A DNA stretch of 64,000 bases from Mobula hypostoma (GCF_963921235.1 NC_086097.1:63738001-63802000); one strand, 5' to 3'; counted from the stretch's first letter, positions 1 through 64,000 are shown. Notes: generated by a model from the sequence alone, not told the origin. Made by a program: numbers and translations.

Positions 1-540
1 CCCATGGACTCTTACCAATTTTTACCAATACACTGTAGTAAGCATTCTGTCTGGATGCATAACAGTATGGCAACTGCTCTGCACGTATGTGACTGCAAGA
101 AATTTAGCACATCACAGGAACCAGCCTCCCTTCTGTGGACTTTGTCTATATTTCCCACTGCTTTAGTGAAGTAGCCAGCATAATCAAAGACCCCACTCAC
201 CCCGTTATTCTCCTTTCTCCCCTCTCCATTAGGTAGAAGGTAAAGAAGCCTGAAAACATGTACCATTAGACTCAAGGACAGCTTCTATCCCACTGTTATC
301 AGACTTTTTTATGGACCTCTTGTATGATAAGATAGACTATTGGCCTCACAATCTACGTGGTTATGATCTTCCACTTTATCGTTTACTTGCACTGCAGTTT
401 TTTGGTAGCTTTTACACTATATTCTGCATTGTTATTGTTTTACATTATTCTAGCTCAATGTATTGTGTAATGAGTTAATCTGTATAAACAAATCAGGCTA
501 TTCACTTCATCTTGGTACATGTAATAATAGTATACCAGTA
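1..540 (+). mobile_element. Rex1/Babar-like LINE 3' fragment, degenerate
   Basis: Degenerate LTNFY..TV.SILSGCITVW reading; clear homology to copies at 36925-37525 and 43535-44350. Boundaries approximate. Confidence 0.7.
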
Positions 541-808
541 CTAACTTTAACAACTTTTACTGCATGGATTTAGTGACATGTTGTTCCGGATATCTCTTTT
601 GAGTTGGGACGTTTTTGTCATTTTTGTTTTTTTATATTCCAAATTAAATGCATTCCATAATCCAATTTACCTTCAATTGATACTCTGGATTCATCTTAAT
701 GATATTTACACAGATTTACCAGGAAGCTAACTGACAGGAATAACATTAAATATATATAAATATAAAACTACAAGATCGTACTCTCTCAATTTAAGATTGA
801 GGGAAATG

Positions 809-2437
809 CAGTGGCATGCAAAAGTTTGGGCACCCCGGTCAAAATTTCTGTTACTGTGAATAGTTAAGTGAGTAGAAGATGAACTGATGTCCAAAAGTCA
901 TAAAATTAAAGATGAAACATTCTTTTCAACATTTTAAGCAAGATTAGTGTATTATTTTTGTTTCGTACAATTTTAGGGTGGGGAGAAAAAGGGAAAGGAG
1001 CACCATGCAAAAGTTTGGGCACCCCAAGAGATTTGAGTTCTCCGATAACTTTTACCAAGCTCTCGGACCTTAATTAGCTTGTTAGGGCTATGGCTTGTTC
1101 ACAATCATCGTTAGGAAAGGTCAGGTGATGCAAATTTCAAAGCTTTATAAATACCCTGACTTCTCAAACCTTGTCCCAACAATCAGCAGCCATGGGCTCC
1201 TCTAAGCAGCTGCCTAGCACTCTGAAAATTAAAACAAATGATGCCCACAAAGCAAGAGAAGGCTATAAGAAGATAGCAAAGCGTTTTCAGGTAGCCGTTT
1301 CCTCAGTTCGTACTGTAATTAAATGGCAGTTAACGGGAACGGTGGAGGTCAAGTTGAGGTCTGGAAGACCAAGAAAACTTTCTGAGAGAACTGCTCGTAG
1401 GATTGCTAGAAAGGCAATTTCAGACCCCTGTTTGACTGCAAAAGACCTTCAGGAAGATTTAGCAGACTCTGGAGTGGTGGTGCACTGTTCTACCGTGCAG
1501 TGACACCTGCATAAATATGACCTTCATGGAAAAGTCATCAGAAGAAAACCTTTCCTGCGTTCTCACCACAAAATTTAGCATCAGAAGTTTGCAAAGGAAT
1601 AGCTAAACAAGCCTAATGCATTTTGGAAACAAGTCCTGTGGACTGATGAAGTTAAAATAGAACTTTTTGGCTGCAATGAGCAAAGGTATGTTTGGAGAAA
1701 AAAGGGTGCAGAATTTCATGAAAAGAACACCTCTCCAACTGTTAAGCACGGGGGTGGATCGATCATGCTTTGGGCTTGTGTTGTAGCCAGTGGCACGGGG
1801 GACATTTCACTGGTAGGGGGGAGAATGAATTCAATTAAATACCAGCAGATTCTGGAAGCAAACATCACACCATCTGTAAAAAAAAAGCCGAAGATGAAAA
1901 GAGAATGGCTTCTACAACAGGATAATGATCCTAAACACACCTCAAAATGACACAATGGACTACCTCAAGAGGCACAAGCTGAAGGTTTTGCCATGGCCCT
2001 CACAGTCTCCTGACCCAAACATCATTGAAAATCTGTGGGTAGACCTCAAAAGAGCAGTGCATGCAAGATGGCCCAAGAATCTCACAGAACTAGAAGCCTT
2101 TTGCAAGGAAGAATGGGCAAAATTTCCCCCAAACAAGAATTGAAAGACTCTTAGCTGGCTACAGCAAGCATTTACAAGCTGTGATACTTGCCAAAGGGGG
2201 AGTTACTAACTACTGACCATGCAGGGTGCCCAAACTTTTGCTTCGGGCCCTTTTCCCTTTTTTGTTACTTGGAAACTGTAAAAGATGGAAATAAAAAAAG
2301 TAATCTTGCTTAAAATAGTAAAGAAATGTGTCATCTTTAACTTTATGCCTTTTGAAAATCAGGTCATCTTTTACTCGCTTAGCTATTCACGGTAACAGAA
2401 ATTTTGACCAGGGTGCCCAAACTTTTGCATGCCACTG
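809..2437 (+). mobile_element. Full-length Tc1 (IR/DR type, DD34E) DNA transposon with disrupted transposase
   Basis: ~220 bp terminal inverted repeats CAGTGGCATGCAAAAGTTTGGGCACCC with inner direct repeats; TA after right end (left reads TG). Transposase 1192-2216 with GRPRK, WTDE, QQDNDPKH, SPD.NIIENLW motifs, several stops and frameshifts. Confidence 0.95.
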
Positions 2438-2926
2438 TATACTCTTAGAAATAATCTGAAAAAGCATAACTTCATAGTTAACAAATTGAGGATAGATGAC
2501 CATAATTTTGAATAATTTTTGTGGTTTTATTGGAATGTGGTATGCTTTACCACAGATAATAAGTGGCACTACATTGATTAAGCAATTTAAAAAATATCAT
2601 TTGAAGAAAATTAATGACAGCAAAATGCTGAATCTGAATGTGCATATTTTGTATGGCTTTCTCCTTCCTCTTATGACTGCCAGTTGGATAGATTCTAGAA
2701 CTGTCTATCTCTGTAGTTTATTCCCTTTGAGCTGATTTCTCTTCCAAAATTCTTTGAGCTTTGATATTTTTCTCAAAGGCAAAATTGTACTTGAAATTGT
2801 TAAGGATGGTCAGAGTATGCAATCTGAGTATGATCTTAATAAACATGTTCAGATAATAGTTTATTTTGCATTGGAAAACTATTAAAATAGAAATCTAATG
2901 CTTTGTTATTCTGTTTGTTTCCTTAG

Positions 2927-3037
2927 GGTAGATGGTTATATGCTCTGTTAGCCTGCATAGAAAAGCCTCTACTTCCCGAAGCCCATTCTCTTATTCGACA
3001 GCTAGCAAGAAGGTGTTCTGAAGTTCGTGCTAAACTA
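2927..3037 (+). CDS. GEMIN2: Gem-associated protein 2, third-last coding exon (earlier exons lie upstream of the window)
   Basis: ttag|...|gtaagt, 111 nt, [37 protein letters not shown], recognisable vertebrate Gemin2 C-terminal region. Confidence 0.96.
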
Positions 3038-4047
3038 GTAAGTGTCTGGTAACTTTGTTTTCTAAAGTCCATGGCAATCTCAGTGGCTTTGATCAGTAAT
3101 CCAATTTTATTCTGAATTCATCTAATACTGTTGAAATAAATTTTAATAGAGCTGTGAGATAAAATTACAGCTGTTCCTTGATTGCCTTGTGCACCGAATT
3201 AGTTTAGATTTTGGAAGTAATACTGTACACGTATGTTTATGTGTAGAGTGAGTCACACTGTTTACTATTTTGGAAGGGCAGTGGCATATGTATTGCCAGC
3301 ATCAACTAGAATTATGTAGATTAATTGTTTTATAAAATCAATCAGTCTGCATTTTTGATTGTAAACCAGATCTTTCAAATTGGAGCTCGTATAGTTATGG
3401 GTTCACCTTGTGCGTCTTCAGAAAGGTCCCATCTCAACTGTGCAGTTTGAAGAAATTGAAAGATAATTATCAATTTGTTGCTTGATAGTTTCCATAGTCT
3501 GTTGTTTCAACTCACCTAGTATTTACTGTTTTGCATTTTTAAAATTGCAAAGTCAGCAGAAATGGAGTGTCATGGCCTGAAGGTTTTTAGCTTTGCACTA
3601 AGCAGTTACTCATAAATATTGGTACATTAGTTAGGGACTCTCCTCTGAGTACAACGTGTTAGGTGAATCAATAGAGGTTATGCAGAACCGGGAAAAAGTG
3701 CTGGAGAAGGCAGAAGAAGGAAAAGCAGCAAATCATATCAACATCAGGTGTTCAGGCTGCAACTTTACATCAGCAACAACCACACTGAATTACATGTGTA
3801 ACTTGCGAGTTTCTTGACCCATTCTTGCTCAGTACTGCCAGGATCATATTGGCTATAAACTCTGTATCAAGCTCCCTCTGTTCTGGAGCTTTGTACTGGT
3901 GATCTCAGTTCCGAAGCTGCAGAATGTATTTTCATCTCTATTGTCAGAGATGTAGCTACTCAGAATCTCAACTGTGGCTTGGCTAACCCATGTCTCAGTT
4001 AAATGAAGGTCATGTGAATCATTTAACTAAAGGTAATCTTCTCATCC

Positions 4048-4133
4048 CGTCCTGACGAAGGGTCTCGGCCCGAAACGTCGACTGCACCTCTTCCGAGAGA
4101 TGCTGTGTTCACCAGCAACTTTGATGTGTGCTG
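4048..4133 (+). mobile_element. Short Penelope-derived insertion carrying a minimal hammerhead motif
   Basis: GTC-CTGACGA-A-GGGT-CTCG-GCCC-GAAA-CGTC-GAC; flanked by a 10 bp direct repeat CTTCTCATCC (4038-4047, 4134-4143). Confidence 0.75.
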
Positions 4134-5228
4134 CTTCTCATCCAATTGTCTGGTTTACACTGAAGTTGTTGTTCTTTGTCCCTGCTATGGTTCCATTATT
4201 TAATTGTGGTAACATCTCAGATGAGACCAATTTAACCCCGTATTCACTATCAAATTTCCAATTAGCTGTCGAGAATATGATTCTTGGATTTTTCTTTTCT
4301 TCCATTTAGTATTTACTCATAATCCTTACTATTATCTTGATTGAGGTTATATTACAGACTGTAGATCAGGGTTTCAAACAGGCATTTTCCTATCTGCTGT
4401 CTTAACCAAATTATTCAGGGAATTCTCTAATGGATCATTTTGAAACTAAGTAGAAAAACAGAATGTAGCAGAAGTTTTGGACCATTGGTCTGTCAACACA
4501 AAGTGAATTTTGTCATGCTTCAAAGAGTCAAAGTACATTACTTCAAAGTACGTTTATTATCAAAGTATGTATGTAAGTATTATTACCCCTCAACTATCAA
4601 GTTCTTTTGCATTTTTGTTGTCTTTTGCACATTGGTTGCTTAGTTTAGAACTGTCTTTCATTGATTCTGTTATGTTTCTTGCGTTCACTCATAATCCTTA
4701 CTGAGAATGCCCGCAAGAAAATGAACCTCAGGGTTGTATTTGGTGACATATACATACTTTGATAATAAGTTTACCTTGAACAAAAAAATTCTGGAATGTT
4801 AAAACAAAATGAACCCAAGTAATGGTATATATGAAACTACCGAATTCGTAAATTAAACAAATCTGATTCACCTATGTACACCAGGAAAGGAAATCTGCCA
4901 TACCTACCCCATCAGGCCTATATGTAATTCTAGTTCCATGTATGTGGTTGACCCTTAACTTCTCAGTTCAAGGCAGTTGATAATGGACAATAAAGCCAGC
5001 ATTGCCAGTGTTGTCCAGATCACAAGAATTGACAAATGCCTTGTAAGACTTGTGCAGTTGCAATATAGTGATACTCCTTGGGAGCACAGGATGAATACTC
5101 AAAAGTTTTTAAAAAGGTTTACTAATTTTATTGAACTTTTTCTCGAACTAAATGATGAGAATTTGCTACAATGCATCAAGTGACATGAGCAGGCAGATAT
5201 TAAGATTAGTGAATAGACCATATAATAA

Positions 5229-5410
5229 GTAACACTCACAACACGCTGGAGGAACTCAGCAGGTCAGGCAGCATCGGTGGAAACGATGAGTTGAGGTTTC
5301 GGGCCGAAACCCTTCATCAGGACTGTAGAGGGAAGGGGCAGAGGCTTCTGAGTTCCTCCAGCGTGTTATGAGTGTTACTTTGATCCCAGCATCTGCAGAT
5401 TATTTTGTGT
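5229..5410. mobile_element. Penelope-derived repeat, fold-back (inverted) insertion
   Basis: Arms 5231-5259 and 5349-5377 are near-perfect reverse complements; same family as 22420-22545. Confidence 0.7.
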
Positions 5411-6545
5411 AGACCAGTTAATAATTTGTTTGTTCCACTCTTCAGTTAAATCATGGTTGATCTGTATATTGACTTCATTTACCAGTTTTGGTTCTTAACC
5501 TAATAGCTTTATATATTGCTTTTTCAAGAATAGCCAAAATATGCACTTGACTGGATTAAGGAGAGTTGTTTGTGTATTGAAAAACTTCTCCACTTGGGCT
5601 CAGGAGTAGAGCTACTGCCACCAAGTTCCAGGGTTCAATCCTGATGCCCGTGTGGAGTTTTGGTAATGGGGCAGCACACAAGAGTAGTATTTAGCGTAAT
5701 GCTATTACACTACCCACGTTCAATCCCTCTGCTGTCTCTAAGGCCAATGTGGGTTTCCTCTCGGTTCTCTGTTTTCCAGCCACATTCCAAAGACATGCGG
5801 GTTAGTAGGTTAATTGGTCATATGGGTATAATTGGGCAGTATGTGCTCATTGGGACGGAAGGGCCTGTAACTGCAGTGTATTTCTAAAATCAATCAATCA
5901 ATCAATCAATCCATTAAATAGAGGAATGTTGGAATCTGCATTTTCATAATTTTTGATTCAGAGACAATAGTATGCTTTTTGTAAATAGTTTATTATATTA
6001 ATTTACAGATGCACTTTGACTATCAGGAACCTTAATCTTTTGTGTAAAATAATTACAAAATGGGTTTATTCAGTGGCTTTCATAATTATCTTTGCTTAAT
6101 AGTGATATCAGCAAGTTACCTAGAGTATGGTTAAAATAAAAAAAGTGTGCAAAATCGTAATCAAATCTGCTTGATATTTTTAAACCAATAGAAGAGATAG
6201 GGCTGGAGCTGTATACTTTCACTTTGAGGTCAGGAGAGTGAATAGAAAAGCTGGATATGTTTACCCCACCGAAGTTTTCTAAGCCACTCTCTTCGCCCAT
6301 GAAGACTATCTACAGTATATGCAGTAAGTGTTTCAACTTACTGTAGCTATCAATTGGTATTTAAGTGTACCTAAGTTGTTTCTTTATTTAAAACATTCCT
6401 GCTTTATACTGACATTTTAATTTTTTTCATGGAAGGGTTGAATACCTGCATCACACCAATATTTAAATTGTATGTTGTAAATGAGCAAATATCAACTCCT
6501 TAAGAGTTTACAAAAATAACAATTTTTTCCCTTTTTTTCTTCTAG

Positions 6546-6604
6546 GAAAATCCAGAAGATGGAGAATTGTCAGCATTAAATTTACTCATTTGTTTAGTTG
6601 CCAG
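6546..6604 (+). CDS. GEMIN2: Gemin2 penultimate coding exon
   Basis: Long polypyrimidine tract, ctag|...|gtattc, 59 nt, ENPEDGELSALNLLICLVA(R); phase fits both neighbours. Confidence 0.94.
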
Positions 6605-7264
6605 GTATTCTACAACTTTTCTTGGTCTCTGCATGCTTATGGGTATTCTATAACTTTTTAACTGAGGGAATTCATCGCTCAAATAAAGATATAGTAGCAA
6701 CACCTAATAATTTGATTATTCTGGTATTCATATTTTTTCTGCTATGTGTACTTATAATTATTGCACACTACAAACATAATGTCAGGAATTGTAATTAAAT
6801 GTACTTAATTAATCAAATAGCAGAGACTTAAGTCACATCAGACCGTTATCTTGGCTGCTGGAAGGATCTATAGGCAAAGTCATTTGGTTGGATAATAGTG
6901 GAAGCTGTTTGGTGACCTTTTACAAACTAATCATCTTTTGCACATTTATCTGCCAGTATCTATTGAGGATAAGGCAACTTTAAGTAAGCTGATATATATC
7001 TCAATGTATAAATTGGTTTATTATTATCACATGTACTGAGGTACAGTGAAAACTTTGTATGTAAGTATTGGCAATAGAAAAGCTAATTTGTTTAATATAA
7101 TTAAAATCAGAAATACCCTATCGCAACAGTTTTTAATATAACTAATCTACAGTTATAACTATTTCTGGAACATCAGGTTTTCATAATGAGCGCATGTATA
7201 ACCCCACTTGGAGTGTCTGAATAATATAACACAAGTTTTCGGGGAAAAACATGGGGCAATCTGG

Positions 7265-7885
7265 CATTTCAAGTTGTTTATTGTCGTCCAACAGTACACA
7301 TTTATACTGCCAAGTGAAACAATATTCCTCCGTACCAAGGTGCACAACACAATTTATATAACTCACACAGATACCACAAAGTAATATTACCACTACTAAG
7401 TTAACAAATAATAGGGTGCATTTACAACACAAATTTAAAAGTAAACAGTATAATGCTACTGGTGCTTCATACATGAAGAAACCTGGGTGGTAGCAGGGAG
7501 TTCAGTAGTCTTGGTCTGGAGGAAGAAGCAGTTTCCCATCCTAACACTTCTTGTTCTAATGCTATGGTACCTCCTGCTCGATGGAGGGGAGGGGTCAATG
7601 CTAAGGGCCCTGCATATGCATTGCTCCTATAAATATCTCTGATGGGTGGAAGAGAGACCCCAATGATCACTTCAGCAGTCTTCACAATTCTTTGTAGTGT
7701 CTTGCGGTCAGATGCCTTGCAATTCCCATACCAGATGGTGTTGCAGTTGGTCAGGACAGTCTCAATGGTGCTCCTGTAAAAATTGGTTAGATGGGGGAGG
7801 GCGCGCTCACCTCCATCTCCTCAGGAAATGGAGACGTGCTTTGCTTTTTGAATCAGAGATGGTGTTAAAGGGACCAGGTGAGATA
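7265..7885 (-). mobile_element. Rex1/Babar-like LINE 3' fragment
   Basis: Reverse-strand NFYRSTIETVLTNC.TIWYGNC-like reading and family-type 3' UTR; boundaries approximate. Confidence 0.7.
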
Positions 7886-8523
7886 ATTTACATAATATTC
7901 AATGGATGAGGTCATTTAAGCCATTTATCTTTTCCTGTATCCTGACTATTTGTTCCAAAGATCATAACACTAATCATTGATGCATGCACATGGGGCTTTT
8001 TCTGAAGGAGCTAACTAAAATGTACAAATTTGGGTTATGTGAAAATGAATAACTTAAGACAGATCAAAGATTCAATGGAATTGTTTAAATTTAACCCAAA
8101 TACAATGTAAAATTATGTTTCCTATTAAATTTGACATTTTAATTTCAGTATAGCTGATATAATCCATAATAGTTTTCATACCAATAATATCAGCAAAATT
8201 AGTTTTATTTCTTTAATTGTGAAGCAAAACAGAACATTTTGATCTTCTACTTTGATAGTGTTTACATATTTGTGTTTATGAGTAAGAATACATTTATTCA
8301 GTGTCCTCTGAGATTTAGTTTCCTATTCACCTCAATATTAAGCGGGCATTACTCTTTCTGAAATAAGGAAGGAAGATTAGGAGGACAGGAATATTTAATT
8401 AGAGACTTCACACTATTATAGGATAGAGGGATCTAATGTCTTCATACATGAAATTCAGTAGCTATTTAAATACATGTGATTGGAAAGGTAAATGGAATGA
8501 TGCCTTTTCTTGCAAGAGAGATA

Positions 8524-9275
8524 AATTGAATTGACTTTATTTCTTACATCCTTCACATACACGAGGAGTAAAATCTTTATATTGCGTCTCCGTCTAAATG
8601 TGCAATTTATAGTAATTTGTAATAAATAGTATGTACAACAGGACAGTCAATATAGCATAGAAATACAATTGTATCAGCATGAATTAATTAGTCTGATGGC
8701 CTGGTAGAAGAAGCTGTCCTGGAGCCTGTTGGTCCTGGCTTTTATGCTGCAGTACCATTTCCTAGATGGAACAGTTCGTGGGTGGGGTGACTTGGGTCCC
8801 CAGTGATCCTTTGGGCCCTTTTTAAGCACCTGTCTCTGTAAATGACTTGGATAGTGGGAAGTTCACATCTACAGATGTGCTGAGCTGCCCTCACCACTCT
8901 CTGCAGAGTCCTGCGATTGAGGGAAGTACAGTTCCCTTACCACGCAGTAATGCAGCCAATCAGGATGCTCTCAATTGTGTCCCTGTAGAAAGTCCTTAGG
9001 ACTTGGGGACTCATGCCATCCTCGACTGTCTTTTCTCACCACACAGCCGGTATGTACAGACCACACAAGATCCTCAGTGATGTGTATGCCGAGGAATTTA
9101 AAGCTGTTCGCCCTCTCAATCCCAGATCCATTGATGTCAATGGGGGCTAGCCTGTCTCCATTCCTTCTGTAGTCCACAAATACCTCCTTTGTTTTTATAA
9201 CATTGAGGGAGAGGTTGTTTTCTTGACACCACTATGTCAGGGTGATGACTTCTTCTCTGTAGGCTGCCTTGTTAT
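8524..9275 (-). mobile_element. Rex1/Babar-like LINE 3' fragment
   Basis: ORF 8971..9177 DYRR...IERANSFKFLGIHITEDLVWS (RT C-terminal FKFLG motif); short-repeat tail near 8524. Confidence 0.8.
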
Positions 9276-9284
9276 GATGAATAT

Positions 9285-9620
9285 ATTAGGTGGAATATAA
9301 AAGAAAAACAGCTTTGTTACAGCTGCACAGGGTAAACATGAAACCATACCTAGAACACCATGTGAAATTTCCGTCTCATTTAAGAAAGGGTACACATAGG
9401 TTAGAAGCAATTCAGAGAAGATTGACGGGGCTCATTTCTGGGATGAAGAGGTTGTGTTGTGAGAAAAGACTGAGCAGATTGGGCATAAACTGAGAAGAGT
9501 TCTGAAAATGGGAGGTAATCTATTGAAGTATATAAAATTTTAAAGCAACTTTGCCTTTTATAGGAAACTGCTTAGAAGAGGGGACAGTTTTAAAATAAAA
9601 GGCATTTGTATTGTTGGCAA
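9285..9620 (+). mobile_element. CR1 LINE fragment
   Basis: ORF 9290..9493 KPYLEHHVKF...LEAIQRRLTGLISGM...EKRLSRLG resembles the CR1 ORF2 C-terminus. Confidence 0.75.
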
Positions 9621-11148
9621 ATTTGGATGACATACATTTTGCCTCTTCAACCAACCAGTTAATATAGGCTGTAAATCATTGAGTTTCCACCACTGATCCC
9701 TGTGGTGCTGCACTAATTGCCATGTACTAATCTGAAAGTCACCCATTTACTCTGTTATTCTATATTATTCCCTAATGCCATGAGCTTTCACTTTATGCAA
9801 TAATTTTTAATAACACCTTATCAACCACAGCACTGTACCTGCAGATTCCTCATTATCCACCCTGCTCGTTATGTCCTCAAAGAACATTAATTGTTTTGTT
9901 TAAATGCTTGCCACTGCTTTCTTACTAACAGAATGCCTCACTGGCCTATGGTTTCATTCTCCTGTTCAATGTGGGGCACCACATACCACTTTTCCAATCA
10001 ACTGTGACCCTTCTAGAATAGAGGGAATTTTGGAACATCACAAATTATATATCCACTAATTCAGCATCTACTTTTAAAGACAACATCCAGAAAATGCTTG
10101 AGGAACTCACCAGGCCAGGTAGCATCTATGGAAAAAAGTACAGTCGACATTTCAGGCAGAGACCCTTCGGCAAGACTTTAAGACTATAGGATACAGTAGT
10201 CCGGTGCTGCTGGCTTATTCATTACTTATTCCTCTTTTTTATTCTGTTATTGGATGTTTTATACTATGAAGACTAACACAAAGTTTTTGATCAGTATTTT
10301 TCATTTTCTTGCTTATCATTAACCTTGGTGGATTTTCTTGATTACCATTATTAATTTTCTCAACCTCTCTGGAACCAACATTTACTTCAGCAACTTTCTT
10401 CAAATATATATTTGTTGAGAATTGTGAAAACCCATATTACATGTTTGCATATCTACCGTCTTAGCTTTAATCAATTTTAGCAGTCCACTTTTGCCAGCTC
10501 ATACTTTTATAACTTCCTTTAAGTTGAGACATTGATGTCAGGCCCAACATTTGCACTCTCAACTGGATATATAAATATTTTTCACATCATTTCCTTAGAA
10601 TTCCTCCTTAACGGTCACTACCTATGTTCTCTATCACTTCATGTGTCTTAACCAATCACCATGTAACCTGTATTCTTGCACCTCATTCTTCTCCTAATTC
10701 AGTTTTGAAAACTAAACTCTGTGGTCTTCACCTAGTTTTGAGGAAGTGTCTCTGATCCAAAATATTGACTAGTTTCGCTTTCCAGGTATTGCTTGACTGG
10801 CTGAATTCTTCCAGCATTTTCTATATTTTTGTTTCCTATCTACACTATCACCTTGTCCTAATTTTCCCCTCACCTGAATCCTTCCCTACAAATACTTCAG
10901 TTTTTAATTATTCTGAAATGTAAACAGAAAATAATGGTAATACTCAGCAGGTCAGATAACATCTATTGGAGGTAGAAAAAGAGAGTTAATGTTTCAGGTC
11001 ATTGATCTTGCAAATAGTGCATTGTAGAAAAGAATCTGTATATTGGGTACACATCAGTCAGATCATGACAAGGATTTTTTTTGGTGGTTTTGACTATAAA
11101 AAGACATCTCACAATGTACAATTTCTTATTTAACTTTCTATTTTTCAG

Positions 11149-11185
11149 GTATTTTGAACAGTGTGATCTTGCAGATAAGGACTGA
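11149..11185 (+). CDS. GEMIN2: Gemin2 last coding exon
   Basis: tttttcag|G TAT TTT GAA CAG TGT GAT CTT GCA GAT AAG GAC TGA = (R)YFEQCDLADKD*; AATAAA at 11444-11449. Confidence 0.93.
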
Positions 11186-13602
11186 TGTTAATGGAGTCTG
11201 GAATTAAAATTCAGTCCATAATTTTGGAATATACTATGGTGACATATTTCTATCTCATTTGAATTTAGATCCTTTCATGTTTTGTTGACACAATGTTGTA
11301 TGTTATGTCCAATCACGAACAAGATAAAATCTGCAGAGGCTGGAAATCCAAGCAACACATTTTGTGTGTATTGTATGTAGAGTTTTATATAAAATTCACA
11401 TGATAAAATTAATGAGAATCAAAACCAATTCTCAAATGTTATAAATAAATAATTTGACATGGTTAGAGTTGTCTGTTATTGACTGAAAGTTCTTGCAGAT
11501 TAATTCAATAATTTGAAACTGCGACTAAAAAATTAATGGCATTGCAATAATTTTCAGAAGAATTATCTTAATTTTGACTTAATATAATTTCCATGCATTT
11601 AGTTATATTTATAACTGTATATGGACACAGATAAAATTACCTTTGCTTTTAGCCAAGAACTCTGTCACGGATAGAATCAGAGGAAACACATATTGATAAT
11701 TTAAAGTTGTATCTTGAAGCTAGTCAATTTTCTTTCCAACATTTTCTTTAAGTTTGGATATTTATTCAAGTTATTCTGGGAACACCTGATCGAATTCCAG
11801 TTTTAAAATATGGTACTATGGTTGTATGGGATTAAACAGCCCAAAATAGCATCAGTGCTCAAACCAGATTCAGTAAGTATCCATGAAATTCTAATTAGCT
11901 TGATTAACAAAACAAATACACATTCCAGCAACGAAATGCTCATTTTAAGGGAAGTTCCATGTGATTAGAAATTCTATTTTGTTTTTTTAAATATAATTTT
12001 CTCATCTGTAGTAAAACAAACGTTACAAATAGTGTAATACCAGCTTAATATTGAATGAAATTGTTTTCTTTTGTTTCAAATTGCCATATGTTTAGCAAAA
12101 TCTAAGATTCCTAATGCTTCCATAAACAGCAGCAACATTCTATACTAAATGGCACAGCAGTGTAGCAGTTAATGCAGTGCTTTGCTCTGCCAGCTGCAAG
12201 ATCGGGCTTCAGTTCCTGCTACTGGCAGGAAGGAGTTTATACATTTTCACTGGGTTTCCTCCCACATTCTAAAGATGTACAGTTAGGGTTAGTAAATAGT
12301 GGCATGTTATGTTAGCACCAGAAATGTGGCACAAAATGACACATTTCACTGTGTTTTGATGTACATGTGACAAATAAAGCTAATCTTTATATTTATAAGA
12401 CTAATGGCAAGCATTATGTGGTGCAAGTATCTGATTTATTATACAAACGTTTGTACCTTGATCTGTTTGAGTTGTCTATTAATTATGAAAAATAGTTTTT
12501 GAATATTTTACACTTTCCACATAAAATTAGGATTGTCCCCAATTTCTACTTGCAACAATGTTTGCTAAATAGAGCAGTTAAAAGTTCAATCCCTGAATAA
12601 AAGTTTGAATGTAACATTTCTTGGACATTTTGAACACATCAGATTCTTCAAAATGGAAGGACTGATTCCATTGAAAAATTGACTATAGGTATTTCAAATA
12701 AAGGCACAATGACCTGAATGGTTTCCTCCTGTGTGATTTTTTTCTTTTTATTCCTCAAGTACTCAGCATTGGCAGTGTTAGAATTGAAATTTACAAAAGC
12801 ACCATGTCAAATATGTTATGGAAACATGATTAGAGTTTGATTTCATATTAAGTTCATCAAAAGTGACACTAAAACCAATGGGAAACTGGCTAATTCAAAT
12901 GCCAAATTTATTTTGGTCAGTATGACAGTTATATACTAAACACCACATAAGAGGAAGCAGCAAGGCCAACAGAGGAACACCTGGGTTCCGATCAAAACCT
13001 GGCTAACAGAGTATCCAGACTGTCATTAGGTCAACGTACATATTTGCTTAACTGACATGCCAAATAACTGAGAGTTCACTGTAATAAGTTGGTAATTTGG
13101 GGAAACTGCAAGTAGTTTATTTTTGAGCAACAGTTGATACTTCAGAAAGAGGAAACAAATCTTACATGAAGAATTGCAGATTCATTCTCATTTTGGTGGT
13201 GGGATCTTTTTTGGTATTAACATGTCACATCACTACCAGAAAAATGGGACAGCTATCTATGATTTGATCCAAAATCTTGTCTTTAAGGTTGGTTGTCAAA
13301 GTCGAGTGACATTTTTGACCTTAATCTCGAATACATTCCCTGTGTCCACATTTATTTTGAAAGCTATGTATGGAAGCCAGTGAAGTGCAAATATCTCTAG
13401 GAGAATGAAGATTTGATTAATGCTGGGGTTAGGAAGTTAGTTATTTGTTAACAATAATTTTAATTCAGGCAATACTTAATCAGCCTTTAAAACTAACCTC
13501 ATAATACATCTTTCTAACCATGTAGTCCATTCCATTATCTCCTTTAATGCTGTGTTTTTTAAATAAATATGATTACAATACAATGAAACATTTTTAAGGT
13601 AT

Positions 13603-13620
13603 TTTATTCAAACTTTTATT
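13603..13620 (-). terminator. Candidate tandem poly(A) signals of TRAPPC6B
   Basis: Two AATAAA on the minus strand (13603-13608, 13615-13620) followed by T/GT-rich sequence; more proximal candidates exist near 15653 and 15691, so usage is uncertain. Confidence 0.4.
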
Positions 13621-15822
13621 TTGAAACAAATTTGTTGCAGTATGCTTCCTGACCCATGTACCTAAACATATCCTGTTTTCAATTTATTTTCCAAAACAAA
13701 GCTCTTAAACATGCATCCAGTATGTGTAAAGTTAAATGTGGTTCAGAGAAGTACAAGCAGTCAGAATAGAATTCTGTAATAGAATACAAATCCTCCTTCC
13801 AAAAACATATTTGCATCAGATGAACAAATAACTTGGATGCTGGAAAACAATACTTTTATTAGACCAATGCAAGACATATCAGAATCTATTATGGAATTTA
13901 GTAGAAGTTGGTAGATTATATAGAATTGAACTCAACATTGGAGGTAGAAAGTTTTAATCAAACTTGTATATGAAATATTTGCTGGTCATATTTGTGATAA
14001 GTTATTTACATTGGAAAATTTGTGTGGAGTTCTCATACGTAATGGGCAGAAAGAAAAATAAAACTTTAACATTTGGAGTTTAAATTTTGAACTTAATTTA
14101 ATGGAAACAAGCTAATTGACAGTGATTACCTGAATAGCAGTGCGTACTTTCAACACCAAAGAGGTACAAAATTAAATAATAGAAGTAATTGTATTTGTTA
14201 AAATTCAGACTATAACTACAGATTTGAATGGAAATCTGTAGAGGGAAAAAGGTTTGTTTTGCCTTGAGTGCAAGATTGTAGAAATTTGAGGCAATATTAC
14301 CTATTTTTATTTTTTTAGTTATCTGTATGTACATTATGGTCCAAGGCATGGGAGAGCAGATTGTATGTCCAAAATGTAGGTGCATTCGATGGCCTGTATT
14401 CAACACATCTTTGTTCTCCATCTCATTTTATTATTGAGTAAATGGGACACTGACGACACAAGGAATTTTAACCAGTAAATGAGATGGAGGAGGCAAATGG
14501 AGAAAGTTGATGTAATTAGGTGCAAATATAACAAAAAGCATAGGAGTAATATAATCATCATGTTAGATACTGCAGATAAAGTGAAAGCTTGATGTAAAGT
14601 AATTTAAATGAGTAAAAACAATACAGCAGATAGACAAGGTAGAATGTGAGACCTAAATAATGGTTCCTTAGCCAAATAGCAAGAAAAAATTTTGTAAATG
14701 TGGTTGGCAGTACAGAGTCAATGTGAAAAAAACAGAAGGTGGAATCATTCCAAAATGAAGATATAACGGCAAATCGGGCAGCACCAACTCAGCAGCATAG
14801 AGATCTAAGAAAGGATTTATAACTGTAGAGGGAGTTATTACAAGCATTTAGTTAACAGTATATTAACTTTTAAAATACATTAATTGACTGACCGGAAGGG
14901 ATAATGGGCAGGTATTTTGAATTCAAAACTTGGTTAGTTAAGTATGTGGAATTAGGTCACACATCAGCAAAAATTTTATTCGTGGCAGAACACCCAAATA
15001 ACGTTCATACTCACATATTCTACTGCAAGTCTGTGCAACAAATAATTATTCTTTCCTCCCTCTGCCCATTTTTTAGATCTTAATTCTTTATGAAATAATT
15101 TATTCAGGTCAATTTTAATCATTTCCCCAACATTCATAGTCAAGTTAAATACCCTATTTCTGTGAATACAAGTCCCTAGGGAAAATACAATAACAGTGGC
15201 ACAGGCAAAAAATTTTAATTTGACAGTTTCTACATGGAGATATCAAACACAATATAGTCCTCTCTGTGCACAACTCACAAAGGTAATGCTCTTACCAACA
15301 TTTTTACACTCATTTTGCAGAGGTGTGTATAAAAACCATTCCACTTTTTTAATACCCAAATTGTAACAAATGCACAGATACTAAATCAGCGTACTTGGTC
15401 ACAAAATAGAAAATACGATGAAAATAAGAAACAAGTATATTTAAATAATCAGAGACCTTCTAGAACACCAACAGAACACACTTGTTTCCAACATTTTGTC
15501 TTGAATTTCAGCACATATAGATCATAATTGGAGTTTAAGTGAAACAACATTCCTTTTTCAGTTTGAACACTGAAGAACTTCACTTCATCCATAATAATAC
15601 TTACAATATGTGACTAGGACTCAAATTCCATTATTCTAATTTGAAGTGGATTTTTATTCCAGTAATACCAGTTAGCATTACTATAATAAGTTTATTATAA
15701 AAGTCTCTTTTAATGCCTAAACATACATGTAAACAAAACATCACAATGCCATTTTACAGAATAACACTTCGATATTGTAAATAATGTTTACCAACAATAG
15801 CAGCACCTTTGACAATAACTTC

Positions 15823-15854
15823 CTATATCTTTTGTATCATTACTTGGAATTTGC
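15823..15854 (-). CDS. TRAPPC6B: TRAPPC6B exon 6 (last coding)
   Basis: tttttcag|GC AAA TTC CAA GTA ATG ATA CAA AAG ATA TAG = (C)KFQVMIQKI*. Confidence 0.94.
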
Positions 15855-16244
15855 CTGAAAAAGTAAGATAACTTTAAGTTAGACCAAACTGTATTTTCTC
15901 CTTGCCCCCCACCCACACCACCAATAAAATTACTCATCAGCTTTCACAAGAAATAAATAATTGCAAATCAGTTAGGCAGCTGCAAAACTGCAAACCAACA
16001 AGTAGATTTTTTCTCCCCCACACAGTGAGTGCACTGCCGGGGTGGTGGTAGATGCAGATATGTTAAGAACATTTAAGAAACTCTTAGATAAGCACGTGAA
16101 TGAAAGAAAGATAGAGAGCTATGTGGGAGGGAAGGTTAGATTGACCTTAAAGTAGGTTAAAAGATCAACACAACATCATGGGCCAAAGGGCCTGCACTGT
16201 TCCATATTTTATGTCAAATTCAAAACACACATTTTTATCTCCGT

Positions 16245-16646
16245 CAATCCATGGCCTCCTCTACTGTCATGATGAGGTGAAACAGATTGGAAGAGCGACA
16301 CCTCATAGTCCATTTGGATAGCAGCATAAACACAAATTTCTCCAGCCCCCTGCTTTTCCATTCTGGCACTCTTCTTACCCTTTCTCCTCGCCTGTCTGTC
16401 ACCACCCGCTGCTGCCCCTCCTCCTTCCCTTTCTCTCCTCTATCAGATTCCTTTTTCTTCAGCCCTTTACCTTTTCCACCGATCACCTTCCAGCTTGCAC
16501 TCCTTCCCATCCCCCCCACCACCACCTTATTCTGGCTTTCCCCCCTTACTTTCCAGTCGACTGAAGCCCGAAATGGTGACTGTTTATTCTTTTTCTGTAG
16601 ATGCTGCCTGACCTGCCCAGTTTCTCCAGCATTTTATGTCTTACTC
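16245..16646 (+). mobile_element. Penelope-like element 3' fragment, interrupted by a Harbinger MITE and resuming at 17522-17550
   Basis: HGLLYCHDE..RLEERHLI..L reading typical of the end of a GIY-YIG domain, pyrimidine-rich tract, then the family terminal repeat. Confidence 0.7.
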
Positions 16647-16649
16647 TGA

Positions 16650-17518
16650 GGCTACGTCCATACTAGACCGGATAATTCTGTAACCCAAGCTTTTACTCTT
16701 CGTTTTGACCCTCCGTCCACATTGAAACGGCGTTTTCCTCCCCTGAAAACGGAGCTTTTCAGAAACGTTCTCCAGAGTGAATAAATCTGAAAACACCTAA
16801 TATCCAGTGTAGTGTGTACGGGGTAACTGGCTATTTTTAAAACTGCTGTCATGACGTGCTGGAACAAATGGTGGCAGCAGCGCGGCATTTCATTATTTTC
16901 TTGTACGCAACCTCCAACACCACAACGATATCTGACAATAGATATGTAACAGTCTAATGCAACATTGTATGGAAATACAAGATAACACTGATGTTTTATA
17001 CATTTAACAAGGTGTTTTATTCATGTATTGCTTGTGCAAACATTCAATAGATACAGTTGTCACTTTTGCCCAGTAACTCGTTTTATTGCACATGTTAAAT
17101 ACAGCAAAATAATACACAAAGACATGGCAAAAGTAAAGGCAAACAAATGAGGTAACAGCAAATTTCACTTTTGCCCAGTAACAAGCCTTATTGCATTTAG
17201 TTGTAGCTGTCGTCCCTTTCATCAGTGAAGAGACTATGGCTGTAGCAAATGTTTCTGGACAAACGTGCACCAAGTCTTTCCTTTGGCAATTTCCTTTTAA
17301 GTTTTTCTACTCTGTAACTGGACAAACACGCACCATGTATAACGTTTCCTCTTCGCTTGTTTTCTGTGTGTCCTGTGCATGCCCAGTAGGAGGCGATTCA
17401 CCCAAATATCCGTTTTAATGAGGATAGAAGTATTTTCAAAAACGCCTAGTGTGGACGCCTGTTGTTTTTACGCAAAACCAACGTTTTCAAAATTATCTGG
17501 TCTAGTGTGGACGTAGCC
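16650..17518. mobile_element. Non-autonomous PIF/Harbinger element
   Basis: Terminal inverted repeats GGCTACGTCCATACTAGACCGGATAATT / AATTATCTGGTCTAGTGTGGACGTAGCC; 3 bp TSD TGA (16647-16649, 17519-17521). Confidence 0.9.
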
Positions 17519-17803
17519 TGAATTTCTAGCATTTGCAGAATCTCTTGTGTAAACTCACTAAACTCATCTTTACTGCTAAATAGGTGTGAACGTTGATTCT
17601 GTTGACTCAAATACTAGGAAGTCATTATAATCTACAGTTGATACACTGTCCTGCAAACCAAAAAAAGCAATCAAGGTTTATCTACAACCAGCCTGCCACA
17701 GAACCTTGTAACATGAGACATACAAAAAATACTTAAATTGTACAATTACTGTAAATTGTACTTTCAGTTGCTACCAAAACAATTAAAGCAACACACAACT
17801 TAC

Positions 17804-17897
17804 ATGCTGGCATTGTAGTAACTTCTACTGTCACGATACTTTTAATTCCCAAGTTCGATAAGGCACCTCGAACCAACCCACAAGTAAATGCCAAATA
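17804..17897 (-). CDS. TRAPPC6B: TRAPPC6B exon 5
   Basis: 94 nt, AG/GT bounded, YLAFTCGLVRGALSNLGIKSIVTVEVTTMPA. Confidence 0.96.
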
Positions 17898-20526
17898 CTG
17901 AAATTGAAAAAGATTTTATTAATCTCTGCTATATTCCAAGAGAACTTAAATCTATAATTAGTAGGTACACCTTGGACTTCAAATTAAGATCCAAGTTCTG
18001 CAAGACAGCACAAATCAAAAATGATTATGAAAGCAACAAGTTGTAAATGAGATTAAAAATATAGACTGCAAACCAAATACCCAGAGAAGGAAGTTCAGAT
18101 CATTTTTAAATCAGCTTGCCTAGTAGCCTGAGGAGTTGAGGCCAGCAGGTATCAGTCATCATCACATTAAATGGTGGGGCAGGATTGAAGTGCTGAATTG
18201 CCTACTTCTGCTCCTATATTCTTATGTTCACCTGGTCAGAGAACACTGATCAAAGCCCACACTGAAAATGAAGTTCATCATTTTGGCAAGCAATACTTTA
18301 GTGAGAGAGACATCCTTTACGTAATCAAAGCTGAGCTTGCATGTTCCAAGAGATCATGTTCTCATAATTCATTACAATACAAGGACCATTTGGCTGATTC
18401 TGTCTATGTCAAGCTTCCAGAGTTTTGCAATCAGCCCTCTTTAACTATCCTCTCACATGCCCTTCCTTCTTCCACCGTACATGTACATTAAGGGCCACTT
18501 TCAGCAGCTAATTAACTCACTGTTGGGATGCAGGAGGAAACCACAACACCAGGAAATCCACAATCACAGACAGAATACGCAGCCACTAAACACGCACACT
18601 GGAGATCAGGATCAAATGAGCATCATAGGAGCTGCTCCAATTGTTAGTCCTCTGAATTACCCACACTATCAATTCCATTTTTTGCTTATATAAAAGAATG
18701 GAAATAGTGTTTTTTTTCTCCCCCTGCTCACTGGACAGTTGGCACTATCTCATCATTTGCCTAATTTGCTGCATGCAAAATAGTGATTTTCCAATCCATC
18801 AGCAAAGTGGCTTAATTTCAACAAAACCACCACAGTAAAATATCATGATAATAATACGTATACCATTTTCCTCAATGGATTATTTTTAAGCTTATTAACA
18901 AATCAGATTAAGGTTGTTTTGTCCTGCCTTGATACACGTCTAGGGGGCGCCACACAGTCACGTAGCAGCACGTACTATTACAACTTGGGGGTGGGGGGTG
19001 GTAATTGGAGTTCAGACTGCAATTCCTTCACCATCTGTAAGGAATTTCTACGTCCTCCCTGTGGAATGCATGGATTTTCTATGGATGCTCTGGTTTCCTC
19101 CCACAATCCAAAGATTTGGCAGTTAGGAGGTTAGATGGTCATTGTACATAGCCCCATGATTAGGCCAGGGTTAAATCAGGGGTTGCTGGGTGGTGGGGCT
19201 CAATTTTGTGTTGTTTCCCAATATATAAATATCCTGGAGTCAGACAAACTGGCCCTTCTGGACAACCTCAAATGCCAGACTCTGAATAGTCACGTGGGAT
19301 GGCAAAGAAAAAACAGAACACAAACTCCAACAGGGAGTTTAACAAAATCCTGACAGAGTCCATGAAACACAGCCTTGTTATAACTAATTATAATCAGCCC
19401 CTATCAATTGGTTTCTTTTCCTTCCTACACTACCCTGTCAGACCATCACTGCCACTGTCCTCTCAGTGGATCCCCTCCTCCTACTTATTTCCTTCTGCCC
19501 ACTCCACCTTCCGTATTTGGTTTCATGCTCTATTTTCCTTTCCTATTACATTCCATCATCCAGAACACATTCCTGCTCCTACCCATCACCTATGTTGCGA
19601 TTTACACCCTGCCCTCTATCAACTGCCGATCACCCCCCTTCATCTGGATCCATCGCTTGCCAGCTCTTGCACCAACCCTTACCCTCACTGCTTTCCACTG
19701 GCTAACCTTCCTCTACTCTTTCAGTCCAAATGAAGGGTCTTGACCCAAGACATTGGCTGTCTATTTGCTTCTACACACACTGTCTAACCTTCCAAGTTCC
19801 TCCATCTGTTCGTTTTTGCTCCAGAATCCATCATCTGCAGTCTCCTACATCTCCTAAGAAAATTTCTGAATGCACTAATTTGGAATTTCTGCATTTCAAT
19901 TGTGCTAATCCAGTAGTCCAATCAATACTGGAAAGAAAGAGTGCAAGCAAGTAATTATACAGGTTAAAAATGTTTGAGTTAGATGTACAGTTGAAAACTA
20001 AACAGGAATACACATCTGGGCCTCTCCAACCTGTGGTTCACATCAGGAACTCCATCCCATTAAACTCAGCATACCAAGAGGTGTACCAAGTTCCCCAGTT
20101 CCTGCCCAATTGTAATGACCATGTAGCAGTTACTCTCTCCAACACACCCCTTTCTACCCCTATTAGTCATACTGTCTTTTCTCTATTGTAATTTATATTT
20201 GGTCCCAATTAATTACCACACCTTTACATGTTACTCCAATTCAAATATTGATCTTTTCAACATGAAAAGGATCCTTACCCTTAATTACCATCTTACACAC
20301 ATATCCCATGTTCTATTGACTGCTTAAAAAGTTGTGTTAAATATACTTAGATGACAGTGTTAAACCAGCCAACATCTGTCACCAACTACGAGTCACAAAA
20401 TTTTAAATACCTCTCAGATTTAAACTTCTCCACTGCCCCATTAAGTAATTAAGTTGTAGTACTCTTTGCAGATGGTCAACTTGTAAGTCTGTAGATTTAC
20501 ATAGGTAAGATAACACCAAGATATAC

Positions 20527-20610
20527 CTTGGGTGCATGTTCTAGATACTGCTTCCCTGCAGACATCTGAGTCAAGAGCCGGAACTTGTTGTCTTGAAGTA
20601 CATAAATACC
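20527..20610 (-). CDS. TRAPPC6B: TRAPPC6B exon 4
   Basis: 84 nt, AG/GT bounded, GIYVLQDNKFRLLTQMSAGKQYLEHAPK. Confidence 0.96.
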
Positions 20611-22415
20611 CTGTAAAATTAATTAAAAATGCAACTGTTCAAAATATTAATAGTGTTAAAAGTCAAATTGATTTGCATATTTCAATGTTATTTTCCCATC
20701 ATCCCTTTATCCAGGGCTTAGCATTAAATTATCTTGACTCTAAAGCACCACAATAAGTGCTGAATTGCCGTTAATGGCAACATATTGAATTGGACCATTT
20801 CTGTCTCTTCAGATAATTTCTAAATTCCTTGACATTGTACTAAAAATAGTGGGAAACTTTCTATCAACAATCTTTCTTTGAATACCAGAATCAAAATTAA
20901 TTGGTCAGTTACCTTCAAGTCAAATTGAGCTTGATTCAGCCCAGTGTTCGAACTCACCCAGCGTGGTCCGCCACCTGCTTATATACAGCTCAGCAAGATG
21001 CAGAAGACCAGCTAAACAGACCCATTGTGCCCAAGATGCACTCTACAAAACAGAGCAAGCTCGCCTCAGGAAGTCAGAGTCAGAAAGAGGTACAGAACAG
21101 AAACAGGACGTTCTGCCCATTAAGTCTGTGCCGACAATCAACCATCCATTTACCTCAACCGCATTATACTCTCTCCACATTACCCATTGACTCTCATCTC
21201 ACCCACACTTTGAGGGGCAATTTATAGTGGGCTGATTAACCCACCGACCCCACACATTGTTGGGATATGGGAGGGAACTAGAACTCCAAGGGGAAACCTG
21301 CACAGGCACAGGCAGAATGCGCACACTGTGCTCAGTTTGTGTGCAAGGCTGGGACTGAATTTCAATCCCTCGCTCTGAAACAGCAGCTTAAGTCCCTAAT
21401 ATTCAGAGACATTTACAAAATATCAGAATTCCTTCAACAATCAAAATAAATAAAGTTCAATGAAAACATGTTAATAGGCCAGAACTAATCTTAGAAAGCA
21501 ACATAAAAACTGCTTAACTTTCATTTTCCCTGCCTAAACTCCAAGCTTGGAATCTCCATTCAAATGATGGACCCTACGCCAGGTCTGACCAGCGTAAGAT
21601 CGGAGAACTGAATTCCCAGTGTAATGCTGGAAAGTCCCAGCCAATAGCTATGCCATTGAATTCTATGGAGAGAACAACAATGGAATAACGTGCTGACTTC
21701 CATCACTCAGCTAAACCAGGTTTATAGCAGGATCACTCAAATGCAGAACTGAGAACATAGAATTTAGTTACCTGAAATTAAAATCTTGAAACTAATTTAG
21801 TTACAGTACCTGAAAGCTGCTGACTACCAGCTGTTCAGTTTGAAAACTGCCAGGCAAAGCCAGCACAATATGGTCCATTGATAATGCAACATCATCATGC
21901 AAGTTTTGAACATTTATGTCACCAAACTGACAATTTTGGTAACATAATGCTCACTACACCTCAAAGTAACTCACTGAAGCGGAAGCAATGTGACAAGTGT
22001 TAAGGTGCCATGTAAATGCAACTTCTAAAAAAAGACTGAGATCAAACATCAAAACAATCTTTTACAAATAGGTTTTAGCCACACTTTAAATGTTAAAGCT
22101 ATATTCCAATGTTAGAAATAACACAGGATATTTGGCACAATGGATCAAAGTGATTGTGATAAAAGGTTAAGTTTGCTCCGTAAGAATTTATGCCAGTCAA
22201 CTTTTAACAATCACATAGTCCAAGAAGTTCATTACATCTTTCAAAATTATAATTGTGATCAATTAGCAACAATTTCAAACTCCAAAAACAGCTATAAAAT
22301 TAATGTACAGCAAATCAACTGTGGGGTACTGGAGAATAAATTGCATGACACTGCGCTGCCTAAAAATTAAATGTTGGCCCCAATGGAACACAAGGAAAGT
22401 CAGCTACTACTCCAG

Positions 22416-22461
22416 GGTACAGTCCTGACGAAGGGTCTCGGCCCGAAACGTCGACTGTACC
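22416..22461 (+). ncRNA. Minimal type I hammerhead ribozyme motif in a Penelope-derived repeat (22420-22545)
   Basis: Stem I GGTACAGTC/GACTGTACC, core CTGACGA+A, stem II GGGT-CTCG-GCCC, GAAA, palindromic ACGT in place of stem III, GTC cleavage triplet ending at 22452. Activity not shown. Confidence 0.7.
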
Positions 22462-24631
22462 TCTTCCTAGAGATGCTGCGTTCACCAGCAACGTTTATGT
22501 GTGTTGCTTGAAATTCCAGTATCTGCAGATTCCCTCGTGTTTGCGAATAAGAAGGCATTGTTGGATTAGATGATAATAATTGTTATTTTCCTTGTGCTTG
22601 TTTGTATTTTATATAATTACCAATGTATACACAATTGTTCAGTGTGTTTCCTAGTAGTCACAGTTCTTAGTATTCTAGAAGTTTCTTCGTTACCATAATA
22701 TTTGAATAGGGACCATCTGATTGGTTAACTTGTATCCATAAAATTTGAATGGAATGTCTGTTAACCATGGGAATTCAACAAAATAAGAAAACGGTATAAG
22801 AAGACTTGTAGACTTGGCTTGTAGACTCTCGCTCTCTTTCTTTTGTTCTTTTCCTGCCATTGCCTTCTCTCACTGAATCAAAGTGCATTGTACAGGGCTT
22901 CGAGACAAACTGAAGCAATATCAATAAGTTCAGCAGAAACCACAAGAGGGCGGTCCTGCCGGTGACGCTTCCTGGGAATTGCCCTCTATGTTGGACAGTC
23001 CTCCGGAACAACACCACCATCTGAATTCTTACAACATGGACATGACATGGACTCTACAGTGGCCTCTAGCAACTCAAGTGAGGATGACAGTGATGAAACA
23101 GTAGGATTGGCAGCTATGTCACAACTTGGTCCAATAAAGACCAAGGGAGTGAACTCATGCAGGACTGAAGAAAGAACCTATGAAAGGAGACAGATGGTTT
23201 TCCATCAACCCAGAAAAAAAAAGATAAATGGTCCAAAGAAGTTCCACATCCTAAAAAAATGAACCTGGGCTGAGCTCCAACATATCAAAAACATATATAA
23301 ACTGCACCCATATGATGGCATCCAAATTTTGATTTTGGTGTCTTCTCAGCAAATCAGACAGTTGACTCGTAGTTGGCAACAACATGGGAGATGATAAACA
23401 AAATCGAAAGATTGGAGGAAAGTAGTTGATCGCAAGCAGAAGATTTCTGAAGATGATTCTGAATATGAGGACCAATACAGGACAGCATGGTTAAAATATC
23501 AAAGAGTTCCGGGAGTAAATGAAGAGAACATTGTGGTAATGAAGCCAACATAAAGATAACCTACATATGGTCCCCTGAAGTCATTTTTTATGGATGGCTT
23601 GAAACTAGACATTGCTAAAATGGTGAAATGGAGTTGGAGTGAAGTTAGTGTTCCATACAGTGAGCTAGTGCAAGCCACTGAACAAGTGGGCTAAGATATC
23701 AAAATCTGAATAAGATCATCACGGGGGTCAGTTACCTGTTGATCATCAGCCACTGACCATGGGTCAACAGTCATTGTTTGCTAGTCAACAGCCACAGCTG
23801 CTGCCAACAACCGAAAGAGGCTGGACTGGAATTCACCATGTACATCGCAGCAGTCTCAGTCTGAGACATACCCCTAAGGCCAATCCCTAAAGCAAAGTGT
23901 CACTTGTGTGGTGAGAAAGGACATTGGGTTCTAAGTTACTGGTATAGGAAACAAGGTGGACAACAGAAATAAGCACAACTACAAGTTCAGTCCTCTGCCC
24001 CACAAAAGTTTTGGGATTCTAGTTTGATGACTCAGTTTCAACCATCGAAGTTGGATGTCATGGACATATTGTCACAGTCAAACAAATGACTGGGGCACTT
24101 TCCTGCAGCCTTTGCTTGCCTTGAGAGTGTAAAACCTAGACAACTTATATGTTAACTTATTAATTGAGAATGAATATGCTGAATTTTATTAGATTATGAT
24201 GACCATGACTGTACAAGAATAAGAACATGCCATGAAGATGCAAATTATTACAAAGGAAGCACCTTTTTCAAGCCCAAATCTGATTCTGTACACCGATGAG
24301 AAGTGAATTCAAATGGCTGGATGGGCTGTTATTTCTGAGACTGAAGAGCTGTCATCAGGAAGAATGGCTCCAGGAACCTCTATGCAAGAGGCAGAACTGA
24401 AAGCTCAGACTGAAGCCAGTAATGTGGCAGAAGGAAGATCGGCTGATATTGACACAGAATCTTGATATGCTTTTGGAGTTTTTCATGATTTCGGAGACTT
24501 AATGGATACAAAGGGGATTCCTTACAGCTGTAGGAACCCCAATCAAGAATGACCAACTAGTGCAAGAACTCATGAATGTAATACAGTCATCAGAAGTGGT
24601 TGTATTAAAATGTAAAAGCCACTCCAAAATG

Positions 24632-25299
24632 AATCAGTTGGTCAGTTACATCTGAATCTTAATGAGTTGCAGATTTTTGTTTTCTCAGTCATTGCTTCAT
24701 TTAGTGTTTTTTCCTCCCTGGGTTGTGTTTTGGAAGAGTACTTCAAGCAGTTTGCCTCAAGGCTCAGATCTTCACTGATAATATTTATTTCGGGGAAAAG
24801 CGTATCTTAACATCTTTGCATAAACTGCCTGCCCAGCTGCCTTCTTGTCACATTTCTTTGTTACACTTCCATCTATACATAAATGGAAAGATGTCTTATT
24901 GAGCAATGAGTAGACCTGTCCTGTGGGATTTGTCCTAAAACAGGGTTTTCATTGCACTTGGGCCACAGTTCCATTGTACCTTGACCAAGCGGTTTTGGTT
25001 GTAGGGCTGATACAGATTAAAGAAATGGGTTATGCAATAGGGCTATTAAAACCACTGGTTTGTTTATAAACTGAATTTGTGATGGTGAAGTTGTCTTTGT
25101 CTTTATGTAACTTACCATTTTAAAGCTGAGTTATTGATAATGTTTAACTAAGCAGTTGTATGTTCATATTTTAACTGGTTTGATCACAGATTTACTAAAG
25201 ATACAGCACAATTCAAAGATGAATTGGATGTTATGAAGTTAATTTGTAAAGGCCTCTTGACAAGTATATTTAAAAACCAGATTGACAATCTTCGGACCA
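24632..25299 (+). pseudogene. Inverted duplicate of TRAPPC6B intron 2 3' part plus most of exon 3
   Basis: Aligns by eye with the reverse complement of 28455-29128; exon copy 25190-25299 reads [36 protein letters not shown], 11 differences in 110 nt, acceptor kept, donor missing. Confidence 0.93.
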
Positions 25300-25596
25300 G
25301 TTTACTTGTATAAGAGCAATCATTAGTACAGCAGTTCAAGTACATGAAAGGGTGCCTACTTAGAAAGACAATTTATTGAACAATGACATAATCCTATGAA
25401 TACCCTTTGATATTTCCATAATTTAGGTTTTTTTTATTTTTAGATACCTAATATAGATTCCACAAGTTTTTCTTCCTCTGAATTTTCTGATTTTGAATGT
25501 ATAATTTATAATCAAAGAGGGGAATATTGGATTATACTGTATAATTGTTATTTTCTTTGTAATTTAACTTCCTTGTGTATGTTTAATTTTACAAAA

Positions 25597-26200
25597 TTAG
25601 ATTAGATTAGATTCAACTTTATTGTCATTGTGCCCAGTACAGATAACAAAGCCAATGAAATGCAGTTAGCATCTGATCAGAAATGCAAAGACTAGTGTTA
25701 TTTACAAAATAACTGCAAATTAAAAAAGTGCTTTAGCACACAAATACAAACATTTGTATAAAAGTACTGAGACAGTACAATACGGATGCAATACTTCTCA
25801 GCACTGTGATGAGAGGTTCAGCAGGGTCACAGCCTCAGGGATGAAGCTCTTCCTGTGCCTGCTGGTGCAGGAGCGGAGGCTCCTGTAGCACCTACCGGAT
25901 GGGAGGAGAGTAACATGCCCACCATGGTTACAGTGAGATGCATCCTTGATAACGCTTTTTGTCCTGCCCAGGCAGCGTTTATGGTAGATGTTCTCAATGG
26001 TGGGCAATTGGGTGCCGATAATCTGCTGGGCAGTTTTCACCACACGCTGGAGTGCTTTGCGGTTCGATACGGGACAATTGCCATACCACACTGAGATGCA
26101 GTTGGTGAGTATGCTCTCAACGGTACAGCAGTAAAAGTCCATCGGTATCCTGGGACAGAGGTGAGCTTTCTTGATGCTCCGCAGGAAATAAAGGCGCTGT
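25597..26200 (-). mobile_element. Rex1/Babar-like LINE fragment nested in the ERV 3' LTR
   Basis: ORF 25798..26142 DFYCCTVESILTNCISVWYGNC...ALQRVVKTAQ; (TCTAA)n tail; LTR homology resumes on both sides. Confidence 0.85.
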
Positions 26201-26784
26201 TGTTACCTATGTATATGCTGTTGTTCAATGTGTTTCCCAGTGGTTACAGTTCTTCAGTATTATTCTGGAAGTTTCTTGGGTATCACATTATTTGAATGGG
26301 GAATATCTGATTTGTTAATTTTTACCTACAAAATTTGAATAGAATGCCTGTTTCCATGGAAATTCAATGGAATTAGTAAAGTAGCATAAGAAGAACAAAG
26401 TACATTGGCTCTCGCTCTCTTTCGTTCCTTTTCCACTATCACCTGCTCTCACTAGAAGGCTCTGTTCTCGCTACTCTTCTTTCCAATCCCTTTGTTCTCT
26501 TAGCGCTTAATAAACAATCGTGAGCAAGTAGTTTTATGCCTCATACTTGACTTCTGAAGAATCTTAGATCAAAAGTATCAGTATCCAACAGCAGAGACTG
26601 GTAATATGTTAGAGCCTGGAGGTAGTCAATTCCTTTGCTTAAAGGGATGTCCCGCCATTTGTGCTGCATTTTGTCATATACACCACTACAAGAAATTACA
26701 ATGCTTGTAACAACTTGCCATAGTAGCAGTTCAGCAAGATACTATAACACCTGGTCTGCAGTCCATACTGACTGGCATTATATA

Positions 26785-27545
26785 GTCTGTCTGTCTGTCT
26801 AGGTACCATATCTGATGTGGACTTTGACCATGGTTTTCCATATAGATCCATCCTTCGTTTTTTGGATGACTTCTATTTCCTCGATGTGTAGCCACCTGGC
26901 TATGCTTTTGATGTACATAAGCCAAGGTCTTCCTCTAGGTTTGCTCCCCTCAATCTTTCCAGAGAGTACAAGTTTTTCTAGTTCATCTTTCCGCATGATG
27001 TGTCCTAAGAATCTGAGTTATCTTTCTCTTATTGTTGGTATGAGTGATCGAACTGCTTGGGCTCTTCTGAGAACTTCTTCATTTGATGTGTGTGTGGTCC
27101 ATGATATTTTTAACATTCTCCTGTAGAACCATAATTCAGCTGCTTCTAGTCTCTTTTCCATTGCTGGACAAATGGTCCAGCATTCATTTCCATAAGTCAC
27201 GATAGAATAAATGTAGCACTGCAGTATTCTGTTTTTAGTGTACGTGCTCATCTTTCTGTCTGTTAATATGTTCTTCATTTTTTGGAAAACTCCTTTCGCC
27301 ATTGCTATTCTGTATTTAATATCTGTGTCGCACCCGCCATTACTTATTATCAGGCTGCCAAGATATTTGAATTTGTTGACTTGTTTGATGTTTGTCTTTC
27401 CGATCTTGATCACACATTGTGTCTTCTTGGTGTTGATTGAGAGGCCTCTGCAATTACTTTCTGCTGCCACTGTAGTGAGTAGTTCTTGAAGTTTTGTTTC
27501 TGAGTCAGCTATTAGTACGAAGTGATCAGCATATCTGATGTTATG
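26785..27545 (-). mobile_element. RTE-clade LINE 3' fragment
   Basis: NIRYADH.VLIADSE.KLQ.LL, FKYLGS, ECWT...LEAAELWFYRRMLKISWT, GKIEGSKPRGRP motifs; (CAGA)n tail. Confidence 0.9.
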
Positions 27546-27994
27546 ATATATATATATACACACACACACACACACTCACTATATAGTACTCTTTTAAAAA
27601 AAAGGATTTGTGAACCTCTAGTTGGCCTATCATTTGTTATGTTTGAGATTTACATAGTACTAACAGACTTTTCCTTTCATCTTATTCCTAATAAATCATA
27701 CCATATGAAATTATCTTTGTCTTTCATCCATTGCACTGCTTCCTGTAAATTGTGGCGTGGGAGAGCAACTCTAAATCTGTTTCTTTACTGGAATTCATAA
27801 GATTAAAGGAGACTATAAAGAGAATTGCACATGCAATATTAAATTAAATGGGTTTAAAATGAGATTTTAAAAACTTGCTGGAAATTAGTTAAGTGGAAAA
27901 TGACAAAACTGGTAATGATTAGAATGTTAAGCACATAAGGTCATCATTAAGTTTTCTTGGGGATCTCATTGCATTAAATTATATATTGGTTATA

Positions 27995-28335
27995 TATAGA
28001 TAATGGTGGGGACAGCTTAACCATGATGGACTGGGCTGTACCCACTAATTTTTGTAGGATTTTCCGTTCAAGGGCATTGGTGTTTCCATTCCAGACTGTA
28101 ATACAGCTTATCAATATTCTCTCCCCTGCACATCTATAGAAGTTTGTCAAAGTTTTAGATATCATGCCAAATCTTCACAAAGTCCTAAGGAAGTAAAGGC
28201 GATGCCGTGCTTTCTTCATAATTGCACTTATGTGCTGGACCCAGGACAAGTCCTCCAAAATAATAACACTGAGGAATTTAAAGTTGATGACCCTCTCCAT
28301 CTCTGATCCTCCAATGAAGACTGGCTCATGGACAT
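27995..28335 (-). mobile_element. Rex1/Babar-like LINE fragment
   Basis: KTLTNFYRCAGERILISCITVWNGN reading (ORF 27974..28165). Confidence 0.75.
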
Positions 28336-28446
28336 CTATTTCTCAATTTGTTGTGATAATAACAATTTATGTCAGCAAATTTCAGGTTATTTTAACTACA
28401 CAACTACTTAATTAATAGGTACTTTAAACATCTGAGAACAATATAC

Positions 28447-28564
28447 CTGATGGTTGGTCCGAAGATTGTCGATCTGCTTTTTAAATACACTTGTCCAGAA
28501 GTCTTTACAAATAAACTTCATAACATCCAATTCATCCTTGAATCGTGCTGTATCTTTAGTGAAC
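28447..28564 (-). CDS. TRAPPC6B: TRAPPC6B exon 3
   Basis: 118 nt, AG/GT bounded, (R)[39 protein letters not shown]. Confidence 0.97.
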
Positions 28565-29688
28565 CTGTGATCAAACCAGACAATATATGAACATCCAAAT
28601 GCTTTGTTAAAGATTATCAATAATTCAGCTTTAAAATATGTTACCTGAAGACAAAGCAACTTCACTATCAAAAATTCAGTTTACAACAAACCAGTGGTTT
28701 TAATCCCCTAACGCATAACCTATTTTCTTTTATCCAAATCAGCCCTACAACCAAAACCACTTAGACAAGGTACAATGTTACTGTGGCCCAAGTGCAAAGT
28801 GCTCTCTTTTTTGGGACAAATCCCACAAGACATGTCTACTCATTTCTCAGTAAGACATCCTTCCATTTATGTGTAGATGGAAGTATAACAAAGAAACGTG
28901 GAGGCAGCTGGGCAGGCAATTTATGCAAAGATGGTAAGATATTACTTTTTTCTGCAAAACAAAAGCTCTATCAATGCAGACCTGAGCCCAGAGGCAAAAT
29001 GAAAACCACAACCTGTTTGAAGTCCTCTGCCAACACACAAACCAGGGAGAAAACAGTAAATGAAGTTACGACTCAGAAAACAAAAACTGCAACTCATTAA
29101 GATCCAGATGAAACTGACCAACTGGATTAAAAGCAGCCAAGAAGAAGTTAGAAACAAGAGAAAGTCTGCAGATGCTGGAAATCCAAAGCAACACACACAA
29201 AATACTGGAGGAAACCAGCAGGCCAAGCAACATCTATGGAAAAGAGTAGTCGACGTTTTGGGCAGAGTCCCTTCATCTGGCCATTCAGCACCAATAATGT
29301 AATCCTTTATGACCAAAATATGTATATGCTTTCCAAGTGAATGAGGACTTCAAGCTTAATGAAATAAAATGTTATCCACTAAAGGTATGGGACTAACATG
29401 AATGCAACTTATATATTGATGTTAGCTATTTTTAAATTTTGCATATATAGAATTTTACTCCAATTAACAAAAATAGTCTTTCATTCCCTACAAACTCTCC
29501 CTATTAACAAATCATACATTAGTCTACTGTTGTAGGGACCATGAGTTGGAGTTGCAAATTTGCAGCCCACTCTTAAACCAACAAGCACAGCTTTCCTGAT
29601 GAAAATATACCCTCAGTAGATGATGCTGTTCACAATATAAGAATCTGTTTCTTTTTGTATTTCTTCAGAAAATACCATTGCTTATTAC

Positions 29689-29756
29689 CTTTCTATTAGT
29701 CCTTGGCCTACTCGGAATCCCATGTTTTCCAGCTTGGTGACATATCTTCCACTTTC
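29689..29756 (-). CDS. TRAPPC6B: TRAPPC6B exon 2
   Basis: 68 nt, AG/GT bounded, ESGRYVTKLENMGFRVGQGLIE(R). Confidence 0.96.
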
Positions 29757-29829
29757 CTGAGAAAAAGGAGCAGAAAAAAATAACAAGTGTGTTATTGTGG
29801 AGCATTACCAATAAAATTAGAGGAACCTA

Positions 29830-30761
29830 CAGTGGCATGCAAAAGTTTGGGCACCCCGGTCAAAATTTCTGTTACTGTGAATAGTTAAACAAGTAGAAGA
29901 TGAACTGATCTCCAAAAGTCATAAAGTTAAAGATGAAACATTCTTTTCAACATTTTAAGCAAGATTGGTGTGGACTGATGAAGTTAAAATAGAACTTTTT
30001 GGCTGCAATGAGCAAAGGTATGTTTGGAGAAAAAAGGGTGCAGAATTTCATGAAAAGAACACCTCTCCAACTGTTAAGCACGGGGGTGGATCGATCATGC
30101 TTTGGGCTTGTGTTGCAGCCAGTGGCACAGGGAATATTTCACTAGTAGAGGGAAGAATGAATTCAATTAAATACCAGCAAATTCGGGAAGCAAACATCAC
30201 ACCGTCTGTAAAAAAGCCGAAGATGAAAAGAGGATGGCTTCTACAACAGGATAATGATCCTAAACACATCTCAAAATCCACAATGGACTACCTCGAGGCG
30301 CAAGCTGGAGGTTTTGCCATGGCCCTCACAGTCCCCCAATCTAAACATCATCGAAAATCTGTGGATAAACCTCAAAAGAGCAGTGCATGCAAGACAGCCC
30401 AAGAATCTCACAGAACTAGAAGCCTTTTGCAAGGAAGAATGGGCGAAAATCCTCCAAACAAGAATTGAAAGACTCTTAGCTGGCTACAGAAAGCGTTGAT
30501 AAGCTGTGATACTTGCCAAAAGGGGTGTTACTAAGTACTGACCATGCAGGGTGGCCAAACTTTTGCTTCGGGCCCTTTTCCCTTTTTGTTATTTTGAAAC
30601 TGTAAAAGATAGAAATAAAAAGGTAATCTTGCTTAAACTATTAAAGAAATGTGTCATCTTTAACTTTATGCCTTTTGGAAATCAGGTCATCTTTTACTCG
30701 CTTAGCTATTCACAGTAACAGAAATTTTGACGAGGGGTACCCTAACTTTTGCATGCCACTG
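29830..30761 (+). mobile_element. Internally deleted Tc1 copy, same family as 809-2437
   Basis: TA TSDs, both outer TIR ends; left TIR is joined directly to the WTDE region, deleting the equivalent of ~950-1638. Confidence 0.95.
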
Positions 30762-31354
30762 TATATAGGTACTTTAGGCATCTCTTGTTAACAATAATAT
30801 CTTAAAGACTGAAAAAAAAAAGCATGAAACTAACTTGTTAATTCCACTAATACATATAATCTACAACACTGATGAAAAATTAACATAACCAAATTCAATC
30901 CTCAAACCTCAAATAAAAACTTTATATTCAGGTACCAGTCTGAGATCTGTAGGTAAGCAATCAGTTCCAATTAAACAGTACTTAATTGGCTGATTTCAAA
31001 GATTGGCTGATTGCCTGAGTCCATTACTCTGAGCACCCATGCTCACTAAATGACACTCTTTAAATTACAGAAATTTTAATATAGTCATGATCCATGTGAA
31101 TGGAAACATATGCACCCACAAGATCTAAATTAACACAAAATTTAAAAAAACTTTTTCTTTAGTTTTTGAGCTTCAAGTGCCTCCAAATACCTATTAATTC
31201 AGATTTGATAGGATATGAAATATCATCACAAATGACTTTTCTCCAAAACAAAATGCAATATTCAGAGTTTGAAGACATTCTGACTGTTTTAGGCCAGAGC
31301 AAGAGGAAGTCACATATGTTCTTGTGGAATAAAGAACTAGAAATATATCAAAAG

Positions 31355-31490
31355 CACAAGAGATTCCTCAGATGCTAGAAATCCAGAGTAGCACACACAA
31401 AATGCTGGAGGAACTTAGCAGGTCAGGCAGCATCTATGGAAAGGAATAGAGTCAACGTTTCAGGTTGAGACCCTTCATCAGGACTGGAAA
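31355..31490 (-). mobile_element. Penelope-derived terminal repeat with hammerhead motif (31450-31485)
   Basis: Minus strand AGTC-CTGATGA-A-GGGT-CTCA-ACCT-GAAA-CGTT-GACT followed by the family body. Confidence 0.7.
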
Positions 31491-31615
31491 TTAAGCTATC
31501 CCTCTATGCTTCTCAAGTTCCAGCCACAAGACATACGTGACTTGGAAGGAAAAGATCTGGGACATTGCAAGTGATCACCAATTAAAGGAAGTAGCTGGAT
31601 TATTATTTCTATTTA

Positions 31616-32407
31616 TCTACTGCAATACTGTACAAAGCGCAAGATTTCTTAAATCAGGACTCTTTGTACATATTATACTGTTCACTTATAGTCCCATACA
31701 TGACTTACTGTGTAGAGGTATGGGGAAATACATATAAAACAAATACAAACTCAATTTTTCTACTCCAAAAAAAGTCATACGAATTGTAATTAAGACAAGT
31801 TATTATGAGCCAACCACTCCACTATTTAGATTTCGTAGATTTTAAAATAATACAAATTATGTATAAAGTAAAAAATGGACAGCTACCACAAAGTATCCAA
31901 AGGCTGTTTAAAATGAGAGAAAGGCAACATGATTTGAGAGGAACATGTATATTTCAAAAACAAAGGATAAGAACAAATGTAAAAAATCATTGTATTTCAG
32001 TCAGAGGGGTGAATCTATGGAACAGTTGTAGTGAGAATTTAAAAACATGTACCACACTTAACAAGTTTAACAAATTATTTAAAAATAATTTGATGAACAA
32101 ATATAAAATACATGATTTAAAATGAAAGGCAGTAATGTAAATAAATGATACTTGGAATTGGATTTTGTGTTAAATGATTATGAAATGTTTTGTTTTGATG
32201 TTATGATTGACACCAAATATGTTGTTGTATAAGTAAGAAGGGTAGCAGTAATAAGCTGTAGCTTCAGCCTACACCCTTTCGGTCTGTTAAAGAATATCTA
32301 TTTTTTTTTGTAATTTTGTCTTATAAAATCATCATTATGAAATCATTGTTGAAAATGATGCTTTTTGTTATGTTTGTACTGACCGAAATAAATTTCATTC
32401 ATTCATT
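31616..32407 (+). mobile_element. Crack-like (CR1/L2 group) LINE 3' fragment
   Basis: LYCSLIVPYMTYCVEVWGNTYKT..IFLLQKKVIRIV and ISVRGVNLWNS motifs; AATAAA plus (CATT)n tail. Clade assignment tentative. Confidence 0.75.
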
Positions 32408-33709
32408 ATTTCTATTTTCACTCACTTTTCTCTGCCAACAGGTTCAACTGCACACCAAGTCAAAAATATTTTCCCATGATCAGTAAGTAAACAAATAGGA
32501 CTATTTCATCTCTCAACATTTCATGTGTAAGCTGAGAACTTTGTTTACCTTAACTATACAAGCTCTATAATGTACACTGCATATTCAAAGAGTCTAAATG
32601 CAACAAATGGAAAACATTACAGTTATTCGTTGTGGACATTAACAGTGAATAAATGAGAGATGTGCATGGGCTCTAATTCCAGAAGCAGGAGATCTTTTCT
32701 GGGCTACATGCCCTAGTAGAACATGACATTATGTGCAAAGGAAGGACATTACCATAAAACTTCCCTTAACCGTGCTCCAAATATGTCAAAATTCTTTAAG
32801 GACAAAGGTTTAACAAGGCTTTGCCTCACCGCACAGCCTATCATCATTCAGTTCTTCTAAAACTAAATTAAGTTCCATGCTGAACAAATGTTCTGTGACA
32901 TCTAAATGATAGAGGGGGAAAAGTCTTCCATTTGAGTAATCAATAGCCATTGAATCTCTTATCTAAAATCACAGGAGACTGGAGAATTCATCTTGATTGC
33001 TGAATAAAGACTAGAATTTTTTTTTATTTTGTATTGACACTCTTTTGCAGTAAGTCTTTCAGGCGCAAGAGACTACAGCACACTTCCTAGCTCAACTTAA
33101 TACCACCAAATCTTCAGAAATAAAATTTCAAAAATTTCTTCGGTGAACGTTATGCTGTACACGCCATCCCCGAGTAATGAATAGGTTCTGTCTTTGCAGC
33201 TGTCCTCAAGTTAAATTTGTCCTCAAGTCAGAAATTACACAAAGACCACTTAAAATGGTAATTATACTTCCACAGTATTGTAATGAATGGCATCAAAAGG
33301 ACACAAGACTGACTAAAAAAATAACAACTACTACAATTGTGGAGAAGTGAGATGAAAATAGCTCTGCCATTCAGAGAAATAAACATATTTAAGCAAGTTG
33401 AACTTCTGAATTTAGTACGATCAGGAAAGCTGACTTGTATGCAAAGATTGGGTGCTCATAACCCAGAGACAACCTGTACCCGTAACCTACAGAATGCCAT
33501 TTTGACTAAATATCATTCTCTACCCCCACCCTCAATTAAATGATGACAATTTTCATAGCTAAACATTTCAATGTTCTTTAAACCTGTCATCTATTTATCA
33601 CTACTTAAAGATTAATGTTCCAGCTTGAATGTTCAAAATGAGTTGTGAAGTTTTTATGGCAGCAACACATTTATAATTACCCAGTTAAGTCACTTTACCA
33701 TTTGAATAG

Positions 33710-35210
33710 TTACGGCATTCTGCCCAGGCTTCTCTGGCTCTTCACACTTTATGAGTTCCCCATGACTGCCGTAGAGGGCATCGAGGGGAAACCCAACAAG
33801 CACCTGCGCAGATGGTTGGAAGCTCCCCCAAGCTTCTCTTCAGTGGGCCTCTATATTCGTTCTGGGCAACTGCAGCTTCCACTGTCATCTGTTGTGGAGG
33901 AATTCAAGGTGGCAAAATGCAGAGCCGATTTAAGCTTGAGAGATTCCAATGACGTCTTGGTAAAGCAAGCAGGCATTACAACCAGATCTGGGTGCAAGTG
34001 GGCAGCCAACACAGCTGTGGAGGAGGCAGTGTATTCTCTGAAGCTGCGAGACATCATTGGCAACCCTTGCGTCGGGCGGCAAGGCCTCAGCTCAGTTCAC
34101 TTCCAGCAGTGGGGAAATGCAAGCATCAGGAACAGGCAAGACATGATACAGGCAGAAGTACGGATCCGTGAGGAAGAGAAGCGGATGTCAAAGGCAGTGG
34201 AACAAGGGTCCCAGGGTGCCTGGACAAAATGGGATCTGCCTAAGTGCAATTTCTCATGGGCAGAGTTATGGAGACTGGAGCCCTTCCGTATTTCCTTCCT
34301 CTTGCAATCCATGTATGACACCCTTCTTTCACCATTACATCTGTACACACGGGGGATGAGAGAGGACCCGAACTGTAAGCTCTGTGGTCAAAAGGGGACG
34401 CTGGCTCATATACTGTCCGGGTGTAAAACAGCTCTAACTCAAGGACGGTATAGGTGGCGCCGTGATAAGGTGCTTCTGGCTCTTGCTGACACACTAGAGC
34501 GGGAGAGATGCAAGAAGAGGACGGCTGGCACAGATTTGAGGAAGGCCATCACCTTCATCAAAGAGGGAGCCAGGCCTTTCATAACCAAACAACCGAAGCC
34601 CAATCTGCTGCTAACGGCCGGGTCCTGGGAGATGAAGGTCAAGGTGGGAAGAAGGCTGCAGTTCCCAGATGTGGTGCACACGACCCTATGCCCGGACATT
34701 GTACTGGTCAACCGAAGACAAGAAAATAATTCTGATTGAGCTGACTGTGCCGTGGGAGGAGGGATGGGAAGAGGCCGACGAGAGAAAGGCCTTGAAGTAC
34801 CAGCCCTTAGTGCAGGAGTGCAAAGACAAGGGATGGCAGGCATGGTTGTTCCCTGTGGAGATTGGCAGCAGAGGTTTTCCGGCCAATTCAGCATGGCGGT
34901 TGTTGTCAGCTCTGGGCCTGGATGAAGGGAGCAAAAAACAAGCAGCTTGTAGGATGGGGGAAGAGGCAGAACGAGCCTCTTGTTGGATTTGGAGTAGGCG
35001 AGAGGAGGGAAGCTGGAAGCCAGGAGCAGATGGGCAGTGATTTGGCCACCATTGCCGGCCCACCAACTGGAGAGTGTCGTGGTTAAGGGTCGAAACACTC
35101 TGTGAAGGTTGGGAAGCACCTGATGACATCTGCTCCTGGCTGAAGGCTACGGTTACCTTATAAGGTATCTGGAGAATGCACCCTCACAGGTGTATGTAAC
35201 AAGATAACTG
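33710..35210 (+). mobile_element. 5'-truncated Hero-clade non-LTR retrotransposon (restriction-like endonuclease)
   Basis: CKLC..GTLAHILSGC zinc knuckle, GRYRWR.DKVL, PDIVL/W...IELTVPWEE...ERK.LKY PD-(D/E)xK endonuclease; one frameshift near 34706; GC-rich relative to flanks. Confidence 0.88.
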
Positions 35211-36924
35211 TGGAGATTTACTGTAAGGTGTATCCAATTTGTTCACTGATTATACAAATATCTCTATAGCAAAATTAAAGTGGTGAGATTTGGCAACCAT
35301 TCAGAGCTTTCGAGCAGCAGTTCTCTGATTTAGCCACAGGAGCTGCACAGTAATACTTTACTTCCCTAGTAACAAAGTTGTATTTAGCACAAAGAATGAA
35401 GTATCAATGTTAGATTGATGATACAAGAATATAACTATGATTTAAGTCACCAATTCTAATTTATCACAGCATAGAACTTGCGCAGCTAACAGGTTCACTA
35501 TCAATGATGTTCAGAATAAAATACAGCATTGCACCTTATCAAAATGCCATGCATTTCCATCAGCTTGGAATTGGCTCATTATTGTGACATTGGCCATGAT
35601 AGAGCGAAAACCTTGTTTTACATACTCTTCACACAGATCAGATCATTACACACTGCATTGTGATAGAACAAGTAAAGCACAATACAGACTAACATGTCAC
35701 AGCTACAGAGGAAGTGCAGTGTAGGTAAATAATACGGTGCATGATCATTGTGAGGTAGATTGTGAGCTCGAGTCCATCCACACCATCTCAACACTGCCTA
35801 GACAGCCTTCAATTTATACTTGTACCCAGATGCATTTAGTTTCTTTGATTAGACTATGTCTACTGACATATAGTTCTATTAGCAAACCTTAATCTCAAAC
35901 TAAGAACGTCTTCAATACATCACCATTTTTTGTCATAATACCCTTAACAGCAGTTTCAGTTCTTCTGACAACAGACCATTTAGAAATTTGTTGGCTACTT
36001 TTCAACTTCTGTTTCTATTTTGTTTGTTCTCTGTTACTCTTCCTGTACTTTGTACAACTTGAAGCCCAACATAATGGTGAACTTCCTTCCTGCCTATACT
36101 GTTCCTCCAACAGCCATTAGATGCACAGCTATGATTCAATCTCCACATTGGAAAATATCAATATTCCAAATATCAATCCTCTTCTAAACATTAGATTCTA
36201 CACTACAGATTTCAAACGCTTCTCATCAAACAAGTTTATGTCAAGTATCTTTTTATCTTAATCAAATGATAATCAAGTTGAACAGTTTCCTTTTTTAAAA
36301 ATGGAAAGGTATTCTGAATAAAGTATTAACTGCACCACATAAGCAGACCTCAAAAGAATTACAATGCTATTGACCAATCCTTCTCAAAGAGGATTCCACT
36401 ACAAAACAACATTTGTGAAGTGAAAAAATCTCTGGCAGATGCAGCATCAGTGAGTTTCATGTATCAACTGCTGTGCAAGTGAGATCTGCTACACTTCAAA
36501 TCCTGAAGTTCGGAGCTAGAACAAGCCAATGATATTTTTAAAATGCTAAGGCAACAAACAAATACTTTATTGTTCATCTTTTTGGAAAGAGTAACAAATA
36601 TTATGAAATCAAGAAGGTCTTTTTGAAGGACGGAAGGATACAAAAAGATAATTTTAACCGAATATCAAAAGAAAATAACTTTTATATTTTTCTTGAACAA
36701 GAACAAGTTCATGACATTTTCCAAAATATTGTTTGGTTCAATAACTGACAAGAACAGCAAGAACTTGTATTCAAATACCACCAGGAAGCATATAGCCCAG
36801 GTGCAATCACAACTTGGAGCTGAATGCTCTCAAAACTGTGGAGTTGCATATTGAATTCAGGAGAAATGTGTCCACCCACTCATCATTAACAACTCTACAG
36901 CTCGCACCATTTCAACATTCTCGC

Positions 36925-37525
36925 ATCGTTATTTCGCAGAACCTCGTGGGAGAACCACACCTCCTTCATTAACAAAAAAGCTCAGCAGAGGGTATACTTC
37001 TTGCAGCAGCTGGTAAAATTCCATCTTCCCCAGAACATACTGGTGTAATTCTACACCGCAATCACGGAGATCATCATCACATCAAACATTACTCTCTGGC
37101 TTAGTGCAACATCCTCTCACAATATACAAAAACTACAGTGAACTGTCAGAACAGCAGAAAAGGCTGTAGTCTACCATCACTGCAGGACTTGAGATGATGA
37201 CAATCCTCTTCTTCCCCTTCTCATTAGGGAGAAAATACAAAATCCTGAAAGCACATCCCGCCAAGCTCAAGGACAGCTTCTACCCTGCTGTTGTAAGACT
37301 ATTGAACAATTCCCTAGTATGCTAAGCAGACTTTTGACCTCACAATCTACCTTGTTATAGCATTGCACACTGTACTTTGTCTGTAACTGACATTTTGGTC
37401 TGTGTTCTGTTATTGTTTTACCATGTACTTCCTCAATGCACCAGTGTAATGAACTGATCTGTGTGAATGGTGTGCAAGACAGATTTTTCACTGTACCTCA
37501 GTGGATGTCACAATAATAAACCAAT
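36925..37525 (+). mobile_element. Rex1/Babar-like LINE pieces
   Basis: KKAQQRVYFLQQL.KF.LP..IL..FY.AITE..IT reading and a 3' UTR homologous to 200-540. Confidence 0.7.
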
Positions 37526-39949
37526 TTATCTTCTTCTAATGTCTATTACAGTGTGATCAAATACAAATGACAACTCAGCGCAGATAAGGCTACAAGCAAC
37601 ACTGACACGGCCTATAACGCATAAAATTCAATAGAAATGGCCTTACCACACTTCCAAAATATGGCCAAATAACTTTTAAAAGATTCACAGTACATTGCTG
37701 ATTTTGTCAAACCTAGCATTCTATTTTGATTCTCATGTGTCTGTGAAATTATGGTAGTAGATTGTAGGATACTTCCACTAAGCCTGAACTTTTCTGACTG
37801 CATTTTTAGGTGAGGATTTTTAGGAGTTGGGCCTGTTAATAATGAAAAAATCCTGGGGCAGAGGAGTAGGTGTTTTGGAAGGGATGATGAAGATCGTGAT
37901 GCTCCCTTACACAAGCTGGTTGTATCTTTCCTGGTGGTGGGAATTATGGATCTAAATGGTACCACCAAAAGTGCCTTGCCAACTGCTGCAGAGTACTGAT
38001 TTTCAATACTGAAGTTATTAAAAATAATTCAGGTTCTGGAAATCTGAAATAAAAAGCATACTGGAATACAACACATGAAAAGAATTAACCCTTTGGGTCA
38101 AGCAGGAGGAAAGAGGAAGGAAAAATGATGAATACCACTGGTGGCAAGCCACAAAGAGCAACATGCACAAATATAGAGTTTTCAAACACAGTAAAATGTC
38201 TCACAAAGTGAGTTCAATCAAAATTTGCCAGGAAGCCACTAAAAGAGTCATTTGGATATGTGACTAGAAAGGTTAGTCAAAGAAATAGCTTTCAAGGATG
38301 TGGAACATTTAAAGAGGAAATTACAGAACTTAAGGTTTTGTCAATTTTCATTCTCTTTTTACCTGTGACACTCATGTTATTTGTCATTTCAGTACATACC
38401 AGAATGATGCTGAAACCCTGCTCACGCTGACACAAACCACTTCATTTTCTGAAGAATTGCCAAAGAAGCTGAACTCTTTGCAGCCATAAAATTGACCTTA
38501 CAATGCAAGGATGAAACAGAAAATAATTGAGTCTGGAACACTGCCCTAAGGAACTCCTGGAGCGACATTAATTTGATTCCAACAACCAAGATTATCCTGC
38601 ATCTTCCTCTGTAAAATCCACCTGCTAGGCAGTTTCACATGTTTTCTACAACCTGGGTCACATTAAGTCAAAATCTAGTCATGATATATGAGGAAATGAA
38701 TTACAAATGACTTTTCGTGTAGGCAAAACTTTATTATTCCCCACTTGGATGTCCTGCATGAGATATAGAAGCTTCTTGAGGTTTTGATCATTAGCTGCTC
38801 AGTGACTACACTAAATATTTTCTCCATTAATAGTAGAAACAGGCTTTGCCACAACCTACCCTCTAAAGCTAGTGGCCACTGTCCACGCTCTGGGTGGAAA
38901 AGTTGCCAGTCAGGTTCCTATTAAATCTCTCCCCCTCACCTTAAACCTACAATCGCTCCAGATGTTGATTCTTCAATCCTGGGAAAATGACTGCACACAT
39001 CGACCCTCTCAATCCCCCCCCCCCATGATTTTACACACTCTATAAGATCACCCCTCATTCTTCTATGTGCCAATGAAAAAGTCCCAACCTCTCCCTGTAA
39101 CTTAGTCCCTACAATCTCAGCCTCATAAATCTCCTCAGCACTCTTTCCAGTTTCACAGCATCTTTCCTAAACTAAATATTCCAGACATGGCATAGCAAGC
39201 ACCTTGTCCAAAAGGAAAAGTACAGCATTGGGGTGAAAAAAGCTGAAGAAGTCATAGGTCAGTGGCCACACTTTATGTGATACCAATATTCACTAAGCTC
39301 GGCTCAAGTACACATGCTGTTGAAAGCAAGTAATGACATTACATGATTAAAGACCCAATATACTGTGATTTTGCAGAATTGCAGATTCCATCAAAAGCCT
39401 TTCGTCAAACAATGAGTATCCTTCCGATCCCTTTACACAACGACTCTCTCACCCATATGCTAAACTTCACTGACCCGTATGCCAGATTCATTAAGGTGAC
39501 AAAGGCAACGACAAACAACTCCAGCAATGGAAGGGAGCAACACAGAGGGATTGTCACATGCATGCCCAGATCTGCAACAATGTAAGTCAGAGTAGAAGTT
39601 TCCTAAAGCTAGCTTTATGTGATACATCTTTAGCATCCACCTCCTCCAACCAGGTGTATGTTCAGTTGTTTCACCCGTCCCAAAACAAATACGCCTACCG
39701 TTCTGCTTTTTGCAAATTATCAGTATTGACAAAATAGAAAACATAACCTTTCCGCAATTATACTTAGCGCGTCTACAATCCTGCTACATTTTTATGTCAT
39801 TCTACAATTTAGGAAGGTCCTTCCACTTGTCCGACGTCGTTTAGAACTTATTTTACATTTGGTTATCAGGATAGCAAGTTGCCGATCCTGGATTCTGAAA
39901 GAGTGCATTACCAAAATCTTCCACACAACCTGCCTAACAGACTGGACGA

Positions 39950-40480
39950 TAACGACGGAACTTGTTTGATGCCTGATGCTTAAAAACGCCGCCGAGCCCG
40001 CAGTGCGAGGGCCGAGCTTTATTGCCAAGCAGCCAGCTGCCCACCCAGCCCCCGGCCGCTTCCTCACCATCTCTCCCTGTTCCGCCCATTTATAAACGTA
40101 AGAAACCATCTCGGTGTGAAGCAACTGAAAGAGAGCTTCGTCCGCCATGTCTTGTTTGTTCATCCTTCACACGGTGAGGACCAACCGAGGCCGGGGCTCA
40201 CCGGCTGGAACGGAGAAGCAAGAAGGACCCGCGTCCATCCGGCGAGACGCCAGCACCGTCTGACAGCTGCGGCGCGGCGCGGCGCGGCGGGGCGGTCTCT
40301 TCTCCGCCCGGCGGCTCATCATCCCAACGCAGCGCCACGTCTGGCCGGTGGGGTCGGACCGGGACGGATTGTTCCACGACCCACCAGCCGGATCGTTCAC
40401 TCCTCAATTTTCGTCCGTCCTCTCTGCAGACGTCCAGCACCCTTGCCGATGTTGTTGTCCGGCGGTGTAATCTAAGACTG
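39950..40480 (-). promoter_or_regulatory. CpG island / promoter and 5' UTR of TRAPPC6B
   Basis: Sharp rise in GC and CpG density around exon 1; (CGGCG)n tract ~40270-40295. Confidence 0.8.
40068..40148 (-). CDS. TRAPPC6B: TRAPPC6B exon 1; spliced CDS 477 nt, 158 aa TRAPP subunit 6B
   Basis: MADEALFQLLHTEMVSYVYKWAEQGEM|gtgag; exons 81+68+118+84+94+32 give one open frame. Confidence 0.96.
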
Positions 40481-41627
40481 CAGTTTAAGAGTTGGAAGTG
40501 CGATTAGATCAGCCCAAAACTGCAGATGCTGGACATCTGAAATAGAAAGAGAACACACTCAGAGGGCCAAACAGCATCTGTAGAGAGAGAGAAAAAAAAT
40601 AAGTCAGTGTGTTGGATGGATAGCTGACCTTTCATCAGAACTGTGAAAAGTGGAAAAACAATTCAGGATCGCAATTATCAAAACCTCCATGAATAATCCT
40701 AGCAATCATAGACATGAACACGAAGAAGAGTCCGCGTGTCCCATATTGCTCTTGTAGCCCAAAACACCATAGTGGTAGTAAATCACCCTTGATCTCAAGA
40801 ACTGCTTAGTAAGAAGTCTACCAGATTAGGATTATTTTTTTTTGGATTATTTTCTACAAGTGCTCTTGACATTTTCTCCATTGACGTACGTATAAGGTCT
40901 CATAATTCTTTTTTTTACCTCCTTTAAAAACTTTCAGCTATTTCGACCCAACATCTTTGTGGTGATGTCAAGTCACCATAGCTTTTACTCTTTGCTTGCT
41001 CATTTTATGGCTAATACAAAGGGGCATACCTTTAAGATGTTTGGAGTAAAGTGTAAAGGGGATGTCGGAGGTAGATTTTTTTACACAGGAAGGGGTAGGT
41101 ACATAGAAAGTGTTGCCAGGGGTGGTGGTAGAGGCAGATACATTAGGGACATTTAAGAGGTTCTCTTATAGGCACATGGACAAAAGGAAATGGAGGGCTA
41201 TGTGAGAGGAAAGGGTTAGATTGATCTTAGAGTTGGTCAAAGGATTGGCACAGAATGAAAGGCCTGTAATATGATTATACTATTTCTATGAACTTTATTA
41301 TTCATCATGCACTTTACTATTTCTATGTAGATGTTAATGTAGTCGTTGAAGTTTAATAAAACAGTCAAATTTAAATCACATCAATTTTCAGAAAACCCTC
41401 AAGAACTAAGTAAATATTTACACACATACATCATAAAATGTAATTTCATACATTTATTAAATGTACTCATACGTATATTCTGTAGATGTCTATAGAACAT
41501 TCAATATATTTGCAATCTGATACATTCCAATAAAGAATTAATCATTTTAATTCTTTAAGCAAAAATAATTTTCAAATTCAAGTTTATTGTCATCTGACTG
41601 TACGTATAAACAACCAAACAAAACAAT

Positions 41628-42081
41628 AGAGAGGGTGTAGAGGAGATTTACAAAGATGTTGTCTGGATTGGAGAGCATACCTTATGAGAATAGATTGAAT
41701 GAACTTGGAGTGACGGAGGATGAGAGGTGACCTGATAGACATGTACAAGATGATGAGAGGCATTGATCATGTGGATAGTCAGAGGCTTTTTCCCAGGGCT
41801 GAAATCCCTAACACAAGAGGGCATAGTTTTAAGGTGCCTGGAAATAGGTACAAGGGGAATGTCAGAGAGTGGTGGGTGCGTGGAATGCACTGGTAGCAAA
41901 GGTGGTAGAGGCAGATACAATAGGGTCTTTTAAGAATCTCTTAGATAGGTACATGGAGCTTAGAAAAATAGAGGGCTAAGCACTAGGGAAATGCTGGGGC
42001 GTTTCCAGAGTAGCTTACATGGTCGGCACAACATTGTGGGCCAAAGGGCCTGTACTGTGCTGTAGATTTCTATGTTCTATG
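41628..42081 (+). mobile_element. CR1 LINE 3' fragment nested in a minus-strand Rex1-like relic (~41573-42545)
   Basis: ERV.RRFTKMLSGLESIPYENRL, RGDLI..YKMMRGIDHVD, TRGHSFKV readings; (TTCTATG)n tail. Confidence 0.85.
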
Positions 42082-43534
42082 AAACAACTCTCCCCCGGAC
42101 CACGGTGCTCCCACAAAACAAATATTCATAAATAACTTAATAAAATATAATTCAAAATGCATGGTGGTGCACAGGTAAAAAGGAAACAGCAAAAAGTACA
42201 GTAAACAGCTCACTCTCTTCATGACAAGACCTTAGTTGTGCAGGATATTCATTAGTCTCACAATCTGAGGGAAGAAGCTGTTCCCAGTCTGGCATTCATA
42301 GTCCTGATGCTTCTGTACCTTCTGCCTGATGGTAGTGAGTCAAAGAAATTGTGGGATGGGTGGTAGAAAATGCTTCGGGCCTTTCATCTGCAACACTCCC
42401 AGTAAATATCACAAATGGGGGGAGGGGGGGACCCTGGCGATCTCTCAACAGTTTTCATTATCCTCTGTAGGGTCTTGCGGCTTCTATAGCAGACAATGAT
42501 CCAGCCAGACAGGACACACTCAATGGCGCTTCTGTACAAATTCATAACCTTATATTCTATGTAATATATTTTACCTATCATAGATACCCGATAGATACAG
42601 TTCAGATACCCAGATTTATTTAGTCATATAATTCTGAATTATGAAAGTACATACTTATTTGTGCAGTGCCAAAATATTACATGTAGAGATATCTTAAATG
42701 CATATGGGTGGTAAAAAGCGTTCTACTTATTTATGTATTATGTGTTCATTAGGTTTATTCCCATTTTAAAATAAATCAAAAGGCGTTTGTTTTATTTTGT
42801 TACTAAATTTTAGAAACTGATAATATGAACTACAATGATCCACTTTGAAATATACTAATTAAGATAGAAAGCCGTGAACATTTTTCTTTTTCAGGATAAA
42901 ATAAACCAGAAACCCGAAATATGCCACAAGATGGCGACACTAGACGTTGAACACGAAAGCCAAACAAAAAGCACAATTTCTTGAGCTACATTGTTTCGCT
43001 TGAGAATCGTAAGCATTTTTAACGAAATGTGGAGATTAAACAGTATACAGTATCTGAGTTTGCTGCATGAATGGTTACTTTTAGTAGCACTTACAGAATA
43101 AATATTTTAAATCTCTCTTGCCAGTGCTTTCATATTTGGAGGTTTATATGAATGATAAAGTTTTTAATTTGTAGTGAATACATCATGGAGTCGTGGAATT
43201 TTACACCACAAAAGAAAGCCATTCACCCCAGTATATCCGCATTCTGGTCTGAGTTTGTTGAATGACAAAATAAACCGCAGAGGAGTCATTTGGTACTGAC
43301 TTTATTTCGTTATGCATCTTGAACCAAAGTTTCAATTCTCCCTGACTCCATACATATAGTGCAATACATTTATTTTTGTTAGATATGAAAATGCAATATA
43401 AACCAAAAGTGGTCAAGCAAAGTGATTGGTTAAACGAAGCACACCAAATCCTGGACAAATATAAGAGCAAGAAAGTCTTAGTCAGCTTCTTTATAGGACA
43501 CTGGTTTTACCACAAATGGAGTATGCGTCAATTC

Positions 43535-44350
43535 TAGTGGAGTGGTGCTGCAGCAACAACCTGGCACTCGCCGTCAGTAAGATGAAAGAGCTGATTGTGG
43601 ACTTCAGGAAGGGTAAAACAAGGAGCACAAACCAATCCTCATAGAGGGATCAGAAGTGGAGAGAGCGAGCAGCTTCAAGTTCCTGGGTTTCAAGATCTCT
43701 GAGGATCTAACCTGGTCCCAACATATCAATGTATTTATAAAGAAGGCAAGACAGCAGCTATACTCTATAAGAAGTTTGAAGAGATTTGGCATGTCAACAA
43801 ATACACTCAAAAACTTCTATAGTTGTACAGTGGAGAGAATTCTGACAGGCTGCATCACTGTCTGGTGTGGAGGGGCTAATGCACAGGACTGAAAGAAGCT
43901 GCAGAAGGTTGTAAATCTAGTCAGCTCCATCTTGGGTACTATCCTACAAAGTACCCAGGATATCTTCAGGGAGCGGTGTCTCAGAAAGGCAGTGTCCATT
44001 ATTAAGGACCTCCAGCACCCAGGGCATGCCCTTTTCTCACTGTTACCATCAGGTAGGAGGGACAGAAGCCTGAAGGCACACACTCAGTGATTCAGGAACA
44101 GCTTCTTCCCCTCTGCCATCCGATTCCTAAATGGACATTGACTTTTTGGACACTACCTCACTTTTTAAAAAATATACAGTATTTCTGTTTTTGCACATTT
44201 TAAAAAATCTATTCAATATACGTAATTACTTTATTTATTTTATTTACTTGTTTTTTTTCTGCTAGATTATGTATTGCATTGAACTGCTGCCGCAAAGTTA
44301 ACAAATTTCACGTCATATGCCAGTGATAATAAACCTGATTCTGATTCTGA
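43535..44350 (+). mobile_element. Rex1/Babar-like LINE 3' fragment
   Basis: ERASSFKFLGFKISEDLTWSQHI...KKARQQLY..RSLKRFGM...NFYSCTVERILTGCITVW; (CTGATT)n tail. Confidence 0.88.
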
Positions 44351-45339
44351 ATTCAAAACATCATTCTTATGCAAAGTTTTTTAGTCTTAGGGAGGGTGCA
44401 TGTCAATATTTACTTTAATAAATCTAGTCATAGAGGACTTCAGATATGTGAAATAAATTGGTATTGTTCTTCGTGGAAGAGAGTAAATTTAGGGGAATCT
44501 GATAGACAAGAGCCTCAGGACTTATACCATCAGGTTCAAGAACAGTTACTACCCGCCCCGCCATCAGGCTCTTGAACAAAAGGGGGTAAGTACACACAAC
44601 TTCACTTTCCCCATCATTGAAATGTTCCCACAACCAATGATCTCACTTTTAAGGACTCTGTCTCAAGTTCTTGTTATTTATTGCTATTTATCTATACTTG
44701 CATTTGGAGTTTGTTGTCTTCTGCACTCTGGTTGATCTAGCATTGATCATGTTATTGTTACTATTCTATAGATTTTTTGAGTATGCCCACAAGAAAGTGA
44801 ATCTTAGGGTTGTATATGGTGACATATATGTACTTCAATAATAACATTTACTTCGAACTTTTTAAACTGTGAACTAGTTTTAAACCAGCTTAGTAAAGAG
44901 AAAGCGATCATTTTGGTGAAGGGAATCAAGTCAAGATCAGACATAGAGCAAAAGAGCTAAAATGACATGAGGAAAATAGCCTCTTTACACAAGTAACATT
45001 TGGGGCCTTGAACGTGTCGTTAGGGGTGGTAGAAGCGGATACAAATGTACTGTTCTCCGCAAAGATACATATGTAATGTTCAAAGCGAATTAGACATTAA
45101 CGGTTGAAAGAATCTGCAAGGCTCTGGGGAGGGGGACAAATCTGGAACTGGCTACATTTTTCTGTTACAGCCTGTGAATTTTAATGAGCTGAATGGCTTC
45201 CTTAAGTGGTGTAATTTGTCCGTGGTTCCACATAGACTCAATCACTCCATAGTTTATGTGTTTGAGCAGCTACTTATTAAGTCCTCCATGTTAAACTATC
45301 ACCACTGTACTGCATTTGAACTAACCTCGAACATGTCCC

Positions 45340-45900
45340 CCTGCCCTGACCACTACCTTTACTCAGATAGATGCCGGTCGCCCGTTTGCTCGCTCCCCCG
45401 GAGCTATCTGCGCCTGATTGGTTAATTGAGGTGTCAATCACTCTGACGTCGGGCATGGTCAGATGACATCGAGGCGGAGCCTGGCCTGATCCCAGAGTGC
45501 TCGGCGTAGGGCCGCGATAGGAAAGATGGCGGTGGCGGTGAGAAGTTTGCAGGATCAACTGGAAAAAGCCAAGGAAAGTTTGAAGAATGTGGACGAGAAC
45601 ATTCGCAAGCTGACGGGCCGGGACCCAAACGATCTTAGGTAATGACGAGTGCCAGCTGCGGCTCAGCCGCCGTCAGGGGATAAAAGCGGGAACCATGCTC
45701 CCGCGCGGTGGCTGCGCGGCCTGTGAGAAGCTGCGGCCACTGCTGGTGTCCGACAGGGAACCGGGATCAGGACCAGGCGGTCGTGGTAGCATCGCAACGA
45801 AGGGGAACCTAGTGATACGCAGGCGGCCATCAGCTCGCCATGAGCAGCCTCACATGAGACCGTGTTCTTCGGCCTGGACACTACTATTTCCAGCAGAAAA
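45340..45900 (+). promoter_or_regulatory. CpG island / promoter of PNN
   Basis: CpG-rich; inverted CCAAT (CTGATTGG ~45414-45421), CRE-like TGACGTC (45444-45450), YY1-type AAGATGGCGG overlapping the start codon. Confidence 0.8.
45526..45638 (+). CDS. PNN: Pinin exon 1; spliced CDS 1980 nt, 659 aa
   Basis: MAVAVRSLQDQLEKAKESLKNVDENIRKLTGRDPNDL(R)|gtaatg; nine exons join in one frame. Confidence 0.97.
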
Positions 45901-47609
45901 ACCCCTGTCTCCAATGTGAGATCGCTCATGGGGAACACAGTACCCCAACCTAACTCCTTCCCCCTGTCTATGCTACCTGATTCCACGGCACAAATACGTG
46001 AATCTCTGTAACAATAAAACAAATCTCTTAACTCTCTGCCATTCTTTCCGATAATGGGAGTTGCATAATTGAAAAGAGACAAATCGACCCTGCCTTCACT
46101 CTTAACGACTAGAATTAATGTCTCTTCCCCCCCCCCCCCGATTTAGTTTACTGGCCCCCAACTGACAACCTTATGCGGGCAAAGAGCAATCCATTTGCGG
46201 GCAGAATAGTGTATATGTCGATTTTAAGCAGAATTACTTTTGTTCTAACTTAATTGCAAACTTGTAATTTCAGTTTAGTTCAGTGTCAAAAATAATGGAT
46301 TTATTTTGCAGAATGCATGGAATCAAAACATTCCTTAAATTAGTGTTCTCAATCTCGGTAAGGAAATGAAATTAGATTGAAGTGTCAAAAATATGGAAAA
46401 GCTGATCGAGGTGGCTTGCCTGCTATTTTATCAAAAGCCATTGGGCTTATCTACAATATTGAGCCAGGTGGTTACTCTGCAGATAACAAGGTCTGGTGAT
46501 GGTGTTCAAGCTGCATCTGAGTGTTAATGTCAAAACTGGTCTCGTACTCACTTAACTGGGATTGTGGAAGAGCTCTTGGTGTTGTTTGGTAAAGGTAGGG
46601 ATTGGGGATGAATTTTGAAATATGGTGAATTGTTTCTGTTGCATTGCAGGCCTCGATTATAAAATAAAGTTAATGCATTGCAATTATACTTTATTGTCGC
46701 CAAACAATTGATACTAGAGCGTGCAATCATAACAGCGATATTTGATTCTGCGCTTCGCTCTCCCTGGAGTACAAATCAATACTAAATATTTAAAAATTAA
46801 ATTATAAATCATAAATAGAAAAGGGAAAGGAAGGTAGTGCAAAAAAACCGAGAGGCAGGTTCGAATATTTGGAGGGTACGGGTCAGGTTCCGTTCAGCAG
46901 TCTTAATCACAGTTGGAAAGAAGCTGTTCCCAAATCTGGCCGTAGGAGTCTTCAAGCTCCTGAGCCTTATTTATTTCATTGGTGATTTTGACCAGAATAG
47001 GCTCCAGATTGAAGGGATTTGAAAATGGGTGAAAAGAAAAGTCATCACGAAAATTTGTACATATCCTGCTGAAATGAGTATTAATTTTTGTTAAATTGTC
47101 GGTAGAATTAATAGTTTATTCCATAAGAAATAATAGAAAGAGTGGAATCACAAATGAGAAAATCTGCAGATGCTGGAAATCCAAGCAACACATACACACA
47201 ATGCTGGAGAAACTCAGCAGGCCAGGGAGCATCTATGGGAGGGTGGGGGGGGGGGAGAAGTCCAGTCAACATTTTGGGCCAAGACTCTTCAGCAGGATGG
47301 ACAAAGAATGGGGTTATGGGATATAAAAACGGGGAAACAGATCAGCTAAAATAGGAGCCTGCTATTTTGTTGTAAACCGTTGGTCTTCATGGAGAAATTG
47401 GGACAGCAAGGTTTGTTTTGGTTCCGTACAACCTTGTAATTGTGTCTATATTTAATTTTTTTTAGAAAGGAAAAGTGATTTACTTGCATCAAGAATCATA
47501 GATATTAGCAAAAAGTTACAGAGTATATACTTCTGAAATTACTGTACCAAGAAGTCTACCTGATATAATGCAGCTAATCACATGTTAATCAAAACTTGTT
47601 CTTAACTAG

Positions 47610-47681
47610 GCCTGGCCAAGCTAGACGTTTATCCATCACAGGACCTGGTGGAGGTAGGGGGCGTGGGATTGGATTACTTAG
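47610..47681 (+). CDS. PNN: Pinin exon 2
   Basis: 72 nt, PGQARRLSITGPGGGRGRGIGLL, ag|...|gtaag. Confidence 0.95.
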
Positions 47682-47969
47682 GTAAGATTAAAATTCTTTT
47701 TCAATGTTTCTGTTACCCGTGATATGCAAGCATTTGCTACATCCTGCATTCATTGATAATTTTGTATCGAGTTTGTGTAAATCAGAAAACAATGTAAAAG
47801 CAGATCAAGGAAGGCGTCCTGATTCTGCTTGTTACTTTTATATCCTGCTGCTGTACATTTTATGACCATAGGTTGTCCCTTAATGCACTGAAAGTGAAGG
47901 AGGAAAAGATTGGTTTATCTTTTCTTGTAAAGAAGCCTCTTGGTTGACTTGACTGTTCCTTTTATTTAG

Positions 47970-48038
47970 ACGTGGACTCTCGGATAGCGGAGGAGGACCC
48001 CCAGCTAAACAGAGAGATTTGGATGGGGCAATCAACAG
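47970..48038 (+). CDS. PNN: Pinin exon 3
   Basis: 69 nt, RGLSDSGGGPPAKQRDLDGAIN, ag|...|gtgag. Confidence 0.95.
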
Positions 48039-49979
48039 GTGAGAGCACTTGCAAAATGGTTTCTTTAGCATAAAACTGGACATGCTTTCTCTGGCTTACA
48101 GGTGGAGTTAGAATGACCACTTTGTCCAATGACTGGTTTGGAGTGAGGTGACTATTATACATAGAAGCAGAATTAGAACATTCAGCTCAACCAGTCTACT
48201 CAGCCATTCGGTCGTGGCTGATTTTTCCTTCTCAAATGTATTCTTTTGTCTTCTCCCTGAAATCTAAAATCTATCAACCTCTGCTTTAAATATACCCAAT
48301 GATTTGATGTGGCAACGAATTCCACAGGTTCACCACCCTCTGCCTAAATAAATTTGTCCTCGTGTCTGTTATAAAGGGACACCCTTTTGTTCTGAGGCTC
48401 TGCGCTGTGGTCTGAAACACTTCCAATGGAAGACAATAATATTTTGTCCTAACTTGAGTGAGTTTGCTGCAGATCCATGGTGATGAAGATGCTGCATTAT
48501 GAATGGAGCTTCTGTTTTTATTTAGTTAGCATTAATACAGAAAATTCAGATGTGAGGTTCTTCTACAGTGCACCTTGAGCTCAGTTTTTTCTAGTTTAAC
48601 ACTAATCTTAAGATATCTTTGTAATGCAGCATGTAGCAAGCCGTAATTGACAAATAAATCTTTTAAATTAGTTTTGAAAATATTAGTACTAGATGGTGGT
48701 TTAATCAAGCGGCTGGAACAAGGCAATATTGGTAAATGTAACTGCTTAGAATAAGTGCTGTACAGCAATTAGATGTGTGCCTGACTCTTCATAGCTGGTG
48801 GCATATCTTAATCTTCCTTGCTCCCATCTTTTGATCATATCAAAGATGTCTATTGTGAAGCCCAAGATATCTTTGGGCTCAGCTATTTTGAGTCGGAGCT
48901 TGAATTGAAACTGAATCTTCAGCTGTTAGAAACTTTAGTTGTCACTTTTGATTCAGTTGCTGTGATAATCATTATACATACAGTTTTCTGTTTGGTAAAA
49001 TGGTTTCTAGCTTATTGTGCTAAATGCTTTTACATTTTTATATGGGTTGCTTTTTATTTTGTATGCTCTGGCTTCTGCTGTCTCATTGCTTAACCTTAGA
49101 ATTATTCTGTGTTGAGAATTTGCAGCTGTACTGGGATTTTTTGCCCATCCATGCTGGTATTTTTCCAATTGTCAGTAAAATTTGAGTCAAACCTGATATG
49201 TCTGGAATTTTATGAGACTCATTGGAAAAACTACACACTTCTCTAAAGTAAATGCAGTCTTTATAACAAACTGCATCTTATTTTACCAATGTTACCTCTT
49301 GACTTTTGTTACCTATAATTGAATTCTGAGCTAATTGTTTTCTTTCTCTTTCCATGTTAATTTTCACTTGTAAGTAGTCTATTCTGCTTCATTATATTTC
49401 ACTTTCTTTGCCATGTTAGAGGAGCTTTGTCCAAATCACTTGAATCTCTCCACTGGGATAGTCACCCAATTCTGTTAAAAATTTGGACTATGTCATCAAT
49501 ACAATTTCTTATAGAGCTGTTCTCAACGCCTCATGAATATGTGGCTCCTCCCTTTTATGCTCCTGCCAAATCCTAGTTTCTGAAATTCTGAACTGAAGTA
49601 GAATCTTTTTTTGCCATGATTCCCATGTGATCTATGTTGTAGTTCAATCCCTTTCAATTTCTAAGAGCTCAAGCACTTGGATCCCTACCCTGGTTTCTGT
49701 ATAATGTGGAGGTGCCTATCACGCATTCCCAGTGCTGGACAGGTTTGTTGGGCAGCTTAATGGATACTTACTGCAATTTTTTTTCTTCACTCTTTCTTCC
49801 TCATCTGTGACTTCTAGAAATATAATCAGAGTTTGTTTTTTGTATCCAATAACATTCAGACTGTCTGCTACATGAATTTCTCAGGACATTTAGCTTCCAG
49901 AAATTTTGTTTGCGGAGGTTCTATGACTTGTTCTGCACTGCCACAATAAGGATGCTGAAATGTACATAACTGAAAAGTA

Positions 49980-51458
49980 CAATACTGTGCAAGTCAATAT
50001 AAAAAAATCTATAAAGTGAAGATGCTCTCAAAAATAATGAAATTAAAAGTTCTAAATATTAAAAAAATTATAAAGAAGTAAACAGTAAAAAAAACAAGTC
50101 AAATCAATATTTGGTGTGCCCACCTTTAAAACTGCATCACTTCTCTTGGGTACATTGTCATACAGTTTTATAAGAAAATCAGCTGGTAGGTTGCTCAGGC
50201 ATCTTGGAGAACTTGCAACACACATCGAAGTTGCTGGTGAACGCAGCAGGCCAGGCAGCATCTCTAGGAAGAGGTACAGTCGACGTTTCAGGCCGAGACC
50301 CTTTGTCAATGCCTGCTGCTTTCACCAGCAACTTTGATGTGTGTTGCTTGAATTTCCAGCATCTGCAGAATTCCTCGTGTTGGAGAACTTGCTACAGTTC
50401 TGCAGACTGTGGCTGCCTTGCTTGTTTCTGTCTCCGGGTAATCCCAGATGGCCTCAATGAGGTTGAGATCAGGGCTCTGTGGAGGTCATACATTTTGTTG
50501 CCAAACTCCTTGTTCTTCCTTTCATTAAAGGTAGATTTTTATGACCTTGACCATGTGCTTGGCCTGCTGCAGAATGAAGTTGGGACCAATCAGATGGTAT
50601 TATGCTATGGATGAGGATCTGCTTGTATCTCAGCATTGAGGATTCCATTAATTCTGACCAGACCACTGTCCATTTGCAGGAATGCAGCCCCAATTCTGCA
50701 GGGAACCTCTGCCAGTTTCACTGTTGGCTGCAGGCATTCATCCTTGTGGTGCTCTCCAGTTCTTCTATAGACAAACTAGTGCCTGATCAAGCCAAAAATG
50801 TCAAATTTTGACTCATCAGTCCAAAGCACTTGCTGCCATTGTTCAGCGTCCCAGTCCTTGTGTATTTGTGTGTAGGAGAGTCACATGGTTTTGTTTCCAC
50901 TTCAGAGGAATGGCTTTTTGGTAGCAATCCTTCCATGACGGTCACTTCTGACAAGACTTCTCTGGACTGTAGAGGAATGTGTGCCTCATCTGCTGTACTC
51001 AGTTTCCATGGCTGACCACTGTTTCTGGTCCTCAACCTTGCCCGTTTCTTCATGCTTTTTCAGAAGAGCTTGGACAGCAGATCGTGAATTTCCTGTCTGC
51101 CATGAAATTTCTGCTTGGAAGAGACCTTGCCAATGCAGGGTGACCACTTTGTATCTTGTTGCTGTGCTGGCTCGTGCCATGGTGTAAGAAATTATGATTT
51201 GAAGGTTAAGCTGTCACATCTGCCACAACCTCACCTTTTAGTTTGATTGTCCTTTGCCCAGTTTGATTACATCTGTACCTGTTTCTGTTTCAGTTAATCA
51301 GTTTAGTTCATTCAACTCATTATGTCATTGATCATTAGCACCTGAAATCTAGAATTTGCTCACTTCTACTGATATTCTAATACAGAAGACATAAAATTAA
51401 ACATCTAAAGCAAAGTTTGTATAAAAAATCTAGGGTGTCTAAGATTTTTGCATAGTTT
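49980..51458 (-). mobile_element. Old Tc1 transposon of a second family, with a nested Penelope-derived insertion (50217-50379)
   Basis: MARASTATRYKVVTLH.QG...EIS.QTG.SRSAVQALLKK..ETG.VED paired-like N-terminus, WTDESKF motif, decayed TIRs; boundaries approximate. Confidence 0.8.
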
Positions 51459-51794
51459 CATATCAGCTGTCTGCTTAGTTGTATTTGAGCAACTGACAGC
51501 AGTGAACTTGGGAGCTCGCCATTATTTGTCTGATTGCAGAAATTTGTGCTTTTAGGTCTTCAACTTCAGTACAAACTTTACTACTTCTAGAGTTGCAAGA
51601 ATGTATTTGTGTTCAATACTTCTCTCCACAAGCATTCAAAAGGAGGCAGGTATAATCCCTGCAGGTGGAAGAATGCAAATTAGGAATAGCTTTTTTACTG
51701 CTAACTTAGAGATTTAGAAATTTTAGACAATGTGCATAAGAGTCTGACCAAAATTAGAGGTGTATAGAGGAACTCATAAATAGTTAGCTTAAAG

Positions 51795-51872
51795 CAAGGG
51801 TTCCCAACCTGGTGTCCATGGGCTCCTCAGTTAATAGTAGGGGTCCATGGCATAAAAAGGTTGGGAACACTG
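51795..51872. mobile_element. 78 bp hAT MITE
   Basis: TIR CAAGGGTTCCCAACCT / AGGTTGGGAACACTG; perfect 8 bp TSD GCTTAAAG. Confidence 0.88.
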
Positions 51873-51989
51873 GCTTAAAGAGAATCTTCTTGTTAAATTT
51901 AAAACAGCCTGAAAGAAGTATATACTTTTAGGAATCTGACTTGCAGCTGCACAGAACAGTTGTTAAATGCTTTATTTATTCGTAAAAAG

Positions 51990-52062
51990 GCTGGGAGATC
52001 GTCGTTCAAGAAGAGAGTCACGTCAAGACAGTGACGCAGAGGATGATGAAGATACAAAAAAG
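51990..52062 (+). CDS. PNN: Pinin exon 4
   Basis: 73 nt, LGDRRSRRESRQDSDAEDDEDTKK; AAG acceptor, gtattg donor. Confidence 0.92.
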
Positions 52063-52292
52063 GTATTGTAGATTTAAATACTACCATTCCTGTTTTATTG
52101 TTAATTGCATTGTCAAATTAGAAATGGAATGCAAGTTATGATCCATTAACTTTTCACTCACCCATGGGAATACGGCACTGCTGTATGCTTTTGGGGCAGT
52201 AAGCAGTCTTTGAGGAAGTATTTGTGTATTGTCATCATTTTATTAAAAGCTGGAATAAATTTGTACTAAAATGAAATATTTATTCTTCACAG

Positions 52293-52387
52293 CCAGCGTT
52301 GCAGTCTTCAGTTGTTGCTACCTCCAAAGAAAGGACACGCCGAGACCTTATTCAAGATCAAACAATGGATGAGAAGGGCAAAGAAAG
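52293..52387 (+). CDS. PNN: Pinin exon 5
   Basis: 95 nt, [31 protein letters not shown](R). Confidence 0.96.
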
Positions 52388-52590
52388 GTATGCTTTTCAC
52401 AGAGGTATTATAAAATTCAACTGGAACATACTGTAGCCCCTTTGAAATTTCACTAGTATTTGGTTAACTGTTGGGGGGAGTGGAATAATTGCATTAACAG
52501 TGATTAACTTTAAATTTTGTTTATTAAGGAAGATTTTTTTTTTAAATGATGTTGCCTGAAAGGTTGAATTTACAGCCTGTTTTTAAGGTA

Positions 52591-52915
52591 CAAGGGGTGA
52601 TTGATAAGGTCATGGCCTAAAGTAGAAGGAGATGAGTTATACAGCTCTTGTTACATGCATGTGCAGTTCAACGCTGAGTGAAAATGCAGAAAGTTTGAAG
52701 TTCCTCCTCATCTCCTTCTACTTTAGGCCACAAACTTATCAATCACCCCTGCTGTGGACCACTTTCTGGAGGTCCAACACGCCGACTTCTACAAAGAAGG
52801 GATCTGCATGCTTCAGGACCGCTGGACTAAGTGTGTAAATGTAGGAAAAATTAATGTGCTAGGTTTTCTAAAATTGTCTTCTACCTTAGGCCCTGAACTT
52901 ATCAATCATCCCTCG
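52591..52915 (+). mobile_element. Non-autonomous mariner element
   Basis: TA TSDs, ~36 bp TIRs (CAAGGGGTGATTGATAAG...), remnant transposase tail FYKEGICMLQDRWTKCVNVG. Confidence 0.85.
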
Positions 52916-55900
52916 TAAATGTCATTTGTGAAATTTGGCTGAATGAAAATGGCATTTTCACCTTGCAAATTCTGTGTGTAACTGGCACATCTTTTGTGTT
53001 TATTAATCACTTGTTAATGTAAGTTGTTTTATAGGCACTAATACTCTTTAGTGGTTTCAGCACAAGATTTTATTAATAAAAAATAAAATTTTGTGCTAAA
53101 GCACTAAAGGAACAGCAAGGTTGCTGCCTGAGATGCGAGAGGAACTTTTAAAACACAAGATTTTATTACTAAGCATGTATAGCATAATACAGCACTGTTT
53201 CAAGAGCACACAATGCAAATCATTGATAACCTCGGAAGGATTTTTTAAAAGTTTTTTTTCCAACTCTTGAGGCCTATGAAGTTGTACTGGTTTAGAATTG
53301 TTCTATTTTCCTTATGTGAGCGTGCTTTTGTTTTTAAGGCACCCCTTTAAAGCTGTTTGCTTATGTTTTGTATTGTTGATTGGCCCCTTAATCAATAAGA
53401 ACATGAGGAATTCCACTTCATGTTTTGAGTTTAAGGTCAGATAGTAGCTGACCCACTCTTTTCCTGCATAAGCCTATATCACTGATTAAGTTAAAATTGA
53501 GATATGTATACAAACTAAAGAATTTTAATGATTAACAATCCTTTTGGTGAAGTTACTCCTATCGGTTTGAAAAATCTGACTCATTCTAAGTCTGCAACTT
53601 CCTAGTTTTGAGGTTCCCAACAAAGGAAAACCACCTCCAACCTCTACATTTCTGAGTCTGTTAATTGTATTTCATTGAGATCACCATTTTAAGTACATTT
53701 TGGAATATCCCTGCAGATTGGCCTTCCTATTCATCTAATTACACTTGAGTTCAGTTTATGTACGAAGACACTCAGGGCCTTCTGAATATAGTAAATACTG
53801 ATAGTCTGCTATCTAGCTAGTCCAAAATCCCGAATGTTCAACATCTGGCTAGCCAGGTCCCCAGTGCTTCCTTTAGCTCATTGAGATCACTGGAAATGTA
53901 TTATTCTTCTGTTAAACATCTTAAAATAGTGATGTTAGAATACTATTGGGAATAACATACAATAATCTGAAACATCTATTTGTCCAACACCAAAGTCCCA
54001 AGTATGCCAAATTGATGCAGTTTTTCTTTACCATTGTTCTCAGTTCCATCTTTAAAACAATAAAATTTATTTTTTCCTTTCCTACTAACCAAAGAAAATT
54101 TTACATGTTTCCACATATCCATCCACTACGTTCTTCCTACCTCAAATAGCTTGTCTACGTCACCTTAAAGTCATGCTTATTACTTAGCTTTTGTTTAAAA
54201 GGCAAACCGAGTCCCCAGCCCCATAGGTATAGAGCAAAAATAACTGAGATCCTAGCACTGACCCTGGTAGGGCACCACAAGGTAGCTTGTGATCCCGAAA
54301 CACTGATTATGATCTAATGTTTTGTTTATTAACCATTTCTCCTCTGTGCTTGTTTATTAAACGTAATCCAATGATCTAATCTTGTGATAAGAGTATTTTA
54401 TAATAGTCTAAATCTACTAGTTCTAGCATTACATACGCTGTTCCTCTTCATAAATAAACTTCATTGTTCTGTTCTGTCATGATTTTCTTTGTGCCTGTCA
54501 GAAATAATTTGTAATATTGAATTGAGCTGGTTAATGTATAGTTCAGTATTTTCAGTTCCTATTTGGAAGGATCAGAATCTGACTATTCAGTTGGATCTCC
54601 ATGAAATCTAAGAAATTCTGAAAAATCAAAATCAATCCTTCCACTAGGTACCTGTTTTTAAGCTATTGGACATTAAGCCTCAGTTAGCTTAAATGTTGGC
54701 CATTGCTCATCTTGCAACATTTAATCTAGTTTTCTGATAGATTTAGCCTATTTTCCCATAATAATTAGTTTACTGTTTAATAAGACTGCAATTCTGGACT
54801 TGAACTTTCAAACTGTTTATTTTCTCATTATTAAATCTCTAATTTGTAAACAATAATGCTACAGATTTTTCTGTTTCATTAAATAGAGGGCTATGGGTAA
54901 CCCTAGGTTACTTCTAAAGTAAGTACATGTTCTGCACAGCATTGTGGGCCAAAGGGCCTGTATTGTGCTGTAGGTTTTCTATGTTTCTATTTACTTTGCA
55001 CACTTCAAATCCAGTTGAACTATTAAAAAAGACATTTTAATATTAAATTATAGTATTATTACCTTTTAATGATCAGTGTGATGACCAAAAGCATCATTGC
55101 CTTAAAACTTAGAAAGATATTGGGTACAACAGGCTAGTAAAGAGAACTAAATCTGCTTTGTTTTACTTCATTTGCAATTGTTTTATTATCACTGTCTTGA
55201 GATTTGTTGTTTTGTGACAGCAGTACAGCGCAAGGACGTAAGCTTACTATAAACTATCAAATAAAATACTGCAAAAAAAAAATAACAATTCGTACACCTT
55301 TCAGAAATCTAATGGCAGAAAGCAAGAAGCTGTTTGATTTTTAGAGTTTGGGTCTTCAGACTCCTTTATATCCTCCCCGATGGTAGGAATGGGAAGGCGT
55401 GCCCTAGACGATGAGTGTCCTTTGTGATGAATGCCACCTACTTGGGGCACTACCTTTTGACAATGTCCTCAGGGGTGAGGAAGGTTGTGCCAGTGATGGC
55501 ACGACCGTCTGCAGCCTCCTTACCAAGCTGTGATGCAATCAATAACATTAATATTCTATAGGATATTACATTTAAGCAAGCCTCATCAGAATAATGTCAC
55601 AAATGGAGAACAGTGGGGCAAGATAAGTAATGGAAATGATAAAATTGGGGATTTTCTATTTCTATAAATGCTAAGTTTTTTTTTAGAAAGTGACTTGCTC
55701 TTAAATATTGATTTCATGGGAGAAGTTACAGATATGAGACTCACGCATGTCCTTCCTGACGTGAGTTGTTGTTTGACTTATGGATTTGCCAGTGTATTTT
55801 GAAAGGCAGCTTACTTTTAACTCTTGGGTATTATTATTAAGCTAATCTACTGTTCTAAAGGGGCACCTAATCGTAAATATACTTCATTCCTTGTAATGCT

Positions 55901-56015
55901 GCTCTACTATTTTGAGATTACAGTCCAGCAATTTGTTTCTCTCCTGATATTTTGATTGGTCAGTGTCAAGACAGCTGATTACAAAGTATCTAATTGTTCT
56001 ATTTTACTTAAATAG

Positions 56016-56091
56016 GAATCGGCGGATGTTTGGCCTGCTGATGGGTACTTTGCAAAAGTTCAAGCAGGAATCTAATGTTGCAACAGAGAGG
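56016..56091 (+). CDS. PNN: Pinin exon 6
   Basis: 76 nt, NRRMFGLLMGTLQKFKQESNVATER. Confidence 0.97.
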
Positions 56092-57430
56092 GTATTTTCT
56101 CTTTATTATTTGCTGAATTTTCTTTAAGAGGCCTGATTATTGCATTGTGATTACAAAGGCTTCATCTTTTATATTGCATATAATTTTCTATATTCTTTCC
56201 AATACATACTCTAATTTGCCCTTGTTCCTTTTTAATTTTAAAATACTGATACTCAAAATTAGCTCCTGCACTCCATTCCAATATCATATATCATTGTCTC
56301 CTCTTGACGAAGCTATTTTAGGGGAAGTGGATTTGGAGCTCTTTAAAACTGCTAGTTGTGTATGGTTAAGAAACAATAGCATCTTATTCACCCTCATCGA
56401 AACATCCTACCTTTTTGTGACATCAGTCTATTAGTTTAAATAGCGAAGCCAATACAATTAAAACAGCTGTTCAACACATTTCAAATCAAAGTACAAAAAG
56501 TTGTGGAGATAGTTTTAAATTGTCCTTTCAGACTAACATAATCTCACATTGACCTGGTATTTTCCTTGCCCTGGGTCATCCCCCGCACAGAAAGATCCAG
56601 CAGCAGATAATGATGCACTGAACTTCAGCATTTGTCATTTTTCTGAACGCCCTCATTTTGATTATAATAACAATCATGATAACTAACAATTTAATTGCAA
56701 AGCCTAATAATGCATTTTAATCCTCCTCTCAGAAGAAAGGACAAATCTTAACTACGTTGATAAATGCATTGATGCATAATGCCTTGGACAGATAGAAAAT
56801 CTGTGGATGCTTAAGTATATTTCATCCATTCAAGTAAACTGAATATTTTTAAATGTACTGGATAAATGTCATGCCTAAATTGTTCCTCTGTCCAGTGGTA
56901 ACCCAAGACTGTATAATAGTTCACTGTACACACCTCAATTAGTTTATTGTTTCTTAGTTTGCAGCTCGTTATCCAAGACGACATGTAAGTTCACTTAAAA
57001 TTATTCTGTACAACTATATAATCCACAACCTTTTTCTGTTGGTTATTGTCACAGGTTATTCCTTTGAAATTTTACTATCATAAATTCAGCTTCATCTGTA
57101 CCTTGTCTCACAGTTGAAGAATTTCAGTATGCTAATACAATGGATAAGCAGCCACACTCATTGCTGAGACTTTGGCAATAACAACAGTTAGTGTTCAGTT
57201 ATATTGAAGTTAAGTTTAGTAACTATCGTAATATTAATTTGTAATTTGAAGCCTATTGAATACTGAATGTTTATTCTATGTATACATTGGTAGGAGTTGA
57301 GAAGCTAGTGAATTAATGGACGTCAAAGTGCACTTCCCCAAAGAATTAATGTTAACAGTTACCTTGGTGTGACTGGAAAGAAATAGGGGATTTTGTTTTT
57401 GGTTTTATATTTTTCTTTTCCAATCTACAG

Positions 57431-57586
57431 CAAAAAAGACGTCAGGAAATAGAACAGAAGCTTGAAGTGCAAGCTGAAGAAGAACGTAAACAAGTAGAAA
57501 ATGAGAGAAGAGAATTATTCGAGGAACGTCGTGCTAAGCAAACTGAACTGAGACTTCTAGAACAAAAAGTGGAACTAGCCCAGTTG
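57431..57586 (+). CDS. PNN: Pinin exon 7
   Basis: 156 nt, [52 protein letters not shown]. Confidence 0.97.
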
Positions 57587-57668
57587 GTAGGGAAATATTT
57601 TATCTGAATCAAAGGTTTATAAATTTTGTAGTATATGCACTTTTGACATTTGTTTGTTTTTCAAATAG

Positions 57669-57807
57669 CAAGATGTATGGAATGAACACAACTTAAAGAT
57701 AATCAAGTACATAAGGACCAAGACAAAGCCTCATCTGTTCTACATTCCTGGCAAACATTGCCCAGCTACTCAAAAGCTTTTGGATGATTCCCAGAGGAAG
57801 ATGAATG
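57669..57807 (+). CDS. PNN: Pinin exon 8 (includes the RNPS1/SAP18-binding IRTKTKPHLFYIP motif)
   Basis: 139 nt, QDVWNEHNLKIIKYIRTKTKPHLFYIPGKHCPATQKLLDDSQRKMN. Confidence 0.97.
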
Positions 57808-58719
57808 GTGTGTATGTTCATGGTATTAAAAGCAGTCAATCACATTTCATATGTATGGGTTATATTACATAATTTTGCTTGTTTAGTAGAAAGCTTATTT
57901 TAGTAATAGCAATGCCAAGCTTTCCATTGTATCCTCAGTGAATGTAGATTACATTGAATATAAACCTTCCAGAGACGGGTTCATTTGTGCCTAATCAAGG
58001 AGATTAAGAATAGATTTAGGAGGGTTAGAGCAACTGGTAGAGTTTTAGAGTATTAATCAAGCAGAGCCAAAAAAAAAAGGTGGATGTATTTTTTCCTTAA
58101 ACTCACCATGTCAGTGTGGAAGCCTTTCTGCAATTGTACAGGGCTTTAGCAAGTCAACGTCCAATGTGTCTTATGTACTTTTGGTGTCTGTAACCCAATG
58201 AATATATTTTTGGAGCAGTGTTCATTTACTAGATTAATGTGTCAGACACAATGACATATTGAGAGCTTGAGTCTGCTTATTCAGAAGAATGAATGTTGAC
58301 GTCATTGTGATGTCGGTGCTGAGAGACTGATTCTTTGAACTGGAAAATCTAGAACTAAAGCAAAGGTTACAGGATGCTGACTTGGTAATGAGGAGAAAAC
58401 TATATTTAAAAAATTGGAATTCTTTCTCAATGCAACTGTTATTCAGTCAGGTATATCAGCAATCTTAGCTTTTATTTTAATTGTTGAGGTACCTGAAGGA
58501 TCAAGCAATATAACAGTTGGATGGGAAAGTGAATGAAGTTGAGGATTGACCACAAACTTACACACTGAACGGATTTGAGAGCCACAGATCTATGGAACTT
58601 GTGCATGATGTGTGTCTCTTTGAAAGGGAGTTTCAGGTCTTAACTAACCTACTGATCTTTCTGATATTTCACCAGGTGAAATCTTTTTGGATTATGGTCC
58701 TAATTTCTTTCTGTGTTCA

Positions 58720-59165
58720 GAGAAATGCACAAAATGATGAAGGAACTCAGCACATCAGGCAGCATCTGTGGAAATGAATAAACAGTCGAGGTTTCAGGCT
58801 GAGACTCTTCAGGACTGGAAAGGAAGGGGTGGGGGATGGTAGAATTAAAAGGTGGGGGAGGGGAGGGAGGACAAATTGGATAGGTGAACCCAGGTGGGTG
58901 GGAAAGGTAAAGGGCTGGAGAAGAAGGAATCTGATAGGAGAGGAGAGTAGACCATGGGAGGAAAGAAAAGGGTGGGGCATCGGGGGGAAGTGATAAGCAG
59001 GTGAGGAGAAGAGGCCAGAGTGGGGAATAGGAGGAGGAAGGGGGGTAGTGGAGGAGAAAAATAATTAACAGAAGGTGAAGCCATTGTTCATGCCATTAGG
59101 TTGGAAGCTATCTAGACGATATGAGGTGTTACTACTCCACCCTGTGAGTGACCGCATCATGGCTG
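58720..59165 (-). mobile_element. Penelope-like element 3' fragment
   Basis: Reverse-complement homolog of 16245-16646, including HLI.RLDSFQPNGMN-like coding end and terminal repeat. Confidence 0.72.
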
Positions 59166-59184
59166 TGAACCCAACACATGGGAA

Positions 59185-59382
59185 TTAGACATTAGAACAT
59201 TTAGTTACAACTGGAAAGCTGGAAGGAAAAAGAAGCAGAGGCAGACAGAGAATGAAAATGTTAGATGGAATAACATCATGGTTAGAAACAGGGGAGGCAA
59301 CAACTACAATTCGGAGGGTCAGGGACCGTGATGGATGGAGAGACATGATCACACACGCCAAACAGCAAGGCACCTGAATGAT
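59185..59382 (+). mobile_element. RTE LINE extreme 3' fragment
   Basis: LEHLVTTGKLEGKRSRGRQRMKMLDGI..W...RDRDGWRDMI...QGT* reading. Confidence 0.8.
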
Positions 59383-60167
59383 GTGCATGTGCTTGATACA
59401 GTGGTCTCCCAATTTAGACCACAGTTTGATTTGTGTTCTATTCTGGTACTTTTAAATTATGTTCCTCCAGAGATAAGTGCTTGGTTTGTCTTTGGTGTCA
59501 CGTTGTTCATTTTCAATTGTTCAATAAAATGCAACGACTTAAGTTGGAGGGGGTTGGCGCGATGCTCAGTTGTCATCCTGAAAAGCTTTTTGAGTAAGAT
59601 TTTCCACCTATGTAATCAGAAGTTAAGACTGTTAGTTAAAATTACTACTTCCAAATTAATTTTTTAAAAGTACAAGTCTTAAGTTGGTAAATTCACCCAG
59701 TCTTGAGTATATAATGATTAAATTCGCATGAATTGCTGGAGCCAAAAAAGTCCTGATAATCTTCACTTATCCAAACCAGATTAATAATTTGTCTTGGATT
59801 AGTAGTATTTGTTTACATAAGTGGGTGAATTACAAAATGAACAATTGGGGGTTTGCTTTTGCAGCTTTGTGTTGGTTCCTAGAGATCCTGTCTGATTATT
59901 TCAAGTTTACTTTATTTTCCCTGTAAGTTTTGCATTTTTCAGGCTATTGAGTAACTCGGGAGGAACTACTATGGCAGTAGAAAAGCTGTTGGTTAGCTTA
60001 TAGAGTGCAGATCTTGTGCATAGAGTGCAAATAATGTTTCTGATGTAAAAGCCTCCCGTGAATTCATCCTTTTGTTCCTCGCTGCTCGAATACAGTTTTA
60101 CTTTTTTCGTTGAAAGCAAATATTTTAATTTGTATGTATTAGCAGGTATTTGTTTTTAAATCTGCAG

Positions 60168-61354
60168 GTATTTTCGAGCACAGGCGCCTGGAGTTTGCAG
60201 ATCAGATTAACAGAATGGAAGTTAGACCTAGACGTCAGTCATTGAAGGAAAAAGAACAGCGAGAGTTGCAGAATGAAGAACAACAAAACGTGGAACAGGA
60301 GGGTAAGGTGGCTCATCATGAGGAGATGGAGGAATTGGGTAACCAGAACAATGATGTAGAAATGGAGGCAGCAGAAGAGGAAATGGAAGTAGGTACAGAT
60401 AAGTGTGATTCAGAGAAGCAGCAGGAAAAGCAACAGGAGGAGGAAGCTGAAGAAGAGGAAGAGCTAGAGGAAGGGGAAAGCAATAGTCAGCCAGAAAGTG
60501 TGCCTGTTGATGGTAAGGAAGCAAGCCAGAATACAGAGAATGATCAGGATATGGTAGAGGAAGTAGATGAGTGTAGAGAGGAGAGAGTAGAAGAGGTTTG
60601 TAAGGAGCCTGAACCTGAGCCTGAGCCTGAACCTGAACCTGAGCCTGAGATGGAGCCAGAGCCAGAGCCTGAACCTAAGCCTGAACCTGAGCCTGAGCCA
60701 GAGCCAGAGCCTGAGATGGTACCTGAACCGGAGCACAAACTAGAATCTGAACCAGGGCCTGAATCCGAACTTGAAAGTTCGGTTGGGCATGAGCTGGAAC
60801 AAGAGAATCCTGCCACTACTCAAGCTGCAGAATCGCAGGTAGAACCAGTTCGGGTGTCGCCAAAGAGGAGCAGGAGTAAAAGTAGCAGTAGGAGCAAAAG
60901 CAGAGGTCGTGAGAAGGCACAGAGTAAGAGTAGGAGTCGGAGCAGCAGTAGTTCCAGCTCTGGCAGTAGTTCGAGCAGCACCAGCAGTGGTAGCAGCTCA
61001 AGCAGTGGCAGCAGTAGCAGGAGCAGTTCCAGCACAAGTAGCAGCAGTGGCAGCAGTAGCAGAGACAGCAGTACGAGCAGCACCAGCAGTAGCGAGAGCC
61101 GGAGCCGAAGCCGGAGTCGGGGTCACAGCAGAGACAGAAAGCGCAGGAGGAGCTCAGATCAAAAACGTAGAGGTATTTCAAGTGCAGATAAGGACCGTAA
61201 GTCATCAAAAACCAGTAGCAAAGATTTAAAAGGCTCACGGGAAAAGAGTTCAAGGTTAGATAGAAAGAGGTCTATATCAGAAGGTCGTTCAGGCAAAAGG
61301 TCGTCGCGGACTGACAGAGATCATAAATTGGACAGAAAAGATAAAAAGCACTAA
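60168..61354 (+). CDS. PNN: Pinin exon 9 (Glu-rich, PE repeat, poly-Ser and RS domains)
   Basis: ctgcag|GT ATT TTC GAG..., in frame with ORF 60215..61354; ATTAAA candidates at 61570, 61796 and 61840. Confidence 0.96.
60605..60733 (+). repeat. Coding hexamer repeat (GARCCW)n encoding (EP)n
   Basis: About 20 degenerate EP units inside pinin exon 9. Confidence 0.9.
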
Positions 61355-63566
61355 TCACCTGACTGAAAAAGAATTGACTTTAGGAAGGCAAAGTATTGCT
61401 TGATGTGTACAATGTACCGGGTAGATGGAATATTTTCTTTCAGCTGGAAATGAAGCCGCCTTAAGTCTTGCTTGATGTATAGTACTTTTATTTGAAAACC
61501 ATGACTCAAAATTACCATTAATCCCTGTACTTTTACAATGTTTTGTATGCACATGTTTCTCCAATTACAATTAAAGTGTATTTCAGAAGATGAAGTTGTA
61601 TGGAAAATATTGTACCAATCTTGCTAGACGGATTAGCTTTCTTCCCTTTTCAGTGTTTTTTAGATTTGTTGTATTCAACCACTGATGCCTCCTTTGTACA
61701 GTTGAAGTTCTAGGGGGCAAAATTTCCTCTAAGTATTGTTCTTAGCGTAAAGATGGTTGTCATTGAGTATGTACTATACAGTTCCTTTATGTAGAATTAA
61801 ATGTAAATTTTAAAATTGTTGAAAACTCTTTGTCTTTATATTAAAGTTTTCTACAAAATATGGCTCGATTCACAAAAACTTGCTCTTTAAATGCCGTGGG
61901 CTGTGATGGATATCAGTTGTAAACCTATCCCTTAAAATGGTCAAGGAGGGAAAGAATCAAAAGTGAATCATCTGAAAGTGAGAGGGTAGAAACTGTCAGC
62001 AAATAATTGAGTTCTATATGTGATCGGGAAAAAACGTCGAGTTTTCTGCCAGAACACCAGAATTCCTCCAGCATTTTGTGCGTGTTGCTCTAGATTTCCA
62101 GCATCTATAGTATCGTGTGTTTATGATCAAGCTGTCTTTTACATTTTGAAGTATATTGAAGAAAGGTAAGTGCAGATTTGGCATATTCTATGTATCCTTC
62201 AAGGGGAAGGCATAGCTTAGATACAAGTGGGTTCCAGCAGCTTGCAGTATTAAAACATGCTCTATTAATGTAAATTTATCTCAAATTTAGTTTCAATTCT
62301 GGCCCCTCTGCAAGAAGAAAACTATTCCTAGGGTTCCATTCCCTACAATAAGAGTGTCAGGGAATTGGCTGGAATTGTTCCCAAGATTTTGTCTTCTGCT
62401 TAAGTTCTTATACAGTTTTAGAATTTGGTTAAGCTCAGCTTTGTGATCAGAAAGCCAAATGATCTGTTTCAGGTCCCATATGAGATGAATTTGTCACCAA
62501 GATTGCATTCAGTTGGGAGGTGATTAGATGGCCAAAAGTAACCCGGCACAAGTTCAGTGCAAAGTCTTTTTTTGTACATGCAAATCATTTGAACCTTCCT
62601 GAATGCGGAACAGTAATATTTCCATTTCAATTGTTATATTTTACTGTCATTGAATAGTCTCAGGAAAATTGAAATCTTGTTATTTTGCCTATCGTAATTT
62701 TCATACTTTCAGGAAGCAAAATGAACAACAAAATGTTTGCCTGCTACAAAGCTGGAAATAGAGTATTTCTCTAGAATATTAATAGTATGTGCTAAGGAGC
62801 TGTTACAAGGCAGCCATAAATTGGTGGGTGTTGGGATTCCCACAATGCAATCAAATGGAAATCTCAATCTTTATTTGCTTAATTTTTATCATCTTTCTAT
62901 CTTACTGGTTAAGGACATGTGTAGTTGCTTGTGTTGCCTACTCTGATCCCAAATGCTGTTGCCTTCACTAACTTCTACAAAATATTGTGATCAAATGGGC
63001 AAGGCGAGCTGGAACAGGAAGTAGCTATTAGTTACCCTGCCAAAAGTTAACTTCCTTATGGGTGTTGCAACAAAAATAGATGGCTGTACTTTGGTAGCAT
63101 TTACTTCAGTATGTTGGAGAGTTTTTGTTTCAGGGTATGGGGTTAGTTTTCAGTGCCCAGACCTCTGGATAAAAATGTGGAACTAGTGACAAAATTGATC
63201 AAAACTAAAGGTAAGGAAATCTTAGTAAAAATACTTAGTTAGCATTGTGGTGAAAGTTCTATGTGGCATAAATAAGCACAGTTTTCTTGCTTTGAAAACG
63301 AAACTCGCAGACTTATCTGCAATTCCTGTATACAGATCTTGCATATGTACGCACATGATAAAACCATCATGCTACTATCACAGGAAAAAAGCAAGAAGGT
63401 TGGTGTTAATTATTTCAGGATCATTAACAAAAGAAAAAAGGAAGTATAAACACTAGACTTCCCTCGTTCATAAGATTTGCCTTATAGAAACAAATGATAT
63501 TTACTTCACTAGTTATCTACAACAATTTTTACTCAGATGAAATTGGAAAAATACATTAGAGTAATA

Positions 63567-64000
63567 CAGGTGCACATTCCTTTATCTGAAATTCTGAAAT
63601 CCAAAAAGCTCCGAAAACCAAACTTTTTTTTCACCAACAGCTGACGTCACTCAGGTGTGACGTGGCAGCACTAGCAGAGGCCGCCAGATGTCAGTTGTGG
63701 CTCAGCGCTCATACTGGTTACAAGTGCATTGGCTGTTCCCTGATATTTTGTGTTCACCGTTGACTTTATGTTTAATTTCACTGTGAAAATGTCAAAAAGA
63801 GCTGCAGATACCCCTATGGGTAACAATGAGAAAAAGAGAAGGAATCTTCTCTATCAATAACGCAGAAAGTGGAATTATTGCAGAAGCTTGATCGTGGTGT
63901 GTCTGTGGGGCGTCTTGCTGAAGAAAATAGTGTCGGAACTACCACTGTATATGATTTAAATAAACAGAAAGACAAGTTACTGAAGTTTTATAGTGACAGT
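63567..64000 (+). mobile_element. Tigger/pogo DNA transposon 5' end (Tigger4/Zombi-like), runs off the window
   Basis: TA|CAGG... TIR with GAAA-rich subterminal repeats; ATG at 63789 MSKRAADTPMGNNEKKRR/LSITQKVELLQKLDRGVSV.RLAEE..VGTTTVYDL.KQKDKLLKFY (CENP-B-type HTH), one frameshift. Confidence 0.85.

Follow-up and report, generated by a model that had tools for sequence, protein, structure and literature searches.

Among local DNA rearrangements, the layout AD'CDE is named 'interspersed inverted duplication with deletion' in excerpts of a preprint (bioRxiv 10.1101/200170), and local two-jump events combining loss with inverted duplication are described in excerpted text of Li et al. 2020 (PMC7025897). 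Insertions accompanied by deletion at the site and by 1-3 bp of microhomology figure in an excerpt of PMC5120786, and, according to part of a survey of 1,019 human genomes, inverted duplications are the commonest non-MEI inversion class (277 of 733, median 284 bp; PMC12350158). Here we describe a locus of Mobula hypostoma at which a decayed endogenous retrovirus (ERV) carries an inverted copy of part of TRAPPC6B, the gene in which it sits. Among the literature matches listed, with supplements outside the scope of the search, there was no report of this TRAPPC6B/ERV locus.

The window, by which we mean the whole 64,000-nt stretch analysed (NC_086097.1:63738001-63802000), contains all six coding exons of TRAPPC6B, as judged by open frames and splice signals, exon 6 having been located from a short motif alone. 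Exon 3 of this gene, 28564-28447, is the source exon; it matches Pfam TRAPP, and 37 of its 39 amino acids are identical to human 6B (E 1e-21, versus E 3e-13 for 6A). The ERV occupies 22559-26590 (+) and lies antisense within intron 3. The features of gene and element are as follows.

15823-40148 (-): TRAPPC6B coding exons, 40148-40068, 29756-29689, 28564-28447, 20610-20527, 17897-17804 and about 15854-15823
28455-29124 (-): source segment, the end of intron 2 and exon 3 of intact TRAPPC6B
22559-22874 (+): truncated 5' LTR, U3 and likely the start of R, starting TGTTGGAT, its alignment with the 3' LTR ending at 22874 (= 26453)
22875-23990 (+): gag remnant with many stops, a capsid-like region and a CCHC zinc knuckle at about 23895-23930 (zf-CCHC_2 E 0.0017, below cut-off)
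24140-24195 (+): protease start, ending at a deletion of the remaining protease and RT (by-eye comparison with two relatives)
24196-24634 (+): end of the RT connection and RNase H remnant, cut before its C-terminus (Pfam, phmmer, tblastn)
24635-25189 (+): inverted copy of the 3' 560 nt of TRAPPC6B intron 2, acceptor AG kept (72 of 540 aligned sites differ, K2P 0.147)
25190-25299 (+): inverted copy of TRAPPC6B exon 3, 110 of 118 nt (11 of 110 differ; Pfam TRAPP E 1e-5)
25300-25513 (+): 3' spacer of the ERV, possibly env tail and 3' UTR, at which multi-copy depth starts again
25514-25524 (+): polypurine tract AAAGAGGGGAA, directly 5' of the 3' LTR
25525-26590 (+): 3' LTR, ending ATCCAACA, then GCAG
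25590-26202 (strand not assigned): high-copy insert splitting the 3' LTR (depth 1e4-1e6, loose ends at 26202)

Elsewhere in the window, 792-2441 and 29812-30765 hold a pair of elements that are related (about 93% alike), carry long terminal inverted repeats and are presumably Tc1/mariner-like; the second is internally shorter and situated in TRAPPC6B intron 1. A 403-aa open frame at 60143-61354, with Glu-Pro repeats, a Ser/Arg-rich tail and only a low-complexity match in Pfam, is taken by us to be the last exon of pinin (PNN), presumably the usual neighbour of TRAPPC6B. A short hairpin at 52593-52750 has 44-nt arms that are 93% complementary, with 70 nt between them, and 52878-52917 adds another inverted match.

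The outer TG...CA ends of the ERV are intact and form an 8-bp terminal inverted repeat, and the flanks, GCAT on the left and GCAG on the right, match at three of four positions, a likely 4-bp target-site duplication with one change. Judged by its sequence features (paired TG...CA LTRs, polypurine tract, short target duplication and RNase H relatives), the element is class I-like. The named relatives come from Callorhinchus, Leucoraja, Amblyraja and bony fishes (teleosts); of six relatives scanned, three carry MLVIN_C (MLV-type integrase C-terminus) and one Gag_p30. The U3/R position in the 5' LTR is presumed from its motifs, and the capsid likeness of the gag remnant was judged by eye, its reading giving no Pfam match. 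The 3' spacer may resemble an env tail; its reading had no protein match in Pfam or word-indexed protein searches. The insert in the 3' LTR is one we take to be LINE-like. Just to the right of the ERV lies a high-copy insert, 26787-27593; a contig of a related organism (organism C) joins 26786 to 27594, and the insert, being absent there, is younger than the ERV.

Three internal losses are seen in the provirus: at 22874/22875 (most of the 5' R-U5, the primer site and the gag start), at about 24195 (protease-RT, positioned by eye against relatives), and from within RNase H as far as the 3' spacer. The first of these leaves the 5' LTR without most of R, U5, the primer site and the leader. A normally integrated provirus has R, U5 and a primer site. 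Reverse transcription and integration in their normal course hardly explain the absence of these parts, and at least one rearrangement in place is therefore likely at this locus; the 5' R-U5/primer-site deletion likely arose after integration. This deletion, the protease-RT deletion and the splitting of the 3' LTR by a high-copy insert add to a preliminary description of the locus, whose account of an ERV at 22559-26590 carrying a TRAPPC6B intron 2/exon 3 piece, followed by a return to a short spacer, polypurine tract and 3' LTR, is confirmed here.

The left edge of the host piece lies in RNase H. Readings of the remnant with X at stops match Pfam PF00075 at E 2e-4 and 0.01, both under the curated cut-off, with the profile matched to position 125 of 141; phmmer, with E up to 0.001, matched 263 proteins (best E 6e-17, best identity 56%), while a word-indexed protein search with the same reading gave no match. 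Among 81 tblastn alignment ends past 24560, 30 stop at 24634 and 18 continue to 24646, four codons into the host piece. The extent of the profile match and the tblastn ends together indicate that the host piece begins within the RNase H C-terminus. Thus the switch out of viral sequence, previously placed directly after the RNase H remnant, does occur, and its break point falls inside the domain, at 24634/24635. Relatives continue from RNase H into integrase, and tblastn with 157 proteins detected no RT or integrase in the element, in agreement with the earlier proposal that the host piece stands in place of integrase; sequence was therefore lost at the insertion site.

Self-comparison of the window aligns 24635-25299 in inverted orientation to 29124-28455, at 82.8% identity over 685 columns with 11 gap openings and 83 differing sites. 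The copy is 665 bp long, and 3155 nt separate the two arms. The source had been given as 28455-29128; its start holds, and its other end is 29124, with 3-4 nt at the left junction shared and ambiguous. Intron 2 makes up 555 of the 665 nt and is joined to exon 3 as in the gene, i.e. unspliced. The piece lies in the sense of the virus, retains its acceptor AG and has no stop in its exon part, all as first described, and a stop follows at most five codons past the junction. Its right end falls 8 nt short of the exon 3 splice donor; one alignment hints that the copied stretch may once have run past the donor, by a few bases of intron 3, and lost 8 nt afterwards. Splicing was rejected as the source of this junction, which lies 8 nt short of the donor and has no GT. 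As to microhomology, the 3-4 nt at the left junction are common to both sequences; in a scan of viral contigs for DNA of an intact relative, 28 stretches fitted the pattern and none was confirmed. The arms show no gene conversion tract, their longest run of identity being 23 where 5000 shuffles gave a mean of 33, and no second templated piece was found elsewhere in the ERV or at its other junctions, where the best nine matches (E 0.09-0.72) are at chance level.

Assembled contigs of related organisms were aligned over 22555-29140 with an 80% identity floor in four of 24 listed runs, comprising DNA of organism B, organisms C and G (genome-sized) and a run of organism B guessed to be RNA; findings given by row refer to the 32 listed of 141,780 pieces. 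The right ERV/host junction is bridged in all three DNA-sized runs, each from a different organism and study. Bridging of the left junction by at least 31 letters is seen, among the rows listed, in one of these three runs (X9, with 32 nt on the viral side), and in X5 only 11 nt are aligned there. The LTR-gag junction (22874/22875) is bridged in organisms B and G, and the protease-RNase H junction (about 24195) in B, C and G. An assembly artefact, or a chance joining of two unrelated LTR elements, would fit the finding that no single record among the pieces listed spans the whole ERV, the 20% divergence of the LTRs and the bridging of the left junction in only one DNA-sized run. It is set against the 83 differences and 11 gaps that separate copy from source, the right junction recovered in three organisms and the left in X9, and the 8-bp terminal inverted repeat with a three-quarters matching target duplication, and we give it next to no credence. 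The bridging of junctions in related organisms makes an assembly error unlikely and the structure older than the splits between them.

The same contigs separate the host piece from the surrounding virus by depth. In two bins wholly inside the copy, depth is 12-13 (X5), 5.6-6.1 (X9) and 3.3-5.0 (X15), compared with 11.7, 8.7 and 3.4 in unique intron bins, so that the copy matches the level of the source bins and of unique intron; for RNase H, depth per bin rises to 466-494, 638-650 and 306-314, respectively. One variant at 24441 is carried by 51 (X5), 48 (X9) and 42 (X15) contigs. Contig depth is not equivalent to copy number, and sister copies, at about 80-85% identity, are near the floor and may be partly missed, although the alignment did pick up a family copy 82% alike. 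We read these data as a multi-copy ERV family with the chimera at a single locus and no sign of spread. One other family copy (X12 record 1) has more upstream sequence; with 57 differences in 326 nt it tracks the window over 24305-24630 and then continues for 94 nt unlike it. Its presence in the guessed-RNA run of organism B is a hint that some members of the family are transcribed. That run covers the source exon bin and not the copy, which is not taken as evidence on expression or editing.

Single-copy depth also bears on classical retroviral transduction, in which the host piece would have been captured elsewhere by template switching and then inserted by integrase, by chance, into its own source gene. 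The intact TG...CA outer ends and likely 4-bp target duplication are those of an integrated element, and the gross layout is the same as that of the LTR-mediated retrocopies in the excerpt of PMC5131818. Assuming a 2.4-Gb genome, a figure taken from the sizes of the runs, however, the odds that a random landing falls within 3.2 kb of the source are about 2.7e-6, and within TRAPPC6B about 1e-5, while read-through from this provirus would, from the map, give the opposite orientation of the segment. The odds and the orientation together call for a local process, and transduction is very improbable. The capture-and-spread version put forward in the preliminary description thus found no support, there being no sign of other chimeric copies; its other and more parsimonious version, a local inverted template switch after integration, is supported by the single-copy depth, the source 3.16 kb away, the retained intron and the other deletions of the provirus.

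The relative ages of copy and provirus are less simply read. K2P distances are 0.109 +/- 0.034 for the exon copy, 0.147 +/- 0.018 for the intron copy and 0.240 +/- 0.037 between the LTRs, which mismatch at 49 of 244 sites (20%, against a by-eye figure of about 17% previously). Raw distances thus differ between LTRs (20%) and intron copy (13%; p=0.019). Transversions are equally frequent in the LTR pair (16/244) and between copy and source (37/540), with a ratio of 1.04 (CI 0.58-1.88, p=1.0) that is stable over five alignment settings, whereas transitions are not (33/244 vs 35/540, p=0.002). The raw LTR-versus-copy distance was accordingly discarded as proof of a later copy, the LTR excess consisting entirely of transitions, and LTR dating at this locus would overstate age. 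Transitions in the LTR pair (22617-22874/26203-26453) occur at twice the rate seen between host copy and source, and surviving CpG sites account for only 0-2 of them.

In comparisons between species, divergence is 1.4-1.9 times higher in ERV-derived than in host-derived DNA, as calculated from 15 of the 32 rows, some of which are partly mixed or include conserved exon; left out were eight RNA rows, the rows from LINE or flank, the mixed X9 record 27, and X5 record 17 and X9 record 23, which are likely other copies of the family. Calibrated by these rates, the ages from copy and LTR are 12.7 vs 10.8, 3.38 vs 3.73 and 2.37 vs 2.45 split units, agreeing within about 20%. The similar age earlier suggested for the two events is thus upheld by transversions and rate-calibrated distances and not by raw distances, and the age of the copy is therefore close to that of the integration, or lower by up to roughly 40%.

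Within the exon copy, the 11 changes in 110 nt comprise seven amino-acid changes, three silent changes and one at the first exon base, or 7 per 88.3 non-silent sites (0.079) and 3 per 19.7 silent sites (0.152, two lineages). Its change rate of about 0.075-0.08 per lineage is the same as that of the intron, which fits neutral decay, as the preliminary description had proposed from the seven amino-acid changes among 11 differences. There is no sign of protein function.

The equality of copy and LTR ages within error speaks for capture of the piece from RNA at the home locus. On this reading, reverse transcriptase would have copied partly spliced or nascent TRAPPC6B pre-mRNA, either in a particle, with the cDNA then recombining back into the provirus already present, or while a break in that provirus was being repaired. 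Such pre-mRNA contains the entire provirus in antisense and could form a duplex with RNA of the virus, the host piece is gene-sense on the viral strand, and the end at which reverse transcription would have entered lies 8 nt from a splice donor. Drosophila BLASTOPIA chimeras always have one switch site near an exon junction in the excerpt of PMC5131818, and fission yeast elements already in place can undergo conversion by cDNA according to part of PMC11042837. Orientation does not discriminate, since an inverted local copy would be gene-sense under a DNA route too. The RNA route requires more rare steps and an intron-rich template, and many other family copies would have been available to the cDNA, yet the piece looks single-copy. 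A further point against it is that copy and source show no clear G-to-A or A-to-G bias, the counts being 16 vs 9 for C-to-T and 9 vs 9 for T-to-C. Capture from RNA at the home locus is on balance unlikely. Less likely still is the fuller proposal that the provirus captured its own gene's unspliced pre-mRNA and wrote the chimeric cDNA back into itself without integrase, leaving a lasting antisense arm that may modulate the inclusion of exon 3 or draw in ADAR editing.

The reading we favour, and hold to be probable, is a DNA-level local template switch after integration, which replaced the RNase H end, integrase and likely env by the 665-bp inverted copy. This would be a two-jump event (of FoSTeS/MMBIR type, or templated end joining) at this one locus: a fork would have stalled, or a break occurred, inside the provirus; and synthesis would have jumped to the opposite strand nearby, continued for 665 nt and jumped back several kb further on. 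Fixation of the product preceded the split of the sampled organisms. As the best reading, it accounts for the nearby inverted source, the single-copy depth, the unspliced piece, the other in-place deletions and the neutral decay. Against the DNA-level switch, the clock gives no younger copy, the layout also fits LTR-mediated capture, and the donor is 8 nt away from the right junction, a proximity with a chance of 2-9% given exon overlap, calculated post hoc.

In TRAPPC6B pre-mRNA the copy is antisense to its source. The predicted duplex of the whole arms is -862 kcal/mol, and that over acceptor and exon is -218 kcal/mol against a mean of -43 for 20 shuffles, a difference that restates complementarity. 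The predicted long antisense arm could pair with the exon 3 acceptor and exon; exon 3 is 118 nt long, so skipping would shift the frame. A long-standing antisense arm over the exon 3 acceptor of an intact TRAPPC6B amounts to a natural experiment. The locus most likely represents a known class of local rearrangement fossilised at an unusual place, real, old and shared among species, and it cautions that a host exon within an ERV can be a local repair scar mimicking retroviral gene capture. Were the RNA route to hold, the locus would show a vertebrate retroelement to have captured its host gene in cis.

Compared with class I (gamma/epsilon-like) ERVs of fishes and cartilaginous fishes, the element is alike in that its RNase H relatives carry MLVIN_C and Gag_p30; it differs in that the best identity is just 56% and RT is deleted, so that any genus-level or epsilon label would be tentative. 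The likeness to LTR-mediated retroposition, as excerpted from Tan et al. 2016 (PMC5131818), consists in a host fragment that replaces internal ORFs between two LTRs and in a junction near an exon edge. The cases in that excerpt were found by exon-exon junctions (intron loss), some of them dispersed to several sites, whereas the host piece here is mostly intron (555 of 665 nt), looks single-copy and lies 3155 nt from its source, showing neither intron loss nor an unlinked site. With interspersed inverted duplication with deletion, the locus shares the replacement of a lost stretch by an inverted nearby copy, two junctions and an intact source, and the inverted nearby copy, the local loss and the single locus (by depth) are all found here. 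It differs from the described cases in being ancient and shared among species, the deleted stretch being retroviral and the copied stretch holding a host coding exon.
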